Part shown: piece by piece, positions 1 through 64,000 of the stretch
Position numbering within the stretch: the stretch's first letter is position 1
How the letters are laid out: each line of letters starts with the position of its first letter
Assembly (NCBI GenBank): GCA_027022365.1
Contig: JALVYU010000007.1
Coordinates: 125,007 to 189,006, forward strand
DNA from: Desulfurococcales archaeon
Lineage (GTDB): Archaea; Thermoproteota; Thermoprotei_A; Sulfolobales; Desulfurococcaceae
Length of the DNA: 64,000 nucleotides
Reading direction: 5' to 3'
Translations under genes and position numbers: made by a program
Notes under the pieces: generated by a model
What the model was told of the DNA's origin: nothing
Seen by the model: the letters and a program-made list of their open reading frames with translations, nothing else
The model's database searches: none

Positions 1-204
1 TGATGGTGTCGTGCCGTAAAGTATCTTGGGCACAGTTATTGCTTCTTGGACGAATATCATTGGTATAATACTTATTGTGACAAGTAAAACTCCTATTAAT
101 CCATATAATCTCCCAAACAACATGTACATAAACACGTTTGTTAGCTCGATCCCCGATAAAACAGCTATAAAACCGGGCCCAAGGTTCTTCATTATTTTCT
201 TCAT
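1..204 (-). CDS. NRAMP/MntH-related divalent metal transporter, N-terminal part (runs off window)
   Basis: Own translation from ATG at 204: MKKIMKNLGPGFIAVLSGIELTNVFMYMLFGRLYGLIGVLLVTISIIPMIFVQEAITV...; GPG in TM1 and QE in TM2 typical of NRAMP family. Confidence 0.65.
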   Translation of the reverse strand, partial: MKKIMKNLGPGFIAVLSGIELTNVFMYMLFGRLYGLIGVLLVTISIIPMIFVQEAITVPKILYGTTPS

Positions 205-254
205 ACACAACCCGTAAATCTATAACATGCGTATGGATTAAAAACGCAGGGCTC

Positions 255-503
255 TTACTTGTTTGAGAGAATCCTCATTATCTCATTGATCTTCTTGTCA
301 TCTATCTCTCCCATGACGACAATTATTCCGTTGGAGCGTGGCCGAATACTTTTAGACCTAGTTCCGGAATCGGCCTTGTTTTCTGCAACATGTCTTCTTG
401 AACTTGCTTTTATCTTCGTATGATTAAACAGAAGTGGTATTGCTAGTATCGTCATGTATGTAGTGATCATTATTATGCCGATCACATCTATCATTAGCAA
501 CAC
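255..503 (-). CDS. small membrane-anchored hypothetical protein
   Basis: 82-aa ORF, N-terminal hydrophobic helix, GGTG-like SD upstream. Confidence 0.5.
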   Translation of the reverse strand: MLLMIDVIGIIMITTYMTILAIPLLFNHTKIKASSRRHVAENKADSGTRSKSIRPRSNGIIVVMGEIDDKKINEIMRILSNK

Positions 504-671
504 CGCTAACCACTGCTTATCCGGTATTTAAATCGCCTATAGCCGGGTTTTTAAATGGGGGATAGGATATTAGCGGGATATATCAAGAGTATATAAGTGT
601 TTCTACACTCCAGTAATACAGAGTTAATCATAAAGTATCTAGAAAGAAGATTATACTTCCATGGTGATTTA

Positions 672-1568
672 ATGGTAAAGATCGGGCTAATATATAAGCA
701 ACTAACACCACGAGACATTAAGGTATTAAATAGTATAGAGAGAGGGATGAAGAGATACGAGTATGTGCCATTAGAACTTATCGAAAAATACTCAAAATTA
801 CCCGAGACACACATTGTCCTGATTCTCTCAAAACTCCACAGACTAAAACTCGTTAAACGCAAAACAATTGCTGGATATAAATCGTTCCGATTAACATATT
901 TGGGTCTCGACATGCTTGCATTAAACACGTTTGTCCGCATGAATGTGGTCGAGGCTATAGGCGATAAAGTAGCTGTGGGTAAGGAGAGCGAGATATTCTG
1001 TGCTCTAGCACCTGGCGGTAAACAGATCGCTGTGAAATTCATGAGGATCGGTAGGACAAGCTTCCATATGACTCGCCGAGTAAGAGAGTGGGCTGATAAT
1101 CCTCGGTTAGACTGGTATAAGCAAGCCAAGATCGCCGCGGAGAGAGAGTACAAGGCGACAAAGGAGATCTACAGAGAGGGCGGCAGTGTTCCATCACCGA
1201 TTGCATATAACAGGCACGCAGTCGTCACTGAGTTTATTGAAGGCGTTGAACTGTATCGGAAGCCTGAAATACATGATCCCCACGCCGTTCTGGTGAAAAT
1301 CCTTGATACCGTACGTATCGCTTATACAAAAGTCGGGATCGTACACGGTGATCTAAGCGAGTACAATGTATTGGTCGATCTCACGAACAATAGGCCCTAT
1401 ATAATAGACTGGCCCCAATATGTTTACAAGGAGCACCCCCAATCGGAAGAACTATTGAGGAGAGATATAGAATATATAATCAGATTCTTCCGTAAGCAAT
1501 ACAGGGTAGAAATAGACACTGCTAAAGCTCTCAAATATGTGCGGGGAGAAGATGAACAAATCGAATGA
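672..1568 (+). CDS. rio2: RIO2-type atypical serine/threonine kinase
   Basis: N-terminal winged helix, GKESEIF P-loop, HGDLSEYN catalytic loop, IIDWPQ; ATG at 672 follows GGTGA. Confidence 0.93.
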   Translation: MVKIGLIYKQLTPRDIKVLNSIERGMKRYEYVPLELIEKYSKLPETHIVLILSKLHRLKLVKRKTIAGYKSFRLTYLGLDMLALNTFVRMNVVEAIGDKVAVGKESEIFCALAPGGKQIAVKFMRIGRTSFHMTRRVREWADNPRLDWYKQAKIAAEREYKATKEIYREGGSVPSPIAYNRHAVVTEFIEGVELYRKPEIHDPHAVLVKILDTVRIAYTKVGIVHGDLSEYNVLVDLTNNRPYIIDWPQYVYKEHPQSEELLRRDIEYIIRFFRKQYRVEIDTAKALKYVRGEDEQIE

Positions 1569-3597
1569 CCGAGGAAACATGGTCATAGCGGGAGTAGACA
1601 TACTTCCCGGCTATAGCCCTTCATCATCTAATAAACAACCTCATTATGCAGTAGTATTCCTCAGAAATGGTGAGGTCATAGACAGCTACGAAGACGTTAG
1701 TTTTGCACGCATGATAAGACTACTCTGGGAATATAAACCCGATATACTGGCAATAGATAATGTCTTCGAGCTGAAAGAGACAGTTAGCGGTCTCTCCAAG
1801 CTGCTCACACTCTTCCCGCCTAACACTAGAATCGTCCAAGTAACAGGGTGGGGTCCCGAAGCAGTTAATATCAAGACTGTCGCCCGAAATCTCGGGATAG
1901 ATGTCCATGGCAAACTATCTCCTCTTAAAACAGCTTACTTGGCAGCAATGATTGCATGGAAAGGTGGAGGAGCAACCCTTCGCCTCCTAGAAGAGAAGAC
2001 AAAGATCATAGTCACGAAGGGTAGAAGCGTAAGCCACGGAGGCATGAGCTATAATCGGTTCATGAGAAGTATAAGAGCCTCTATCCTAGCAACAACTAAG
2101 GAGATCAAGCGGATACTTGATAAGAACAAACTAGACTACGATGTAACCTTTAAGAAAAGCATGGGAGGCCTCGAAAGAAGTGTCTTCGTGGTGTATGCGC
2201 CGCGCGAGAAACTCTATGGACTAATAAAACCCATTAAGAACAAAAGCGTCCGTGTTATCATTAAACCGATATATCGGGAAAAAATTGTTCTCGAAACACC
2301 ACATAAAAAGCCTGGCAAGAGCCGCGGAATAATTATAGGGTTAGACCCTGGTATCTATACTGGTGTAGCCGTTATAGATCTTGATGGAACCCCTCTTCTG
2401 GCATTCAGTTCTAAGAACCTTGATAGAGCAGATATCCTCGGAATGGTCTCAGGGCTTGGAAGAGTAGTAATGGTGGCCACGGATGTCTCTAAACCACCCG
2501 CCAATGTTAAGAAGCTAGCGTCAACTCTAAATGTACAACTTTTCACTCCTGATAGAGATCTTTCTACTGAGGAAAAACAGGAGATAGTACGAGACATCAG
2601 GGCCAAATATCCATGGATCGAGATAGATGATACTCATGAGCGCGACGCATTAGCTGCCGCGTACAAAGCATACCTTACCATAAGAGATAAGATGATACAA
2701 GCCGAGGCCAAAGCCTCTGAAATGACATTTCCAATTAATATTGATCGGGTCAAGATAATGGTTGCAATGGGTGCTAGCATAGCAGAAGCAATCGAGCACG
2801 AGATAGAGACGGCCGTTGCAATGGTCAAGGAAGAAGTGGAAGCCCCCAGGAAGAAGCCGAGAAGGACACAATCGTTTGGTGAGAAGGAGCTCATGGATAA
2901 AATAGATAATCTATCCCGGAAAATCAAGGTGCTCGAGGCCGAGAAGCGCAGGCTTTTGGATCAGCTTGAACAATATAAAAGACGGGTCGAAGAGCTTGAA
3001 CTAGAGCTCAGAACACTGAGGCTCAGCCGCAGCGATAATGATGAGTTTGCTCGTCGCATCTATATATTGGAGCAAGAAAATAGAGACTTGTCGCAGAGAC
3101 TGAAAAAGGCTCTTGAAGAACTACATCGTACTAAGAAGGAGAAGAAGAACCTTATTGAGATAGCGAAAAAGATAGTTCGTGGAAACTATGTAAACGTGCT
3201 CTCCACGGAAATATTCAGTCCCAGCCTGATCTCATTGGTCCGGAACAGTGACTATCCTCCATTAATTCACGTACGTAATCCCGGAACATTATTGGCCGAA
3301 CATATATTGTTGCTTAAACAGGAGAGGATAGGATTACTCCTTGAAAAACCCATTAGTATTAATGGAGTACCCGTTCTCGATCTCAATAATTATGATCATG
3401 CATTTCTGGAAGATGAATTATTCGTCGAATCACGAGTTATCGGGGACTTAGAGAATGCGTGGGAGGAGATCGTAAGAAGAGAGGAGGAAGATAAATTCAT
3501 GAAAATGGTCAAGTTGATCGAAGACTACAAGAAGGAAAGGATGAAGAGATTGGGACTAAAAAAAGAACCGAGTCTCTGGGAATTCGACAAATATTAG
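1552..3597 (+). CDS. DUF460 domain protein (RNase H-like folds plus coiled coil)
   Basis: [24 protein letters not shown] motifs; long C-terminal coiled coil. Confidence 0.85.
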
Positions 3598-4832
3598 TAT
3601 AGCGTCTCCTTGCCTTCCAGTATTAGGTTAGTTATCTTCGTTATATTGGCGAGCTCCTCATCGGCTATGGCTACGGCCTCAGATTTAATGTGAGCTGGTA
3701 TTTCGTCGGTGTTGTTTGGCGGTATGATCTTTATGCTAGCCATGAGGGGTTGATCGATGGGTTTACCTATCTGGCTTAGTAGCTCAACGTAAACATCTCT
3801 GGCATAGTCGAGCTCCTTATATATTCTCTCAGCTATTCTCCTGGCAACAATATTGTAGATCTTACCCACATGGTTCACCGGGTTCTTGCCAGCTGTTGCC
3901 TCGAGGCTTATAGGCCTCATTGGAGGGATTAAACCATTGGCACGGTTTCCTCTGCCTGTCGCACCGTCGTCTCCATGCTCGGCCGATGTACCAGTGACTG
4001 TTAGGTAAACAATGCCTTTCTCAGGCATATCAGCAGTATTTACGTAAACCTTAACATCGTAGTCGGGGACGATTTTGGATGCTAGGTCTAGTACGTCGTT
4101 GACTATTTGTTCTTTTACGCTTAGGTATTCATCCAAGTCTTTGACCAGCGAATCGATTATGGCCGCGGCAATCGTTAGGACTATACTCTTTTCCCTACGC
4201 AACCCCATTACTTTTATGTCTTCGCCAACAGCAGGGTTTTTCTTCTTGTACTCGGGGGAGTTCAGGAGCTTCTCAGTATTATAGACGAGTTTCTCGAGAG
4301 GGGATAAGGGGGCGTATCCGACCCCGATGCTCGTATCGTTTGCAAGGGGGGCGCTTGTTCCTGCTTCGAATACAGAAACAAGGTCGGCGCTTCCTTTGCG
4401 TACTTTATAATCAATAATCACGTGAACGTCTGGATCGAGGAACCTCATGTTCTTCTTCAGCCAGTTTCTTACAGCTTCAACAATTATTCTACCATAAGGT
4501 ATCTTCAATACACCGTCTTCCGTTTTTACCTCTGTTGTTGCTCTACCGGCAACGACTATGTAGATTGGTTCAAGTACAGTGCCTCCACCAAATCTTGGAT
4601 TGGCTTGTCCTCCAACCAGCAATGTCTTGTCGAGATTATGGTGGAGGATTACGCCGAACTCTTTCAAATAGTATTTGCTTAGAAGCCTCGACGCTTCTTC
4701 GCTTGCTGAATCGGCAATGTAGTCGGGATGGCCGAGTCCTTTGCGTTCCACCAGCTCTACCTTCATATCGGTTACGCTCTCGAACTTTAATGCCTCGACA
4801 ACAATGTTTCTTTCAACCATGTTGACCACCAT
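3594..4832 (-). CDS. mat: S-adenosylmethionine synthetase, archaeal type
   Basis: [45 protein letters not shown] motifs. Confidence 0.96.
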
Positions 4833-4985
4833 CAGCTTCTAGTCTAAATACATATGTTCTTAGAATTTTCTAGTATGTAGAAAGTAATTTTAAGTGTATT
4901 TATCCATCCCTTATTGTTCCCACTGATTGAAATTAACATATTTTGTTTGAAAATAAAACTAAGAGAGCACTAATTTATTGTTTTT

Positions 4986-6965
4986 TCAATTATTATAAGT
5001 ATCTCCTTTACCAGCCTTTATTATGCGGGATGGCCCTGGGACTCTATACATGATTTCCTCGCTGGTAACAGACAAGGTAGTATTTGCTCTATTTCTAAGC
5101 ACCGCCATGATCTTATCAGCTAATTCTTTTCCACGGTGTTCACCCGGTATAAGTACTACATATGCTAGGCTTCGCTGCCTAACTAGGTGTTCGGGCCCAA
5201 TAATAACTCTCTGATACACACCATAGATAGGATCATCTATTTCCTCGATCCCTAGGGCGAGTTTCATCTCCACCCTAAGAAACTGTTTCTTGCCGTAAAC
5301 CATGAAGGCACCCTTAGCGAGATATTCACCGCTTGGAGGCGATTTCGATACCTGATCGCCCCTCACCCAAAACACATCGAGGGCCCCCACGCCCTCCTTC
5401 CAGCCCCTCGAATAACACGCCGCTATAACTGCTGCCTCCTCGATACTTTTAATACCTGGATTCTTTCCCTGGGTCTTGATTACTGTGGCGGGACCACCGT
5501 GTATCTCCGCGTGCAAGAATATATCTTCTGGCGACAAGTATTTTCTCACAATGGTCTCGTTTTGTCCTGCGTCCCTTCCGCCGATGACGAGGAATCCCTC
5601 GCTGGTTATAAGCCAGTGATATTTCTCGTACCAGTGCCTAGGCCTTATCCCCTTAGTGATCCTGGTCTCAATTTTAGATCTCTTCTCCTCAAGCTCCCGG
5701 ATTCTTTCCAGAAGTTTTTCCGCCTCTTTCTCCGCTCTCCTTGCTTTCCCGCGTAGCTCTCCTGCTTTCCTCTTCATTTCTAGGATGTTTTTCCACGCAT
5801 CAAACCTAACATTTATCTCTACAGGTTCACCGCGTACTTTCACCAAAACTTTGCCTTCACTAGGATTAACTGAAACTATCCCTGGACATTTCTCCCTAAC
5901 TTTCTCCCATCCACCCTCTTTTCTGGTCCGATCTATACATTCAAGTAATTTTTCAAACAACGGGTAATTCGCCTGTAGTATATCGGAGATCTTTTCCAGT
6001 TTTTCAGCCTTCGCCTTATACTCGCCAATAGTTTTATATAATTTCTCATATGATTTCTTGAGCCTGCTAATTTCACTCATTATTCTTAATTCTTCCTGCT
6101 TTTCCGCAAATCTTCTCTCATATAGGGAGAAATACGGATCTAGGGCTTCATCAAGGGTATTCATTTCCTTGATTTCGGCCTCATATAGCATAGTGTATAG
6201 GATAGGTTTGTATGCAGTTACTAGTTCGAGTCTATTATCTATGTAAATGAGGTAACCTCTTCCTTGATAAGCCTCATCAAGTAGTTCGCTCAACTTATCT
6301 TTTAATACAGCGACATCGCTGTCCGAGATTTTGCTGGGTTTAGCGGATTTAGAATCGTATAGTCCCGCGCGGAGCAGTATTTCCTCAGCAATATAGCCCG
6401 GCAGCCCCCATCCCTTTACGATGCCGCGGACTAGGTCTTTTCCCCGGAGAAGCAGGCCCCGTAGCTCGTCGGTGCTCATAGTAATTAGGCTAGGCCTTAA
6501 TGGTGGTGGGCGATATATTTGCCCCCTCTTGATCTCTCTATCTCTTAGTTTTTCAAATCTATTTGCATATAGGATCTTGTTATCCTCATCAGTTATAACG
6601 AGGAAGCCACGAGGTATGATCTCATTGTAAATCATTAGTACTCTATCACGGCACTCAATCGTAAGTCTAACTATTCGTTCCCACCAAGGCATATCGATTT
6701 GCCTTATTCTACATCCACGTATGTATTTCCTGAAATAAGCAGCGATGCGGTCGATTCCTTTCTCTCTCGGTTCAACCCTTGATAGGTGTATTCTCACACT
6801 TGGCTCTATTTTGAGCAGCGTCTTCCCCCTATTAGGACATCTAAGCTTAAATAGCCAGTAGTGACCGCACCAGTAGATATTCTCGATTCTACATCCGCTC
6901 AGACTTTTTCCCGTATTTGTACACCAGCTTATTAGGTCGATTATGTCCATTGATTTTTTGATCAA
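4986..6965 (-). CDS. rqcH: Rqc2/NEMF-family ribosome rescue factor (NFACT)
   Basis: ERIV NFACT-N motif, coiled coil, WYEKYHW..GGRDAGQNE, HAEIHGGP, GEYLAKGAF; probable TTG start at 6965. Confidence 0.9.
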   Translation of the reverse strand: MIKKSMDIIDLISWCTNTGKSLSGCRIENIYWCGHYWLFKLRCPNRGKTLLKIEPSVRIHLSRVEPREKGIDRIAAYFRKYIRGCRIRQIDMPWWERIVRLTIECRDRVLMIYNEIIPRGFLVITDEDNKILYANRFEKLRDREIKRGQIYRPPPLRPSLITMSTDELRGLLLRGKDLVRGIVKGWGLPGYIAEEILLRAGLYDSKSAKPSKISDSDVAVLKDKLSELLDEAYQGRGYLIYIDNRLELVTAYKPILYTMLYEAEIKEMNTLDEALDPYFSLYERRFAEKQEELRIMSEISRLKKSYEKLYKTIGEYKAKAEKLEKISDILQANYPLFEKLLECIDRTRKEGGWEKVREKCPGIVSVNPSEGKVLVKVRGEPVEINVRFDAWKNILEMKRKAGELRGKARRAEKEAEKLLERIRELEEKRSKIETRITKGIRPRHWYEKYHWLITSEGFLVIGGRDAGQNETIVRKYLSPEDIFLHAEIHGGPATVIKTQGKNPGIKSIEEAAVIAACYSRGWKEGVGALDVFWVRGDQVSKSPPSGEYLAKGAFMVYGKKQFLRVEMKLALGIEEIDDPIYGVYQRVIIGPEHLVRQRSLAYVVLIPGEHRGKELADKIMAVLRNRANTTLSVTSEEIMYRVPGPSRIIKAGKGDTYNN

Positions 6966-7058
6966 TAATATACACCCATTATCTGGATGCGACACTATAA
7001 TAATTATAAATATGTTTTATCTAGTTGTATTCCCCTAGAAATCCCTGGTGCTACAGCC

Positions 7059-7346
7059 TTGTTTAGCTACAATAGAATAGATGATGAGATCGTTAAGATC
7101 AGGGGATTAATAGGCTTGTTTTACGGGATCACGGCCTATGTATTGTATAGGATCGGTTTGTGGAGTAATCCGCTGTTATCCAGTATTGTATGGATGCTAT
7201 CGGTGATTGTGTATATAGGCACGATCTTGTTTGTAGCTAAAAAACTTGGTGCCAATGACTGGTTCCACGGGTTCTTCAGAGGGATTGTTACTTATTACTG
7301 TACATGGCTATTAGTTCTATTCATCCTCTATGACCTCATTGGATAA
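7059..7346 (+). CDS. small integral membrane protein (3 TM)
   Basis: hydrophobic helices; TTG start after GGTG; divergent from rqcH. Confidence 0.6.
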   Translation: MFSYNRIDDEIVKIRGLIGLFYGITAYVLYRIGLWSNPLLSSIVWMLSVIVYIGTILFVAKKLGANDWFHGFFRGIVTYYCTWLLVLFILYDLIG

Positions 7347-7937
7347 TATTTCCTTCAAAATATGATCTGGCACCCGCTTAGATAGGAGATACTCTTTTAG
7401 TCCTGGAGCCAATACAGGCTTGTTATCCCTGATAGGGTATCGGAACGGTAAGAAGACGTGTCCCTCCCTAGTATTGATCTTCACACCATCAACATATTTG
7501 AATTCATTCATAGAGCCGTGCTTCCATAAATACATCACATAATAAACAGTTCCGTCAATACTGTACTGTCCCTCCCCGATGTTTCTCTTTTCAGCTCTAG
7601 GTGCTCTAGAGCTTAGCAGTTCCTTAGTCCTGCCACGTGGCGGGTAATCACCTAGTATTCCACCTACTACTATATATTTGCCGAGGAGATCATCATATGT
7701 CAATGGTTTTTCAGCCTGGGGATCAAGGATTACGATCTTCTCTTGCGGCACAAGCTCTAATATACTCTTCTCATATACTCGGCCATATTTGCACAATATC
7801 CTCTTGTACCTTGCTGGTATATTTGTAAACCAGAGCATGCCCCTGTCTCCGACTATTAGGCCCGCATGCCTGTATTCAAGAAGTATCCATAAGCTCATCT
7901 CAGGCTCAAGATGCTCGATCACTATGGTGGGCTTCAT
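7317..7937 (-). CDS. SPOUT methyltransferase, Sfm1/DUF431-like
   Basis: IEHLE..W..LEY, LDP, VGGILGDYPPRGRT motifs. Confidence 0.88.
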   Translation of the reverse strand: MKPTIVIEHLEPEMSLWILLEYRHAGLIVGDRGMLWFTNIPARYKRILCKYGRVYEKSILELVPQEKIVILDPQAEKPLTYDDLLGKYIVVGGILGDYPPRGRTKELLSSRAPRAEKRNIGEGQYSIDGTVYYVMYLWKHGSMNEFKYVDGVKINTREGHVFLPFRYPIRDNKPVLAPGLKEYLLSKRVPDHILKEILSNEVIEDE

Positions 7938-8830
7938 TTATTGTCCCTCCAAAGCTCTTTTCTCCGGGCTTCAAGCTGCTCTACTGGTTGCCCCATATAC
8001 TCGGCGGCCGTCAATACTTCTGCATTACGAATTGCGGCAATTTCTATGATGTCTATGATCCTGTCTTTATAATCTAGGTCTCTCAGTAAGTGATGATCTA
8101 CAATGATGGTTCTTGGTCCTTCAGCATTACCCGCTATTCTCATTAGATTGTACAAGCCCTTCTCTATGTCTTCCCGTCGCATCTTCTTCCCCTCAAAATA
8201 GGTCGGGGGACCGCTAATGATCAGTATATCGGGTCTTTTCTCTAGAATCCATTTGAGGGGCGCCTCGCTTATTGGGCCCTGTACATCGCTGGCGTGAAGT
8301 ATTCTATACCCGTTTATATCTATGAGAGTCATTATTACCCATCCCAGCCTGGTATCGTCGGGTCCATGAGGCATTGGCGGTGAGAATACAAGCCTAGCAC
8401 CATCATCTAAGACATATGAGTTCCCATCGGAATAGATTATCTTTCGGGCTATACTATGTACCCCCATTTTCTTCAACAATATATAGGCTCTAACCCTCTG
8501 GCTGTGATTGATCATTTGCTCCGGGTGTTTTATGTAGAGTATCTTTCCACGGTAAAACTCCTGTTCTCCTTCACGATATAAGTAGTGGTCTCTATGGTAA
8601 TGGCTTATGATAACTATGTCTGCATCGTACATCTCATCATGTATAATCTCCAAGTGCTTCTCCAACCTCTCAAGCTCTATAGGATGTGGGGGCAACCCAT
8701 ATCTTCTAGGGGCGAAACTAACGCCTGGATCGATGAAGATCTTATGTGACCCAATATCAATTACTGTAGCCATCCCCCTAGTACCCATGCTATCGAAACC
8801 GATCAGCTTTATCTTGGCCCGCAAATACAT
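7934..8830 (-). CDS. metallo-beta-lactamase fold hydrolase (UPF0282)
   Basis: DSMGTRGMA, SHYHRDH, SDVQGP, DHHLLRD. Confidence 0.88.
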   Translation of the reverse strand: MYLRAKIKLIGFDSMGTRGMATVIDIGSHKIFIDPGVSFAPRRYGLPPHPIELERLEKHLEIIHDEMYDADIVIISHYHRDHYLYREGEQEFYRGKILYIKHPEQMINHSQRVRAYILLKKMGVHSIARKIIYSDGNSYVLDDGARLVFSPPMPHGPDDTRLGWVIMTLIDINGYRILHASDVQGPISEAPLKWILEKRPDILIISGPPTYFEGKKMRREDIEKGLYNLMRIAGNAEGPRTIIVDHHLLRDLDYKDRIIDIIEIAAIRNAEVLTAAEYMGQPVEQLEARRKELWRDNK

Positions 8831-8912
8831 CCTTCCCCAGAGCTCTTCATAGTGAAAGAATTATTTCCATGCTTATTTACTTAGTTCTAAGCGGTTGCGA
8901 TGGTGTAGCGGC

Positions 8913-9698
8913 TTGAGGCTAGAGATCATAGAGAAACCGAGCCTAGAAAAAGCATTATCATGTATCAAGAAAGCGTTAAACAGCAGGGACTATCTGGTAG
9001 TCTTTGGAGAATGCTACGTAGAGTACGAGGGCAGGGGCTCGTCAAGGCTGACCAGCGGTGAACGAATGCTAATAGTTAAGCAAGATGGAGCGGTCCTCCT
9101 ACACAGACCGGAGGGTTATTCTCCGGTCAATTGGCAGCCCTCAACCTCAAGTATTGAAGTAAGGCTTCTGCATGACGGCAAACTATTAATAACGGCCATT
9201 AGGTCTAGGCCACGCGAAATACTGAGAATATACTTCACGAACATCGAAGCAGTGATAAAGGGGCGCCTTAACGATAATGGAGAATTCGTTATGTACCTCA
9301 GCGAAGCCGAGATCAGGGACATAATCTATGATAACCCAGAAATACTTGAGAAAGGCCTCCGAATAGTGGAGAAGGAGAAACCCATAGATATAGGCTATAT
9401 CGACCTATTTGGATACGATATTAATGGAAACCCCGTAATCATAGAGCTAAAAAGAGTGCCCGCCTCCAAGGAGGCGGTGAGACAACTCTATAATTATATT
9501 GTTCAATACAAGAAAAAGTATGGTATTAGACCGAGAGGCATACTTGTTGCACCGACATTCTATAAGTCGGCAATAGACGTTGCTGAAAAAATGGGTATTG
9601 AGTGGAAAGAGATCAATATACAAAAGCTGTGGCGTACGAAGAAAAAGAGCCGCGAGAAGGAGATGAGCACGCTTGACCGGTTCCTTAAGCGTCGATGA
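8913..9698 (+). CDS. nucS: mismatch-specific endonuclease NucS/EndoMS
   Basis: YEGR, KQDGAVLLH, PVNWQP, IDL..D, ELKR, QL..Y. Confidence 0.93.
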   Translation: MRLEIIEKPSLEKALSCIKKALNSRDYLVVFGECYVEYEGRGSSRLTSGERMLIVKQDGAVLLHRPEGYSPVNWQPSTSSIEVRLLHDGKLLITAIRSRPREILRIYFTNIEAVIKGRLNDNGEFVMYLSEAEIRDIIYDNPEILEKGLRIVEKEKPIDIGYIDLFGYDINGNPVIIELKRVPASKEAVRQLYNYIVQYKKKYGIRPRGILVAPTFYKSAIDVAEKMGIEWKEINIQKLWRTKKKSREKEMSTLDRFLKRR

Positions 9699-10299
9699 AC
9701 TATACAATATAACGTCACGTTCTTATGACACGCTTTATCGGGATGAGCAATACCGAAAGTATAGAACTATCTTTAAGATACTCGGCCAAAATAGTCTCAA
9801 CATTGTTGCCGATATAGGATGCGGGACAGGCCTCTTAATAGATTATCTAAAGGAAAATAACATACGTTTTAATGAATACGTGTGTATGGATATTAGTGAA
9901 GGCATGATACGGGGAGCACGGGATAAACACAGCGATAACCCCAGGATAGTCTTCATATTAGCAGATGCTGAACAAATGCCTTTCCGAGACACGGTTTTCT
10001 CCGAGATCTTTATGATAACTGTCTGGAATAACATCGATAATAAGAAAGAAACATTAAAGGAAATATTCAGGATTATGGCTGGGGAGGGATCGGCTGTTGT
10101 AACCATCCTTAAAAAAGCCAAGGATATAACTCCCGACATGATAGATGAAAAATTCAAAGCAATAGCGGAAGATATTGATATCATATATGTTTATAATAAA
10201 AAGGAGTCAATCAGACAATTCTTAAATACACCTAACTATATCATGGTAAAGCAGACCGGGAAAACCACTGAAGAGGATGAACCCCATGGTAGCCGCTAG
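9673..10299 (+). CDS. class I SAM-dependent methyltransferase
   Basis: DIGCGTG motif I, ADAEQMPF. Confidence 0.85.
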
Positions 10300-10564
10300 A
10301 ACCACTAGACCCTCAACGCCGCTCAAATACCTTAGGAGCGCTGTGAACCAGACCGTACTAATCAAGCTGAAGGACGGCTATGAATATATAGGCACACTAG
10401 AGCTCGTAGACCACACTATGAACGTTGTGCTAAGCGATTGTGAGGAGTACGATGATCAGGGCAACAAGGTCGCCCGTTATGGAAAAGTTCTGATTCGTGG
10501 TAGCCACATATTATTTGTAAGCATAAACTATGGACAGGTAGCACCCGAAATAGCTCTGGGCTAG
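10277..10564 (+). CDS. Sm-like (LSm) RNA-binding protein
   Basis: Sm1 (G.L...D.TMNVVL) and Sm2 (IRGS) motifs. Confidence 0.92.
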
Positions 10565-10574
10565 GTGTCAAGCT

Positions 10575-11003
10575 TTGGCCTACACGTTAAGAGCCCAAGA
10601 CATAATGGTTCCCGAGCTAAGATACGTGGACAAGAACACGACGATTAAAGAGGCTGCTCAACGCATCATAAACGAGGGAATAGGTTCTCTCATCGTAACG
10701 GACCAGGGAAGCCCTGTCGGGATCGTTACGAAGAGAGACATAATTTGGGCGGTACTTTTCGAGAAGAGAGACGCCGAGAAAGAAACAGTTGATAAGATAA
10801 TGTCCTCTCCACTGATAACAGTTAATGCCGATGATGAAATAGAAGTAATATTAGAGACTATGCTTAGGAATAACCTGACACATTTACCTGTGAGGATGGG
10901 GAATAAATTAGTCGGTATTATAACAGATAATGATCTGGTAATGCTCCTACGTGATCTCCTCGATATTGTCAAAAAGAAACTATCATCAGAAGAAGAGAAA
11001 TAA
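10575..11003 (+). CDS. CBS domain protein (one Bateman pair)
   Basis: GIVTKRD and GIITDND CBS motifs. Confidence 0.9.
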   Translation: MAYTLRAQDIMVPELRYVDKNTTIKEAAQRIINEGIGSLIVTDQGSPVGIVTKRDIIWAVLFEKRDAEKETVDKIMSSPLITVNADDEIEVILETMLRNNLTHLPVRMGNKLVGIITDNDLVMLLRDLLDIVKKKLSSEEEK

Positions 11004-11126
11004 TCGTTTTATATAATTTGACAATGTAACATGTTGTATCGCAGGACTTGAATTATTGGTAACTGTTTGTTCTTAGGATAACTAGTTAATCCTCTATAGA
11101 CAAAGTATTAACCTAGAGGTGAGAGC

Positions 11127-12077
11127 TTGTCCAGGAGAGGATTAGGGCCGTCAAGGGGGGTACCCCGTAGACCTGAGAGACACAGATGGCTTCGAAGCGA
11201 TGGAAAACCGAACTTTGAAGACCGGATATACAAGACCACCGAGGAAATGGAGATATTAGCCAAGAGACCCGTAGAGACAATATCTCCGCAGTCACCGATC
11301 CTTGAAGCAGTCGAGAAGATGTCTAAGGGCTACAGAAGCCTCGTAGTAGAACAATCTGGATATCTTCGAGGTTTGCTCCTTCTATCACACATAATCAACT
11401 ACTTAGGAGGCGGCGATTATTACAACATAGTTAAGGAGAGATACAACTACAACATATACCAAGCGCTTAACAAAGAGAAAGTCGAAACACTTATGATAAA
11501 AGACCCTATAGTGGCCTACATCGATGAAAAAATTCCGGATGTGCTGGAGAAAATGGTTCTTAATGAAGTAGGTATTATACCAGTCGTGCTCAGGGACGGT
11601 AAAGTATACGGTATCATAACGGAGCACGACTTACTAAAGTACTTCATAAGCGGGGTCAAAATAGGCGTCACGGTGTCCGATGTAATGTCGTCCCCCGTCA
11701 TAACGATAGAGTCCGGCTCGCCATTAATAGATGCGATGAAGAAAATGATCAAGTACGGCTTCAGACGTATCCCCGTCGTGGGAGGCAACGTCGTCCTAGG
11801 CATAATCACAGCCATGGATGTAGTAAAGTACTTTGGAACCCATGAGGCATTCAAGCATGCTCCCTCCGGCAACATTGAGGAAGCCCTATCGATACCTGTT
11901 GATGACCTAATGGTCAGAGAACTAGTGACGGCCAGACCAGACGAGGATCTGGGCGATGTTGCCCAGAGAATGGCTGAGAGGAATGTGGGCTCGGCCCTCG
12001 TGGTTAACGATAAAATGGAGCTCATAGGCATAATAACAGAGCGGGACATACTCTACGCTGTAACGGCTAAACACTAG
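11127..12077 (+). CDS. CBS domain protein (four CBS)
   Basis: GIITEHD, GIITAMD, GIITERD repeats. Confidence 0.9.
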   Translation: MSRRGLGPSRGVPRRPERHRWLRSDGKPNFEDRIYKTTEEMEILAKRPVETISPQSPILEAVEKMSKGYRSLVVEQSGYLRGLLLLSHIINYLGGGDYYNIVKERYNYNIYQALNKEKVETLMIKDPIVAYIDEKIPDVLEKMVLNEVGIIPVVLRDGKVYGIITEHDLLKYFISGVKIGVTVSDVMSSPVITIESGSPLIDAMKKMIKYGFRRIPVVGGNVVLGIITAMDVVKYFGTHEAFKHAPSGNIEEALSIPVDDLMVRELVTARPDEDLGDVAQRMAERNVGSALVVNDKMELIGIITERDILYAVTAKH

Positions 12078-12097
12078 TTTAGCCGGGTGGTTCATCT

Positions 12098-12940
12098 ATG
12101 GCGAGAGTAGTTAATGATCTAATACGAGAAGACGTACCACGCATAGATAAGAACGACACACTCTATCACGCTTTTAAACTAATCGAGAAAAGCGGCATCG
12201 ACAAAGTCATTGTACTAGAGAACAGGATTATAACGCCCGGCAAAGAGGTGAAAACGCTTGCCGGTATTATGACCAGTAGGGACATTGTACTCAAGCTGGC
12301 AACCCAGAGGCTAAGCAGAACTACGCCTGGTAGACTACATGTTGCGAGCTTTATGAACTCGCCAGCCATAACAATCGGGCCAGATAAATCCGTTTTGGAG
12401 GCCGCGAACCTTATGATTAGCAAGAAAATCGGTATCCTACCCGTCGTGAGCGGAGGAAATGTCGTTGGCGCCATACTAAAAACAGATATAGCCAGGCTAC
12501 TCGAGCAAGACGATACAGAGGTAAGAACAATAATGGACGCATCACCAGTACTTGCTAGAACAACTGATAGGGTAGTGAAGGTCAGGCAGGACATGCTAGC
12601 CACAGACACCAGCTTTGTACCAGTCCTTGACGAGAACGATGAACTAGTGGGATACGTAACGATATATGATCTAGCATACGCCTTCATGAAATTTGAAGAC
12701 ATTGTTCCCTCGAAATACAAGAAAGAGAGAATAACACACCTCATCATCGAAGATATTATGAGGTTCCGGCCGCCAAAACTTAGACTAACCGACACGGTAT
12801 CACAGGCTGTTGCAGAAATAATGAAGAAGGATAGCAGAGGAGCCGTAGTCATAGACGAGATTGGTAAAGTTGCTGGTGTTGTCACGATCGACATACTGCT
12901 GAAACACTTGGTAACTAATAAACAAGAGCTCCTGAGCTGA
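12098..12940 (+). CDS. CBS domain protein (four CBS)
   Basis: GIMTSRD, GAILKTD, GYVTIYD, GVVTID repeats. Confidence 0.88.
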   Translation: MARVVNDLIREDVPRIDKNDTLYHAFKLIEKSGIDKVIVLENRIITPGKEVKTLAGIMTSRDIVLKLATQRLSRTTPGRLHVASFMNSPAITIGPDKSVLEAANLMISKKIGILPVVSGGNVVGAILKTDIARLLEQDDTEVRTIMDASPVLARTTDRVVKVRQDMLATDTSFVPVLDENDELVGYVTIYDLAYAFMKFEDIVPSKYKKERITHLIIEDIMRFRPPKLRLTDTVSQAVAEIMKKDSRGAVVIDEIGKVAGVVTIDILLKHLVTNKQELLS

Positions 12941-12991
12941 TCAGACTCGAATGCTTCTTTTCTAATAAACATATAGCTCCGAGGTAATATT

Positions 12992-13516
12992 TTGGAAGAA
13001 GTTAGATTCATCGTCGATTCTATGCTTGGGAACGTTGCGCGATGGCTACGCATGCTAGGCTATGACACCTTATATAACAGAGCATACAAGGACTGGAAAA
13101 TACTGTATCTCGCCGAGAAAGAAAATAGGATAATAATCACTAGGGACAGAGGGCTTCATCACCGTGCCGTTAATAGGGGCCTACGGAGCCTGTACCTCTA
13201 TATGGATGATATGGCTGAAAGACTAGCATATATTGCGTACCATACAGGCATTAGGCTCTACATTGATCTAGACAAATCCCGGTGCCCAGTATGCAATGGT
13301 GAGCTAAAGAAAGTGAACAAGGAAGCCGTCAAAGGCCGTGTCCCTAAGAAGGTCTATGAACTACATTATGATTTCTGGGAATGCACCAGGTGTGGGAAAA
13401 TATATTGGGTTGGCGGGCACTGGAAAGGAATAGAGGAAACACTGAAGAAAGCCCGGCAGGTTCTTGAGAAAATGAAAACTGGTGGAGTTTCCTGTTTCAT
13501 GGAGGGAATAATATGA
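12992..13516 (+). CDS. Mut7-C RNase (PIN fold) domain protein
   Basis: DSMLG..ARWLR.LGYD, TRD, RCP.CNG, C..CGKIYW.G.HW. Confidence 0.92.
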
Positions 13517-14196
13517 CCTCCCCCGTACACCCACGTGAGCTAAGCCTCGAAGAAGGGATATACGCGGTAAAGCTCGCGAGAAGAGCGATTAGAGAGAAGC
13601 TCGTCAACAACAGAGTAATAACTCTACCTCCTGATGCGCCATTAATTTTCAAGAGGCCCGGAATGGTATTTACAACAATAGAAACTTATCACGGAGAAAA
13701 CATGACGGAGCTTCGGGGATGTATAGGTTTCTTAGCGCCTATATATTCGCTAGGCGAAGCCATCATTAGATCGGCTATTGAGGCCGCTATTAATGATCCT
13801 CGTTTCCCTCCGATGACGAGTGAAGAATTAGACCATGTAGTTATAGAGGTCACGGTATTATCTGAGCCTCTTCCCTTCGACGTCGAGGATCGGAGGGAAC
13901 TTCCTAAACACATAATTATCGGTAAACATGGTCTTGTGGTGGAAAAAGCGTGGTTTAGAGGTACGCTCCTCCCTATGGTTCCGGTGGAGTATTGCTGGGA
14001 CGAGGAAACCTTCCTTGCTGAGACATGCATAAAGGCGGGATTAGAACCTGATTGCTGGCTGGACAACTCGACAAGGGTGTATTATTACGAAGGAAGAGCT
14101 TTCAAGGAGCTAAGACCTGGTGGTGAAATTATTGAGAGAGATTTAAACCGCGAATATATAGAGCTATGTAAGAAGAACTCAAATACTGGACGATAA
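13513..14196 (+). CDS. AMMECR1 domain protein
   Basis: LRGCIG, DPRFPP, G.LLP.V, C.KAG. Confidence 0.93.
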
Positions 14197-14955
14197 TAAG
14201 CAGACCGAGCCCTTATGGAGAATCCTATATTTTATGCCCGATAATTTTTCAAGTAGTACTCTTATGAACTCGCAATAAGTATCGCTTGGACAACCACATG
14301 TTATCTCAACGAATTGGGTACCCTTGTCGTACCATTTCCTGATAACTTTGCCAAGCCCAAGAACCGTTATTGTATCGATCAGTAGATCTCTGTCCTTAAC
14401 ATCCATTCCTAGGCGATTCTTGATTAAATCGACAAGTGAATCAATAATAGCCCCTGCATAATCCGAGTCTATTCTGCATAACGTCTTGAGAGGAATTAAT
14501 GACATAGTCTCTCTACCTATCTCTATAGGAAAAAGCCAGGGATTTACGATGTAACCGCGGCTCGAGGGTTCGGCGGCTTTGAGTACATCGATGTATAGAA
14601 GATCGTTGAGAGACACAAGTTTATCTGTTAAAGCCCATATACTATCTTTGTTTTTAGACGACAAAATGCATGTGAGGTAAGGGCTTGATTTAAAACGTAT
14701 GTAACAATCGATTAATCTTGTATTTTCAGTATCATTTATCATCTGTATTGCATTGAGTAGAGTCTCGATCTTTCCTACTAAGCGAATGCAGAATAAATTT
14801 TCATTACTCATTAGTAAGGGCGATGGTTTTTCAAAATATGTTGGCTTGTAAACTGTTTTTCCAGGAACACCTCTAAGCCTTCTCTCCAAAAGTAGTGATT
14901 CAACATAGTCCTTAAAACGATGAGTAAATATGCCCTCTTCACCCATACTGGGCAC
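14179..14955 (-). CDS. hypothetical protein, possible ACT-like plus V4R-like regulator
   Basis: 258-aa ORF; beta-alpha-beta pattern, LFPI linker, GLG..C...C C-terminus; family weakly supported. Confidence 0.5.
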
Positions 14956-15087
14956 CTTGTCTCAGTATTTATAGTTATGACATAGGTTATGCTTAAGTAT
15001 AATTTTTGTTTCTTAATGTGCAGAGGCTATTATAATCTGTTCACCTCATATTATCACCATGATACTATATACTGGGGTGTGTCTGAA

Positions 15088-15915
15088 TTGAAGCTCTCAA
15101 TCAATGCATTGCTTACTTTTCCCGTAGAGAGAACAATCACCGAGATCGCCGAATTCATACGAAGATATGTTGAAGCCGCTGGTGCTGACGGTGCGGTTGT
15201 TGGTGTTAGTGGAGGCATAGACTCCTCAGTGGCTTTGGCATTAGCGGTCAAAGCTCTTGGAAAAGAGCATGTGACCGCTCTAATTCTTCCCGATAGAAGG
15301 GCAACACCCAATCAAGACGTGGACGATGCACTGACTCTGGTGAAGCTTTTCGATGTAGGATATCATTTGATCTATATTGATGATATCGTTGATGCATTCT
15401 CCAAAATACCGTTCTTCGACCCCGACAACAATATAGCTACTGGAAATCTTAGAGCAAGAGTGAGAATGAATATTCTTTACTATTTTGCTAATAGATTCAA
15501 TAATCTCGTTTTGGGAACGGGTGATAGGAGCGAGATATTGATCGGTTATTTCACCAAGTATGGAGACGGCGCTGTAGATCTATTACCCCTCGCGTGTCTA
15601 TACAAGACCCAAGTTAGACATATAGCGCAATGGTTGGGCGTGCTTGAGCGCATAATAAAGAAGCCTAGTAGCCCGAGACTCTGGCCTGGCCATCTAGCCG
15701 AAAAAGAACTTGGCATGAAATATGAGGATATAGACCTAATTCTCTATGGATTATTCGATCTAGGATTAACAGAGGAACAATTATCGGAACTTGCAGGTAT
15801 ACGTCTAGAACTTATTGAACGTGTGATAACTCTTCATAGGAGGAGTAGACATAAGCGTGGATTCCCGCCATATCCTAGGTTAACTTGGATCAGGGAACCA
15901 TTGAAGGAGCTCTGA
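15088..15915 (+). CDS. nadE: NH3-dependent NAD+ synthetase
   Basis: SGGIDS, N.RARVRM, GYFTKYGDG, KPSSPRLW. Confidence 0.95.
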   Translation: MKLSINALLTFPVERTITEIAEFIRRYVEAAGADGAVVGVSGGIDSSVALALAVKALGKEHVTALILPDRRATPNQDVDDALTLVKLFDVGYHLIYIDDIVDAFSKIPFFDPDNNIATGNLRARVRMNILYYFANRFNNLVLGTGDRSEILIGYFTKYGDGAVDLLPLACLYKTQVRHIAQWLGVLERIIKKPSSPRLWPGHLAEKELGMKYEDIDLILYGLFDLGLTEEQLSELAGIRLELIERVITLHRRSRHKRGFPPYPRLTWIREPLKEL

Positions 15916-15948
15916 TGTGCCAAAGTTTTTCATAACTACAAATCACAA

Positions 15949-16491
15949 CTACAAACTGGTTATTTTGATTTTCATAGTATTCTTATCCTGGAAGATATCT
16001 AGATTTGCTCTCTCGACATACACCCATACTGCGGGAAAAGGCCATGTAATAAGGTTTATAATTGATTTTACATTTACTGTTATTACCGCCCTTTCTGATC
16101 TTATGTTTAAGTTATCATCTATGAATATTTGTACACCATCCTTATCTCCCCATATTCTCAATTTTAAGGGAATTAATACGGCTTTTACCCTGTCTTTTTC
16201 CTTATTTATTTTCTTGAAAGTATCGTTGATTATCTTCTCATCTACAAAATTCTTATCATAGACTACTATGGTTCCGTTCTCTTCACGTATTACTGGTAAC
16301 TTGTCGAACCAGGCATTTAGACCTAAACTATCACGGTAGATCTCTATAAGCGCCCTGTCACAGCCCCTTAGGTATGCATGACTAGTGTGATAATCACGCC
16401 CAGCTACGCTAATTCTCCCTTTCTCAACCCTTACGTTTATACTGGCTTCCTCGATTTTCTTCGGTAGGAATTTCTTTTTCACTCTTGCCAC
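15949..16491 (-). CDS. hypothetical protein
   Basis: 180-aa ORF filling the gap between nadE and the divergent esterase gene. Confidence 0.65.
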   Translation of the reverse strand: MARVKKKFLPKKIEEASINVRVEKGRISVAGRDYHTSHAYLRGCDRALIEIYRDSLGLNAWFDKLPVIREENGTIVVYDKNFVDEKIINDTFKKINKEKDRVKAVLIPLKLRIWGDKDGVQIFIDDNLNIRSERAVITVNVKSIINLITWPFPAVWVYVERANLDIFQDKNTMKIKITSL

Positions 16492-16556
16492 CCCGAATAG
16501 ATTTGTAGTCTAGCCTTAATACTCTATTCTACATTTCACTAGATAAGGGGAGCACT

Positions 16557-17219
16557 ATGAGAATTTTAGCACTAACCGATATACATGGCAGGATTTCTAA
16601 GACTAAAAAGATTCTTGCCTCCGTTAGAGAAGTAGATATAGTAATAGTGGCTGGAGACATAACTCATTTTGAGCCATGGGAAAAAGCCGTTGAAATACTC
16701 GAGATACTACGGGAGTCTTCTAATGCTACAGTACTTTTTGTACCTGGTAATTGCGACGATCCAGAGCTTCTAAATTATGAGGACAAAGATAATGTGATTA
16801 TAAACATTCACGGCAAATCCTATGGCTTAAACAACTATATTGTGTTCGGTATAGGTGGAAGTAACCCGACACCCTTCGGTACACCTATCGAGTTCCCTGA
16901 GGAAAAAATCTCGGAAATACTCGACAAGTTTGAAGAAGATACAAGCGGACGTAGCATCATTATGGTCACCCATGCACCGATCCATGGTATCAATGATAAA
17001 ATTATGGATGTACACGTTGGCTCAAAAGCACTCCGTGATTTTTTAGAAAAGCATTCAGATAAGATAAGCCTGTGGATTACTGGTCATCTACACGAATACA
17101 GGTATGCTACAAACTATAATGGTACGATCATAATTAACCCGGGGCCTGCTATGCATGGATATTATGGATTAATCGAAGTAAGCCGTGAACGAGTAAAAGC
17201 ATATCTAGGCAGTATATGA
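16557..17219 (+). CDS. calcineurin-like metallophosphoesterase (Icc-related)
   Basis: DIHG, AGD, PGNCD, THAP, GHLHE. Confidence 0.9.
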   Translation: MRILALTDIHGRISKTKKILASVREVDIVIVAGDITHFEPWEKAVEILEILRESSNATVLFVPGNCDDPELLNYEDKDNVIINIHGKSYGLNNYIVFGIGGSNPTPFGTPIEFPEEKISEILDKFEEDTSGRSIIMVTHAPIHGINDKIMDVHVGSKALRDFLEKHSDKISLWITGHLHEYRYATNYNGTIIINPGPAMHGYYGLIEVSRERVKAYLGSI

Positions 17220-17232
17220 GTAACAATTTGTT

Positions 17233-18018
17233 TTAACCAAAGAGCTCTGGATAATCATTTATGAATGAATACAGATCCTTGGCTACATATGTCGGCATAT
17301 AAGGCGATGATTCAAGATCCTCCGGCTTCGAAGTGCCTGTCAGCACTAACAACGTATCCACACCAGCACGGTTGCCCAGGGCAATATCCGTGTCCAGCCT
17401 ATCACCTATAACTAGGACTTCTTCTTTGTTTGTAGATTTAATCGCGAGATCGAGTATCCAAGTGTTTGGTTTGCCAGCGTTAAAATCCGGTTTTCTACCA
17501 GTAGCTCTTACTATCATCTCAACTATTGACCCGGCACCAGGATCAACCCCATCTTCCACGGGTAGTGTCGAGTCAGTGTTTGCAACAACAAATACTGCTC
17601 CTCCGCTAATCATTCTTGAGGCTACTCTAACTTTACTATACGTCACGTGCCTATCAAGACCCACGATGACGTAATTGGCTATCATATCCTGTGAAACAGG
17701 GATCAATTCGTTGACTACTGCTTCATAATAAAGACCTGCTTCGCCTATGATGAACACGAACCTGCCACCTTGTTCGCTTATCCATCTGGTTGCTGCATAG
17801 GCGGAAGTAATAACGTCGTCTATACTGGCTTGCAGACCTAGTTTTCTAAGAATTTCCACGTATTCTGGCCGCGACTTGGTTGCGTTATTCGTTAGATACT
17901 TTACCTTAACGCCTCTGGCGATCAGTTGATTCAACGCCATTATGTTCTGTTTTAATGGTTTACCCCCTCTCCATACTACTCCATCGAGATCAGTTACGAT
18001 AAGTCTATATTTTCTCAT
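17233..18018 (-). CDS. HAD-IIA family phosphatase (NagD-like)
   Basis: DLDGV, TNN, GKP, GDRLDTDI. Confidence 0.93.
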   Translation of the reverse strand: MRKYRLIVTDLDGVVWRGGKPLKQNIMALNQLIARGVKVKYLTNNATKSRPEYVEILRKLGLQASIDDVITSAYAATRWISEQGGRFVFIIGEAGLYYEAVVNELIPVSQDMIANYVIVGLDRHVTYSKVRVASRMISGGAVFVVANTDSTLPVEDGVDPGAGSIVEMIVRATGRKPDFNAGKPNTWILDLAIKSTNKEEVLVIGDRLDTDIALGNRAGVDTLLVLTGTSKPEDLESSPYMPTYVAKDLYSFINDYPELFG

Positions 18019-18305
18019 AGAATGTTCGCCTCTATTTTCATGAGAATCTTCTTCGCTAGGACTTCAGTGTTTTCTCCAAAAGCGTATAGTCCTCTCGGAT
18101 CATATTCGAGCATTCTACACTCCATTGCCGGCACTTTATCTGCTTTCATGATCTTCGCATAGGGTGCTTTACCTGTCAGGGAAATACATAAAACATAGTC
18201 TTCGCCGGCATACCGTGCTATGCACATAATGTATTTGCCCTGGTCCTCGCACAAGATTTTGTCAAAATATTTTGATAAAACAGTCCTGATACTCATAAGG
18301 ATCAC
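18015..18305 (-). CDS. hypothetical protein
   Basis: 96-aa ORF, stop overlaps start of HAD gene. Confidence 0.7.
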   Translation of the reverse strand: MILMSIRTVLSKYFDKILCEDQGKYIMCIARYAGEDYVLCISLTGKAPYAKIMKADKVPAMECRMLEYDPRGLYAFGENTEVLAKKILMKIEANIL

Positions 18306-18322
18306 TCGTAGTTAGAAAAACA

Positions 18323-18562
18323 TCAGGCAAGATAGAGTTTCTTCCTCACTTCATCAGGTACGTCGTCTTCTCTCAAGATATAGTGTGATAGTGGAGCTTC
18401 CTTTGTTTTAGGTCCGACGACCACATATCTCGTCGGATCGTTTATATCGAACGATTCCTCTTTCTTACCCTTCTTTTTGAGCCTTATGTTCAGTACTCTT
18501 ACCTTGACATACCATCCATCCTTCCTCTGTATGTAGATATATTTGCCGTGTTTACCGCCCAT
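18323..18562 (-). CDS. small crenarchaeal protein (DUF5622-like)
   Basis: KHGKYIYI.R.DGWYVKVRV motif. Confidence 0.7.
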   Translation of the reverse strand: MGGKHGKYIYIQRKDGWYVKVRVLNIRLKKKGKKEESFDINDPTRYVVVGPKTKEAPLSHYILREDDVPDEVRKKLYLA

Positions 18563-18629
18563 TAATAATCACCCATTCTTTCTGATTGGAGAAAAAGTGT
18601 TCATAGGCGAATATAAGGATTTATTTCCT

Positions 18630-19583
18630 CTATTTCTTCCAGGTATAGAATCTCCCTATCAAGTAGTTCAGAATAAATCCCGCAAGTATTCCAAAAGCAG
18701 CACTAACAATCACCTCGAAATGAAGTATACCTGTGAGTAGACCCATGGTTGCAGACTGGGCTAATAGGCTCCCGAGACTGGCTACATGATACTTGAGCCA
18801 CCGCTTTATCCTCGATAATAGGCCTCTCTCCAATTCCAGGTCTCTGAAAGTCCATAGTTCGTGCAGGATGAAGTTCCAGGACAAGCTTATCTCGAAACCT
18901 GTATACGCCATGAGAAATAGGCCTAGCGGAGATGCGAGGAGAGCTGGATAATGTGTACTCAGGAATTGTATTGTGCCGAGATTAACTATTGCGCCTGAGA
19001 AGCCTACGAGGCCGAATTTGATAATGCGTAGCGGCTCATGTAGAGCTATTAGAAATGTCTTCGGTAGTCTGCCATATATAGTCAGTACGTAGTCATATAG
19101 TGGTACATCGTATAGTACCTCAGCTATCCTTGTAGCCCTTTCTAAAAGATCATCGAGACTTGTTACATTATTGATTTTCTGGAGAAGATCCTTCCTAATA
19201 ATCACTGCAAGGCTTGACTGGAGCTTACCACTCTTTAAAGGAATGGGGGATTTAGACAATGTAAGTAAGAGGCGTGAAAATGGAGACTTAGGCTTTCCTA
19301 TCACGATGACTATGTCGTTGTCCTTAAACTCCTCGGCAATGCGGAGAATATCTCGTTTGTATGGGTAGAGTATGTCGGGCAGTATGATGTAGTAGTCAGC
19401 GTTGGCTTCACCTATTACATCATAAATCTCAGCAGGATCAACAGCATCCCTGTATTTCTTAAGCCCAAGTTTGCTCGTAAAATCCGATTTAATAATGATC
19501 ATCTTGTACATCATCGGTCTAAGTGGCACCTCGTAGTCTCTTATATTCTTCTCGCTACCATAAAATTTTCCTGTGATAAACAA
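18630..19583 (-). CDS. GtrA-family membrane protein with degenerate N-terminal glycosyltransferase-like region
   Basis: KFGLVG.SGAIVN, WNFILHELWTF, NYLI...YTW GtrA motifs. Confidence 0.78.
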   Translation of the reverse strand: MFITGKFYGSEKNIRDYEVPLRPMMYKMIIIKSDFTSKLGLKKYRDAVDPAEIYDVIGEANADYYIILPDILYPYKRDILRIAEEFKDNDIVIVIGKPKSPFSRLLLTLSKSPIPLKSGKLQSSLAVIIRKDLLQKINNVTSLDDLLERATRIAEVLYDVPLYDYVLTIYGRLPKTFLIALHEPLRIIKFGLVGFSGAIVNLGTIQFLSTHYPALLASPLGLFLMAYTGFEISLSWNFILHELWTFRDLELERGLLSRIKRWLKYHVASLGSLLAQSATMGLLTGILHFEVIVSAAFGILAGFILNYLIGRFYTWKK

Positions 19584-19592
19584 ATACTGTTA

Positions 19593-20276
19593 TTGGTGTC
19601 CACGAAGTTGAGACTAGATAACAAGAATTGTTCTGAGGAATGGTATAGGATAATTGAGGAAATCATGAGATGTACGAAGTGTATGCTTCATAAAACTAGA
19701 AGGAACCCGGTGCCGGGCGAAGGTCCATGTAATGCAGAGATAATGCTTGTTGGAGAAGCTCCTGGCAGTAAAGAGGATGAGACGGGACGACCGTTTGTCG
19801 GAGCCGCTGGGCAATTCCTTACGGAATTATTGTCGATGGCTGGGCTCAGAAGAGAGGATGTATTTATCACGAATATCCTAAAATGCAGGCCTCCAAACAA
19901 TAGAGACCCCGAGCCCGACGAGATAGAGGCGTGTAAGCCTTACCTGGTAAGACAGGTCAAGCTCGTCTCGCCTAAGATAATTGTCACCCTGGGAAGATAT
20001 GCTGGTAAAACATTGCTAGGTGACGCTGGGATAAAATGGAGTAGTATGAGCAGAATGCATGGTAAGGTGTTCTCGGTAGAGCTATATGGGGTAAAGCTCA
20101 AAATTATGCCGACATATCATCCCGCAGCTGCCCTTTACTATCCTAAGCTTAAACCCGTTATAATAAAAGACTTCAAAGAAATCCTTAAAGGGCTTGTCGA
20201 GGAAATTGAGGAAGAAAAAGAAAGTACGGGAAGGAGCAAAAAGAGACATACCATTCTTGATTTTTTGAGCGGTTAA
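19593..20276 (+). CDS. udg: type-4 uracil-DNA glycosylase
   Basis: C..C..H, GEAPG..ED..G.PFVG.AG, KCRPP.NR, YHPAA. Confidence 0.95.
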   Translation: MVSTKLRLDNKNCSEEWYRIIEEIMRCTKCMLHKTRRNPVPGEGPCNAEIMLVGEAPGSKEDETGRPFVGAAGQFLTELLSMAGLRREDVFITNILKCRPPNNRDPEPDEIEACKPYLVRQVKLVSPKIIVTLGRYAGKTLLGDAGIKWSSMSRMHGKVFSVELYGVKLKIMPTYHPAAALYYPKLKPVIIKDFKEILKGLVEEIEEEKESTGRSKKRHTILDFLSG

Positions 20277-22037
20277 TTAACCGTAATACTTCTTAATCGA
20301 GAAGCCAGCGAGAAACGCCCCCATCGATATGAGAATTATGGCTATAACATAAAATATCATCTGAGAGACCGGAGGAGACGTTGTTTCCGATCCTTGTAAT
20401 AGGTGAATAGTTGAACCACCACATGATATACACGAATATACAGGCACCATATATAACGCCTTGTACATTGTTAACAATGTGAGCTCTGATGTTAGGAGAC
20501 CATCTATCGTTGTAAGGTTCTCCATTTCAACAGCATATGTTCTGCCAATATCAACCGTTGTTAATGCCGATAGAATAGGTGTTCCTGACTCATATAAAAG
20601 ATAATTGGCGACCCTTGAAACAGTCTTGTTAAGTTCAACAACGTATTCTGGAGTCAAGTATGGCGAGAAGACAGGGGGTTGTAGGGAAAGAAGATCCGAT
20701 ATTAGTATATACTGAATGTAGGCTAGCTTAGCCAATTTGACGAGAACATTGCCTATGTGGTTGATTGTGGATAGAACGTTTATTGTTTGGTTGCTGATAT
20801 ACTTCATGCTCATAAAGTAGTTAATTGTAATATTTGTGAAAGTATGCAGGGTCTTGTAGGTAGACAACAATGTATTGTAACTGATCATTTTCTTCTCTAT
20901 TGATGGAATGCTAGCCCATTGTTTGGCTGTTATGATTCTTGCTAGGGCGAGCACTATTTGAAGGGGAGAACCTGTTGCTTTATATAGTTGGTATGCATTC
21001 ACCGCTATGGAGTATCTAATGAAAGCATTAATGTATATATCGATATTCCAAAGATTTAAATGTCTATACGTGTAATTGCCTAGTTTCTCCAGATCCTTGA
21101 TCGCTTGGGTATAATTTCCGTCGTACCATTTCTCGAGGTGTGCAAGTAGCTCCTTATACTTCGTAGGCGCTCTTTCTTCGAGATAAATGGCGTATGCAGA
21201 TAATGCGTCAATATATGATCTAAAGCCGTAGCTGGCCGCAGTATACCAGTCCCCTTTGTTGGAGTATTTTTCGCTTAACCTGTAGAATTTCCACGCCTCA
21301 CTAGCATATCCTGCAGGGAAAAGAGATAATATATTTCTTGTCAGGTTCAGAAACTCCTTTGTTGCATTAACAAAGAATGATTGATAATTAATTGTTCTCG
21401 GTACAATGATCTCCTGGGTAGAGCCTAGAAGCTTTGTTTTTGTTATGGTATTGTATGCCTCGTAAGCAGTTATAACAGGTATGTAGTTAGTGCCCGGTAT
21501 CTTCTCTATGTAGGGTCCAAGAAATAATTGTATGTTCCTCTTAGATGTCGCCTCGTACTTTAGATCAATACCTGAGACATTTCCTACAATAGTATTTGGC
21601 ATCAATATGCCTGTTGCTGAGAAGTCTTCTGGAATAGGTGTATTGGTTAATATCGCTGCGAAGACCAGTGTAAAGGGTAATGTTGCACTTGTCCCAGCAA
21701 TATCAGTGTCTTTTGGGAAAATTATCTCGTAGTTATATGAGGATTTTTCTCTCCCCGTCATAATCGATGCAAGACCTAATGCGTACTTGATCGATAAGAC
21801 TGTTGATACAGAGACTTTTCCACCAGGATCAACGATCCGAATATTACCGTTGCCGGGAAATACCTTGATTGTTACCGGAATTACGATCCCTGTGTTATTG
21901 CTGGTTACTGCAGCAAGGTACAGTTTCTCTATACGAATCGGGTAAACATTGAGCGATGATACCATGGTGAATGGTGTCAGCATTGATAGTATAAGGAGAA
22001 ATGAAAATATGCATGAAAACATTGTAGGCATTCTCAT
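20277..22037 (-). CDS. secreted, membrane-anchored S16 (Lon-like) serine protease
   Basis: signal peptide, AGTSA (Ser), ATG, V.GI..K (Lys), C-terminal TM helix. Confidence 0.8.
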   Translation of the reverse strand: MRMPTMFSCIFSFLLILSMLTPFTMVSSLNVYPIRIEKLYLAAVTSNNTGIVIPVTIKVFPGNGNIRIVDPGGKVSVSTVLSIKYALGLASIMTGREKSSYNYEIIFPKDTDIAGTSATLPFTLVFAAILTNTPIPEDFSATGILMPNTIVGNVSGIDLKYEATSKRNIQLFLGPYIEKIPGTNYIPVITAYEAYNTITKTKLLGSTQEIIVPRTINYQSFFVNATKEFLNLTRNILSLFPAGYASEAWKFYRLSEKYSNKGDWYTAASYGFRSYIDALSAYAIYLEERAPTKYKELLAHLEKWYDGNYTQAIKDLEKLGNYTYRHLNLWNIDIYINAFIRYSIAVNAYQLYKATGSPLQIVLALARIITAKQWASIPSIEKKMISYNTLLSTYKTLHTFTNITINYFMSMKYISNQTINVLSTINHIGNVLVKLAKLAYIQYILISDLLSLQPPVFSPYLTPEYVVELNKTVSRVANYLLYESGTPILSALTTVDIGRTYAVEMENLTTIDGLLTSELTLLTMYKALYMVPVYSCISCGGSTIHLLQGSETTSPPVSQMIFYVIAIILISMGAFLAGFSIKKYYG

Positions 22038-22042
22038 GGCTC

Positions 22043-22104
22043 ATCCTCAGTGTAACACTGATTAATCATAGCACGGCTCATCTTTGCCGGGTGTCTTCAT
22101 CGGT
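22043..22104 (-). ncRNA. box C/D guide sRNA
   Basis: minus strand: C ATGAAGA (22100-22094), 12-nt guide, D' ATGA, C' ATGATTA, 12-nt guide, D CTGA (22050-22047). Confidence 0.75.
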
Positions 22105-22232
22105 CTAAAATAGTTGTAGTATTTTCTAGCCTTTATAATAACTTCCGCTAAGATGTTGCTATGATCATATAAATTTGTCCTTTGGAATAACACCTCTTTC
22201 TTTTATGGGTTGAAAAACAAGAATAATAATAG

Positions 22233-24062
22233 GTGAGCTTAATGGCCAGTGAGAAAGCGGTGTCCGCAGAGAGCGATATGCCATTCATGATACTAGCAGA
22301 GACATTCGAAAAAATAGAGGTCATATCCTCGAGAACCCAGATGACAGTTCTGCTTGTCAATTTATTCAAGCAGACACCACCAGCTATCATAGATAAGGTT
22401 GTCTATCTATTACAGGGCAAGCTTTGGCCTGACTGGTACGGTATGCCGGAGCTCGGCATAGGAGAGAAGATGCTCATAAAGGCGATAGCCCTAGCAACCA
22501 ATTCTACCGAGTCAGAAGTGGAAAAGCTCTATAAGACCCTAGGCGATCTAGGGAAGGCCGCCGAAAAACTCAGAGCTAAAGCTGAGAAGATAATGTCAAA
22601 ATCCTCGATCCTAGCCTTCGTATCGGTACGTCGCGAGCTCACGGTTCTCCGTGTATATGAGACGTTGTCAAGAATAGCTATGGCTCAAGGAGAGGGGAGT
22701 AGGGACATCAAGCTAAAACTGCTTGCGGGACTTATTAGCGAGGCCTCACCTAAAGAGGCTAAGTACATTGTCAGATTCGTCGAGGGAAGACTAAGGCTCG
22801 GCATAGGTGACGCGACAATAATGGATGCCCTCGCTATTGTCTATGGTGGAGGAGTTCATGCTAGGCCGGTCATTGAGAGGGCATATAACCTCCGAGCAGA
22901 CCTGGGTAATGTCGCTAAAATACTTGCAACTCAAGGAATAGATGCATTGAAGAATATAAAGCCCCAGGTCGGAATACCGATCAGACCCATGCTCGCCGAG
23001 AGGCTTAACAACCCGGTGGAAATGCTCAAAAAAGTAGGTGGAAAAGCCTATGTAGAATACAAGTATGATGGTGAAAGGGCTCAGATCCATAAGGACGGCG
23101 ACAAGATCTGGATATATTCTCGAAGACTAGAAAACATAACGAGACAATATCCAGACGTTGTGGAGTATGCGAGAAAATACATAAAGGCTAAACAAGCCAT
23201 CGTTGAGGGAGAAATCGTAGCATATGATCCGGAGACAGGCGAGCTAAGGCCTTTCCAGGAGCTAATGCATAGGAAGAGGAAACACGACATACACATAGCG
23301 ATCAAGGAATACCCGGTAAAAGTATTCCTCTTCGACCTACTGTATGCTGATGGTGAAGACTACACTACGAAACCGTTGCCGATCCGTAGAGAGAAGCTAA
23401 AAGAAATAATCGAGGAAACAGACGTGTTCAGACTAGCTGAATATATCGAGACAAGCGATCCTGAAGAGCTAGAGAAGTTCTTCCTCAAGGCTATCGAGGA
23501 TGGCGCCGAAGGAGTCATGGTGAAAGCCCTCCATGAACGCTCCATATACCAGGCTGGTACAAGAGGATGGCTCTGGATAAAGTATAAGCGGGACTATAAG
23601 AGCGAGATGATAGACACAGTAGACCTAGTGGTCGTCGGCGCGTTCTACGGCAGAGGTAGAAGAGGAGGAAAGTATGGCGCGCTCCTCATGGCATCCTATA
23701 ATCCCGAGAAGGACGTGTTTGAGACAGTATGTAAGGTTGGAAGTGGTTTCAAGGACGAGGATCTAGACAGGCTGCCCGAGATGCTCCAGCCCTATATTAT
23801 CGATAGAAAGCATCCCCGAGTCGTATCTAAGATGCAACCCGATGTATGGGTTACTCCGGCTCTTGTGGCAGAGATCATTGGAGCCGAGCTAACACTTAGT
23901 CCTCTGCATACTTGTTGTCTCGACAAGGTAAAACCTGGTGTGGGCATATCGATCAGGTTTCCAAGATTCATAAGATGGAGACCGGATAAATCGCCCGAGG
24001 ATGCAACAACGAGCCAAGAGCTTCTAGAGATGTATAAGCGCCAGTTAAAGAAGATTATATGA
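22233..24062 (+). CDS. lig: ATP-dependent DNA ligase
   Basis: [35 protein letters not shown]. Confidence 0.97.
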
Positions 24063-24166
24063 ATAATTTTTGATATAATATTAACTCAAGCACATCATAT
24101 AATTTTTCACCAAAATATCACTTCTACACAGAGAATATCAGCGAGACAGACAATCCAAAAATATGG

Positions 24167-24949
24167 ATGATAACCATGACATACATAGTGGTCTTCACTG
24201 GACCGGCTGGATCGGGAAAAACCACGTTGACAAAAATATATGGTGAATGGCTAAGAACCACTATGTTCTTGAACGTATGTCAGGTAAATATGGATCCAGG
24301 AGCAGAGATCTTACCCTATAGGCCGTGCCTGGATATACGCGAGTTCATTACCATAAAAGACATAATGAAAGAGCATGGCCTAGGCCCAAATGGCGCGTTC
24401 ATGAAAGCTGTCGAACTAATTTCTAAGATAATGGACAAAATAATGAGAAATAAGCCATTCAATGAACCTGAACACTGGGATGTCATAATAGTCGATACTC
24501 CTGGGCAGCTGGAAGCGTTTATTTTCAGGCCTGAGACTCGTGAAATACTGGAAAGACTGCAGGAGATAGGGAGGACGGTTATAGCGTACCTGATTGACTC
24601 TTCTATGATAAGAACCTCTACTGATGCTATTACAATGTGGTTTCTAGGAATACTACTTCAAGTTAAAATAGGCATTGACGTGATCCCCGTAATTACTAAA
24701 GCAGATACACTTAGTAAAACAAGAGAAAACATAGTAAGAAGATTAATAACAAGTCCCGAGAAGCTACTGGAAGACATTAAGGATTCTGAAGGTATTGTAT
24801 CAGATATTCTCCCGGAACTTATCTCAATAGCAGTAAAGACGCGTGGTGCATACCGACCTGTACTTGTATCAATTAATAACCGGGAAAGCATCGAAGATCT
24901 CCATTTTGTGCTTCATGAGGCTGCATGTTCATGCGGTGATCTGACATGA
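24167..24949 (+). CDS. GPN-loop GTPase
   Basis: GPAGSGKT, N.DPG, LGPNGA, DTPGQ, TKAD. Confidence 0.92.
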   Translation: MITMTYIVVFTGPAGSGKTTLTKIYGEWLRTTMFLNVCQVNMDPGAEILPYRPCLDIREFITIKDIMKEHGLGPNGAFMKAVELISKIMDKIMRNKPFNEPEHWDVIIVDTPGQLEAFIFRPETREILERLQEIGRTVIAYLIDSSMIRTSTDAITMWFLGILLQVKIGIDVIPVITKADTLSKTRENIVRRLITSPEKLLEDIKDSEGIVSDILPELISIAVKTRGAYRPVLVSINNRESIEDLHFVLHEAACSCGDLT

Positions 24950-25053
24950 ACGTGTTACTTAATTATAATTCAACTCCGAATGCATTAGGAACTTTATCCA
25001 TTCATAATAAATGATAATAAGCACTATAAATACTCGAATACTCACTAGAAAAA

Positions 25054-25128
25054 TGGGTGGGAACCCCCTTTGACGAACACCCGTTACGGGACATGGGGAT
25101 GATAAGGGGGGCCTTGCGGCCGCCAATA
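25054..25128 (+). ncRNA. candidate H/ACA-type guide sRNA
   Basis: TATAAATA at 25025-25032; upper stem CCCCCTT/AAGGGGG, K-turn-like TGA/GATGA, internal pocket, ATA box 15 nt after the upper stem. Confidence 0.55.
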
Positions 25129-25159
25129 CTACTGAAGTCAGTGATGGTGTGAAGCAGAG

Positions 25160-26827
25160 TTGGTCTACAAGCCAAGAACAGGGCTCGAAAAATACTATGC
25201 AGTTCTCTTCAGGCTTCCCGGCATACCCACTCTTGTAGCAGTAACACTCCTAATCAACATCGCAGCCTATCTAGTCAATAAGCGTGTCTTGTTCCCAGCT
25301 TTCCTCCTCTACATCCTGACGGTTTCTATCATACTCATTTACTCGAAGCTTTTCAATGGCCCATTAAGATACGCCAACAGAATACTCATGGCAGGTCTAC
25401 TTATAGAGATATACTCATTGGTACTAATGTTCGTACTTGGTATTAAATATGGCTTAATAGCATCTAGTATTCTCTTAATAATAATAGTTTTAGGTATAAA
25501 TGGCACGTCTATTCAGAACTATATCGTGGCAGTGATCCCAGTAATCATTACGTATGTCGTATATTATGGATTTGAACCGATACTATTTATTGGTATTACG
25601 ATCGCCGTACTATTGGATTTCATTATCTACAAGATAATGTCAATTCATAAACTAGCGGGGTACCCAGCCCCCGATCTTGGAACTCTTTTCGTAAAGAACT
25701 GGCTAGATAGGGACAGAGCGATCGAACAGGTATTCAAAGAGATTAGTTCTGAACAACAAGTGAAGCCAAGGATCCTGAAGCTTGGAAACGGGTTTGTCGT
25801 GTACACTGATATACATTATGGGCCGTTCTCAAATGTTGGGAGCAGTATGTTTCCAAGAGTGCTCGAGGAATTATTAAGATATCCCGTTATAGCCCTTCAT
25901 GGGGCTGGAAGCCATGATAGGGATGTACCGTCTTTTGATCTCTCTAGGAAATACGCTGAGAAAATAGCGCAGTGTATAAATGGATCATGCGAATTTCATG
26001 CGTTGAGAGGATATAGCCCATTCAGTATCAAGATTGAGGATGGATGGAAGTTTCTTGTTATACCGTTTGACAAGCTTAACTTAGTGCTCATATCTAGATC
26101 TAAGGGTATAGATGATCTGCCATATGAGTATCAGACTTGGGTCGGGAAAATATGTGAAAATAAACGCCTTCCCGACACGATAATTGTTGATTGTCATAAT
26201 CATGAAGTAGAGGAGCCCATGAATTTCGATGTATTGAGAAAAGGCCTAGAACAAGTGATCGGAAGAATAGAAGAGGTCACAACAACCAGTGAGCCCAAAG
26301 AGGTTTTGGGGAGAATAGTTGTTGTTGGAAACATTAGATCACTAGGTGTCATAGGAGATAAAATTTATGGAGTAGACCTTGTCTGGCCTGACGAGGGTCA
26401 CCGAGTCGTACTCGTATATATTCCAGGCAATAATATGGAGCCGGGATTATGTGAAAAGATACGTAGAAGAGTAGCTGATCAGCTAAATTTGGATATTAAC
26501 TATGTTGAAGTCCTAACTAATGATGAGCACACAGAAACAGGTGTTTATTCGTCATCAACATATTATCCGGTCATAGAGACGAGGGAGCTTCTGAGAGGAA
26601 TAGATACACTTATTGAGAAGTTGAAAGCGCAGGGTAGCGAATACCATGAAGTCAAATATGCTTTCTTCAAATACACTGTTCCCCTGCTTAACGACTCAGC
26701 TTATAAACTCGTTGAAATAGTTAAGAAAAATGTCCCCTTATCATCAGTTCTTCTTCTAGGCTATCTGTTCCTAGGACCATTTCTAGTCGGTTACATGACG
26801 AGCCTCATAGACTACTTTATTCATTAG
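25160..26827 (+). CDS. DUF2070 family membrane protein
   Basis: N-terminal TMs, HYGPF.NVGSS, HGAGSHD.D, DCHN, GNNM. Confidence 0.85.
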   Translation: MVYKPRTGLEKYYAVLFRLPGIPTLVAVTLLINIAAYLVNKRVLFPAFLLYILTVSIILIYSKLFNGPLRYANRILMAGLLIEIYSLVLMFVLGIKYGLIASSILLIIIVLGINGTSIQNYIVAVIPVIITYVVYYGFEPILFIGITIAVLLDFIIYKIMSIHKLAGYPAPDLGTLFVKNWLDRDRAIEQVFKEISSEQQVKPRILKLGNGFVVYTDIHYGPFSNVGSSMFPRVLEELLRYPVIALHGAGSHDRDVPSFDLSRKYAEKIAQCINGSCEFHALRGYSPFSIKIEDGWKFLVIPFDKLNLVLISRSKGIDDLPYEYQTWVGKICENKRLPDTIIVDCHNHEVEEPMNFDVLRKGLEQVIGRIEEVTTTSEPKEVLGRIVVVGNIRSLGVIGDKIYGVDLVWPDEGHRVVLVYIPGNNMEPGLCEKIRRRVADQLNLDINYVEVLTNDEHTETGVYSSSTYYPVIETRELLRGIDTLIEKLKAQGSEYHEVKYAFFKYTVPLLNDSAYKLVEIVKKNVPLSSVLLLGYLFLGPFLVGYMTSLIDYFIH

Positions 26828-26880
26828 ATATTCAGGAGTATTCTTCTAAGTGCTTAGTGCTTAATTAATTAAATGAGGAA

Positions 26881-26928
26881 GGGAGACCGGCCGGTATCCG
26901 CCGCTCTACCAGGCTGAGCTACGGGCCC
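26881..26928 (-). tRNA. split tRNA-Lys(CUU) 5' half (exon 26928-26898, trailer 26897-26881)
   Basis: GGGCCCG TA GCTC AGCCTGGTA GAGC G GCGG gives acceptor 5' strand, D-arm and positions 26-30; followed by ATACCGGCCGGTCTCCC, complementary to the leader of the 3' half. Confidence 0.93.
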
Positions 26929-26961
26929 ATAAGCTCAACCGTATTCTAGTCCCAATTCTGG

Positions 26962-26968
26962 TTATAAA
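26962..26968 (-). promoter_or_regulatory. TATA box of tRNA 5' half
   Basis: TTTATAA on minus strand ~34 nt upstream of mature 5' end. Confidence 0.6.
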
Positions 26969-27040
26969 CGTATCGACCATTGTTTTTAAGGGAGTATTTA
27001 TAAACCATGAGATTGTTTTTAAAAACGGGGGATTTATAAA

Positions 27041-27625
27041 ATGAGCGGGCTAGAAGAGGAGATCTCACTTAATCCTACGACTAAGATAGAGAATATTGTA
27101 GCTACAGTAATACTTGACCAGACTCTCGATCTAAATCTGATCGAGAGTCGTGTCCCTAACGTAACCTATCAGCCAGACCAGTTTCCAGGACTTATACTTA
27201 GACTAGAACGTCCCAAGACAACTGCCCTTATCTTTAAATCAGGCAAAATGGTCGTTACTGGAGCTAAGAGCACAAGCGAGCTCATAGAGGCTGTTAAGAG
27301 AATAATCAAGCTCCTCCGCAAGCATGGGATCAAAATAACATCGAAGCCCAGGATACAGATCCAAAACATCGTGGCGAGCGGGGACATCAACGCGATGGTA
27401 AACCTTGAAAGAGCGGCATATCTCCTCGAGGATAGTATGTATGAGCCGGAGCAGTTCCCCGGTTTAATCCACCGTATGAGGAGCCCCAGGGTAGTGCTCT
27501 TAATATTTAGTAGCGGTAAAATGGTCATAACTGGAGCAAAGGAAGAAAGAGAAGTCGAGGAGGCTGTTAGAAAGATAGCTCAGAAGCTTCTCGAACTAAA
27601 ATGTCTGTTTCCGAGAAGAGGATAA
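27041..27625 (+). CDS. tbp: TATA-box-binding protein
   Basis: two repeats: [25 protein letters not shown] and [28 protein letters not shown]. Confidence 0.98.
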
Positions 27626-27661
27626 CCAGGCTAATAAATCCCTTTACATAAATCCTTTTCT

Positions 27662-27730
27662 TTGAATGATGACGTGGGCAGCCTGAGACCCTCCTACGGG
27701 GGATGAAGACCCTAGTCTCACACTGACAGG
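27662..27730 (+). ncRNA. box C/D guide sRNA
   Basis: C ATGATGA 27666-72, guide CGTGGGCAGC, D' CTGA 27683-86, hairpin, C' ATGAAGA 27703-09, guide CCCTAGTCTCACA, D CTGA 27723-26. Confidence 0.85.
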
Positions 27731-27751
27731 TCCTTCTCGAAGGTGACCTAG

Positions 27752-28186
27752 ATGTTTGTCGAAGGCGTAATCATAGTAGCAGATCTCGATAGATTCGACG
27801 AGTTTGTTGAAAAACATGGACTCAGCCGATATAGACCTAATATTATCACCGGGACACTGACTCATTTATTCTATAACTTCACCAATAGGTGGCGGGGAGT
27901 TGTTGTTTACGGTCTAGATTTTGGAAGGGGTACTGAAGAAATCATAATAGAGATCCCTATGCCTGATGAGTTGGATGGTATTCTTAATGAGCTCAAACGA
28001 ATAAAGAGGACTATTAACGAGCTTGGGGCCTCAATAACTATAGTGGTCGTAAGGGACTATGTGCCATGTAGACCTGCTAGGAATCGTAGGGAAGCGTATT
28101 ATGGGACTCCAGGCAGAAGGAGGGCAATCCGCCTCTTAAAAAGTGTCAAACGTAAAGGAGGAAACACTATTTATATTGAGGTGTAA
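27752..28186 (+). CDS. stand-alone degenerate GGDEF/nucleotidyl-cyclase-like palm domain protein
   Basis: IIVADLDRF, RGTEE at the GGDEF position, C-terminal A..LL..VK.KGGN.I. Confidence 0.55.
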   Translation: MFVEGVIIVADLDRFDEFVEKHGLSRYRPNIITGTLTHLFYNFTNRWRGVVVYGLDFGRGTEEIIIEIPMPDELDGILNELKRIKRTINELGASITIVVVRDYVPCRPARNRREAYYGTPGRRRAIRLLKSVKRKGGNTIYIEV

Positions 28187-28222
28187 GGAAACAATATTAG
28201 TTTTCCATAATTAATGAGTTAC

Positions 28223-28290
28223 GTAGATGATGAGGCCGACATAGTCGGATAAATCCCATAGATTATGAAGAGGGGTCGATTGGCTGAAAA
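28223..28290 (+). ncRNA. box C/D guide sRNA
   Basis: C ATGATGA 28227-33, guide GGCCGACATAGT, D' CGGA, C' ATGAAGA 28265-71, guide GGGGTCGATTGG, D CTGA 28284-87. Confidence 0.85.
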
Positions 28291-28460
28291 TAATTTGTCA
28301 TTCCAAGTTTCAAGTAATAGTCCGTGTACTCTATATAGATCATGAGTATAATGTTTTATATTGCGAGCAAAATATTGAATGGTAGGTATTAATAATGAAT
28401 TAGAATAAATACCGCCTTGGAACAAAGATGTTTAAGTATTTAATATTTATGGTGTAGATT

Positions 28461-29471
28461 TTGTCTGGCGAAGAGCTAGTTGAGATAAAGGTTCATGAAA
28501 GACTTGACGAGTTAAGCAAGAAAATTTCTTCAAGTTCTTTTGAGGCCCACATCACTCTTGAAGGCATATTTCAGGGGATCGAGAGAGTAATTGGTGATAA
28601 GATACCACATGTTTTCAAAATGCTTGCGGAAAGATCAAAGGATACATGTATTTTCGATAGAATAAATCTGAAAAGGAGAACAAGTAGTTGGGACGAAGTT
28701 GTATTACTTCTGTGTAATGGAGTAGTTATCGGTGCACATGGAGAAATTAACGGTCAGAGACTTTATGGCTACAAGCTTTTGGAGCAGCTTTCCTATAACG
28801 TAAATAATAATGTGTATTCTCATATAATCATAGAAGAGACGCTTCTGCCCTCCGAATTTGTGAAGAAATACCTTAATCTCGAAGGCTTTGAAGCAAGGAA
28901 ACAAACGCCCAAACCTGAGGAACGGGGAGCGAAACCAGCCAAGCCCATTGTGAAAGTAGATGCTTATGCTAAAACAACTCAGCTCAATATACCGATAGCG
29001 TCAACTATTCCTGTCGAAACATCGCTTGATAAGACCAAAGTACTTCCTAGAAGACCGATACCGCCTGGTTTCGTGCCTCCTAAGTTTATCGCTATGACGG
29101 ATACACAGAAGCATGAGGCTGAGGAAGAAGATATAGCCGGATCCAAAAAACCGATGACCATTTACTTAGTTATGAGTCTATCCGACAAGGTATTGGATCT
29201 AAGTAATCGCTTGGTAGAGTTGGCCGAGACCGAGGGCATAGGAGTTTCTTATTCTTCATTATCATATAACGGGACAGCTTACATTCTCGAAACAAATGTT
29301 ACAAGAGTTGGATTCATTAGAAAACACGAGAAAATACGTAAGATCGCGGAAAAAATAGCGTCTATCCTTATAGAATGCATGGAGGATTCTCCGCTAAGGT
29401 TTGATCGTGTGATTGTCATCCTTCGTCACGGTTTCGATACTGTTCGTGTTGTGAAAAAAGTATACAGCTAG
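28461..29471 (+). CDS. hypothetical protein, DUF2226-like N-terminal domain, Pro-rich linker
   Basis: VLLLCNGVVIGA resembles DUF2226; low-complexity linker; family tentative. Confidence 0.55.
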   Translation: MSGEELVEIKVHERLDELSKKISSSSFEAHITLEGIFQGIERVIGDKIPHVFKMLAERSKDTCIFDRINLKRRTSSWDEVVLLLCNGVVIGAHGEINGQRLYGYKLLEQLSYNVNNNVYSHIIIEETLLPSEFVKKYLNLEGFEARKQTPKPEERGAKPAKPIVKVDAYAKTTQLNIPIASTIPVETSLDKTKVLPRRPIPPGFVPPKFIAMTDTQKHEAEEEDIAGSKKPMTIYLVMSLSDKVLDLSNRLVELAETEGIGVSYSSLSYNGTAYILETNVTRVGFIRKHEKIRKIAEKIASILIECMEDSPLRFDRVIVILRHGFDTVRVVKKVYS

Positions 29472-29725
29472 ACAAAGTAGTCGCCATGCTTGTATTTCGG
29501 GTATTTGTGGAACTATGAATGCTCATATGGGCTCCTTTATCGTAGGATAATGAAGTATAGTGGAAGAGGAGAGAATATGTGATATATCCAACTCAAGAAA
29601 TACTGGGAAAAACCAAAGGAATTCCGTGGAAGAAAGGCAAAAGGTAAATAGTAATAATAGAGACGGAGCGGCTTCCCAAATGCTACTAGGTTTTCGCAAT
29701 GCCATTAACGTTTAAATAGTCTCAA

Positions 29726-30643
29726 CTATACACCGCATAGTATTAACGCTGTTACTATATCAGAAAAGTCAAGCATTATTACTCTCCTTGTCTCAAAAAT
29801 GTACTCCTTAAGACTAAGAAGATCAGATGAAAGTGATAGAAGAGGCGTTTTTAAGGCCTCCTCTGTGAGTGAGCCTTCATCATTAGATAACCATGCTACC
29901 GGTTTTCCCTGCTCGATTACACAGTACTTCTTAATTATAGGAGATAAGTATTCGGATGCTGAAGGCGTAATAGTAGTTCCTGACTGGTAGGGCCCGATCG
30001 CTGGTACGACTATGACGTAGTTATCTGTTCTGGTTGGGATGAATAAGAATGATGGAAGCTTATATGTACCGAAACATCTCAGGCTCGGATGTTCGTGGCC
30101 GATGATCACAGCATCATATCCAGTTATATCGACGTCTACATGCCCATGTGTTACGAGTATTTTTTCGCTACCTATGTCAATCTCCAATTCTCTTTGGAGC
30201 TCTAGGCCATAATCTCTCAATATCATTCTTAGGAAATTATCGTGATTTCCTCTTATAATCTTTAGATCTTTGATACCTAGGTCATTGAGGATGAATTCTA
30301 GGAGTTCCCTCGTTTCACGCCGCTCTTGACGTAATAGCCTGTCGAAGGCGTGTTTAAGGTCGCCATTTATGATGATTCTTCGAGGCTTAACTAAATTATA
30401 TATGTTCCTTAAACTTTCCTTGATCTTTTTCAGCTGTATCCTCGGAACAATCATTCCTGGAAAATACTTTGCCGCTTTATCGGAATAGTCCAAGCCTCGT
30501 GCAAGGGCTTCTTCAAAGCCTAGATGTAGGTCATTTATGATAATAGCATCGTATTTGCTGATATATAGTGCTGGCTCACCCGGAATTATGTAAATACTCT
30601 CGAACGGTATATTCCTAGGTTTGTAGAGCTTCTCATTCATCAT
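29726..30643 (-). CDS. metallophosphoesterase (COG1407 type)
   Basis: DLHLGFE, NGDLKH, RGNHD, THGH, GHEHP. Confidence 0.9.
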   Translation of the reverse strand: MMNEKLYKPRNIPFESIYIIPGEPALYISKYDAIIINDLHLGFEEALARGLDYSDKAAKYFPGMIVPRIQLKKIKESLRNIYNLVKPRRIIINGDLKHAFDRLLRQERRETRELLEFILNDLGIKDLKIIRGNHDNFLRMILRDYGLELQRELEIDIGSEKILVTHGHVDVDITGYDAVIIGHEHPSLRCFGTYKLPSFLFIPTRTDNYVIVVPAIGPYQSGTTITPSASEYLSPIIKKYCVIEQGKPVAWLSNDEGSLTEEALKTPLLSLSSDLLSLKEYIFETRRVIMLDFSDIVTALILCGV

Positions 30644-30747
30644 TAAATCGGCACCATATATTCATCTAGCAATATATTGCTACATGGTTTGACGCCTAAG
30701 CATTCCCGTAATATCCTCGTGTTCCGTGATAGAAAAGTATGGGCGAG

Positions 30748-30813
30748 CGGGCCCGCCGGGATTTGAACCCGGGACCTACGGGTTAAGAGCCTCGACTACC
30801 GGCCGGTCTCCCC
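30748..30813 (-). tRNA. split tRNA-Lys(CUU) 3' half (leader 30813-30791, exon 30790-30748)
   Basis: leader GGGGAGACCGGCCGGTAGTCGAG, then G CT CTT AA CCCGT AGGTC CCGGG TTCAAAT CCCGG CGGGCCC G; anticodon CTT; no encoded CCA. Confidence 0.93.
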
Positions 30814-30840
30814 AGGCTCTTCTAGGTATCCCTTCTGGAT

Positions 30841-30854
30841 TATTAAATCTTTCC
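30841..30854 (-). promoter_or_regulatory. BRE/TATA of tRNA 3' half
   Basis: GGAAAGA-TTTAATA on minus strand, TATA ~28 nt upstream of leader. Confidence 0.65.
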
Positions 30855-31897
30855 TATAGCCTCCCTATGGTTCTCCCGATCAGTAGTCCATCTTGATCCT
30901 CAGTAACGTATGCGGCCACAATATCTCCCGGTTTGAGCCTACCTCTCCTGAGGGTTATGAGCCATTCTTTACCCATCGTTACACCAATATACTCGCCCCT
31001 GAATACGCCTCTTGATAGCACCTTTGCATAGACTCTATCACCTTTTTTGAAAGGGGCTGGATAGCGACGTGCTTTCCTCATTCCCCATTCCTCCAAGCTC
31101 CACCTGAGCTTCACTCCGAGTCTTGCCTCGAGCTCCTCTATTTTCTCCCAGAAACAACGCCAGCTCAACGGCTTCACTCCCGGTAGTTTTCTCCCATACT
31201 TATGGGCGTTGTACTTCTGGATCGTCACGGGAGGCCATCTCTTTCCAGCCCCTATCCTTATAGCCCATTTGATAACCTGGACGACATCATCATCGTTCAC
31301 GCCGGGAATCCAGACAGGCGTCACATGAAGGTCAATATTTGTTTCTCTGACAAGGTATTCCGCCATCTCCATGACACGTTTAACGTTATACCAAGGTGTG
31401 CCCTGGAGAAAGCGGGCCTTCTCCGGGTTTAGCGTATCTATGCTTAGGTTGATCCTATCGAGGCCTGCATCGTCAAGCCGATCAATAGTTTTTCTTGTAA
31501 GGAGAGCGCCGTGTGTTTCAAGGGCTACACTCGAAACGTATGGACGGGTCTTAAGCTCCTTAATGAGACGTGTTATCCACGGATACGTTAGTGCTTCGCC
31601 AATAGTATCGATGAGCGCCTCTATACTTGTCTCCTTGTACCTCGCCACAATGTCAACAGTATTCAGCAGACCCTCGAGCCCGACAATGAACTCGGCCCAC
31701 CTATTAATGGATAATGGACCCGCGTCTACGCTGCAGAAAATACAGCTGAGAGGACATATGGTCGTTGGTCTTACCTGTAGGACATTTGTTCCACGATCAA
31801 TTACTCCAAACCCTATATACCCCAGTAGCTTGTCGCCCTTTACAAAATATAGTGGCCTTCTACCCCAAAGCAGCGTTCTCTCCACGACCTCTATCAA
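30854..31897 (-). CDS. radical SAM protein with C-terminal TRAM-like domain (COG2100 type)
   Basis: GVIDRGTN.LQVRP, CPLSCIFCSVD, GEAL, ETHG. Confidence 0.9.
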   Translation of the reverse strand: MIEVVERTLLWGRRPLYFVKGDKLLGYIGFGVIDRGTNVLQVRPTTICPLSCIFCSVDAGPLSINRWAEFIVGLEGLLNTVDIVARYKETSIEALIDTIGEALTYPWITRLIKELKTRPYVSSVALETHGALLTRKTIDRLDDAGLDRINLSIDTLNPEKARFLQGTPWYNVKRVMEMAEYLVRETNIDLHVTPVWIPGVNDDDVVQVIKWAIRIGAGKRWPPVTIQKYNAHKYGRKLPGVKPLSWRCFWEKIEELEARLGVKLRWSLEEWGMRKARRYPAPFKKGDRVYAKVLSRGVFRGEYIGVTMGKEWLITLRRGRLKPGDIVAAYVTEDQDGLLIGRTIGRL

Positions 31898-32453
31898 GTC
31901 TCACACCCATCTGCCTAGCAATTATTTTTGGACAAATAGGCTTTAAAGACAATATAGATGCTTTCGGCTCGCTTAAACCTCTAATGTAAAGGAAGATTGT
32001 CCTAATGATTCCAGCTTCATCGATTATTCTCTTGACAAGCACTGGAGTCCATGACTTAATCGGGAAATCAATAGTTATGATCCGCGTTCCAAGGGCGAGT
32101 TCTCTTTCAAGCTTAGGGGCTAGAGCTTCATTAATGGATGGATAGAGGTATTGATACACTATGGTTGCATTGCCGAGGTATACATCGTAGAAACTGGCTT
32201 CGAGGACGCCGATACGGTCTCTTAAACCAAGCTCCTCAGCCTTATACCTTATCAGCATGGCTAGATCATGCTCTATCTCCACGGCAATAGCGTGTGCCCC
32301 CATCCTCGCAGCCTCTATTACTACGCGCCCATCGCCTGCCCCTAAATCATACAGTACATCTCCCGGCCCACACCTGGATATTTCAAGCGCCTTCCTAACA
32401 ACACTAATAGGTGTCGGTATAAACGGTGGTTTCTTCAAGCTCATTAGGGACAC
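31860..32453 (-). CDS. SAM-dependent protein-lysine methyltransferase (aKMT-like)
   Basis: PFIPTP..VV, YDLGAGDGR, N..L.PKLE.EL..GTRI. Confidence 0.8.
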   Translation of the reverse strand: MSLMSLKKPPFIPTPISVVRKALEISRCGPGDVLYDLGAGDGRVVIEAARMGAHAIAVEIEHDLAMLIRYKAEELGLRDRIGVLEASFYDVYLGNATIVYQYLYPSINEALAPKLERELALGTRIITIDFPIKSWTPVLVKRIIDEAGIIRTIFLYIRGLSEPKASILSLKPICPKIIARQMGVRLDRGRGENAALG

Positions 32454-32577
32454 CGCTGATCTTCATAGTTTCTATTAATAGAATCAAGTTTATAAAAGAG
32501 AGTCCATAGTTTTACTACGGGGATAAAGAAAGAATTGTATTGCGTACTTGTCACTCCCTCTAATGGGGTGTTTATGA

Positions 32578-33546
32578 GTGTCAGAGACATTGCTAGAAGT
32601 GAAGAACCTGAAAACATATTTCTATACCACTAAGGGTGTCGTTAAAGCCGTTGACGGTGTTTCTTTTAAGCTCAACAAGGGCGAGGTCCTGGGCATAGCT
32701 GGCGAGTCGGGATGTGGTAAGAGCACTACTGCTTACTCTCTCATCAGATTGGTACCTCCACCCGGCAAGATCGTTGATGGAGAACTAATATTTGAAGGAC
32801 GCGATATACTGAAGCTTAGTGAAGAGGATTTCAGGAAGCAGATCAGGTGGAAGAAGATATCAATGGTATTCCAGGGAGCAATGAACGCGTTAAACCCAGT
32901 ATACACCGTCGGTGACCAGATAGCAGAAGTGCTGATGCTCCACAAGCATATGACCAAGGAAGAAGCAATGAAGGAGGTTTACAAGCTCCTAGAAATGGTA
33001 GGCATAGATCCCAAGCGCGCCAAGAGCTATCCACATGAGCTCTCGGGCGGTATGAAGCAACGTGTAGTAATAGCAATGGCCCTAGCGCTAAGACCGCCTC
33101 TAGTAATTGCGGACGAGCCGACCACGGCTCTCGATGTCGTTGTCCAAGCACAGATCATGAACCTGCTCAAGAGATTGCAGCGTGAGCATCAGATGTCGAT
33201 AATTCTGATCACCCACGACCTCAGCCTCATTGCGGAGATGGCTGAGAAAGTAGCGATCATGTATGCTGGTAAAATAGTTGAATATGGTACTGCGGAGCAG
33301 GTATTCCTTAATCCGCAGCATCCGTACACCAGAGGTCTACTGGCTAGTATTCCGAGGCTAACGGGTGATATACACAAGCTGGAATTCATACCTGGCGTAC
33401 CACCAGACCTATCGAATCCACCGCCTGGATGCCGTTTTGCCCCGAGATGTAAGTTCAAGTTTGAGCCCTGTGATAAAGAAGAGCCGCCCGTAATAGAGGT
33501 GGAGCCCGGTCACTATGTGTCTTGTTGGCTCCACGCAAAGAAATAA
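32578..33546 (+). CDS. oppD: oligopeptide ABC transporter ATPase
   Basis: GESGCGKS, LSGGMKQR, ADEPTTALD, HPYT, C-terminal Cys cluster. Confidence 0.93.
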   Translation: MSETLLEVKNLKTYFYTTKGVVKAVDGVSFKLNKGEVLGIAGESGCGKSTTAYSLIRLVPPPGKIVDGELIFEGRDILKLSEEDFRKQIRWKKISMVFQGAMNALNPVYTVGDQIAEVLMLHKHMTKEEAMKEVYKLLEMVGIDPKRAKSYPHELSGGMKQRVVIAMALALRPPLVIADEPTTALDVVVQAQIMNLLKRLQREHQMSIILITHDLSLIAEMAEKVAIMYAGKIVEYGTAEQVFLNPQHPYTRGLLASIPRLTGDIHKLEFIPGVPPDLSNPPPGCRFAPRCKFKFEPCDKEEPPVIEVEPGHYVSCWLHAKK

Positions 33547-33559
33547 AGGGTGACCATGT

Positions 33560-34702
33560 ATGCCCAACATATATGTTCCCAAGCCTAGTAGTGACACCGT
33601 CGTATACGTTAAAGACCTGCGCACATGGTTCCCTGTAAGAAGAAGCTTCATCGACGTCATTAGGAGACGTCCTCCCCTCTACGTACACGCCGTTGATGGC
33701 GTATCCTTCGACATAAAAGAAGGTGAAACCTTTGGTCTCGCCGGAGAATCCGGATGTGGTAAAACCACAACAGGTAAGACTATCCTCCGCCTCGTAGACC
33801 CTGTCGGGGGAATAATCGCTTACAGGCCGCGTGAAAGGCTCTTAAAGGAGTGGGAAGAGATAGGCTATCATCCAAAATTCATCGATCAGTACAAGAGCGT
33901 TGACATCTCAAAAATACCTAGCAAGTATCTGAAACCACTACGTAAAGAGATGCAGATGATATTCCAGGATCCGTACGGCAGTCTTAACCCGAGATTCACA
34001 GTCTACAAGATACTCGAGGAACCACTTGTTATACACGGCATCGGTGAAACTAAGGAGGAAAGATACGATCTAATTGTGCGTGTACTGGAGCAGGTAAAGC
34101 TGACACCACCCGAGGAGTTTCTGAACAGATATCCACACATGCTCTCGGGTGGCCAGAGACAGAGAGTAGGTATTGCCAGAGCATTGCTGCTACAGCCGAG
34201 ATTCATAGTAGCGGACGAGCCCACCTCGATGTTGGATGTGTCAATACGTGCAGAAATACTCGAGCTAATGATGGAGCTGAAGGAGAGGTACAAGCTGACC
34301 TATGTGTTCATCACACACGACCTCGCATTGGCTAGATATATCTGTGACAGGATCGCCATAATGTATCTAGGCAGAATAGTCGAGATGGGTAATACACGCC
34401 GCGTTCTGGAGAACCCGTTGCACCCATATACAAAAGCTTTAATATCAGCGATCCCGGAGCCTGACCCGAGATACAGGAAGATCCTTAGAGAGCTTCCGAT
34501 AAAGGGCGAAGTACCTAGCCCTATCAACATACCACCGGGATGTAGGTTCAGGCCTAGATGTGTAACATATGATAAGACAACCGAGATACAGAAGTACTGT
34601 GAGACAGAAGAACCGCCGCTGATAGAAGTCGAGAAAGATCATTACGTATCCTGCTGGCTATATGGTACACCTGAGGAGGTACGGGAGCTAATAAAGAAGT
34701 AA
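33560..34702 (+). CDS. oppF: oligopeptide ABC transporter ATPase
   Basis: [31 protein letters not shown]. Confidence 0.93.
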
Positions 34703-34711
34703 TCTTCTTTG

Positions 34712-35359
34712 CTAAGTATACTCATATTTTTGGGTAGATACAAGATACAACAAGTTATAGCTCTTGAGGCACGGTTGTTTCTTCTTTTGACCATACGGAA
34801 CCTTAGTTAGCGTGTACTGCACTAGTAATTTGAACATCAGAGCTAATGATACTAGTGCAGCTATCATTCCCGGGATCGCTAGGAATGATAGTTTGTGCTC
34901 ATAGCCACTAATGTATATGGTAATATTAACTGTGCAGTCTCGGCCAGTAACTGATCCGATAGTTATGACCGAGTCGAGCGACGATATGGGATACTCTGCT
35001 CCTTTATTGCTACTAATCATCAGCCACTCGCTCTTGTTGTAGACAATATCTGTCATCAGGATCTTTGCTGTGCCGTGTGAAGTCGGTGAGAATCTGATAT
35101 ATGATGTATTATCGATAATTAATGAAGTATCAGTTATGTTGGTTAGTTGATAAATAGTATACATCTTTCCCGGCGATAAATGAAAGTTTTCGAGAGTCAC
35201 AATTTTTGTGTAGTTAAACGACATCATTGATGCGAAGCTTAGTCCTAGTGCAAGCACCATGAATAAGAACATGAGTATCGCGTGTCTTATTAGCCTTTTT
35301 TCTTCATCATCAGTGATTTTTCTCTTTTTTGAACCCAGCATGGTCTTTTTCCGCACCAC
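34712..35359 (-). CDS. two-TM membrane protein with extracellular domain
   Basis: two hydrophobic helices flanking a domain with N-x-S/T sequons. Confidence 0.7.
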   Translation of the reverse strand: MVRKKTMLGSKKRKITDDEEKRLIRHAILMFLFMVLALGLSFASMMSFNYTKIVTLENFHLSPGKMYTIYQLTNITDTSLIIDNTSYIRFSPTSHGTAKILMTDIVYNKSEWLMISSNKGAEYPISSLDSVITIGSVTGRDCTVNITIYISGYEHKLSFLAIPGMIAALVSLALMFKLLVQYTLTKVPYGQKKKQPCLKSYNLLYLVSTQKYEYT

Positions 35360-35470
35360 TCTTTAATAATGAGTTATACCTAATCTAGGAATAACGGGCT
35401 TAAAGGTCAAACAAATCTTTTATTGTCAATTCTCAGGTGTAAGACTATTAGCAGTTGAGGTATTTATTCA

Positions 35471-36316
35471 GTGGTGACTGTTTTGTCAGTCAAGAAAGAA
35501 CGATTGAAGAAAGAGTACAAGAAAACGATCGTTCTACTCGCAATACTCGTTATTACTTTGTTCTCGATCCCCGTTGTTTACATAGTAAACCCAAAGTATG
35601 AAACCCATATTAGGGTAGAACTAAAAACAATGCCTCTCGAGCAGTTCGTGTATGTTCATCTGACAGAAATCGATGTTTTGATGAAACCACCGTTCCTATC
35701 TAACGAGACTCCTATAATGCTTAGGGTGATTATTTATCCATACAACTCGACGAAGCCGATATACAATGTGACTCTAGCATTGTTCAAACCTATAGTTGGT
35801 TTTAATCCTGCTATCGATCGTGTTCTTACTCTTCCCGTTGAACCTACTACGAAGGGTTACTCGATTAGATTATGGGACAATTTTACAAAAGTCTCTATAC
35901 CGGTAGCGTATGTGTTTTATAATGGTCCTAGATTTCACACTTATCAGGGTTCAAGCTTCTATAAAGCCAGCCTCGTTGTTGCTCTCGTGAACAAAGGACT
36001 CGTGATCGAAAAAATAGGTGAGCCAAGCCTCGATGTATATTATAATTTGACATATACTGATGGAACCAATTATGTTGGTCATGTAGCGATCGGACCCGGA
36101 GACAATAATATAACACTATCCAACACTAGAGAGTATCTGCGTGTCTCGCTAACGGCTTACCATTTATTCTTCATATTTGAATCTAAGCTTGTAGGCAATG
36201 AGTTAGTAGTGGATGCTAGGTCGAATTGGGCCTTATTGTTACTGGTATCGATACTTATATTAATTGGAATATATCTGATGTATCGTAAATACCGTAAGTT
36301 GTCGCATAGTTTGTAG
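35471..36316 (+). CDS. two-TM membrane protein with extracellular domain
   Basis: N- and C-terminal TMs, multiple N-x-S/T sequons. Confidence 0.75.
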   Translation: MVTVLSVKKERLKKEYKKTIVLLAILVITLFSIPVVYIVNPKYETHIRVELKTMPLEQFVYVHLTEIDVLMKPPFLSNETPIMLRVIIYPYNSTKPIYNVTLALFKPIVGFNPAIDRVLTLPVEPTTKGYSIRLWDNFTKVSIPVAYVFYNGPRFHTYQGSSFYKASLVVALVNKGLVIEKIGEPSLDVYYNLTYTDGTNYVGHVAIGPGDNNITLSNTREYLRVSLTAYHLFFIFESKLVGNELVVDARSNWALLLLVSILILIGIYLMYRKYRKLSHSL

Positions 36317-36475
36317 GGGATAATAATTGAATATCTATACTCATTTGTTTTGATTAATCCCACAATTATGAGCAAAGATATATGGATTCTATATATACAG
36401 ATATGCAATGGATAAGCTTTTTATAGCCACATAAAAAACACTATAGAGTGGAACCCGATTAGGGGTGTGTAACTT

Positions 36476-39433
36476 ATGAAAAGACTCCTAGGTATAGTTC
36501 TACTAGCAGTTATACTCCTAGCATATGGAGCCTCTCTCTCATTCGCATTGCAGGCTCAGACGATTCAGCAGAACGAAAAAGGACCTGCCGCTAATGAACT
36601 GGTGTACTCGGCTCTACCCACTGATCAGGTGCCCTACGCTATAGGGAAGTCTATCGACGTATATCTATTCGGACTACGCCCGCAGCAGGCAACACAGCTA
36701 CCTGCCGATGTTAAGCTATTGACTCCGCCTAGCGGTATAGTTGATTTTATACTTAATCCGGCCCCGGTATATACGAAGACATACAACGGAACATATACTG
36801 CTGAGCAGATCGCTAAGATGGAGAACGTACCAGTAGGTGCAATAGTCTACGTTAACCACACTAACGGCAAGACCTATGTAGAGTTTGGTGCTTACCCAGG
36901 CAAGGGCATCAATCCATTCGCATTTAGAAAGGTCAGATTTGCTGTCAATTACTTGATCGATAGAAAGTACATCATTCAGAACATCTACCGTAACTATGCC
37001 GCCCCAATGTATACATTCCTATCAATATATGACCCAACCTACACGATAATCGCCGACATCGTGGCAGAGTACCAGTTCACATACAACCCGACACTAGCAG
37101 CCAAGATGATAAGTCAGGCACTAACAGCGGCCGGCGCAAAACTAGTCAACGGTAAGTGGTACTATGACGGCAAACCTATAGTCATAAAGTTCGTCATCAG
37201 AACCGAGGACGAGAGAAAAGAGATTGGTGACATGCTGGCCAACGCATTAGTAGCGGTCGGCTTCACCGTAGACAGAATGTACATGACCTTCGGACAGGCA
37301 ATCAGGACGGTCTACTTCACCAACCCTGCAGACCTCAAGTGGCAGATCTACACCGAGGGATGGGGCAAGGGCGGTATGGACAAGTGGGACTCAGTAACAA
37401 TCTGTCAGTTCGGCGCACCATGGTTCGGATGGCTACCAGGACTGCAGAACCCTGCATGGTGGAACTACCACAATGCAACCATTGATGAGCTAACCAAGAA
37501 GATATTCAACGGCCAGTTCACCAGCAAGCAGGAGTACATCTGGCTATACAGGAACGCGACCATCCTTATACTTCACGAATCAGTACGTGTATGGGTTGCA
37601 ACCAGATTAGAGCTACAGCCATACGCCAGCTATGTGACCGGAATAACCGATGACCTAGGAAGCGGTCTAAGAAGCCCATTCAACCTACGCACCATGGACA
37701 CACCCAATGGAGTAGTACGTGTAGGGCATCTACACGTATGGACGCCTAGCAGCATCTGGAATGACTGGGGAGGCTTCCAGGACGTATACAGCGTAGACAT
37801 AATGAGAGCTACAACAGATCCTGCAGACTGGAGGAACCCGTTCAACGGCGAGCCAATACCTTTCAGAGTATCGTGGACAGTCCAGACAGCAGGGCCTAAA
37901 GGCTCACTAACCGTGCCCAGCGATGCAGTGATCTGGGACGCCAATAAGGAGAAGTGGGTACCAGTCGGCAGCGGTGTAACCGCCAAGAGCAAGGTAACCT
38001 TTGACTTCAGCAAGCTACTGGGCAGCAAGTGGCATGACGGCACCACGATAACCTGGGCCGACATAGTCGGCTACCTAGCACTATTATTCGACATAGCATA
38101 CAACCCTACAAAGAGCAGCCTGGAGAGCAGCATATCAGGCCCACTAAAGTTCAGCCTACAGCCGATCAAGGGCTACGTATTCCACTGGGACACCGGCAAG
38201 GTAGACGTATACCTAGACTACTGGCACTTCGACTCCAACTACATTGCTGACTACGCTATCTTCAGCCCGTCCGTGCCGGTCGAGCTTGACATACTAGAGT
38301 TCTACCTAGCATTCGACCTCAAGACCTATGCTCTAAGCAGTGACAGAAGCGAAGCACAGGGTATACCGGTCATCGACCTAGTAGTCCCATCAGTAGTGCA
38401 GGATGTCAAGAAAGCCGCTGAGGATCTAATCGCTAAAGGCGCCATACCGTCAGACTACAAGAGCATATTTGATGTAAACGGTAAAGTGCTAATGACTGAT
38501 CAGGAGTTCGTGCAGAGGCTCAAGAACCTGGTAAACTGGATCAACGAGCACGGCAACGCATGGGTAAGCGACGGGCCATTCTATCTAGATAACTTCAACA
38601 AGGACGCACAAACAGCAACCCTGAAGGCCTTCAGAGACCCAACCTATCCATTCACTCCGAGCACCTGGTACTTCGGCACACCAGTATTCACCAAGATACT
38701 AAGCATTAACCCGAGACCGATCATCGTTGGCGAGCCCTACGTGACCTTCGTATCGGTGACCGGGCAGGGAACACTACATGCTAAGTTCCTGTTGATCGAC
38801 ACTACAACCAACAAAGTCATCTATGCAGGTGACGCAGTACCTGCCGGTGCAGGCCAGTTCAAGATCGAGATACCAGCCGATGTTACCAAGACCCTACAGC
38901 CATACTACACCTACGAGTTGCTGGTCATCGCGTACAGTGACCAGGTAGCACTGCCTGCAGTCTCATCGATACAGGTGACATCGCTACCAGCGACACAGAA
39001 ACAGCTAGAACAAATGCAGCAGCAGATAGGAAACCTACAGACACAGCTAACCAACCTACAGAGCCAGATGCAGAAACAGATAGAGGAGCTAAGAACACAG
39101 CTAGCACAGCAGCTAGGCGCTCAGGTGTCACAGGCGTTTAACCAGCTATCAGCATCAATGCAGAACTTTACCACTACCATGCAGCAGTCCATTTCAAAGC
39201 TCGCTGTAACATTATCACAATCACTTGGACAGGTCAACAACAAGATATCAGCACTAGAAGGAACAATATCATCACTACAGGCAAGCATTAATAGCCTCAA
39301 GTCAACAACAGAGTCAACATCATCAGACGTCAGCAGCCTCAAGGGAACAGTTGGAACACTGCAGATACTCAGCATAATAATACTGATCCTAGTAATCATA
39401 AGCATAATCGTGCCCTTTGTCAAGAAACACTAA
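36476..39433 (+). CDS. oppA: ABC substrate-binding protein (family 5) with coiled-coil stalk and C-terminal TM anchor
   Basis: signal peptide, NPFA.RKVRFAVNYLIDR, KWHDG..IT.AD, GPFYL; Q/S/T-rich heptad tail and TM. Confidence 0.9.
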   Translation: MKRLLGIVLLAVILLAYGASLSFALQAQTIQQNEKGPAANELVYSALPTDQVPYAIGKSIDVYLFGLRPQQATQLPADVKLLTPPSGIVDFILNPAPVYTKTYNGTYTAEQIAKMENVPVGAIVYVNHTNGKTYVEFGAYPGKGINPFAFRKVRFAVNYLIDRKYIIQNIYRNYAAPMYTFLSIYDPTYTIIADIVAEYQFTYNPTLAAKMISQALTAAGAKLVNGKWYYDGKPIVIKFVIRTEDERKEIGDMLANALVAVGFTVDRMYMTFGQAIRTVYFTNPADLKWQIYTEGWGKGGMDKWDSVTICQFGAPWFGWLPGLQNPAWWNYHNATIDELTKKIFNGQFTSKQEYIWLYRNATILILHESVRVWVATRLELQPYASYVTGITDDLGSGLRSPFNLRTMDTPNGVVRVGHLHVWTPSSIWNDWGGFQDVYSVDIMRATTDPADWRNPFNGEPIPFRVSWTVQTAGPKGSLTVPSDAVIWDANKEKWVPVGSGVTAKSKVTFDFSKLLGSKWHDGTTITWADIVGYLALLFDIAYNPTKSSLESSISGPLKFSLQPIKGYVFHWDTGKVDVYLDYWHFDSNYIADYAIFSPSVPVELDILEFYLAFDLKTYALSSDRSEAQGIPVIDLVVPSVVQDVKKAAEDLIAKGAIPSDYKSIFDVNGKVLMTDQEFVQRLKNLVNWINEHGNAWVSDGPFYLDNFNKDAQTATLKAFRDPTYPFTPSTWYFGTPVFTKILSINPRPIIVGEPYVTFVSVTGQGTLHAKFLLIDTTTNKVIYAGDAVPAGAGQFKIEIPADVTKTLQPYYTYELLVIAYSDQVALPAVSSIQVTSLPATQKQLEQMQQQIGNLQTQLTNLQSQMQKQIEELRTQLAQQLGAQVSQAFNQLSASMQNFTTTMQQSISKLAVTLSQSLGQVNNKISALEGTISSLQASINSLKSTTESTSSDVSSLKGTVGTLQILSIIILILVIISIIVPFVKKH

Positions 39434-39442
39434 AAACACCTT

Positions 39443-39468
39443 ACCTTTTTTCCTAAAAACTTTTCTTT
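39443..39468 (+). terminator. pyrimidine-rich (oligo-T) terminator after oppA
   Basis: CCTTTTTTTCC...CTTTTCTTT just after the stop codon. Confidence 0.5.
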
Positions 39469-39647
39469 AGCCAAATACTATATACAATATTTGATTCTCT
39501 GTTCAATAACCCTTACTGGAAATCTGATAAGTTTTTATATTAAAAATAGAATTGAATAAGCATTGGAAATCGTCTCTTTCAATATCAGCAAGAAATTAAT
39601 CCATAGAAAAACCTACACAATACATAGCCCTGGAGGTGCAGTAGGGC

Positions 39648-41306
39648 TTGGCAGGCGTGGGCGTTATACTTGCTAGAAGAGCAGTAGCATTGACCGTTGC
39701 GCTCATCATTATTGTTTTCCTCACAGGAATAATCATGGAGGCCACTGGCTATGCTGAAGCAGTATGGAAAGCGATCATTAATGCTAAAGTGGATGCATAT
39801 ACAAAGGCCCTTATGCTAAAAGCCCGTGGAGGCATGTATTGTCAGCCTCTAGGCGAGGAAATATCCACTAGTACAACCAATTTCGAAGCGGTAAATAGTT
39901 CGTCGTATAAAACAGTTATAACCATTGATCTTTCATCACCATCACTCAATTATAAAACCATACATAATCCGCCCGGTCTACCAGAGATAACTCTGATAAA
40001 CTTGACAGTATACAAAGTAAACAACAAGTTCTATGCACCTAAGATACTTGTTATCGCTGTTAGACCGGATGGCTTAAAAGTACCAGTATATGAAGGCTCT
40101 CCAACAGTTTCTAATGCAACTCGAGTAAATGGTAGATTAGTGTCTATAACCCCGATCAAACTTAAAATAAGTAGCTCCTATGTGGCAGAACAGCTCACAA
40201 AGATATTGTCAACTAGATATCCCGGTATAAATGTGACAGCAAGCCAGGCGGCAGCATACCTCTATGGTGAACCCTACAAGAACGGTACTAGCATATCGTT
40301 AAAACCATTGGTTGGCAAATATGATTTCGTCATAGACTTCATCTATCCAGCAAACGTTACGGTCAGCAAGCCTGTAGACGAGGTAGCCGTAAGGATACCC
40401 CCGCCGCAGAACTGTATAATGATCTCGCAGCTCATATCACAGTATCGTGCAAAGCTCGAAGAACTATATGGACTTAATAAGCCATGGTACGACAGAGTAC
40501 TACCACTAGTATGGAGGACACTCACCTTCAACCTAGGCGAGACAAAACAGCCCACAGTAACTGGTGTTGCTGGTCTCCCAGCTCCAGCCCCCGTATCAGC
40601 TGTAATACTAGCCTGTCTCCCGAGAACAATAGTGATGCTCACAATTGCAGAGATAATATGTTTCGCAATAGCAATACCTCTTGCGCCGAAAATAGCGTAT
40701 CACTATGGCACGCTTCTCGATAGATTAGTGGTTAGCTATGCCGCATTGTTCAACGCCATACCAGTATGGTGGCTAGGTATGGTATTCATATTGTTGTTTG
40801 CCTACATGATACCGATATTCCCGCCTCAGGCAATGCCGATAATAGATCATATTAATCACTTCTTCCAGAATCCACCATATCACCTGGCAATGATCATATA
40901 CTACGCGGCACTACCGATTATCACTATCGTAATAACATTCCTAGGCTCATGGCTATATAGTGTAAGAGCGGTAGTGCTAAGAATTGTCCGTGAAGATTAC
41001 GTGATGGTAGCTAAGGCAAAGGGACTTCCAGAGCGCGATATTATCAAGAAGTACATTGTAAGAGTGGCTGCACCACCAATAGTGACATACGTAATACTGG
41101 CTCTAGCAGGCTCACTAGGAGGAATGATAATTACGGAGTCAGTCTTTAACTATCCAGGAATGGGTTCACTCTACTATGCAGCAATACAGGCTGGTGATGT
41201 ACCAACAATACTTGGTCTAACCTACGTCTTGACCCTCGTCTACATTATAGCTAGGTTCATCCTCGAAGTACTATACATATACCTAGACCCGAGGGTGAGA
41301 TACTAA
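39648..41306 (+). CDS. oppB: oligopeptide ABC permease with large extracellular insert
   Basis: EDYV..AKAKGL motif, ITESVFNYPGMG, LDPRVR. Confidence 0.92.
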   Translation: MAGVGVILARRAVALTVALIIIVFLTGIIMEATGYAEAVWKAIINAKVDAYTKALMLKARGGMYCQPLGEEISTSTTNFEAVNSSSYKTVITIDLSSPSLNYKTIHNPPGLPEITLINLTVYKVNNKFYAPKILVIAVRPDGLKVPVYEGSPTVSNATRVNGRLVSITPIKLKISSSYVAEQLTKILSTRYPGINVTASQAAAYLYGEPYKNGTSISLKPLVGKYDFVIDFIYPANVTVSKPVDEVAVRIPPPQNCIMISQLISQYRAKLEELYGLNKPWYDRVLPLVWRTLTFNLGETKQPTVTGVAGLPAPAPVSAVILACLPRTIVMLTIAEIICFAIAIPLAPKIAYHYGTLLDRLVVSYAALFNAIPVWWLGMVFILLFAYMIPIFPPQAMPIIDHINHFFQNPPYHLAMIIYYAALPIITIVITFLGSWLYSVRAVVLRIVREDYVMVAKAKGLPERDIIKKYIVRVAAPPIVTYVILALAGSLGGMIITESVFNYPGMGSLYYAAIQAGDVPTILGLTYVLTLVYIIARFILEVLYIYLDPRVRY

Positions 41307-42886
41307 TGAGCAAGAAGTCCGGCATAGAAAAAGTATCAAAAAGGCTCGGGCTTACCGCTCTCAAGGAAGGATTCAAGGAGGTATGGAGGTACGGTACAGG
41401 TAAAATTGGGATCGTGATGCTCGTCGTACTAGTATCAATCGCCATCTCAGCAATAATAGTCCTACCTCCCAACTTTCCCGCCTTATGGAATAACATCAAG
41501 GCCTGGCAGGAAAACCCCAAGCTAGTACCCCCTGCCTGGGTGGCCTACCTTGGCGTTCCCGCGGTACAGCAGTTCGAGCAAACCATTCCCGGCTCCCAAT
41601 ACGCAGTAAACATGACGACGACACAATACTATACAGTGCCCGTGCTGTACTATACGTTGAACTATAATTTGAACAAGAAAGTATTCCCAACGGGATTACT
41701 GTTTGAGATACAGAAGATCAAGTTGCTGGATAGATATAGAGCGTACAATATTACGAGCGGCGAAAGATACAAGGTACCAACAATAATTATTACCATAACG
41801 CGTCCCGACGGTATAAAAATGGTGCTCTACGATGGAACACCATCGATACTCTACGAGAAGAACATAACGGGAGAAGCGTATATCTATGTAGATCAGCCGC
41901 TTTACATATCACCAACAAATGTGATCAATGCCGATGAGGTACAGAAGGCATTCCAGAATATTTATAACGTCACAGTAAATCTTGCAGCGGGAATGGGCAA
42001 TGTGTATAAACTATCAAACGTAGTATTCGGCAAACCAGTTGCTACAACGGGGGCCGCCAGTAACGTCACATTTGTGCCGCTCGAAGGAACATATACTGTA
42101 TCAATATACTTTGTGACACTGCCGAACTTCCCCGTTGCATTGGCGACACCGCCTGCGGGCAGCATCAAGGTGGTCATAAAGGGATCAGTGTATGGTGTCA
42201 TGGGTACAGACACGTATGGTAGAGACTTAGCACTAGGACTTTACTTCGGATTCCCGGTAGCACTATCAATAGGTCTTGTAGTAGCATTCCTCGACACTGT
42301 GATCGGTGTGATCGTTGGTGCTATCAGTGGCTACTATGGTGGCCTAGTTGACGAGTTCATACAAAGGACCGTTGACGTAATGGGTAACATACCATTACTA
42401 CCTATACTAATAATCATCGGTGAGATCGCTAGACAGCTCTACCCGAACAATCCCGTGCTCGTAATCTGGATAATACTGTTGACAATAGTTATATTCTCGT
42501 GGGGAGGACTAACGATCGTAATCAGGTCAATGACATTATCAATTAAAGGAGAACAATACGTTGAGGCCGCTAAATGTCTTGGTGCGAGCAACAAACGCAT
42601 CATATTCCTACATATTATCCCGCAGGTAATACCCTATGCTGTGGCAAGCATGGTGTTCTCGGTGCCAGCAGCAATACTGACAGTTGCTGGACTCGCTGTG
42701 CTAGGCATAATTAAGAACATGCCCTCATGGGGTACAATACTTGCGGATGCAAGGGCGAACGCTGCGATCACTGACTGGTGGTGGATAATACCGCCAGGTA
42801 TACTCATAGCTATAACAAGTCTAACATTCGTACTAATAGGAATGGCCCTAGAGAGAATAGTTGAGCCAAGGCTGAGAACAAGGTGA
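41306..42886 (+). CDS. oppC: oligopeptide ABC permease with large extracellular insert
   Basis: GTDTYGRD, YVEAAKCLGAS, HIIP, WWWIIPPG. Confidence 0.92.
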   Translation: MSKKSGIEKVSKRLGLTALKEGFKEVWRYGTGKIGIVMLVVLVSIAISAIIVLPPNFPALWNNIKAWQENPKLVPPAWVAYLGVPAVQQFEQTIPGSQYAVNMTTTQYYTVPVLYYTLNYNLNKKVFPTGLLFEIQKIKLLDRYRAYNITSGERYKVPTIIITITRPDGIKMVLYDGTPSILYEKNITGEAYIYVDQPLYISPTNVINADEVQKAFQNIYNVTVNLAAGMGNVYKLSNVVFGKPVATTGAASNVTFVPLEGTYTVSIYFVTLPNFPVALATPPAGSIKVVIKGSVYGVMGTDTYGRDLALGLYFGFPVALSIGLVVAFLDTVIGVIVGAISGYYGGLVDEFIQRTVDVMGNIPLLPILIIIGEIARQLYPNNPVLVIWIILLTIVIFSWGGLTIVIRSMTLSIKGEQYVEAAKCLGASNKRIIFLHIIPQVIPYAVASMVFSVPAAILTVAGLAVLGIIKNMPSWGTILADARANAAITDWWWIIPPGILIAITSLTFVLIGMALERIVEPRLRTR

Positions 42887-42983
42887 AGATAAACATCTTT
42901 ATTTTAGCCTTATAATTAAACATAGAAGCGATTTTTTACTATCACAATAATATCCTAAGACTTGAATCAGGGGTGAAGCTGTT

Positions 42984-44042
42984 TTGCGTCCGGAGACAAG
43001 CGTAGGTATAATTGGCTGGGGATCATATATTCCCCGTTGGCGCTTACCATTATCAGAGATCGCAAAACTATGGGGGTTCGCCCCAGAAACACCACGGGGC
43101 CTGAACGTAGTTGAAAAGGCTGTGGCAGGGAGAGACGAAGACGCTGTAACCATGGGCTGGGAAGCCGCTCGTAACGCCCTTCTAAGAGCAGGTATAGATC
43201 CGAAGGAGATAGAGGCCGTATGGTTCGGAACAGAATCTAAGCCATACGCAGTAAAGCCTTCAGCCACAATCATTGCCGAAGCCCTAGGAATAACACCAGA
43301 TACAATGGCTACAGACCTCGAATTCGCCTGTAGAGCGGGGAGCGAGGCATTGAGAATAAGCATAGGAGCCGTCGCATCCGGCCTAGTTAAATATGCTCTC
43401 GTTATCGGTAGCGATACAGCCCAAGCCAATCCAGGCGATATACTCGAGTTCACAGCCTCGTCAGCGGCTACAGCGCTTATAACAGGTCCTGCGAGAGAAG
43501 CAGCGGCGGTTTTCGAGGCAAGCCACACCTATGTCACCGATACCCCGGACTTCTGGCGCAGGGCGCATCAGCCCTACCCGTTGCACGGTGAGGGATTTAC
43601 TGGCGAACCAGCATACTTTCACCATATAGTAAACGCCGTTAAAGGCCTTCTAGAACAAACAGGGCTCGAACCCAATGATTTTGACTATGTAGTCTTCCAC
43701 CAGCCAAACGGTAAATTCCCGTTAGCCGTGGCAAAGAGGCTGGGATTCCCCAAGGAGAAGGTGCTGCCAGGCCTAGTCGCACCATACATTGGTAATAGTT
43801 ACAACTCATCGGCACTGATAGGCCTATCGAGGATCCTAGACATAGCTAAGCCTGGACAGAGAATATTGTTAGCACCATTCGGAAGCGGAGCAGGCAGTGA
43901 TGCATACAGCATTGTAGTAACTGATAAAATCCTTGAGAAACAGGATAAGGCGCCGAAAGTCGATGATTACATCAATAGAAAATATCTGATCGATTATGCT
44001 ACCTATGCTAAATTCAGAGGAATAATCACACGTATAAGGTGA
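42984..44042 (+). CDS. hydroxymethylglutaryl-CoA synthase
   Basis: [25 protein letters not shown] (catalytic Cys), [19 protein letters not shown]. Confidence 0.95.
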
Positions 44043-44048
44043 AAGACC

Positions 44049-44477
44049 ATGAGGTTCTCAATCCCAAGGTACTGGAGGGAAAGACACAGCCACTACAGAC
44101 TATACGCGAAGAAATGCCCTAAGTGCGGCCGAGTAAACTATCCACCATCAAACATCTGCAGATACTGCGGCTCAACAGAGCTCGAAGACTACTATCTCGA
44201 CAGCGAGAAAGCCAAGATAATCTCCTGGACAATAATCTACCCAGCACCGGAGGGCTTCGAAGAGCAGAGACCACGGATCATAGCTCTACTAGAAACCCTA
44301 GAGACAAAAACCCACATAATAGCGCCACTAGCAGATATACTTCCGGAGGAGGTAAAGGAAGGACTAATAGTGGAGCCTGTCCTTAGAAGGATAAAAGAAG
44401 ATAGAGAAGCCGGACTAATACACTATGCAATAGCTTATAGGCCGGTGATAGGGTCAATTGGGACAAATAAGCAATGA
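44049..44477 (+). CDS. DUF35 Zn-ribbon/OB-fold scaffold protein
   Basis: CPKCG...YPP...CRYCG, OB fold, G.I.Y. Confidence 0.9.
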   Translation: MRFSIPRYWRERHSHYRLYAKKCPKCGRVNYPPSNICRYCGSTELEDYYLDSEKAKIISWTIIYPAPEGFEEQRPRIIALLETLETKTHIIAPLADILPEEVKEGLIVEPVLRRIKEDREAGLIHYAIAYRPVIGSIGTNKQ

Positions 44478-45537
44478 AGATATCAAGAAAATATTCGAGG
44501 AAATAGGAGAATCCGATGAGACATTAAGAGAACTGGAGAAGAAACTCGACAATGAAAACCTGGCCGCACTGGTAAGGAGAAAGTTTTTTGAGAAAAAACT
44601 CGGCATATCACTTTCAGCGACAGGCTCTTCTATACTGGATTTCGTCGATACAGAGGGAAGAATATCTTACAGGCCTATCGGTGCGATACAAATACCAGTA
44701 ACAATAATCGGTCCCGTTGATGTTGAAGGAGAGGAGGTACGGGGCCCGAAATACATCCCATTATCATCAATATATCCTGCACTCATGGAAACAATGGATC
44801 TAGGGGTATCCATTAGCCGTAACACGAAAATAGTTGTAAAAACCGAGAATTGCTGGATACGCATATTCAACATAGGTAGGCAAGAGAAATGCTTGCAGAT
44901 AGAATCAGTGATCAAGACTGAGAACAAAAAGCTTCACATTCTCTGCTATGGAAGAGAGTCAGGGGGACTTGTAGAATCAATACTGATCGGCGAAGCTGCT
45001 CCCTGTAAAACAATTAAGTCAATGATCACTAATGGAGAGGTTGAGAAGCTGGTAAAAATAATTGGGCCGACAAAGATCCCTATACTTGCCCCATACATCA
45101 CGCTGGACTATAGGCTATCGGTCTTCATCCCGAGACTTACTCTCTCATCCATGGGTATAGGGCAATCAGAAATAGTGAAAACATATAATGCTCTAGAAAA
45201 TATGAAGGGAATAGACAATTCAATAATACCGATAACCCTTGGCGTCCTAACATCCTTTTACCTATCGATAGGGATCAAGCCTGAATACGCTCTGAGAAGC
45301 GAGATCAGGAGATACTACCTTATAAGCGGTTTCCGCGGATTAAGACTTGGCCTGGATATACGCATAGCCCTACCTTACGCTGTATCGGAATCTGAGCAAA
45401 CAATAATGAATAGAGAGTTATACAGCATCATAGACGGTGGAAGAATAAATCCTTTAATAGTAGGAGAACTAGCATCTTCTCTAGCGCTTATATCCTATAT
45501 CGGAGAACTAGCTATGATCGCCAGAGGCGCTCCTTAG
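44458..45537 (+). CDS. HMG-CoA reductase-like protein, catalytic motifs degenerate
   Basis: N-terminus AALVRR..E, IGAIQIPV..IGP..V.GE and C-terminal GEL match archaeal class I HMGR; TTEG, DAMGMN and GTVGGG motifs absent. Confidence 0.7.
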   Translation: MGQISNEDIKKIFEEIGESDETLRELEKKLDNENLAALVRRKFFEKKLGISLSATGSSILDFVDTEGRISYRPIGAIQIPVTIIGPVDVEGEEVRGPKYIPLSSIYPALMETMDLGVSISRNTKIVVKTENCWIRIFNIGRQEKCLQIESVIKTENKKLHILCYGRESGGLVESILIGEAAPCKTIKSMITNGEVEKLVKIIGPTKIPILAPYITLDYRLSVFIPRLTLSSMGIGQSEIVKTYNALENMKGIDNSIIPITLGVLTSFYLSIGIKPEYALRSEIRRYYLISGFRGLRLGLDIRIALPYAVSESEQTIMNRELYSIIDGGRINPLIVGELASSLALISYIGELAMIARGAP

Positions 45538-47073
45538 CAACGATACCAACTGTTCATACTCACCAGCCGCAATCTTATCACATAGTTTATCGATAACTAT
45601 TTTTGACCATGGAAGCTCTTCGCCCGGCTCATAACCATTGAATACGTAATTAATACTATAGTTTGTCATTTTCAGCGCCTTCCTCCATCCAGACAGGCCG
45701 CCACCAAACTTGGCGGCCTGTAGTAAGGTCTCAGAAATGTCTCTTCCCGCCAATGCAATTGCAGCTTGCATCACAGCCCATCTCACATCATAGTCTCTGA
45801 AATCAACATGTCTTCGCAACCTATTTTTCAGTGATTTTATTAAACGCTTGAGCCTAACGGGGTCGGGCATACCTATCCACTGAAACAGCGTCCTTGGCTT
45901 AGGGATGAGAGGATTTACACTAACAACTATCTTTCTACCCTTCCTCTTCGCCCTACTACTTATTTTTTCTATATATTTTATTTCATCAAGATCTATATTT
46001 TCGAGTCCTCTAACACCTACTATCATGTATATCTTTAGGTCGAATCCTTTATCAAGTATTAATTCTAGATCATCAAGCAATTCTTTTCCATAGTATTTCC
46101 CGAAAACATATTTCTTGGCGGGAAGAAATGATTCTGGAGCAATTGTGATGGTTTTCTGGCCAAGCCTACTTATTAATTCTAGAGAATCTTCATCAAGATG
46201 ATCGATCCTCATACTTGGAAGCACAGCACCAATATTGTTTTCCACCAAATACTCCAATAATTCCTTCTCGTAATGATTGCCTAGGAAACATAATGAGTAA
46301 ATAACTATTCTATTTACATTATTCATGCGTATACCATGCTCAACAAGATTTTTCATAACATGAAAACTCCGCACACGATACGGCTTGAATAATCTGCCCT
46401 CCATGCAGAACCTACACCAGTATTTGCAGCCCCTGCTTGTTTCGAGGAGGAAGCCACGGCCATAGACAGGCTCGATCTCTGTATTCTGGATTTGTTTAAC
46501 TGGATAGAATGACTTATCTAGATCACTGACAAAGGATTTTCTGGCGTTCTCCTTAATATCCGGAACATAGACGTCATTATATGAAGCTATCTTCTCTAGG
46601 TATTCCTTCTTATCCCTAATTTCAACCCAATCCTTGACGAGACGCGGGATAGTGTTCTCGATTTCTCCAATTATGAATGCGTCAATGAAATCAGAGTAAG
46701 GTATAGGATTGGATATCACTACCGGGCCGCCAGCAATTATAACTTGTTTTCTCTTTTTTCTATATGGTTCTATACCTGCAGATAGGAGAGCTCTAAGAAC
46801 ATCTATTATTGAGAGCTCGTAGTGGAGGCTCACGATGATCAGTTCGAAGCTCCTAAGAGGGGCTCCTGTCTCTATACTTCTAGGAGGGGGTTCTTCTCCT
46901 TGGAACTTCTTTATGTGGAAGCGTTCCAAGTATACATCATCTATATTGTTTACCATATAGTATATCATATGGGTTGGGAGACTAGATAACATAGCCTCAT
47001 ATGTGGACGGAAATAAATAGGCGATTCTGGCCATACCAGCCCTAAATTTTTTAAGTACAAGATTGAATTCCAT
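45508..47073 (-). CDS. radical SAM protein with B12-binding-like N-terminal domain
   Basis: AGGP...NP.P, ETSRGCKYWCRFC, APES, P.IPKPRT. Confidence 0.88.
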   Translation of the reverse strand: MEFNLVLKKFRAGMARIAYLFPSTYEAMLSSLPTHMIYYMVNNIDDVYLERFHIKKFQGEEPPPRSIETGAPLRSFELIIVSLHYELSIIDVLRALLSAGIEPYRKKRKQVIIAGGPVVISNPIPYSDFIDAFIIGEIENTIPRLVKDWVEIRDKKEYLEKIASYNDVYVPDIKENARKSFVSDLDKSFYPVKQIQNTEIEPVYGRGFLLETSRGCKYWCRFCMEGRLFKPYRVRSFHVMKNLVEHGIRMNNVNRIVIYSLCFLGNHYEKELLEYLVENNIGAVLPSMRIDHLDEDSLELISRLGQKTITIAPESFLPAKKYVFGKYYGKELLDDLELILDKGFDLKIYMIVGVRGLENIDLDEIKYIEKISSRAKRKGRKIVVSVNPLIPKPRTLFQWIGMPDPVRLKRLIKSLKNRLRRHVDFRDYDVRWAVMQAAIALAGRDISETLLQAAKFGGGLSGWRKALKMTNYSINYVFNGYEPGEELPWSKIVIDKLCDKIAAGEYEQLVSLLRSASGDHS

Positions 47074-47144
47074 TCAAGCCTCCCCTATGTACGATAAGTT
47101 TATGAATTGCATGGTCTTGGATATATTATAATCGGTGGAAGGCT

Positions 47145-48359
47145 TTGGATCATTATGAGAAGTTCTATAGCCGCGTGGCAAAATCCATACAAGCCTCGGA
47201 GATCAGGGAGCTCCTTGCAATCATTAAGCAGAGACAAGACGTTATCAGCCTCGCTGGAGGCGTACCTGATCCTAGAACCTTCCCTATTGATTATCTCGCA
47301 AAAATAACCTATGATATAATTAAGAATAAAGGTGCTTATGCTCTCCAGTATAGTGAGACTAAAGGCATATTGGAAGTCCGCGAGATGCTGTCGGAGTTTC
47401 TCTATAAGGCAAGAGGAATAGTTGTTGATGCAGAAAACGTTATAATAACTACTGGTAGCCAGCAGGGACTCGACCTTATCGCGAGGGCTCTGATAGATCC
47501 GGGTGATGTTGTGATCACTGAGAATCCTTCATATCTTGCGGCATTGGGTGCTTTTAAGATTAGAGGTGCAGAACTAGTAGGCATTAAGATCGATAAGAAT
47601 GGTATGAGGACTGATATTCTCGAGGATACTGTTAAGAAGCTGGTTAAAGAAGGTAAGAAGATAAAGTTTATCTACACCATTCCAGTAGCTCAGAACCCAG
47701 CTGGAACCACGATGCCTCCTGAGAGAAAGAAGCATCTAATAGAGATCGCCAACAAGTATGATATTCTCGTCGTCGAGGATGATCCTTATAGTTACTTTGT
47801 CTTCGATGACACGGTGGACGTAAGGCCGGTTAAAACATGGGACACAGAGGATAGAGTCATCTACATGAGCACTATAAGCAAGATACTAGCGCCGGGACTC
47901 AGGATAGGCTGGATAGCCGCGCCGAAAATGCTCACCCGCAAATTAGAGCTAGTAAAACAGTATATGGACCTCCACACCCCGACGCTTAATCAGTATATAG
48001 TTGCAGAGGCTATCCGCTCGGGATTCATACTGGAGCATGCAAACAAGATAGCCCCTATATATAAGGAAAAAAGAGACGCCATGCTCAAGGCAATAAAAGA
48101 CTACTTCCCCGAGAACGTATGGTACACTGAGCCTGTCGGAGGCTTCTTCGTATTCGTATATGTCAACAAGCCCGGCTTCGACACTAAAAAACTGATGAAA
48201 GTTGCCCTAGACAAGTATAAGGTGGCATATGTCCCTGGCAAGAGCTTCCACACCGATGGCTCAGGAGCAAATAGTATGAGACTAAGCTTTAGCTTCCCGC
48301 CACCAGAGGTCATCGTAGAGGGTATTAGAAGACTCGCAGAGATGATTAAGAACGAGTAA
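47145..48359 (+). CDS. PLP-dependent class I aminotransferase
   Basis: ISLAGG.P, GSQQGLD, QNPAG, EDDPY, SKILAPGLRIGW. Confidence 0.93.
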   Translation: MDHYEKFYSRVAKSIQASEIRELLAIIKQRQDVISLAGGVPDPRTFPIDYLAKITYDIIKNKGAYALQYSETKGILEVREMLSEFLYKARGIVVDAENVIITTGSQQGLDLIARALIDPGDVVITENPSYLAALGAFKIRGAELVGIKIDKNGMRTDILEDTVKKLVKEGKKIKFIYTIPVAQNPAGTTMPPERKKHLIEIANKYDILVVEDDPYSYFVFDDTVDVRPVKTWDTEDRVIYMSTISKILAPGLRIGWIAAPKMLTRKLELVKQYMDLHTPTLNQYIVAEAIRSGFILEHANKIAPIYKEKRDAMLKAIKDYFPENVWYTEPVGGFFVFVYVNKPGFDTKKLMKVALDKYKVAYVPGKSFHTDGSGANSMRLSFSFPPPEVIVEGIRRLAEMIKNE

Positions 48360-49224
48360 ATGATATGATAACGCCGGGCTTAGGCGGGGGCACTAATCCG
48401 AATACATCAACAATATTGTTTAGCTCTACAAAGCCTAGTAGCCTCCTAATTTTTTCGACAACTTCTCTCTTATACTCGATCCTAGAAGGCATAGGCATAA
48501 TGACCTCTACTCTCCTAATAGAGTGCATCAACATAATAGAAACCCTATTAATTAAAGGAGAAACGACAAGCTTCGAAATGCCCCGCCTTAGCAAGCTTCT
48601 AAGCATCCAGGGGGCATTTGAGGTATATACAACTGATGAATATTCTTCTTTCAAGTATTCAAGTGATTGGATCGGGACAAGACCAACAGATCTAGCGTAC
48701 CTCAAAGACTCTCTCCTAACACATATAATCTCAGGACTGCCACCATCCGAAAGAACATGTAGAGCGGTCATTAGACCTGAAACGCCGCAACCGACAATCA
48801 ACGGATTAGGCCCGGCCTCCAATGCTAGTCTATATGATAGTGAAGCGATACATGATAGTGCTGATAATGGTCTAGGCACAGTATTCGTTACACCTATAAT
48901 GTGCTCTTCGGGAACGACGACATATGTGGATAAAAGTCCATCGAGATCAACAGACAATAAGCCTTTGTATGATACTGGCGAGACGAATGCTACCTTACCG
49001 CTAAGTCCTTCGTTGGCAGATGGTGCCTCCAGAACCCTTATAACACCTGTTGAGCCTAGAGCAACTGGTTTATCGATAGGATATATACCGTTGATAACTG
49101 CGTTTTCAATACCATCAATAAATACATGGAGGGGTTTACCTATGATGTATCCCCTAGGAACAATTTGCGCTGGCAACTCCAAAGTTCTAACTACTCCATC
49201 ATATACTATCTTCACTACCCTCAA
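48346..49224 (-). CDS. degenerate MDR (Zn-alcohol dehydrogenase-like) protein
   Basis: GroES-like N-terminus with LGST in place of GHE, Rossmann IVGCGVSG; no Zn ligands. Confidence 0.6.
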   Translation of the reverse strand: MRVVKIVYDGVVRTLELPAQIVPRGYIIGKPLHVFIDGIENAVINGIYPIDKPVALGSTGVIRVLEAPSANEGLSGKVAFVSPVSYKGLLSVDLDGLLSTYVVVPEEHIIGVTNTVPRPLSALSCIASLSYRLALEAGPNPLIVGCGVSGLMTALHVLSDGGSPEIICVRRESLRYARSVGLVPIQSLEYLKEEYSSVVYTSNAPWMLRSLLRRGISKLVVSPLINRVSIMLMHSIRRVEVIMPMPSRIEYKREVVEKIRRLLGFVELNNIVDVFGLVPPPKPGVIISFTRS

Positions 49225-49281
49225 AATACCAGCCACCCAGAATACTATTAGGGTGGCAAGAAAATTAAGTAGGTTGTACTG

Positions 49282-49641
49282 GTGATTACATTGGATGACG
49301 AGTACGGAATAGTTCATTGGATCAGCAAGGATGCCAGATACAGGATAATCGAGCTACTCCTAACAACACGAAGCGTTAGACAATTGGCGAATGAGCTCGG
49401 TGTATCAGCAACAGCCGTGAAAAAATATTTAGAGCGGAAAACCCATCCAAGCGATACAACGATGATAAAACTGCTAACAATACTAGCTCCGTACGAGCAG
49501 GACAAGGTATATGAGCTTATAATAAACGATTTATTTGACGCCCTTACAAGACTAATAGAGCTGATAGGAGACAATGAACGCCTCCTCAACATAGTCAGGG
49601 AAAAATTAAAGGAGGTTGAACTATTCGTTGAGCGAAGATAA
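49282..49641 (+). CDS. HTH transcriptional regulator
   Basis: SVRQLANELGVSATAVKKYL...THPSD. Confidence 0.85.
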   Translation: MITLDDEYGIVHWISKDARYRIIELLLTTRSVRQLANELGVSATAVKKYLERKTHPSDTTMIKLLTILAPYEQDKVYELIINDLFDALTRLIELIGDNERLLNIVREKLKEVELFVERR

Positions 49642-50008
49642 ACCATTTTTCGCTACTGGTGAGATAATTCAAGACTACTCATTGCTCAAAAAATACTGGG
49701 AACTGCTCAAGAAGAAAGGAAAAGACGTAGAACCTGCTCTTCTATCCAGAGAGGACTTTGATTATATCAAAAAATTAATTAGACGAAGAAGGATCAGGCT
49801 AGACGAGATCTACGATATCATCGTAAATTACTTTATTGATAGGATTGATCCCGAGACAGCGCTCAATGCATATAAGGAGACATATGGTGTAGAAATAGAC
49901 CCCGAGACAGCTAGGCGGAAAATAGCTGAGATAATGGCTGGGTGGCTTATTGAGGCCTCAAGTTATCTCGGTAATATCAAGATAAACATTCCGTGGAAGA
50001 ATAAGTAG
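49616..50008 (+). CDS. hypothetical protein
   Basis: 130-aa ORF overlapping the HTH gene end; typical composition. Confidence 0.7.
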   Translation: MNYSLSEDKPFFATGEIIQDYSLLKKYWELLKKKGKDVEPALLSREDFDYIKKLIRRRRIRLDEIYDIIVNYFIDRIDPETALNAYKETYGVEIDPETARRKIAEIMAGWLIEASSYLGNIKINIPWKNK

Positions 50009-50192
50009 GGGACGCCGATTCGTATCGAGGATATCGAGTGGATCGTCCATGACAATGTCGCACCAATCACTAAAATCATCGCAAATAACTAATCTTTTCT
50101 CGCAAATATTTAGAAGATCCCTTAATTGTCTACATGGTTCCATAAAATCAAGTTTCTCCAAAACTATGACCACATTTATGCAGGGATGACTC

Positions 50193-50465
50193 ATGATTTC
50201 ACTCCAGGATATCATAGATATTACTGCAAGCATAATAAAAGAATTGAGATATAGGTACGGGGAAACATATGTTGAGAAGTTTAAGGATAGAAAAACAAAG
50301 GTAGAAATCTATATGGTCATAAATAAACGTAGAGCTAAAATTATTGTGGATAAATATAGTGAAAAAGTAAGAGTTTATACTGGCCTTAAAGGTCAGGAGA
50401 TAGCGATCAGGCGAATATTTACGAGAGAAATAGAAAAACAGAAGAGGCTGAAAAGATTTGCCTGA
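50193..50465 (+). CDS. small basic hypothetical protein
   Basis: 90-aa ORF coupled to downstream DUF2192 gene. Confidence 0.65.
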   Translation: MISLQDIIDITASIIKELRYRYGETYVEKFKDRKTKVEIYMVINKRRAKIIVDKYSEKVRVYTGLKGQEIAIRRIFTREIEKQKRLKRFA

Positions 50466-51213
50466 CCGAAACCCCTATAGGAAAAGGATCCAGATCATCG
50501 TAGACCTGCTCGGCGAGATAGTCCGGCATGGAAACGTCACTACAAGGGAAGAACTACGAGAACTCGTCAAACAGACGTATGAGAAGTATGGGATAGTCCC
50601 GATTAAAGGTAAAGCTTCTCCTCCGGATCTCTACGATAAAGAGATTGCTAGCCTGTATGTTATAGCGAAGTATGGACTAGCTCTCGATGATGAGTATCCA
50701 TCCTTATTCAGCAACTTGTTCTATACAGAAGAGAAATACGAGGAAGCCATAAAGAAAATCTTGGAAGACAAATACGAGGAGGCACGGAAACTCCTCCTAG
50801 AAGCGTCTTCTCAAGATCAAATAGATAGCAATACTGTTGCTCGCATGCTGAGAGTAGCGTTCACAAAGCTTCTCTTCGGCTTCATGACAGAGGAAGAGTT
50901 CGCGGAGATACTACGAAAAACAGCCGAAGCAATACCTGAAGAAGAAAGAACTGTTCGGAACTTCGTAAGATTCTATATAGCCTTCAAGGTCGCCGAGATG
51001 ATATCCAAAGGAGAGATAAGGAATAAAGGATTCAAAGAAGCATCTAAGAAAGCGATAGGTTTGCGTCTGGGATTCCCACGTATAGCGCCACGCGACGACT
51101 ACATAGAGGCTATAGCTAAGGAGGTATTCATGGTTCCTGACAAAATATTGGAGAAGATCCTTGTAGTCAATCGTGGAGAAAAGAATGATAAGAACAAAGG
51201 GAACAGCTCCTAA
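50458..51213 (+). CDS. DUF2192 domain protein
   Basis: P.KG...PDLYDKEIASLYVIAKYGL motif. Confidence 0.8.
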   Translation: MPDRNPYRKRIQIIVDLLGEIVRHGNVTTREELRELVKQTYEKYGIVPIKGKASPPDLYDKEIASLYVIAKYGLALDDEYPSLFSNLFYTEEKYEEAIKKILEDKYEEARKLLLEASSQDQIDSNTVARMLRVAFTKLLFGFMTEEEFAEILRKTAEAIPEEERTVRNFVRFYIAFKVAEMISKGEIRNKGFKEASKKAIGLRLGFPRIAPRDDYIEAIAKEVFMVPDKILEKILVVNRGEKNDKNKGNSS

Positions 51214-51220
51214 AAACAGA

Positions 51221-53872
51221 TTATTTTGATAGATCAATACCTTTCATACGTAGTATTTCGAGTACTTTATCGTGGAGTCTCATTATTAGTTTCCTCATAT
51301 CCTCCATGAGAACCACGTCGCTGTAACCATGAGCTATTATATTATGGGCAAATGGGCTTGGAACCGTTGTCGGTCCGAACACGACAATACCGATCTCGCC
51401 CTTATCGATTTTTTCGAGAACTTCTTTAGCAGCATCTATATGCATATAGTCCTCCAGGATCTCCCTGTACGTCTCCTTCAAAACAGGGAAGTTAGGGATA
51501 TCCTCGACAGCTCTGAGTAGCTCCTCGGCATTGATTTGTAGTTTATGAACACTCTTCTCGTACCCCCTATACCTTCTGAGGATCATGAATGAACGGACAG
51601 CACAGTGTCTAAATCTTCTTTTCAGCATCTCGGTTCTTCGTAGGACCTTTTTGAGCACATCTTCGACGTTATTGGGGGTTATCATTCTGAATATTGCTTT
51701 CCAGTCTCCATTCGGATGACCCTTTATGCTCAGCATGAATCCATTATCGGTCACAGTTATCTTGACATTAACTCCTAATGTTTTTCCGACGAAATAGGCG
51801 TAGGCTCTTGATAATGCAGCATTAACACGTCTCCCGAACAAGCTATGAACAATTATGTTTCTTTCATGGGGCTCGTCATACACCTCTATCATTATGAGTT
51901 TATCGCTAGGAATTACTCCCTCGGTGAACAATATTTGTTCCCTGATGTACTCGTATATATTCTCGGCCGCTGTTTTCTGTAGCCTGTAATTCTTCCTTAG
52001 CCACTCGACTACTTTCTCCTTGGGCTCCATCATTATCTTCTCGGCGACTAGCCTCCTAAACTTGCCAACCTCTAGTGCTGAGTCGTAAGCTAGTGGTAGC
52101 ATTTCGCTGAACCAGCTGGGAACGGTTGGACGTGCGCCATCCGCGGGTTTCACTATGACGCGGAATCCACGGCTTCCCAAGTACTCGTATACTCGCCCAC
52201 CAAGCACGAAAAGATCTCCAGGGACGAGGTATTCTACGAAAGACTCTTCCAGAGTCCCAACGTATTTACCATCTATTGTGAATACATGTGCCTTGCTCTC
52301 ATCGGGAATAGTACCTATGTTTTGATAATAAATCATACGTGCACTCCTCTTTCTACCAAAGACACCCTCTTCTTCATCAAACCATATCTTTGAGTATACT
52401 TTTGCATGCTCGAAATAATCACCGTATCTTCCGCTCAAATATCTTAATACGCTCATATAGTCTTCCCAGGAAAGATCGTGGAACGTATAGCTTCTCCTTA
52501 TAAGCCTATAGGCTTCATTCACATGCCATTTCTTTTCAAGCGATAAACCAACAATATGTTGCGCAAGGACATCAAGGGGGTTCCGAGGTATCCTGACACG
52601 GTCTATCTTATGCTCATACGCAGCCTTAGCGAGCACTGTGCATTCCACTAGATCGTCTCTGTCGACAACGATGATCCTGCCCTTACTAACCTCCCTAATA
52701 TGGTGGCCTGCCCTCCCTATCCTCTGAAGTAGTCTCGAGACGCTCTTGGGACTGCTGAGCAGGACAACGAGATCAATGTAGCCTATATCTATTCCAAGCT
52801 CTAGGCTTGTAGAACTTACTATTGCTCGTAGTTCGCCTTTTTTCAGCTTCTCTTCTATCTCTAACCGTACCTCTCTACTGAGACTACTGTGATGAGCTTC
52901 TATCTTATCGACGTCGATTATTTTTTCCTTCTCCATGATTTTTCTCAGTTTATAGACGACTCTCTCCGTCGCGCTTCTCGTGTTAGTAAAGATTAGGGTA
53001 GTCTTGTGGTGTTTGATCAAATTAATGAGTGTCCTGTATATTTTCTCCTGGATCTCCTCTGCCGTTGCATGGACAAGGTCTCTGAGAGGCGATAATACCC
53101 TGATATCTATTGGCTTGGCGAACCTGGCATCCACAATGACACAGTCTCTGGGCTCACCATTATCGTTGTATCCGACAAGGAATTTAGCTACCTCTTCGAG
53201 TGGCGCTATCGTGGCACTTAATCCTATTCTCGTCAGTGGACGGCCTACGAGATTCTCTAGTCTTTCAATACTAAGGCTCAGATGGCTGCCGCGCTTACTG
53301 CTGGCTAGTTCGTGTATTTCATCTATGATCACTACCTCTGCAGTCCTTAGTCTTTCTCTGAACTTCGGAGCATTCAGCGCTATGGCAAGACTCTCCGGGG
53401 TAGTGATCAATATATGTGGAGGATCTCTGGTCATTCTTTGTTTCTCACTAGGACTAGTATCGCTTGTTCTGACAGCTACTTTTATCTTGGGCAGGATCTT
53501 CCCCATCTTCTCCGCTACTTCCCTTATCTCAGTAATTGGCCTTATCAGGTTTCGATACATATCATTATTGAGAGCGCGGAGCGGGCTAACATATACGACT
53601 CTTATTCCTTCGGGAAGCTCCCCATTTTCCTCGTAATATTTGTAGAGATCATCTATTATTCCGAGAAAAACAGCCAAGGTCTTACCTGTACCGGTTGGAG
53701 ACGAGATCAGTGTATTCATGCGTCGCTTAATAAGTGGGATTGCCATGCGCTGGGGCGGTGTGAAAGTCTCAAATCTAGACTTAAACCATTTCCGAACATA
53801 CGGTCTCAGTAATCTATAGATGTATCTATCACTGTATGCCTTCTTGGCAAATCTTATTGGCAAAACAATCAC
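51221..53872 (-). CDS. lhr: Lhr-like ATP-dependent helicase
   Basis: PTGTGKT, DEIH, SAT, HHSSL, SLELGIDIG, QRIGRAGH, P.W.SE. Confidence 0.93.
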   Translation of the reverse strand: MIVLPIRFAKKAYSDRYIYRLLRPYVRKWFKSRFETFTPPQRMAIPLIKRRMNTLISSPTGTGKTLAVFLGIIDDLYKYYEENGELPEGIRVVYVSPLRALNNDMYRNLIRPITEIREVAEKMGKILPKIKVAVRTSDTSPSEKQRMTRDPPHILITTPESLAIALNAPKFRERLRTAEVVIIDEIHELASSKRGSHLSLSIERLENLVGRPLTRIGLSATIAPLEEVAKFLVGYNDNGEPRDCVIVDARFAKPIDIRVLSPLRDLVHATAEEIQEKIYRTLINLIKHHKTTLIFTNTRSATERVVYKLRKIMEKEKIIDVDKIEAHHSSLSREVRLEIEEKLKKGELRAIVSSTSLELGIDIGYIDLVVLLSSPKSVSRLLQRIGRAGHHIREVSKGRIIVVDRDDLVECTVLAKAAYEHKIDRVRIPRNPLDVLAQHIVGLSLEKKWHVNEAYRLIRRSYTFHDLSWEDYMSVLRYLSGRYGDYFEHAKVYSKIWFDEEEGVFGRKRSARMIYYQNIGTIPDESKAHVFTIDGKYVGTLEESFVEYLVPGDLFVLGGRVYEYLGSRGFRVIVKPADGARPTVPSWFSEMLPLAYDSALEVGKFRRLVAEKIMMEPKEKVVEWLRKNYRLQKTAAENIYEYIREQILFTEGVIPSDKLIMIEVYDEPHERNIIVHSLFGRRVNAALSRAYAYFVGKTLGVNVKITVTDNGFMLSIKGHPNGDWKAIFRMITPNNVEDVLKKVLRRTEMLKRRFRHCAVRSFMILRRYRGYEKSVHKLQINAEELLRAVEDIPNFPVLKETYREILEDYMHIDAAKEVLEKIDKGEIGIVVFGPTTVPSPFAHNIIAHGYSDVVLMEDMRKLIMRLHDKVLEILRMKGIDLSK

Positions 53873-53942
53873 CCTTGAAAAACAGTGGGGCTGGGGAACA
53901 GTATTTGTTAGGCCTCGTTTATTGTTTATTTCTTGTTATCCC

Positions 53943-55349
53943 TTATCGCCTGATTATGTCTTCGAACCACCTGTAGCAGGTATAAATGTATCCCAGACTA
54001 TATGCTATGAACCAGAGTCCGGTATAGATTAGATTTATTAAAAACAGATATAATCCGAACAGGAAAGTCGTCGCTCCAATGATCAGTTCCCATGGTACTC
54101 TATATCCATGGGTCTTTTCCTCGTGCCTCCCCTTAGGTGTTCTCTTGTATATGAAGGGCATCCTAAGCAGTGCTTTGAATGAAGCATAGGTTAAGGTAGG
54201 TGTCAATGAAACTGTTGTAGCAGATGATCTGCCTAGGTTCACGATTATCCGCCATATATTGCTATCTGACTCTCTGAGCGAGTCTATGTAGGAGTAGGCG
54301 TAGACAGCTGCTGATACTATCCATGGAATACCCATAAACCAGTACAGCTGAAGGTAGTCGATGGGCGATAAGATACATGCAATCACTAGCATCAAGACAC
54401 CTATTATCCCGAGAACTGCCGGAGTATATTGGAGGAGAAACACCAAGCTATCAAGACGGGCAAATAGTGGATATGGTGCAAGTATTATGTCTTTGAACCT
54501 TGACAACGCAACATCTAATGCACCATAAGCCCATCTCTCCTGCTGAATCCGTAAGCTCCTATATCTTCTGGGTACTTCAACCAACACCTTGTTCTTATCG
54601 TAGTACAGTATCCTCTTGCCCAGCCTCATCAGTCTGGCACCGATCTCCATGTCGTCTTGGATCCTCCTCTCATCCCATCCTCTAAGCTCTTTTTTAAGCA
54701 CCTTGGCTTTGTAGAGTGTTCCCGTACCCAGAGGGAACACTGGTAAGCCTCTGCCCGCTCTCCCCTTATAGATTGTATCGACAACAAATTTCATCGAATA
54801 AGCTATTGCTTCGGCTATACGGCTATCCCTGTTTTTCGGGGCCCACCTAGCTACAACAGCATCAGCTTCTCCCTCCTCTATCAGTTTGGCTGCATTAACC
54901 AGGAATTCCTCATCTATACGGCTATCAACATCCATGACGTAAACGTATCTACCACTGGAAGCATACAGGCCCACATTGAGGGCACCTGTCCTGAACCCTC
55001 TTGCCTCGCTCCTCCATATTAGTGACACGTCTAAGCCCTTCTCTCTCCATTTCTCGACTATGTTTCTTATTTGGTCTAGTCTCTTGGGAGGATCATCAGA
55101 GACTACTATGACCTCCTTATCGATCTTTAGTTGAGAGAGGAAAGCAAGGGCTTCATACAATAGTTCAAAAGGCTCTTTCCTAATAGGGATAATTATTGAC
55201 ACGCGTCCGAGACGCGCCCCATTGTACTTGGGCGTTGGAAGCCTATACTTCTTTTTCGAGTGATACATTATTGTCTGAAACAAGAAGAGGATTGTTGATG
55301 GAACCATTATCAGTACTAGTCCTATAATCCCTATTATAGCGGCATCCAT
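53943..55349 (-). CDS. processive GT2 glycosyltransferase (cellulose synthase-like)
   Basis: DD, DVD, QDD, QQERW motifs, multiple TMs, F.YKRTPKG. Confidence 0.9.
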   Translation of the reverse strand: MDAAIIGIIGLVLIMVPSTILFLFQTIMYHSKKKYRLPTPKYNGARLGRVSIIIPIRKEPFELLYEALAFLSQLKIDKEVIVVSDDPPKRLDQIRNIVEKWREKGLDVSLIWRSEARGFRTGALNVGLYASSGRYVYVMDVDSRIDEEFLVNAAKLIEEGEADAVVARWAPKNRDSRIAEAIAYSMKFVVDTIYKGRAGRGLPVFPLGTGTLYKAKVLKKELRGWDERRIQDDMEIGARLMRLGKRILYYDKNKVLVEVPRRYRSLRIQQERWAYGALDVALSRFKDIILAPYPLFARLDSLVFLLQYTPAVLGIIGVLMLVIACILSPIDYLQLYWFMGIPWIVSAAVYAYSYIDSLRESDSNIWRIIVNLGRSSATTVSLTPTLTYASFKALLRMPFIYKRTPKGRHEEKTHGYRVPWELIIGATTFLFGLYLFLINLIYTGLWFIAYSLGYIYTCYRWFEDIIRR

Positions 55350-55746
55350 GGTAGACCACGCCGTATATTCGGCATAATAACGATTTAGTCACATCTTCAT
55401 TAATTAAAAATAATACTAATTGTACCAGGTTTTGTCTGCTTCCCTCGCAATTTCAAATTATGTTTAACGTTTTGTATACAGACATTAATTGATACTATTA
55501 TAATCATTCTATGCGTCGTTATATGGTTTGTTTCTCCAAATTATTACTCCACACATAATTAACTCGTAAAGTATCATATTCTCCTTCATTTTTATCTAAG
55601 TCTTTGAGGGTCCTAAAACCTTACATATTTTGTAATAGTAGGATAGGTTCAATAAAGACGGAGCGCCTAATTGGTTAGGCGTGATAAATAAATCCCGAAC
55701 CATATAAGTATCTTGCTCGACGTAATGGTATATGGGTGGCTAAGCA

Positions 55747-56394
55747 ATGCCTATGGTTAGATGGCATGGACACGCCTGTGTGGAGATCAGGAGACTTAAT
55801 GGCTATACGGTGGTATTTGATCCCCATGATGGTTTAAGCATAGGTTTGCCTAGACCGGATGTTAAAGCAGATCTAGTTCTGATAACGCATGATCATTTCG
55901 ACCATAATGCGGCAGAGATAGTTTCAAAACCAACGACAAGGGTTTTTAAGCAGTTCTATGGTGAGGCACGAATAGATAATATTGTAGTACATGGTTATAA
56001 GACGTATCATGATAAGTTCCAGGGAAAAAGAAGGGGCGAGAACACAGTCTACATAGTCGAACTAGACGGTTACAGAATAGCGCATCTAGGTGACCTGGGC
56101 CATATACCCGATAAAGACGTGCTGAAAAAGCTAGCAGAGGTAGATCTTCTAATTATACCTGTAGGGGGAGTATACACTATATATCCCGATGAGGCATGGA
56201 AAATAATCGAAGAAACCAGGCCAAAGAACGTCCTCCCTGTACATTATTGGGTGGAAGGCCTCCGCCTACCATTACATCCCCTCAAAGACTTTATTGCTTT
56301 TGTGAAAAAGTATAGTGTTAAAAGACTAGATAAAAGCTCGTTTGATCTACAGGACTATGAGAACTCCATAATAGTTCCTAAGCCTCCCTATTAA
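55747..56394 (+). CDS. MBL-fold hydrolase (UPF0173-like)
   Basis: GHAC, DPH, THDHFDH, HLGDLG, PVHY. Confidence 0.9.
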   Translation: MPMVRWHGHACVEIRRLNGYTVVFDPHDGLSIGLPRPDVKADLVLITHDHFDHNAAEIVSKPTTRVFKQFYGEARIDNIVVHGYKTYHDKFQGKRRGENTVYIVELDGYRIAHLGDLGHIPDKDVLKKLAEVDLLIIPVGGVYTIYPDEAWKIIEETRPKNVLPVHYWVEGLRLPLHPLKDFIAFVKKYSVKRLDKSSFDLQDYENSIIVPKPPY

Positions 56395-56590
56395 AATAAT
56401 GTTGTTAAAGTGATCTAATTTGAGGAACGAGTACGGGCATGCTGGAAGCGTTGAAAAAGAAGAGGCTAAACTAAGAGAATTATCTATGAAGTTCTTGTCA
56501 AGGCTCGGAATATCCGCTCCAGCTGAGAGGATTAACAGGGTTTTACTACTGCATAATATTATTGATAGCCTGTATAGAAGCAGGTTGATC

Positions 56591-56650
56591 GGCCGTAATG
56601 ATGAGAAGACTGCGCAGACGGGTGAAGACGGATCAACCGGCTGAGCGGTC
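56591..56650 (+). ncRNA. box C/D guide sRNA (D guide matches 16S rRNA 5' end)
   Basis: C ATGATGA 56598-604, D' CAGA, C' GTGAAGA, guide CGGATCAACCGG, D CTGA 56641-44, terminal stem GGCCGT/GCGGTC. Confidence 0.88.
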
Positions 56651-56702
56651 AGGCCGCTGAAAGCTCATCATTTTATCAGGCACTGACGGTTTCCTCATCC
56701 CA
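56645..56702 (-). ncRNA. box C/D guide sRNA, convergent with the previous one
   Basis: minus strand: C ATGAGGA, guide AACCGTCAGTGC, D' CTGA, C' ATGATGA, guide GCTTTCAGCGGC, D CTGA. Confidence 0.85.
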
Positions 56703-56745
56703 AAACATACAATATTATTTTACCAAGTCATAGCGCTAAATAATA

Positions 56746-56818
56746 GTGCGGGATGAGCGTATCCCGCCCCATATTGGAGGCCCAGCCGATGAAATCACCA
56801 GGCCGGATGCGACCGCAT
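56746..56818 (+). ncRNA. atypical double K-turn (C/D-like) sRNA
   Basis: stem GTGCGG/CCGCAT, GGGATGA...GCGA outer K-turn, TGGA-GGC/GCC-GATGA inner K-turn, 16-18-nt spacers. Confidence 0.6.
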
Positions 56819-56875
56819 ATTTAGTAGAGAGACAATCAATAACTTGTAGCGTATCTCGACCAGAAATAAAGGTGT

Positions 56876-57172
56876 ATGATATTGGCCTACGTCTGGGAGC
56901 CGAGATGGGAACCATACATCGTTGAAGTAAATGGTATAAAGATAAGGACATGCAGAGACAAGACAACAGGCATGATAGCATGTCCCATATGTATTCATGC
57001 TGCCTCGAAGTGCCTAGAATTATCCAAAGAACCACACAACTACAACTATGAGAACAGCTTCTTCTTCTCACCTATTGACTTGATTATTCACATTAAGGAA
57101 TATCATCTAAGAGGAAAGAATGCAAGGATACTGCGTGAAAAACTTGCCGAGGCAAGCAAGAATAAACACTAG
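56876..57172 (+). CDS. small C2H2-like Zn-finger protein
   Basis: ACPIC...F.S..DLI.HIKEYH. Confidence 0.7.
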   Translation: MILAYVWEPRWEPYIVEVNGIKIRTCRDKTTGMIACPICIHAASKCLELSKEPHNYNYENSFFFSPIDLIIHIKEYHLRGKNARILREKLAEASKNKH

Positions 57173-57183
57173 GGGATATTATA

Positions 57184-58038
57184 GTGGAAATAGTACTCAT
57201 CGGTAATCCCACGATAGACAAGATATATGTTGATGGATTCTTCATAAGAGAAAGTATTGGTGGCGGCATATATTATTCTCTGGAAGCATTGAGGGAAATC
57301 TATGGAAGACGATATAAAATAGCAGTTATAACAGCTATTTCTCCGCATCAGTATTCCTGGTTATCAATACTTCATCGATCGGGGGTAGAAATCATAGCTT
57401 ATCCATCACTTCTGACCAATGTCTTTGTCTTGAAATACGAGGGCGGTAAGAGAAGAATCTATATCGAGGAAAAATCGCCTCCGCTAATCTTCTCTTTTGA
57501 TAAAATATATGATGTCGCAATCGTTAATCCAGTTATGAACGAAATACTACCCCACCAACTAAGAATAACAAAGATAAAAACACGGTTCACAGCGATAGAC
57601 ATACAGGGATTTATTCGTAGATGCAGAGACAAGTTTATCGAGTACTATAGGCCCCCCCATCTAAAGGATCTATTTAGATTCAGTAATGTGGTACATATGA
57701 ATGATGATGAGGCACAGTATCTCACGGGAACACTACGTTTCGACGAGCAAGTCAAAAAACTAGTCGAGCTATCTCCTAATACTATATTCATAGTATCATC
57801 GCCGGAACACGTTGCGATGGGCACACAGAGCCTCTATGAGTATATTGAAGTACCCGATACACGTTATCCGGATACAACAGGGGCAGGCGATTATCTGCTC
57901 GCTGTATTTGCGGTTGAGCTCTATAGATCAAATGATCCTATGATTTCGCTTGTAAGGGCAATTAAGAAAACACAGGAATGGCTAAATAGGAAAAATGCCT
58001 CATCGCGGCCTGCCACCCCCAACCACCACCGCCACTGA
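57184..58038 (+). CDS. PfkB family carbohydrate kinase
   Basis: GN.TID, GGG..Y, DIQGF, N..EA, DTTGAGD. Confidence 0.88.
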   Translation: MEIVLIGNPTIDKIYVDGFFIRESIGGGIYYSLEALREIYGRRYKIAVITAISPHQYSWLSILHRSGVEIIAYPSLLTNVFVLKYEGGKRRIYIEEKSPPLIFSFDKIYDVAIVNPVMNEILPHQLRITKIKTRFTAIDIQGFIRRCRDKFIEYYRPPHLKDLFRFSNVVHMNDDEAQYLTGTLRFDEQVKKLVELSPNTIFIVSSPEHVAMGTQSLYEYIEVPDTRYPDTTGAGDYLLAVFAVELYRSNDPMISLVRAIKKTQEWLNRKNASSRPATPNHHRH

Positions 58039-58270
58039 TCTCCCGGCCATATAAAACCCGGGGGAAGAGCGGCCACTATTCATTTTGAATAATATGATAT
58101 TGTTTAGTTCCCAACTACTGTGCAAAGGAATTACTGGGATTATATCTTATTAGAGTGTTAGGCCCTAGCTATTGGGGGCGTCGCCGGATACATTATATGA
58201 GCATTGTTTCGCAGGCGGTGGTGGTTTAATGTATTATCCTAATTACTGTGGGTGGCAGGCCGCTCGGCAT
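57995..58270 (-). ncRNA. unassigned ~276-nt structured RNA candidate closed by a K-turn
   Basis: perfect inverted repeats 58005-18/58250-63 (14 bp) and 58021-33/58214-26 (13 bp); ATGCC-GA / GAT-GA-GGCAT K-turn on minus strand; TTTATTAAA 21-29 nt upstream. Confidence 0.6.
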
Positions 58271-58326
58271 GTATTATTTTATTTAAACATTTTAATAAAT
58301 GTTTGGATTACTGTTCAAAGAATAGA

Positions 58327-58701
58327 TTAGTCAACCATGACGGCACCCTCGAAGAAGCCAGTATAATACGTGGCGGCAAAAACAATACCTTCTTGTCTCG
58401 GAGGCGGTGTTTCCCCTAGCCTGTCCATTATATAGTCTATTAGCTCTTCTTCGCTGGGCGCTCTGCCGATGAATGCCGTTCTACCGTTAACAAGGATCTT
58501 TGGAAGATCAGGTATCTCAAGGCCTATGGGATCCGTTAACCAGATATGTACAGGGATTATTTCTACCCATATATTCTTTTGCTCGAGAAGCTTCTTAGCA
58601 ACATTCCAAGCCGTCTGGAGAGCCTTATCGCTCTCATCATCGAAACCGAGGTAAATTGTTACTTGTACTTTTATAGGCTCTATAATTATTTCTTCACTCA
58701 T
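58327..58701 (-). CDS. thioredoxin-fold protein lacking CxxC
   Basis: LPKILVNGR..FIG..PSEEEL is a thioredoxin C-terminal signature; FDDES at the CxxC position. Confidence 0.65.
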   Translation of the reverse strand: MSEEIIIEPIKVQVTIYLGFDDESDKALQTAWNVAKKLLEQKNIWVEIIPVHIWLTDPIGLEIPDLPKILVNGRTAFIGRAPSEEELIDYIMDRLGETPPPRQEGIVFAATYYTGFFEGAVMVD

Positions 58702-58826
58702 CCCGGTCCCCGGCTATAGAATCGTTTCCGTACAGGGATTTAAACCCGGAAAACTGGTGTAACCGAGGGAATACCGAGTCCCAGGATTTATAAGGATGTG
58801 GAATAAGCGGATTTCATGCATAAAAC

Positions 58827-60209
58827 TTACTGTATCTTTTCTTTCTTGATAGGATGGATTGCGTCTTTCGGTGCAGCTTTGAACACTTCAAGATAGGGTC
58901 GCAGAACCCTGGGTATTACAACGACTCCATCAGGCTCCTGATAGTTCTCAAGGATAGATGTTATAGTCCTCGTGCTGGCGATAGCCGTTGAGTTCAGTGT
59001 ATGGAGATATTCCTTTACCATACCTTTTCTCCGTATAAGCCTAATTCCTAGTCTGAAGGCTTGCCAGTCAGTACAGTTGCTACAACTTACCATTTCTCTG
59101 TATCTCCCCTGCGCGGGCATCCATGTCTCTAGGTCGTATTTCTTGGCTGCCGGTGCTCCTAGGTCGCCGCTTGCAATATTTACAATACGGTAGGGGAGGC
59201 CTAGGCCTTGGAACAATGCCTCGGCATTAGCGATCAGTTCCTCCATTATCTCCCAGCTCTCCTCGGGCTTAGCATATACGAATTGTTCAACCTTATGGAA
59301 CTGGTGTACACGGAATATGCCTTTCAGGTCTCTGTTTCCTGCGCCCGCCTCTTTTCTGAAGCATGGACTTATGCCTGCATATTTGAGGGGCAACATTTCT
59401 TCGGGGATGTCTTCTCCTGCGTGGAGCGCTGCTAGAGGATGCTCTGCTGTTGCTATAAGGTATAGGTCTTCTCCCTCGATCTTGTATATTGCGTCCCTGA
59501 ATGTGTCCATGTCGATGACGCCCATCATTATATTGTATCTAAGCATATAGGGTGGTAGGACGAGCGCGAACCCCTTGCTTGTCAGATAGTCTACGGCATA
59601 GGCTAGTAGAGCCATATCAAGGAACACGATATCCTTGAAGAGATAGTAGAACCTGCTACCAGCTACTTGTCCAGCTTTAAACGTGTCCCCGAGGCGCAAC
59701 ACTTTTTCCAGCATATCTGCGTGTCCGATAGGCTTCCAGTCAATTACTTCGTAGTCTATCTTAAACCCGTATTTCTCGGTTTGTTCCTTGAACTGATCGA
59801 TATATCCTTTCCATACCTTGGGCTTACCCCAGAACCTTATCGGTACATTATAGGTATCATCAGGGCCTATGGGTACCGATTCGTGGAGAATATTCGGTAA
59901 TTTGAATAAGAGTTTGATCCTCCTCTCTTCTAGCTCTTTGAGCTCCTTTTCTAATTCCTCGAGCTCTGCTTTCAGCTCCCTAACTTCTCTTATCTTCTCT
60001 TCTCTCTCCCGGCCCTTAAGCCTCGCGATTTCTCGGCTCAACACGTTGTGTTTATGTCTTATCTCTTGGATCTTAGTCAATAGCTGGCGCCACTTGAGAT
60101 CGGTCTCGTAGGCTTCATCAACTATTCTGGGATCCATGAACCTCTTCTTAACATACTCTCTGAGCTTGTCGGGATCATTACGGAGTAGCTCGAGTATACT
60201 CCATGGCAT
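58827..60209 (-). CDS. serS: serine--tRNA ligase
   Basis: N-terminal coiled coil, [42 protein letters not shown]. Confidence 0.97.
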
Positions 60210-60286
60210 ATGTGTTCACACCTGCAAAGAAAAGATGCTTTTCTTATGAAAAATCTTTTTCTATCATTGAACCATAATATCTGGTA

Positions 60287-60655
60287 TTATTTTTGACCAT
60301 AGGCTTTCCTATACTCTTCGACTATATCGTAACCGAATCTCTCCTTGAATATTCTTCGTCCTTTCTCCGTCATGCGCTCAGGGGTCCAGGGAGGATCATA
60401 GACGAGTTCTATCTCTGCATCGACCCCAAGCTTTTTCTTCAGTTCTTCGGCAACCATCATTGGCAAAATATTCGCGAGGGGACAGAACGGGGTTGTTAGC
60501 CCCATTTGTATCTTTACATGTTTATTGTCAATGATCTTGATGTCGTAGATTAGCCCTAGATTCCACAGATCTATTCCTATCTCGGGATCAGTTATTGTTT
60601 CGAGAATTGATATGATCTTTTTCCTTAGTTCTCCATAATCTTGGTTTTCCGGCAT
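60287..60655 (-). CDS. DUF59/SufT metal-sulfur cluster assembly factor
   Basis: DPEIG.D..NLGLIY, TTPFCP, DPPWTPERM; ATG at 60655 after GGTGA. Confidence 0.9.
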   Translation of the reverse strand: MPENQDYGELRKKIISILETITDPEIGIDLWNLGLIYDIKIIDNKHVKIQMGLTTPFCPLANILPMMVAEELKKKLGVDAEIELVYDPPWTPERMTEKGRRIFKERFGYDIVEEYRKAYGQK

Positions 60656-60677
60656 ATTCTCTTCACCGCTGAGAAAA

Positions 60678-60756
60678 TATAGTGCGGGGGACAAGTCCCC
60701 CCAAGTCATCCAATACCCCTACTGCGGGGGCGTCGTACTTGGGGGGCGGCGCGCAT
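60678..60756 (-). ncRNA. candidate H/ACA guide sRNA
   Basis: stem CCCCCCAAGT/ACTTGGGGGG, GA-containing internal loop, pocket CGCCG/ACTTGTCCCC, lower stem TGCG/CGCA, ATA box 16 nt after upper stem. Confidence 0.6.
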
Positions 60757-60803
60757 GTTAAAAGGATTATTTATCGGCCTTTTTTACTCTTACTTGAAGA
60801 AAT

Positions 60804-61091
60804 CTAGGATTTGCCGAATAATTTGCTCCTGATGAAATTTATATAGCTCTTGGAGGCGGGGACATTTGTTGCTTTAACAGCTATTGTATATAAGATCTTG
60901 ACTTCTTCCTCGGTAGCATAATCCAGTGGTATACCTTTTCTTTCATGCTTCTCCCACCTGGCATAGAGGCTATCCAGTATTTCTTGTACTGTTGGGTTAG
61001 AATAGAATGCTATTTTCCTCCCATCTTCACGGCTCTCATCAACCATTTCGATAATCTTTTTCTTCATCGACTCTATATCCACTATGATCAT
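60804..61091 (-). CDS. hypothetical protein
   Basis: 95-aa ORF overlapping the stop of the isomerase gene; LY.RWE...G.PLDYAT. Confidence 0.75.
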   Translation of the reverse strand: MIIVDIESMKKKIIEMVDESREDGRKIAFYSNPTVQEILDSLYARWEKHERKGIPLDYATEEEVKILYTIAVKATNVPASKSYINFIRSKLFGKS

Positions 61092-62092
61092 TCCTCCAGT
61101 GTCTCCTCGAACCTAATTCTACCTATTCCACCTTGTTTAATCTTTTCCAGAGCCCACCCGAACCTCTCAAGCAATATTAGTATCGCTGACTGCGGCGGTA
61201 TAACGCCTAGCTCCGTTATTATAGCGTCAATATACTCGGGCGGAGTGACATCGAATGACGGATTGAGTACACGAACATTTGGATGCGATGCAATCCAGTC
61301 AGCTGGCACTATCTCTGTAGGATCTCTGAACTCTATTGGTACGAGCTCGCCAATAACAGTTGCCGGGCTGAACTTATAGGTTTCCGCTGCTACAAATACC
61401 CTGACTCTCGCCTCATGAGCTGCGAGTGCTACTTGACTGGTACCTATTTTGTTAACAACTGCGCCGTTACTCGTAACAGTATCGGCGCCGACCACTACTT
61501 GATCAACCTCATGCATTATGTACCTTACAGCACTATCGGGTATTTGAGTCACTGGTACTCCCTCTCTTGTTAGATGCCTGAACGTTATCCTTCCCTGGAA
61601 GAAAGGCCTTGTCTCCGTGCTATAGACATGCCTTATCTTCCCCATCTTATAGGCCTCAACTATAACTGACACAGCGGCGGTACTGTGGCAATGAGTAAGT
61701 ACAACAGCATCGTCCTTGATTCTCTTTGCCCCTATTACGCCGATCTTCTTGACTGCCTCAAGGCTTTCCGCTATAAACGTGTCTGCAGCACGTATAACGG
61801 CATCTCGTAGCTCAGCAACATTTCCTTCAGCTTTCTCGAGGTGGTACATGACATAGTACACTGCGTTCGGAAGGCTAACCGCTGTAGGCCTCGTTGATAT
61901 GAGCAGGTCCGCTACTCGTGCCATGTATCTACGGAACTCGTGTGGGTCATCTGCTCCCTCGTATTTCTGTGCGGCTATTTTTAATGCTTTAGCGGCAGCT
62001 CTAGCAATACGTCCAGCTCCTCTTATACGCATGGTCTTTATGTCTTCCGCTATCTTGATTATCTCTTCTGGGATTTTCATGTACATCACCAC
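61088..62092 (-). CDS. ribose-1,5-bisphosphate isomerase
   Basis: MRIRGAG.IA, TRPTAVSLPN, THCHS (catalytic Cys), ETRP..QG, VGAD, NKIGT, NP.FDVTP. Confidence 0.93.
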   Translation of the reverse strand: MVMYMKIPEEIIKIAEDIKTMRIRGAGRIARAAAKALKIAAQKYEGADDPHEFRRYMARVADLLISTRPTAVSLPNAVYYVMYHLEKAEGNVAELRDAVIRAADTFIAESLEAVKKIGVIGAKRIKDDAVVLTHCHSTAAVSVIVEAYKMGKIRHVYSTETRPFFQGRITFRHLTREGVPVTQIPDSAVRYIMHEVDQVVVGADTVTSNGAVVNKIGTSQVALAAHEARVRVFVAAETYKFSPATVIGELVPIEFRDPTEIVPADWIASHPNVRVLNPSFDVTPPEYIDAIITELGVIPPQSAILILLERFGWALEKIKQGGIGRIRFEETLEE

Positions 62093-63036
62093 ATGTATTT
62101 CTTTTCGAGAGACTCAATTATCTCGTCTACACGAAGTATTCTCGGCGGGAAACTACCATAGATCTGCTTAAGAATTACAGGAACAGCTTGTGGAGCGAAT
62201 AAGCCTGCATCAGTTGCTATCCCATCAATATACTGTGGAGGTGTGACGTCATAAACAGGTGCTCTTGCGCGATAGTTGTCTGGAAGCGTAGCACGGACAT
62301 CAGGGCTCATTAATAGGGTCCAATCACCCTCGGGTAACTTCAATAGCTCACCATATATTGTCTCAGGGCTAAACTTGTATAGCGGTGCGATAACGTATAC
62401 TCTTACCCTGGCCTCGTTCGATGCCAGGCTCAATAAGCTACTACCAATCTTTCCAACGACGGCCCCATTCACCGCTACGGCTTCAGCACTTATGAACGCC
62501 TTTGTACAGTTCTTTACGAAGAAGCGTGCGGCAGAGTCCACGATAAGATATGTCTCGAAGCCGAGCTTATCCAGGTAGTCTGCAAGATCTATTCCTTCCA
62601 TTCCAGGCCTAGACTCCATAACATAGACCTTTACCTTTCTCCCTGTATCAGCGAGTATTTTGAAGAATCTTCTAAGGCAGACACCGCGGCTCAATGTTAT
62701 CAAGACGTCATCACGTAGTACCCTGTGAGACGCCACTCTTGCGGCTTCCCAGCATGCTTCATCGATCTTTTTCCTCAGATCTTCGATGAATGATATGAAG
62801 GAATCTTTCTCATAGTCTTTTTCTATGAGGTATTTCCCTATTTCTCGCATAATGTTCCAAGCACCAGCATTTACGGGCCTACGTTCTTTCAGCTCATCGA
62901 CTATGCCCTTATAAGCCTCGATAACGTCTTCCGGATCACCTTTTTTGGCTACGGCTTTGAATCTTTCAAGAATTAGAAACATATACTCTGTACCAGACTC
63001 TCTTCGTGAATACCCGTTCTTAATTAGTTCTTCCAT
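62086..63036 (-). CDS. eIF2B/R15Pi-family paralog with substituted catalytic residues
   Basis: ESRPGMEG, IVDSA, GKIG, DVTPP.YID; TLSRG and SAEA at the catalytic positions. Confidence 0.85.
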   Translation of the reverse strand: MEELIKNGYSRRESGTEYMFLILERFKAVAKKGDPEDVIEAYKGIVDELKERRPVNAGAWNIMREIGKYLIEKDYEKDSFISFIEDLRKKIDEACWEAARVASHRVLRDDVLITLSRGVCLRRFFKILADTGRKVKVYVMESRPGMEGIDLADYLDKLGFETYLIVDSAARFFVKNCTKAFISAEAVAVNGAVVGKIGSSLLSLASNEARVRVYVIAPLYKFSPETIYGELLKLPEGDWTLLMSPDVRATLPDNYRARAPVYDVTPPQYIDGIATDAGLFAPQAVPVILKQIYGSFPPRILRVDEIIESLEKKYMW

Positions 63037-63061
63037 CAAAAATGCTCCCCTTAAGCATAGG

Positions 63062-63976
63062 CTAACCCTCAATTCTTAATATAAATTCTGCTAGTTCACC
63101 AACCACTTTCCGGGTTTCATTCCCAGGGCCTAGCGGCAGATCATAGATTGCCATGGGTGTACCTAGAATATCCAGTACTTTTGTCGTAGTAAGAAGCATA
63201 GGTGATGAGGTATAGGTCGTCAGTACTACTGATTTCTTATATCTTTCACCATCATATACAGCTACTTTCGATGGCGCTACAACTAGCACTATTTTAGAGT
63301 CCAGCGAGCCCGGCGTCGGCGCCGCAGAATCATTATAGCTCTCAACTAATACCAAATCAAACATCCCTGATACAAGGCTCATAATAGAATCAATGGACTC
63401 ATAGATCTTTCTAGAGTCGAGTACTTTTCCGAGATAATCGGTACTTGCTTCGACGATCATTGTGTTGGGTTTTTCTCTGAACACGTCGAGGAGCTCATCC
63501 ACCGTCTTCTTCAGATATGTGTTAATTTTCTCATATGTGTCTTTGCAGAAAATATATGTTGACGCCCTTTCAAGTAAATAATCATTATTCGTTCTCCAAA
63601 CATTAGTAATTCTCGCAATAACAGCGGAGCCGATAGGATTACTCATCCTCGATACATATGTGGTGCTACGGAATCCAGGCGAAAAAGGGTCAAGAGGCAT
63701 GGTTAGAATATCAAGAGGAGAAATAGCATCAACTATATCGAGTAGCCCCAACCTCTCAGCTACAATATATGCATCATGGCCTACGAGGACGCCGAGCTCT
63801 AAAGAATGGATCACTGTGTCGTATTGGTACCATCCATTATGACCCCCTATAGGCTTGAAATAACCTATTTTGAACCCCCTATTCTTCAGCTCCTCACCCA
63901 ACATGAGGGCAAGGGTTGTTTTGCCCGAGTCATATGGTAGTAGTCCTGTAATAAGGATCTTCATCATGATCACCAT
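63062..63976 (-). CDS. predicted P-loop ATPase/GTPase (COG4028-like)
   Basis: GLLPYDSGKT, FKPIGGHN.W, ESYNDSA.P. Confidence 0.82.
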   Translation of the reverse strand: MVIMMKILITGLLPYDSGKTTLALMLGEELKNRGFKIGYFKPIGGHNGWYQYDTVIHSLELGVLVGHDAYIVAERLGLLDIVDAISPLDILTMPLDPFSPGFRSTTYVSRMSNPIGSAVIARITNVWRTNNDYLLERASTYIFCKDTYEKINTYLKKTVDELLDVFREKPNTMIVEASTDYLGKVLDSRKIYESIDSIMSLVSGMFDLVLVESYNDSAAPTPGSLDSKIVLVVAPSKVAVYDGERYKKSVVLTTYTSSPMLLTTTKVLDILGTPMAIYDLPLGPGNETRKVVGELAEFILRIEG

Positions 63977-64000
63977 GTAGCAATAGAGACGTAGACGTCA

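What the first reader, a model, noticed from the sequence alone, without database searches (positions are those of the whole stretch)
26881..30813. Trans-spliced split tRNA-Lys(CUU): halves ~3.8 kb apart, in permuted order, with a canonical BHB at 30/31
Seen: the 5' half (26928-26898) carries trailer A-TACCGGCCGGTCTCCC, and the 3' half (30790-30748) carries leader GGGAGACCGGCCGGTA-GTCG-AG. These form a perfect 16-bp duplex (26881-96 with 30797-812). Pairing gives bulge GG^A, central helix CGGC/GTCG, bulge AG^G and outer helix GAG/CTC. This is a canonical bulge-helix-bulge whose two cuts join G30 to G31 and give a complete cloverleaf with anticodon CUU. Both halves are on the minus strand, the 3' half upstream, each with its own TATA box, separated by tbp and three other genes. 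Known: archaeal EndA cleaves BHB motifs in trans. From memory, a split tRNA-Lys(CUU) was reported in Staphylothermus, so this is probably an orthologous case in a relative rather than a new class. Standard annotation can easily miss it.
Basis: partly seen in the sequence, partly recalled or inferred. Interest (0 to 1): 0.9.

Follow-up and report, generated by a model that had tools for sequence, protein, structure and literature searches.

The report
Split lysine tRNA gene, trans-spliced
The only gene for one of this archaeon's two lysine tRNAs lies in two pieces 3.8 kb apart, which must pair and be cut and joined as RNA; this is a further case of a kind described in 2011, but it seems much more widespread and older than was reported.

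Summary
On the minus strand, 26928-26898 is nt 1-30 of a tRNA and 30790-30748 is nt 31-73. The 5' piece's trailer and the 3' piece's leader form a perfect 16-bp duplex next to a canonical bulge-helix-bulge. Joined at 30/31, ARAGORN reads the pieces as tRNA-Lys(CUU).

The 99.97%-complete genome has no intact Lys(CUU) gene, although AAG is 56% of its lysine codons. It encodes a two-subunit EndA and RtcB.

The locus is orthologous to the published Staphylothermus split tRNA-Lys(CUU) (Chan et al. 2011): same junction, same piece sizes, same order and strand, same flanking genes. The window's organism is an uncultured sister genus.

The duplex co-varies across genera while both mature pieces stay identical.

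Beyond the paper: non-contiguous Lys(CUU) genes occur in 21 of 63 genomes (13 genera) of the family and in 6 of 8 genomes of a second family. Related lineages carry short cis introns at the same 30/31 site.

No RNA data could be obtained, because the run finder did not complete. Splicing is therefore inferred.

Verdict: real and very probably functional, a new member of a known kind.

The parts
26898..26928 (-). 5' half of tRNA-Lys(CUU): nt 1-30 (31 letters, one extra D-loop nt): acceptor 5' strand, D arm, 5' strand of the anticodon stem up to G30
   Evidence: 100% identical in 5 of 5 genomes of the genus. Same 31 letters in all split relatives printed.
26881..26897 (-). Trailer of the 5' half: A26897 is the third nt of the 5' bulge (GG^A); 26896-26881 is one arm of the 16-bp duplex
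   Evidence: 100% identical within the genus, while the next 23 nt are 47.8% identical.
26962..26968 (-). TTTATAA box, 33 nt before the mature 5' end: putative archaeal promoter of the 5' half
   Evidence: Read by eye. Kept in 5 of 5 genomes of the genus; AT-rich boxes at like distance in other genera. No transcript data.
26863..26880 (-). T-rich tract after the trailer: putative end of the 5'-half transcript
   Evidence: by eye; inferred.
30797..30812 (-). Leader arm of the 16-bp duplex (extends to 30813 with a G.U pair)
30791..30796 (-). Leader GUCG (30796-30793), which pairs with C25-C28 as the 4-bp central helix, then AG (30792-30791), the first two nt of the 3' bulge (AG^G31)
   Evidence: G[CT][CT]G plus two nt is kept before the 3' half in 78 of 325 genomes of the order.
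30748..30790 (-). 3' half of tRNA-Lys(CUU): nt 31-73, with anticodon CUU, variable loop, T arm, acceptor 3' strand and discriminator G; no encoded CCA
   Evidence: Weak Rfam tRNA match, 21.4 bits against a cut-off of 29. The 43 letters are identical in every relative printed.
30840..30847 (-). TTTAATAA box, 26 nt before the leader's first G: putative promoter of the 3' half, just after the stop of the radical-SAM ORF
   Evidence: The motif AGATTTAATAATCC stands at the same spacing in G035; G023 has the same box with one C fewer.
30733..30736 (-). TTTT tract 11 nt after the discriminator: putative terminator of the 3'-half transcript
   Evidence: by eye; inferred.
27041..27625 (+). tbp (TATA-binding protein), divergent from the 5' half; first of four intervening genes
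   Evidence: PF00352, 6.8e-64.
27752..28186 (+). 144-aa ORF, no Pfam family, conserved beside tbp in relatives
28461..29471 (+). 336-aa ORF, no Pfam family, conserved in relatives
29726..30643 (-). 305-aa calcineurin-like metallophosphoesterase, directly downstream of the 3' half on the same strand. This linkage is kept in split, intron-bearing and intact relatives.

Best explanation
This is a functional, trans-spliced split gene for tRNA-Lys(CUU).

Proposed course (steps 1 and 3-6 inferred; for step 2 only the complementarity is shown):
1. Two short RNAs are made from their own promoters: a pre-5' half of about 48 nt and a pre-3' half of about 65 nt.
2. They anneal through the 16-17-bp trailer/leader duplex and the 7-bp acceptor stem.
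3. Next to the duplex the RNA adopts an hBHBh' motif: two 3-nt bulges around a 4-bp helix.
4. The two-subunit splicing endonuclease EndA cuts after G30 and before G31.
5. RtcB joins G30 to G31.
6. RNase P, RNase Z and the CCA-adding enzyme finish the ends.

The product is the cell's only tRNA with anticodon CUU.

The locus is the orthologue of the Staphylothermus split tRNA-Lys(CUU). The 3' half still sits at the ancestral tRNA site upstream of the metallophosphoesterase gene. The 5' half has moved about 4 kb to the spacer between DUF2070 and tbp.

Shown: the sequence anatomy, the absence of an intact gene, the conservation, the covariation, the synteny and the enzyme genes. Inferred: transcription starts and ends, annealing, cleavage, ligation and use in translation.
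For: (1) Anatomy. Both pieces, the 16-bp duplex and an all-standard-pair BHB are present. The join is a cloverleaf tRNA-Lys(ctt) for ARAGORN. It differs from the genome's intact tRNA-Lys(UUU) at 2 positions only.

(2) Need. No intact Lys(CUU) gene was found.
- ARAGORN on the whole genome found only Lys(ttt).
- Rfam tRNA gave 45 hits over the cut-off and none reads CUU; I read the anticodons by eye.
- A scan for a CUU anticodon stem-loop plus T loop gave 1 hit, which is not tRNA-like.
- The genome is 99.97% complete.
- AAG makes up 12272 of 21733 Lys codons in long ORFs.
- None of the 6 genomes of the genus has the intact pattern.

(3) Selection. Within the genus the mature 31 and 43 nt and the trailer are 100% identical, and the leader 97.3%. 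The flanks are 48-75% identical.

(4) Covariation.
- Trailer and leader are complementary in every genome where both were found, although the sequences differ.
- The cognate trailer/leader pair is the most stable in 12 of 15 genomes; the 3 exceptions are close kin.
- In a fixed register, 16 of 17 duplex columns show changes on both sides that keep pairing. This covers 13 of the 18 genomes examined; 5 were dropped for indels.
- Against Staphylothermus there are 3 compensatory pairs.

(5) Orthology. Same junction, piece sizes, order and strand as in PMC3218864 Table 1, and the same neighbours: DUF2070> <5' half tbp> orf144 ... orf336 ... <MPE <3' half <rSAM. The same promoter box stands before the 3' half.

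(6) Machinery. One EndA ORF passes TIGR00324 (111.1 bits against a cut-off of 59.6). A second, divergent EndA-like ORF is present, as is RtcB (605 bits).
Against: - There is no RNA evidence of any kind. The run finder did not complete (9 tries), so no transcripts, ends or junction reads were seen.
- The BHB conformation is not the unconstrained minimum-energy fold: -66.4 against -78.7 kcal/mol at 37 C, and -26.6 against -30.5 at 80 C.
- Promoter and terminator calls are by-eye matches to AT-rich or T-rich motifs. The only scanning tool covers bacterial promoters and is uninformative here.
- tRNA-Lys(UUU) might read AAG by wobble, so the CUU species need not be essential.
- The assembly has 44 contigs and 80 N, so a gene in a gap cannot be strictly excluded.
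Confidence: 0.9

Rival explanations
1. The two pieces are dead relics of a broken, once intron-containing tRNA-Lys(CUU) gene. AAG is now read by tRNA-Lys(UUU) alone.
For: No RNA evidence for splicing was obtained. An intact tRNA-Lys(UUU) with a nearly identical body exists. U34 tRNAs can often read G-ending codons (general knowledge).
Against: Both pieces and the trailer are 100% identical in 5 genomes of the genus, while adjacent DNA is 48-75% identical. The 43-nt 3' half is identical in every relative printed, across three families. The duplex is kept by compensatory changes. The arrangement persists in at least 10 genera.
Confidence: 0.05
2. One long permuted precursor is made from the 3'-half promoter through to the 5' half. 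It is processed in cis, as in the permuted tRNAs of Thermofilum pendens and red algae.
For: Both pieces lie on one strand with the 3' piece upstream. That is the permuted order.
Against: The precursor would be 3.9 kb long and antisense to three genes including tbp. T tracts follow each piece, and a conserved TATA-like box precedes the 5' piece. In relatives the same halves lie 15.6-15.8 kb apart, on different contigs or on opposite strands. Known permuted tRNAs join at 59/60, with the two parts about 20 to 50 nt apart (PMC3218864, Table 1).
Confidence: 0.03
3. The pieces are partial tRNA duplicates left at the borders of an integrated element (att-site remnants).
For: The same genome does hold such tRNA fragments on contig C26: a 3' part of Val(CAC), a 5' part of Ala(GGC) and a 3' part of Val(GAC).
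Against: The two pieces do not overlap and complement each other exactly at 30/31. They carry a 16-bp complementary extension and a BHB, which att remnants do not need. No intact copy exists. The DNA between them holds tbp and conserved genes that lie in the same order in relatives with an intact tRNA. None of the four Pfam scans gave an integrase family.
Confidence: 0.02

Closest known systems
Split tRNA-Lys(CUU) of Staphylothermus marinus and S. hellenicus (Chan, Cozen, Lowe 2011, PMC3218864)
   Same: Ligation site 30/31. Pre/mature sizes ~48/31 and ~65/43. hBHBh' next to a perfect trans duplex. Both halves on one strand with the 3' half upstream. Own promoters. One split tRNA-Lys per genome. 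The mature halves are identical. The flanking genes and the box before the 3' half are the same.
   Different: Other genus: DNA ligase is 85% identical and G+C is 45%. The duplex has 16-17 pairs against 13. The central helix has one G.U (GUCG against GCCG). The halves are 3.87 kb apart against 4.78 kb. Four ORFs lie between them, against the five genes the paper names. Three duplex pairs changed on both sides.
Split tRNA-Lys(CUU) of Nanoarchaeum equitans (Randau et al. 2005, as cited and tabulated in PMC3218864)
   Same: Same isoacceptor, same 30/31 junction, BHB plus complementary leader.
   Different: Distant phylum. By the paper's Table 1 the halves are about 71 kb apart on opposite strands. 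It is one of several split tRNAs in that genome. I did not examine its sequence here.
Adjacent split tRNA-Asp(GUC) of Aeropyrum pernix and Thermosphaera aggregans (PMC3218864)
   Same: Trans-spliced halves with own promoters in Desulfurococcales. This resembles the adjacent Lys(CUU) forms found here in G008, G022 and G056.
   Different: Junction at 37/38, another tRNA, and halves about 160 nt apart.
Cis BHB intron at 30/31 of tRNA-Lys(CUU) in related families (found here)
   Same: Same insertion point. Same G[CT][CT]G + 2 nt end of the intron as in the window's leader. Identical exons.
   Different: One gene, with an intron of about 13-35 nt, removed in cis.
Permuted tRNA genes of Thermofilum pendens and Cyanidioschyzon merolae (PMC3218864)
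   Same: The 3' part is encoded upstream of the 5' part on one strand.
   Different: These make a single short transcript, join at 59/60 and have the parts nearly abutting.

Membership tests
Trans-spliced (split) archaeal tRNA | Two separately encoded pieces that together give one complete cloverleaf tRNA | tested here: met
   31 + 43 nt. ARAGORN reads the join as a 74-nt tRNA-Lys(ctt). Neither piece is called alone.
Trans-spliced (split) archaeal tRNA | Complementary trailer and leader that bring the halves together | tested here: met
   Perfect 16 bp, kept by covariation across genera.
Trans-spliced (split) archaeal tRNA | Bulge-helix-bulge (3-nt bulge, 4-bp helix, 3-nt bulge) whose cuts give the mature junction | tested here: met
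   All pairs are standard and both cuts fall between the 2nd and 3rd bulge nt. It is not the unconstrained minimum-energy fold. The position of cleavage within the bulge is recalled knowledge.
Trans-spliced (split) archaeal tRNA | Separate promoter for each half | tested here: inconclusive
   Conserved TATA-like boxes stand 33 nt before the 5' half and 26 nt before the leader. No transcript starts were seen.
Trans-spliced (split) archaeal tRNA | No contiguous gene for the same isoacceptor in the genome | tested here: met
   genome 99.97% complete.
Trans-spliced (split) archaeal tRNA | Broad-specificity splicing endonuclease (two-subunit type) and RNA ligase in the genome | tested here: met
   The 174-aa ORF passes TIGR00324 endA. 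The second, 178-aa EndA-like ORF matches 'subunit beta' models only below their cut-offs. RtcB scores 605 bits. Activity was not tested.
Trans-spliced (split) archaeal tRNA | Mature spliced RNA detected | not testable with these tools
   The look-up of sequencing runs did not complete.
Orthologue of the Staphylothermus split tRNA-Lys(CUU) | Same junction, piece sizes, order and strand | tested here: met
   against Table 1 of PMC3218864.
Orthologue of the Staphylothermus split tRNA-Lys(CUU) | Shared flanking genes | tested here: met
   DUF2070, tbp, orf144, orf336, metallophosphoesterase and radical SAM lie in the same relative places in G035, G023 and the window. The paper's own synteny figure is a supplement that I could not see.
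Permuted tRNA (single transcript, circular intermediate) | Both parts within one short transcript, 3' part directly upstream of the 5' part | tested here: not met
   3.8 kb and four ORFs lie between the parts.

The most novel reading that the evidence does not exclude
The permuted split of tRNA-Lys(CUU) is not a recent accident of Staphylothermus. It is an old, stably inherited state of a whole clade of at least 10 genera.

It would be the last step of a series that can still be seen in living relatives:
1. A short BHB intron at 30/31, in three to five families.
2. Halves 150-400 nt apart, each with its own promoter.
3. Halves moved kilobases apart or onto opposite strands. This arose at least twice, in this family and in a second one.

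The same genome carries, at the same 30/31 site of its only tRNA-Phe, a 666-nt BHB insert with a LAGLIDADG homing-endonuclease gene. That gene is uninterrupted in a congener. Endonuclease-bearing mobile introns that home to 30/31 may therefore be the agent that seeds and breaks these genes.
Probability: 0.45. Interest if true: 0.6.

Novelty: new member of a known kind. Interest (0 to 1): 0.4.

Why it matters
Standard annotation misses this gene. ARAGORN and Rfam at its gathering score call nothing in the window. The genome would therefore appear to lack a tRNA for its commonest lysine codon.

For the field, the locus itself adds one more genus to a known case. The comparison around it bears on an open debate: are split tRNAs ancient, recent, or made by mobile elements?
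- The published view of the Desulfurococcales cases is 'recently split'.
- Here the same arrangement, with the same neighbours, is kept in at least 10 genera.
- Intron-bearing, adjacent and dispersed forms of the same gene coexist in related lineages.

This gives a testable order of events. It also gives a set of natural substrates, with duplexes of different length and sequence, for EndA.

Tried and rejected
- RNA evidence. The look-up of sequencing runs was asked nine times with the same request and never answered. Nothing can be said about expression.
- The bacterial promoter/terminator scan found promoter-like sites at the shuffle rate (10 against 10.1). It does not cover archaeal promoters, so I set it aside.
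- Homing-endonuclease remnants between the Lys halves. tblastn of the two endonuclease parts against all loci held at the time and the own genome found none in the Lys loci. A direct link between the endonuclease and the Lys split is therefore not shown.
- G018. The '5' half' hit on contig C10 is another tRNA with a cis intron at 30/31, not the partner of its split 3' half; its duplex energy is only -15.9. I dropped it from the pairing counts.
- Five genomes (G006, G019, G026, G020, G046) were dropped from the fixed-register pair table because indels shift their register. Their duplexes are shown by RNAduplex.
- In the third family (f3), five genomes (G214-G218) have the leader-type motif but not the 10-40-nt intron pattern, and three (G226, G230, G231) the reverse. 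I left them unresolved.
I took them as the same records and did not count them twice.
- An exact rearrangement path (duplication and reciprocal loss, or block transposition) was considered and left open.
- Literature. Searches found no paper in the held library that reports a split Lys(CUU) outside Staphylothermus and N. equitans. The search returned no title on an endonuclease-bearing tRNA intron in archaea among the 12 of 20 listed. Subscription journals, GtRNAdb and supplements were not searchable.

Full report
**What is there**

Read on the minus strand, window 26928-26898 is a 31-letter stretch. It holds an acceptor 5' strand, a D arm and the first four letters of an anticodon stem. A 17-nt trailer follows.

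Window 30812-30791 is a 22-nt leader. It is followed by 30790-30748, 43 letters that hold G31, an anticodon loop with CUU, a variable loop, a T arm, the acceptor 3' strand and discriminator G.

BLAST of these pieces against the whole genome gives the 16/16 reverse-complement match between trailer and leader. No other match of that length was found for the trailer. [quoted passage not shown]

The structure drawn by the finder has these parts:
- outer helix A21-G24 with C32-U35;
- bulge AG^G31;
- central helix C25-C28 with leader GUCG;
- bulge G29 G30^A;
- the long duplex.

It contains only standard pairs and has -66.4 kcal/mol at 37 C. It is not the unconstrained optimum of -78.7, which draws the centre in another register. 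That is a caveat, but it is not unusual for motifs that a protein recognises.

The join made by script is a canonical 74-nt tRNA-Lys(ctt) for ARAGORN. ARAGORN and Rfam at gathering score call nothing in the whole window. With a loose threshold, Rfam's tRNA model touches the 3' piece at 21.4 bits, below its cut-off of 29.

**Is it needed?**

The window is part of a 1,742,253-base assembly: 44 contigs, 45.3% G+C, 80 N, rated 99.97% complete.

- Rfam's tRNA model gives 45 matches over the cut-off. Reading their anticodons by eye gives 44 whole genes and one fragment, and none has CUU.
- Together with a tRNA-Phe found only by ARAGORN, and the split gene, the set comes to the usual 46 archaeal anticodons.
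- A direct scan for a CUU anticodon stem-loop followed by a T-loop motif found one place, which is not tRNA-like.
- The intact tRNA-Lys(UUU) differs from the joined product at two positions only: one D-loop letter and position 34. Chan et al. noted the same for S. marinus.
- AAG makes up 56.5% of lysine codons in ORFs of 300 codons or more (12272 AAG, 9461 AAA).

**Machinery**

The genome has one ORF that passes NCBIfam's endA model (111.1 bits, cut-off 59.6). A second, divergent EndA-like ORF matches the other half of fused endonucleases and, below their cut-offs, the 'subunit beta' models.

This fits the two-subunit type. According to abstracts listed (PMC5829648), that is one of the two types able to cut non-canonical sites. 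RtcB is present at 605 bits.

**Relation to the known case**

[quoted passage not shown] I read the abstract, section 6, Table 1 and passages. Their description:
- ligation site 30/31;
- pre/mature sizes ~48/31 and ~65/43;
- a canonical hBHBh' followed by a perfect 13-nt trans pairing;
- halves about 4.5 kb apart by their text (4.78 kb by Table 1), each with a promoter;
- by Table 1, both halves on one strand with the 3' half upstream.

The sizes, junction, order and strand are the same here.

In a search of 60 relatives, two genomes of the same family (G035, G023) hold the halves at exactly the coordinates of that table. I take them to be those two species.

They share with the window the gene order DUF2070> <5' half tbp> orf144 ... 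orf336 ... <metallophosphoesterase <3' half <radical SAM. They also share a TTTAATAA box 26 nt before the leader.

The window's own genus (six genomes, G000-G005) is a different one. Its DNA ligase is 85% identical to that of G035 and G023. The nearest named public record is an uncultured Desulfurococcales MAG.

**Evidence that the arrangement is under selection**

Within the genus:
- the mature 31 and 43 nt and the 17-nt trailer are 100% identical;
- the leader is 97.3% identical, its one change turning G-C into G.U;
- the 23 nt after the trailer are 47.8% identical and the 25 nt after the 3' end 75.2%.

Across genera:
- the 3' half is identical in every relative printed;
- leaders and trailers differ, yet remain complementary in each genome where both were found;
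- trailers folded against the leaders of 15 genomes give the own leader as the best partner in 12. The three exceptions (G003, G023, L071) are beaten only by close kin;
- in a fixed register counted from the cut sites, 13 of 18 genomes stay in register, and 16 of 17 duplex columns show changes on both sides that keep pairing;
- three such pairs separate the window from Staphylothermus.

The four leader letters that form the central helix are always G[CT][CT]G. These can pair with the invariant CGGC of nt 25-28.

**How widespread**

A pattern of that leader end plus the start of the 3' half matches 78 of 325 genomes of the order:

| Family | Genomes with the motif |
|---|---|
| f1 (own family) | 24 of 62, plus G000 |
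| f3 | 45 of 52 |
| f11 | 6 of 8 |
| f4 | 1 of 1 |
| f13 | 1 of 47 |

The reversed control pattern matched none.

A pattern for a contiguous gene with 10-40 nt inserted at 30/31 matches 50 of 325. These are 43 in f3, 4 in f1, one each in f4, f8 and f13, and none in f11.

Hence 21 of 63 genomes of the family, in 13 genera, and 6 of 8 genomes of the second family have a 3' half with a BHB leader and no 5' half within 40 nt.

Where both halves could be placed:
- 11 genomes have the window's permuted same-strand order, 3.6 to 15.8 kb apart.
- Three (G006, G007, G024) have the halves on different contigs.
- G008, G022 and G056 have them in normal order, with about 300, 400 and 156 nt between the halves, and an AT-rich box before the leader.
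- G046 and L071 have them on opposite strands, about 88 kb and 9.2 kb apart.

The intact gene occurs in 31 of 63 genomes of the family, and in none that has the leader motif. Seven genomes have neither.

The 2014 review I read in passages (PMC4033280) lists split tRNAs only for N. equitans, A. pernix, S. marinus, T. aggregans and C. maquilingensis. My searches of the held library found no wider report.

**Order of events (inference)**

I built a quick single-gene tree of DNA ligase: 40 rows, LG+G4, SH-aLRT support only.
- The 14 rows with dispersed halves form one clade in the best tree, with weak support (63).
- That clade lies inside a group with support 93, which also holds the clade of intact-gene genera (support 99).
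- Intron-bearing and adjacent forms branch outside that group. The outgroup families carry the intron or their own split forms.

In three relatives with an intact gene, the order is ligase> orf260> DUF2070> tbp> orf144 ... <metallophosphoesterase <tRNA. So the window's 3' half sits at the old tRNA site, and only the 5' half with its promoter has moved.

This fits an ancestor with a 30/31 intron, loss of the intron in one clade, and relocation of the 5' exon in the other. Duplication followed by reciprocal loss would explain the relocation, but I could not test that. The tree is too weak to exclude repeated events.

**Rivals**

Three rival readings were considered: relics of a dead gene, a single long permuted precursor, and att-site remnants. 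Each conflicts with the conservation, the covariation, the distances and strands seen in relatives, or the content of the interval. Together they get about 0.1.

**What is missing**

There are no RNA data. Transcription, annealing, cleavage, ligation and use in translation are inferred. The inference rests on the anatomy and on the mechanism established for other split tRNAs (PMC3218864, PMC4033280).

**Verdict**

The locus is a new member, in an uncultured sister genus, of the known split tRNA-Lys(CUU) of Staphylothermus.

The added value lies in the breadth and apparent age of the arrangement, and in the graded series of forms among relatives.

Noticed in passing
Own genome, contig C26:324429-325169 (-), outside the window; locus L160: The only tRNA-Phe(GAA) found is interrupted at the same 30/31 site by a 666-nt insert. 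The insert has 15-bp complementary ends and the same BHB geometry (leader ends GGCG-AA). It encodes a LAGLIDADG homing endonuclease (Pfam LAGLIDADG_2 3.2e-8; LAGLIDADG_3 7.2e-5), which is broken here by one in-frame TGA. The same insert in tRNA-Phe has an uninterrupted 202-aa ORF in congener G005 and a 186-aa ORF in G025 of another genus. It is shorter or decayed in G003 and G002. I found no title on an endonuclease-bearing tRNA intron in archaea among the 12 of 20 papers listed.
   Followed up: partly
Own genome, C26:622700-622769, C26:526264-526336, C26:538335-538414: Partial tRNA copies are present: a 3' part of Val(CAC), a 5' part of Ala(GGC) and a 3' part of Val(GAC). They lie next to unrelated sequence, as is left at the borders of integrated elements.
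   Followed up: no
Own genome, contig C1:4385-4456 (a 5354-base contig): A tRNA-Met(CAT) has a body unlike the other tRNAs of this genome (lower G+C, different acceptor stem). It may be a foreign or contaminant contig. If so, one of the three expected CAT tRNAs is unaccounted for.
   Followed up: no
G046:C1 about 272.9 kb (-) and 360.8 kb (+); L071 1431-1473 (-) and 10629-10659 (+): In a second family (f11; L071 is titled a Fervidicoccaceae MAG) the Lys(CUU) halves lie on opposite strands, 88 kb and 9.2 kb apart, with their own complementary leader and trailer. In G056 of the same family, 156 nt lie between the halves, in normal order. This looks like an independent series from adjacent to dispersed.
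   Followed up: partly
Own genome, C26:388867-392081: RtcB and the second (beta-like) EndA ORF lie within about 1.7 kb of each other.
   Followed up: no
L141 (G018:C10), near locus position 502: A further tRNA with the Lys-type 5' exon carries a cis intron of about 36 nt at 30/31. It occurs in a genome that also has the split-type 3' half of Lys(CUU). Its anticodon was not read.
   Followed up: no

Follow-up and report, generated by a model that had tools for sequence, protein, structure and literature searches.

In hyperthermophilic Crenarchaeota, we know of few structured ncRNAs that are of unknown class and occur throughout a family, once the guide RNAs, RNase P RNA and SRP RNA are set aside. 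Box C/D sRNAs are roughly 50–70 nt in length. L7Ae is reported to regulate mRNAs via kink-turns in Sulfolobus acidocaldarius (PMC5539422), and archaeal Sm-like proteins bind uridine-rich RNA (PMC12817955). The stretch of Desulfurococcaceae DNA analysed here, a window of 64,000 nt, carries a previously uncatalogued ncRNA gene that most members of the family have as a single copy in their genomes. We read its product as an RNP RNA which is confined to this family, is probably bound by L7Ae and displays motifs in single-stranded form, and give this reading as a whole a probability of roughly 60%.

The gene comprises about 280 nt of the minus strand, from about 58270 to 57991 of the window (Table 1). 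In 5'-to-3' direction a TATA box is followed by AUGCC-GA, helix 1 (14 bp), ACA with the 23-nt asymmetric loop, helix 2 (13 bp) and a 180-nt interior, after which the partner strands of the helices return, followed by GAUGA-GGCAU and a U run. Most of these parts had been picked out in an earlier note on this DNA and are borne out: GCGGCCTGCCACCC (58005–58018) and AACCACCACCGCC (58021–58033) are perfectly complementary to 58250–58263 and 58214–58226, respectively, the ends of the minus strand read AUGCC-GA and GAU-GA-GGCAU as proposed for a K-turn, TTTATTAA lies where a TATA-like box had been placed, and both GC hairpins are found in the minimum-energy fold, the one nearer the 3' end being 20 alignment columns shorter in the window RNA than in five congeners. 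An 8-mer pairing of 58227–58234 with 58188–58195, which had been suggested to form a pseudoknot or switch, is present in the window sequence, but is perfect there only; three congeners show one uncompensated mismatch and two others have the internal 8-mer replaced, so that the pairing is not conserved in the congener alignment and lends a pseudoknot or switch no comparative support.

Table 1. Features of the RNA gene and its neighbours, in window coordinates.
Feature	Position	Strand	Remarks
Thioredoxin-like protein gene, cysteine-free, 124 aa	58327..58701	-	directly upstream, same strand; in 60/63 family genomes
TATA box TTTATTAA	58292..58299	-	22–29 nt upstream of the RNA's first A
Terminal (non-canonical side) stem, 5' strand AUGCC	58266..58270	-	predicted transcript start; partner is 57995–57999
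Kink-turn GA, non-bulged strand	58264..58265	-	invariant in 50/50 homologues
Helix 1, 5' strand GCGGCCUGCCACCC	58250..58263	-	14 bp, canonical stem of kink-turn; inverted repeat and covariation
Asymmetric internal loop, 23 nt	58227..58249	-	starts ACAG; faces just 2 nt (58019–58020) on the 3' strand
Helix 2, 5' strand AACCACCACCGCC	58214..58226	-	inverted repeat; nearly invariant sequence in long forms
Variable AU-rich interior	58074..58213	-	GCCC...GGGC hairpin (about 58161–58185), CCAGUA 58137–58132, CACAGUA 58122–58116
GC-rich 3' hairpin GGGUUUUAU	58034..58073	-	U-run internal loop (U run 58056–58053); minimum-energy fold
Helix 2, 3' strand GGCGGUGGUGGUU	58021..58033	-	inverted repeat and alignment
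Helix 1, 3' strand GGGUGGCAGGCCGC	58005..58018	-	inverted repeat and covariation
Kink-turn bulged strand: 3-nt bulge GAU, then GA	58000..58004	-	AUGA invariant in 50/50
Terminal stem, 3' strand GGCAU	57995..57999	-	pairs with 58266–58270
U5 run, likely transcription stop	57991..57995	-	shares last U of GGCAU
PfkB-family kinase ORF, convergent	57184..58038	+	orthologue in 49/63 family genomes

Homologues occupy the same locus in 52 of 63 Desulfurococcaceae genomes, and 50 of them are full length (173–323 nt). The 52 are made up of 18 genomes in which a pattern for the 3' end has exactly one match each (a reversed control gave 1 match in the 63), shorter versions at the syntenic position in 25 of 29 further genomes, and 7 more together with 2 copies cut by contig ends that were found downstream of the small-protein gene. 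All five congeners have full-length homologues with 71–84% identity. A covariance model (R1) built solely from short and intermediate forms recovers the long RNA of the window with 55 bits (E 4.5e-12) as its sole match in the genome, which makes short and long forms homologous. Outside the family, no homologue was found in a covariance-model search of 132 genomes from 12 sister families, and a wider pattern scan returned, among the matches listed (80 records), many chance matches in high-G+C bacteria and 3 relevant ones, all in records with names beginning Desulfurococc, of which R1 matches 3/3, as against 0/17 other records. Eight family genomes (four in one genus, three in another and one in a third) are without the RNA at the locus, so the RNA can be dispensed with or replaced; a BLAST search of five of them with an RNA from the same genus found nothing (best E 0.066), and in the order-wide run R1 gave no match in one genome without the RNA at the locus (G075), an absence that is not proof since R1 missed G022, which has a long form. 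The 17 sequencing runs for this DNA are hydrothermal-vent metagenomes, of DNA or of unknown kind.

Eight inverted-repeat pairs of at least 13 nt and at most 400 nt apart occur in the whole 64-kb window, and two of these are the nested helices 1 and 2. A different inverted repeat in the window, at 45732/46115, lies inside a 521-aa ORF. The minus strand folds with a z-score of -4.6, and 0/200 shuffles fold as well; the plus strand is about equal (-4.3). Covarying homologues, which the earlier note had named as a check, were found, and the covariation of helix 1 extends across genera and is strong in both size classes. In the long forms (19 sequences) compensatory changes on both sides are seen in 9 of 14 pairs and 99.6% of cells are paired; the covariation score of 0.293, compared with 0.148 for shuffles, was reached by 0/500 of these, while slid controls stay at or below 0.09. 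Both-side changes affect 17 of the 18 pairs in the short forms (31 sequences), where again none of 500 shuffles matches and slid controls do not exceed 0.13, and RNAalifold predicts the outer helix alone for 6 short forms. Helix 1 consists of exactly 14 contiguous bp in 28/50 homologues and ranges overall from 13 to 18 bp; in helix 2 of the long forms, 9/12 pairs never vary. The 767 helix-1 pairs include 62 G-U as against 7 A-C mismatches, by which the minus strand is favoured as the transcribed one.

These findings bear on the view that the locus is a DNA-level inverted repeat without RNA function, be it the remnant of a mobile element or a bidirectional terminator. Such a reading would suit a long inverted repeat between convergent genes whose two strands fold about equally well, yet it is barely credible and largely refuted already, given that the element is single copy, that compensatory changes preserve pairing as the sequence drifts, and that G-U strand asymmetry, invariant unpaired kink-turn letters and a TATA box of its own belong to it. 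A MITE or other mobile inverted repeat, which multiple copies would have betrayed according to the earlier note, is likewise rejected, since both BLAST and the covariance model find a single copy in this genome and relatives have one match per genome.

In each of the 49 homologues with enough upstream sequence, a TATA-like hexamer starts 27–31 nt before the first base of the stem. At the other end, a run of at least four T starting no more than 12 nt after the kink-turn is found in only 22/50 homologues, and in the others the 3' end would have to arise in some other way. Because of the TATA box at fixed distance, the heavy covariation, the G-U strand bias and the single copy, the locus is very probably a real RNA gene, its transcript and ends being predicted. 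This agrees with the proposal of an undescribed ncRNA made in the earlier note, as does the lack of an Rfam match (see below).

The RNA stands after the thioredoxin-like gene at most loci, and it could be viewed as a structured 3' UTR, or a processed 3' fragment, of the thioredoxin-like mRNA, in which the kink-turn would let L7Ae control stability or translation. The shared strand, the short distance from stop codon to TATA box (~28 nt in the window, with no U5 run between) and the kink-turn-mediated mRNA regulation by L7Ae that is reported in S. acidocaldarius (PMC5539422) would fit. We consider this reading improbable, because the invariable distance between TATA-like box and terminal stem favours an own start site, one genome has the protein gene about 16 kb from the RNA, and eight genomes have the protein gene but lack the RNA behind it.

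On the other side, the pfkB-like ORF ends at 58038, so that its final 44 nt lie antisense to the RNA's 3' end, as had been claimed from the window alone. The RNA might accordingly be a cis-antisense regulator of the convergent PfkB-family kinase, with pairing or transcriptional collision tuning mRNA stability or 3'-end formation. Indeed, at all loci at which both genes were found together the two converge, with the kinase adjoining or overlapping the RNA, and in most genomes the open frame of the kinase continues into the RNA gene for about 10–60 codons beyond the aligned region. However, in seven genomes the RNA is still present downstream of the small-protein gene although the query used found no kinase, and in one genus the kinase frame, judged by eye, ends before the RNA. 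Furthermore, the overlap coincides with the strand of helix 1 and kink-turn, which is paired inside the RNA and thus poorly available, and antisense regulation leaves the conserved kink-turn, the 14-bp ruler and the interior motifs unexplained. A regulator of this kind is thus not a likely identity.

By sequence criteria (GA pairs, 3-nt bulge, both stems) the terminal motif is a standard kink-turn. The GA of the 5' strand and the AUGA of the 3' strand, GA included, are found in 50/50 homologues each, which provides the tandem G.A/A.G positions. The bulge is (G/A/U)AU, its first base being G in 45 of the 50, A in four and U in one, and its register is fixed since helix-1 pairs flank it on either side. 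The canonical Watson-Crick stem abutting the bulge (13–18 bp) is 98.6–99.6% paired next to the turn and shows the compensatory changes, while the non-canonical stem beyond the GA pairs has 2–5 bp, of which the central G-C and C-G pairs are retained in nearly all homologues (31/31 and 30/31 short forms, respectively). Next to the GA pairs stands C-G in 31 of 50 homologues and A/A in 15, and a second, internal kink-loop, seen in one genus, switches between the same two types. With kink-turn letters invariant throughout and two L7Ae-family proteins encoded in the genome, the RNA is likely to form an L7Ae-bound kink-turn RNP, a prediction made from letters and gene content.

No family of Rfam 15 matches the RNA. 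The search gave 0 matches at gathering score in the window and only noise at E up to 10, nine homologous loci likewise yielded only noise, and a literature search found no description of such an RNA. The absence of a known class had been left in the earlier note to an Rfam search, and RNase P and SRP RNA had been set aside there for want of signature motifs; both points hold, since the window is without a match to archaeal SRP RNA (RF01857) or RNase P RNA (RF00373), and both genes score above cut-off on another contig. There is no tRNA in the window. Box C/D sRNAs are rejected by box order, which is reversed in all 50 (GA-only strand 5', GAUGA strand 3'), and by guide, as merely 5 nt lie outside the 5' GA and there is no conserved rRNA complement. 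Antisense 9-mers compared with the 16S and 23S rRNA of this genome show no conserved complement above shuffles except for C-rich helix strands: one site common to 8 genera is matched by the C-rich helix-1 strand and not by loops, nor by the window RNA, and the remaining sites are common to at most 4 genera as against shuffle maxima of 2–4. Nor does rRNA mimicry hold, as the sense 8-mers reflect AU-rich or (GGU)n low-complexity sharing (at most 8 genera versus shuffle maxima of 4–7). In this genome a GGUGGUGG tract follows the 3' end of 16S at a distance of ~35 nt; a pairing of the RNA with the 3' trailer of 16S was rejected, no matching or covarying tract being found in the trailers of the 23 family genomes with the 16S 3' end assembled. 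In the case of box H/ACA sRNAs, the 3' end consists of GGCAU and a U run with no ACA nearby, the loop is 23 nt on one side and 2 nt on the other, and ACA is internal.

An atypical modification guide, or an RNA that binds the guide proteins, would be a looser relative of these classes, either C/D-like or using kink-turn, 14-bp stem and ACA to recruit the H/ACA proteins in a non-classical way. The kink-turn together with the internal kink-loop of one genus recalls the two box C/D motifs, and in all 23 long and intermediate forms ACA directly follows the 14-bp helix 1 on the strand leaving towards the 3' side, in what we take to be the strand topology that H/ACA RNAs have for the ACA behind their lower stem. 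By contrast, ACA is absent from that place in 27 short forms and a two-sided pocket is missing; on the C/D side, the reversed boxes leave no space for guides outside them. With neither an rRNA target beyond the C-rich strands nor a match to an Rfam C/D or H/ACA model, a guide-like role is very unlikely. In an unlikely variant of the RNP reading, the kink-turn, 14-bp stem and ACA of the long forms would recruit the H/ACA protein set purely as a handle for stability or assembly.

The interior is AU-rich and variable, and enriched in UACAG/ACAGUA, ACGAG and U-run motifs, in counts made over related sequences that overstate independence, with mononucleotide shuffles as a weak null: UACAG occurs in 9.2 of 14 genus-weighted genera versus 2.5 expected, ACAGT and TACAG are 6.9-fold and 4.7-fold enriched over flanking DNA, ACAG is counted 85 times versus 44.6 in shuffles, and U5 and U4+ runs are found in 28/50 and 40/50 homologues versus shuffle means of 6.6 and 21.5, the position and flanks of the U4+ runs varying. 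Small ORFs in the interior, compared by eye among close relatives, have no conserved frames, with 1-nt indels in a conserved motif block.

In the proposed explanation an independently transcribed gene would yield a stable ncRNA specific to Desulfurococcaceae, transcribed from the first base of the short terminal stem onwards, about 25 nt past the TATA box that belongs to the gene. The two ends of the RNA would pair and be capped by the kink-turn, from which the G+C-rich canonical helix of 13–18 bp would point inward, and L7Ae on the kink-turn together with this long helix may clamp and protect both ends at very high temperature, Desulfurococcaceae presumably living near boiling. The clamp would enclose 130–260 nt of AU-rich, poorly conserved sequence with repeated UACAG/ACAGUA, ACGAG and U4–6 runs. 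At the weakest step of this model, the interior would be largely single-stranded and serve one or several RNA-binding proteins as a platform or decoy; such a scaffold or decoy function is tentative. A uridine-binding Sm-like protein is the candidate partner of the U runs, but Sm-like genes number ~3 per genome with or without the RNA and thus give no co-occurrence signal, and the internal U5 runs could be archaeal terminators rather than protein sites. An unlikely, more specific version has a family-specific RNP core in which L7Ae on the kink-turn and an Sm-like protein on the U run hold the loop open, while UACAG and ACGAG titrate or organise another RNA-binding factor. A CsrB/CrcZ-like decoy or an snRNP-like scaffold would, if true, be the first described in Archaea to our knowledge.

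The comparative support for the RNA, with promoter, covariation and invariant kink-turn letters, is unusually clean, and its design is unusual in that a kink-turn facing inward and a ruler helix of 14 bp would clamp a large AU-rich loop. The RNA is a candidate new substrate for L7Ae biology and a candidate archaeal example of RNAs that sequester proteins or act as scaffolds, offers a test case for keeping single-stranded RNA stable near the boiling point, and is ready for RNA family databases, where it would improve the annotation of Desulfurococcaceae genomes.

Like box C/D sRNAs, the RNA is encoded by a small promoter-driven gene and has a GA/GA kink-turn made from its two ends as a terminal cap, to which one genus adds the internal kink-loop. 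Since the strand order is reversed, however, the canonical stem is directed inward and the non-canonical one lies at the terminus, which is the topology of an internal C'/D' motif and unlike that of terminal C/D; in addition, the RNA measures 173–323 nt instead of roughly 50–70 nt and has neither box-flanking guide segments nor an Rfam C/D match. The 5' stem-loop of U4 snRNA and box B/C of U3, binding sites of eukaryotic L7Ae homologues, also contain a standard kink-turn with a 3-nt bulge, and in 31/50 homologues here the GA pairs are followed by a Watson-Crick G-C. The presence of a kink-turn and a U-rich tract on one RNA is loosely reminiscent of snRNPs, but there is no homology beyond the motif, the U run lies inside the RNA at varying places, and this archaeal group is without a spliceosome. 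With the bacterial CsrB/RsmZ and CrcZ it shares a body of variable length bearing several copies of a short single-stranded motif, whose copy number and spacing drift among genera while the motif persists, but the motifs are others and the clamp of kink-turn and helix has no counterpart there, so that the analogy is one of mechanism and not of membership. Finally, the kink-turns of the l7ae mRNA leader, SRP RNA and RNase P RNA are expected to represent the same protein-recognition motif (PMC5539422), whereas the kink-turn described here closes an independent RNA that has a promoter of its own.

Two nested helices, for which the earlier note had given coordinates and pairings, proved exact on rechecking the sequence: an outer one (helix 1), which is the canonical stem of a terminal kink-turn, and an inner one (helix 2). 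On the minus strand the order is 5'-AUGCC-GA-(helix 1)-ACAG...(23-nt loop)-(helix 2)-...180 nt...-(helix 2)-GG-(helix 1)-GAU-GA-GGCAU-UUUU. Both the helices and the fold at this locus exceed chance. The 64-kb window holds just eight inverted-repeat pairs of at least 13 nt with a spacing of up to 400 nt, and helices 1 and 2 are two of the eight, while the minus-strand fold reaches -105 kcal/mol (z = -4.6), a stability equalled by none of 200 shuffles. The plus-strand fold has a similar value (z = -4.3), so the strand cannot be read from folding energy alone. A further pairing proposed earlier, between an 8-mer and the 23-nt loop as a pseudoknot or switch, did not hold up: it is perfect in the window only, and the alignment of the five congeners has one uncompensated mismatch in three and a replaced internal 8-mer in two, so this complementarity is treated as a probable chance match within AU-rich sequence.

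Positions of the RNA gene, its elements and other features (window coordinates, except where the genome G000 and its contigs are named; C7 is the contig of the window)
Feature	Position	Strand	Remark
RNA gene, ~280 nt	about 58270 to 57991	minus	
Helix 1, 14 bp	58005-58018 with 58250-58263	minus	perfect complementarity
Helix 2, 13 bp	58021-58033 with 58214-58226	minus	perfect complementarity
TATA box TTTATTAA	22-29 nt 5' of the first A of the RNA	minus	
Region with A-rich tract, then ATATA	58271-58299	minus	between TATA and start
Segment with reduced 3' hairpin	58034-58073	minus	
PfkB-like ORF	57184-58038	plus	44-nt overlap with RNA 3' end
Kinase C-terminal tail, ~14 codons	57995-58038	plus	antisense to kink-turn and helix 1
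Sm-like (LSM) gene	10328-10522 (G000:C7:135334-135528)	plus	~48 kb from the RNA
16S rRNA stretch, 971 nt	G000:C7:286-1256		~124 kb upstream of the window
Second kink-turn candidate	G000:C30:86798-87094	plus	outside the window

Homologues of this RNA range from 173 to 323 nt and fall into long, intermediate and short forms. Covariation, which the earlier note had proposed to look for, was found in the long forms and in the pooled short and intermediate forms. In the long forms (n = 19) pairing in helix 1 reaches 99.6%, and 9 of its 14 pairs have changed on both sides; the covariation score is 0.293, compared with 0.148 for shuffles, none of 500 reaching the observed value; sliding the partners by 1-3 columns lowered the score to 0.09 or less. 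By contrast with pairing alone, the sequence itself is conserved in helix 2, since 9 of its 12 pairs never vary in the long forms. The short and intermediate forms (n = 31) show both-sided changes at 17 of 18 pairs, again with 0/500 shuffles reaching the observed values and slid controls of 0.13 or less. Sequence comparison demonstrates RNA-level constraint on the terminal kink-turn and the ruler helix (helix 1), and in the long forms also on the sequence-invariant second helix. The 767 pairs of helix 1 over 50 RNAs include 62 G-U pairs and only seven A-C mismatches; the two counts would be swapped on the opposite strand, and the RNA is therefore read from the minus strand of the window.

The upstream region points firmly to a promoter belonging to the RNA itself. 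In all 49 homologues with sufficient upstream sequence, the terminal stem is preceded by a TATA-like hexamer that starts 27-31 nt 5' of its first base, and a conserved AAACAAA-like tract follows the hexamer. Between TATA and start, this A-rich tract (about -14 to -8) precedes an ATATA in the 49 homologues, and the two may form a promoter element typical of stable RNA genes in this family. Downstream, a run of at least four T begins within 12 nt of the kink-turn in 22 of the 50 RNAs, the window included; the other 28, mostly from two genera, have no such run within 30 nt. The earlier reading of the locus as a structured non-coding RNA gene is thus supported in all its testable parts (covariation, TATA-like box, strand signal and single copy).

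By BLAST, full-length relatives with 71-84% identity occur in all five congeners, and only the two ends are matched in other genera. A pattern made of the 3' strand of helix 2 and GAUGA matches exactly once in each of 18 of the 63 family genomes (the reversed pattern matched once in total), and in all 17 of these in which the kinase was found the match adjoins the kinase 3' end in convergent orientation. The kinase orthologue was detected in 49/63 family genomes. Inspection of the DNA beyond it in 29 pattern-negative genomes revealed the same architecture in 25, shorter (173-204 nt) apart from one 264-nt long form with a spacing outside the pattern; 21 were located by script and four were anchored by hand because helix 1 is bulged, and in the remaining four, all of one genus, no RNA lies beyond the kinase. 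The upstream neighbour of the RNA, a gene for a 124-aa protein present in 60/63 genomes, served as anchor in 13 further genomes and added seven full RNAs and two cut by contig ends, with none beyond it in three genomes of one genus and one of another. In total the RNA occurs in 52 of 63 genomes, 50 times in full length; eight lack it at the locus, and the remaining three, whose anchor gene was not detected or sits at a contig end, fall outside both counts. In five of the RNA-lacking genomes, a BLAST search with the RNA of a member of the same genus gave no convincing match away from the locus (best E 0.066).

The size classes are tied together by R1, a covariance model whose only input was the 31 RNAs of the short and intermediate classes, because it recovers the long form of the window (55 bits, E 4.5e-12) as the sole match in its genome. 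In an even, order-wide sample of 151 genomes run with strict filters, R1 matched 16 of 18 family genomes besides that of the window and none of 132 genomes from 12 other families; a long form already known went undetected, so that "not found" does not equal "absent". Among public records listed by a pattern scan, R1 matched all three titled Desulfurococcaceae or Desulfurococcales archaeon, from which the family name is taken, and 0/17 unrelated records. The distribution across these genomes strongly indicates restriction of the RNA to one family.

Known RNA classes do not account for the locus. Rfam 15 gave no match at gathering score across the whole window; at E up to 10 the RNA region gave two noise matches only, to models of a microRNA (E 0.32) and of a histone stem-loop (E 9.3). 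Among nine homologous loci, each from another genome, the only match at E up to 1 was a weak one to a C/D-box model (E 0.91), more than 1 kb off the RNA. The Rfam search proposed earlier thus returned no strong match to a known class in the window or the nine loci. The genes for SRP RNA (125 bits) and for RNase P RNA (165 bits) lie on another contig, which rejects identity with either; no tRNA was detected in the window. A MITE, which should be present in multiple copies, is ruled out, since BLAST and the covariance model find the element once in the 1.74-Mb genome. The RNA lacks the defining features of box C/D, H/ACA, SRP and RNase P RNAs and of MITEs, and rRNA guide function, rRNA mimicry and pairing to the 16S trailer were tested and found unsupported. 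Full-text searching of the literature found no description of such an RNA, in line with the earlier "undescribed", and supplementary tables may list it as a transcript without a name.

Neither flanking gene suggests a function. Upstream, on the same strand, lies the gene of a cysteine-free 124-aa protein with a weak thioredoxin-fold match (Pfam Thioredoxin_3, 20.4 bits, below cut-off), and beyond it a 460-aa ORF that looks seryl-tRNA synthetase-like; the PfkB-family kinase gene (29.1 bits) lies downstream in convergent orientation. Seven RNAs have no kinase detected nearby, one lies ~16 kb from the 124-aa protein gene, and in eight genomes this gene is present with no RNA after it. The kinase tail is encoded antisense to the kink-turn and helix 1, and in most genomes the open frame extends 10-60 codons past the aligned kinase domain; part of the tail conservation probably reflects RNA constraint rather than protein function. 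Elsewhere on the contig, which begins inside the 16S gene, the 16S rRNA stretch matches just 328 model positions, implying a ~640-nt insertion, possibly an rRNA intron.

Helix 1 measures 14 bp, with ACA after it, in each of the 23 long and intermediate forms; the helix is contiguous in 22 and has a single C-A mismatch in the other. The enclosed interior is AU-rich and poorly alignable across genera. RNAalifold returned the outer helix only for six short forms of one genus, and two G+C-rich hairpins and little else for the genus of the window. Relative to all five congeners, the RNA of the window is short of 20 alignment columns in its G+C-rich 3' hairpin, so the apical part of this hairpin is dispensable. 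Short motifs recur, in counts that span related sequences and thus overstate independence: UACAG in 9.2 of 14 genus-weighted genera (2.5 expected), ACAGT and TACAG enriched 6.9-fold and 4.7-fold over flanking DNA, ACAG 85 times in 45/50 RNAs (44.6 in shuffles), ACGAG in several genera, and U5 runs in 28/50 RNAs (6.6 in shuffles).

L7Ae, of whose family the genome encodes two proteins, would bind the terminal kink-turn and, together with the G+C-rich helix, clamp both ends, which could keep an otherwise AU-rich RNA stable if the family grows, as assumed, at very high temperatures; the loop might present single-stranded motifs to other factors. As a passage of PMC12817955 describes, Sm-like proteins bind uridine-rich RNA, which makes them candidates for the U run; Sm-like gene count does not track RNA presence. 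One of the three Sm-like genes of the genome lies in the window, with no linkage implied. An L7Ae-capped scaffold or decoy is our best guess at the function, held with moderate to low confidence.

The kink-turn is the only recognisable module of the RNA. Its GA (5' strand) and AUGA (3' strand) are each invariant in 50/50 RNAs, the bulge opens with G in 45, A in four and U in one, and the position adjoining the GA pairs holds C-G in 31 RNAs and A/A in 15. The covarying helix 1 on one side and the short terminal stem on the other fix the register. Four loci of one genus (L007, L037, L038 and L195) carry an internal kink-loop (4-bp stem, GA, 7-nt loop, GAUGA, stem) that recapitulates the terminal motif and, at the position adjoining the GA pairs, alternates between the two variants seen there. 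In a crude scan for 10-bp helices closed by GA ... (G/A/U)AUGA, one further candidate with a paired 3-bp terminal stem emerged, on contig C30, with no homology to the RNA by R1. The RNA is classed as a new family within a known kind, the kink-turn (L7Ae-type) RNP RNAs. In the kink-turn, the long inward helix serves as canonical stem and the RNA terminus as non-canonical stem, a strand order that, set against the motifs of box C/D RNAs, is that of their internal C'/D' motif and unlike that of their terminal C/D motif.
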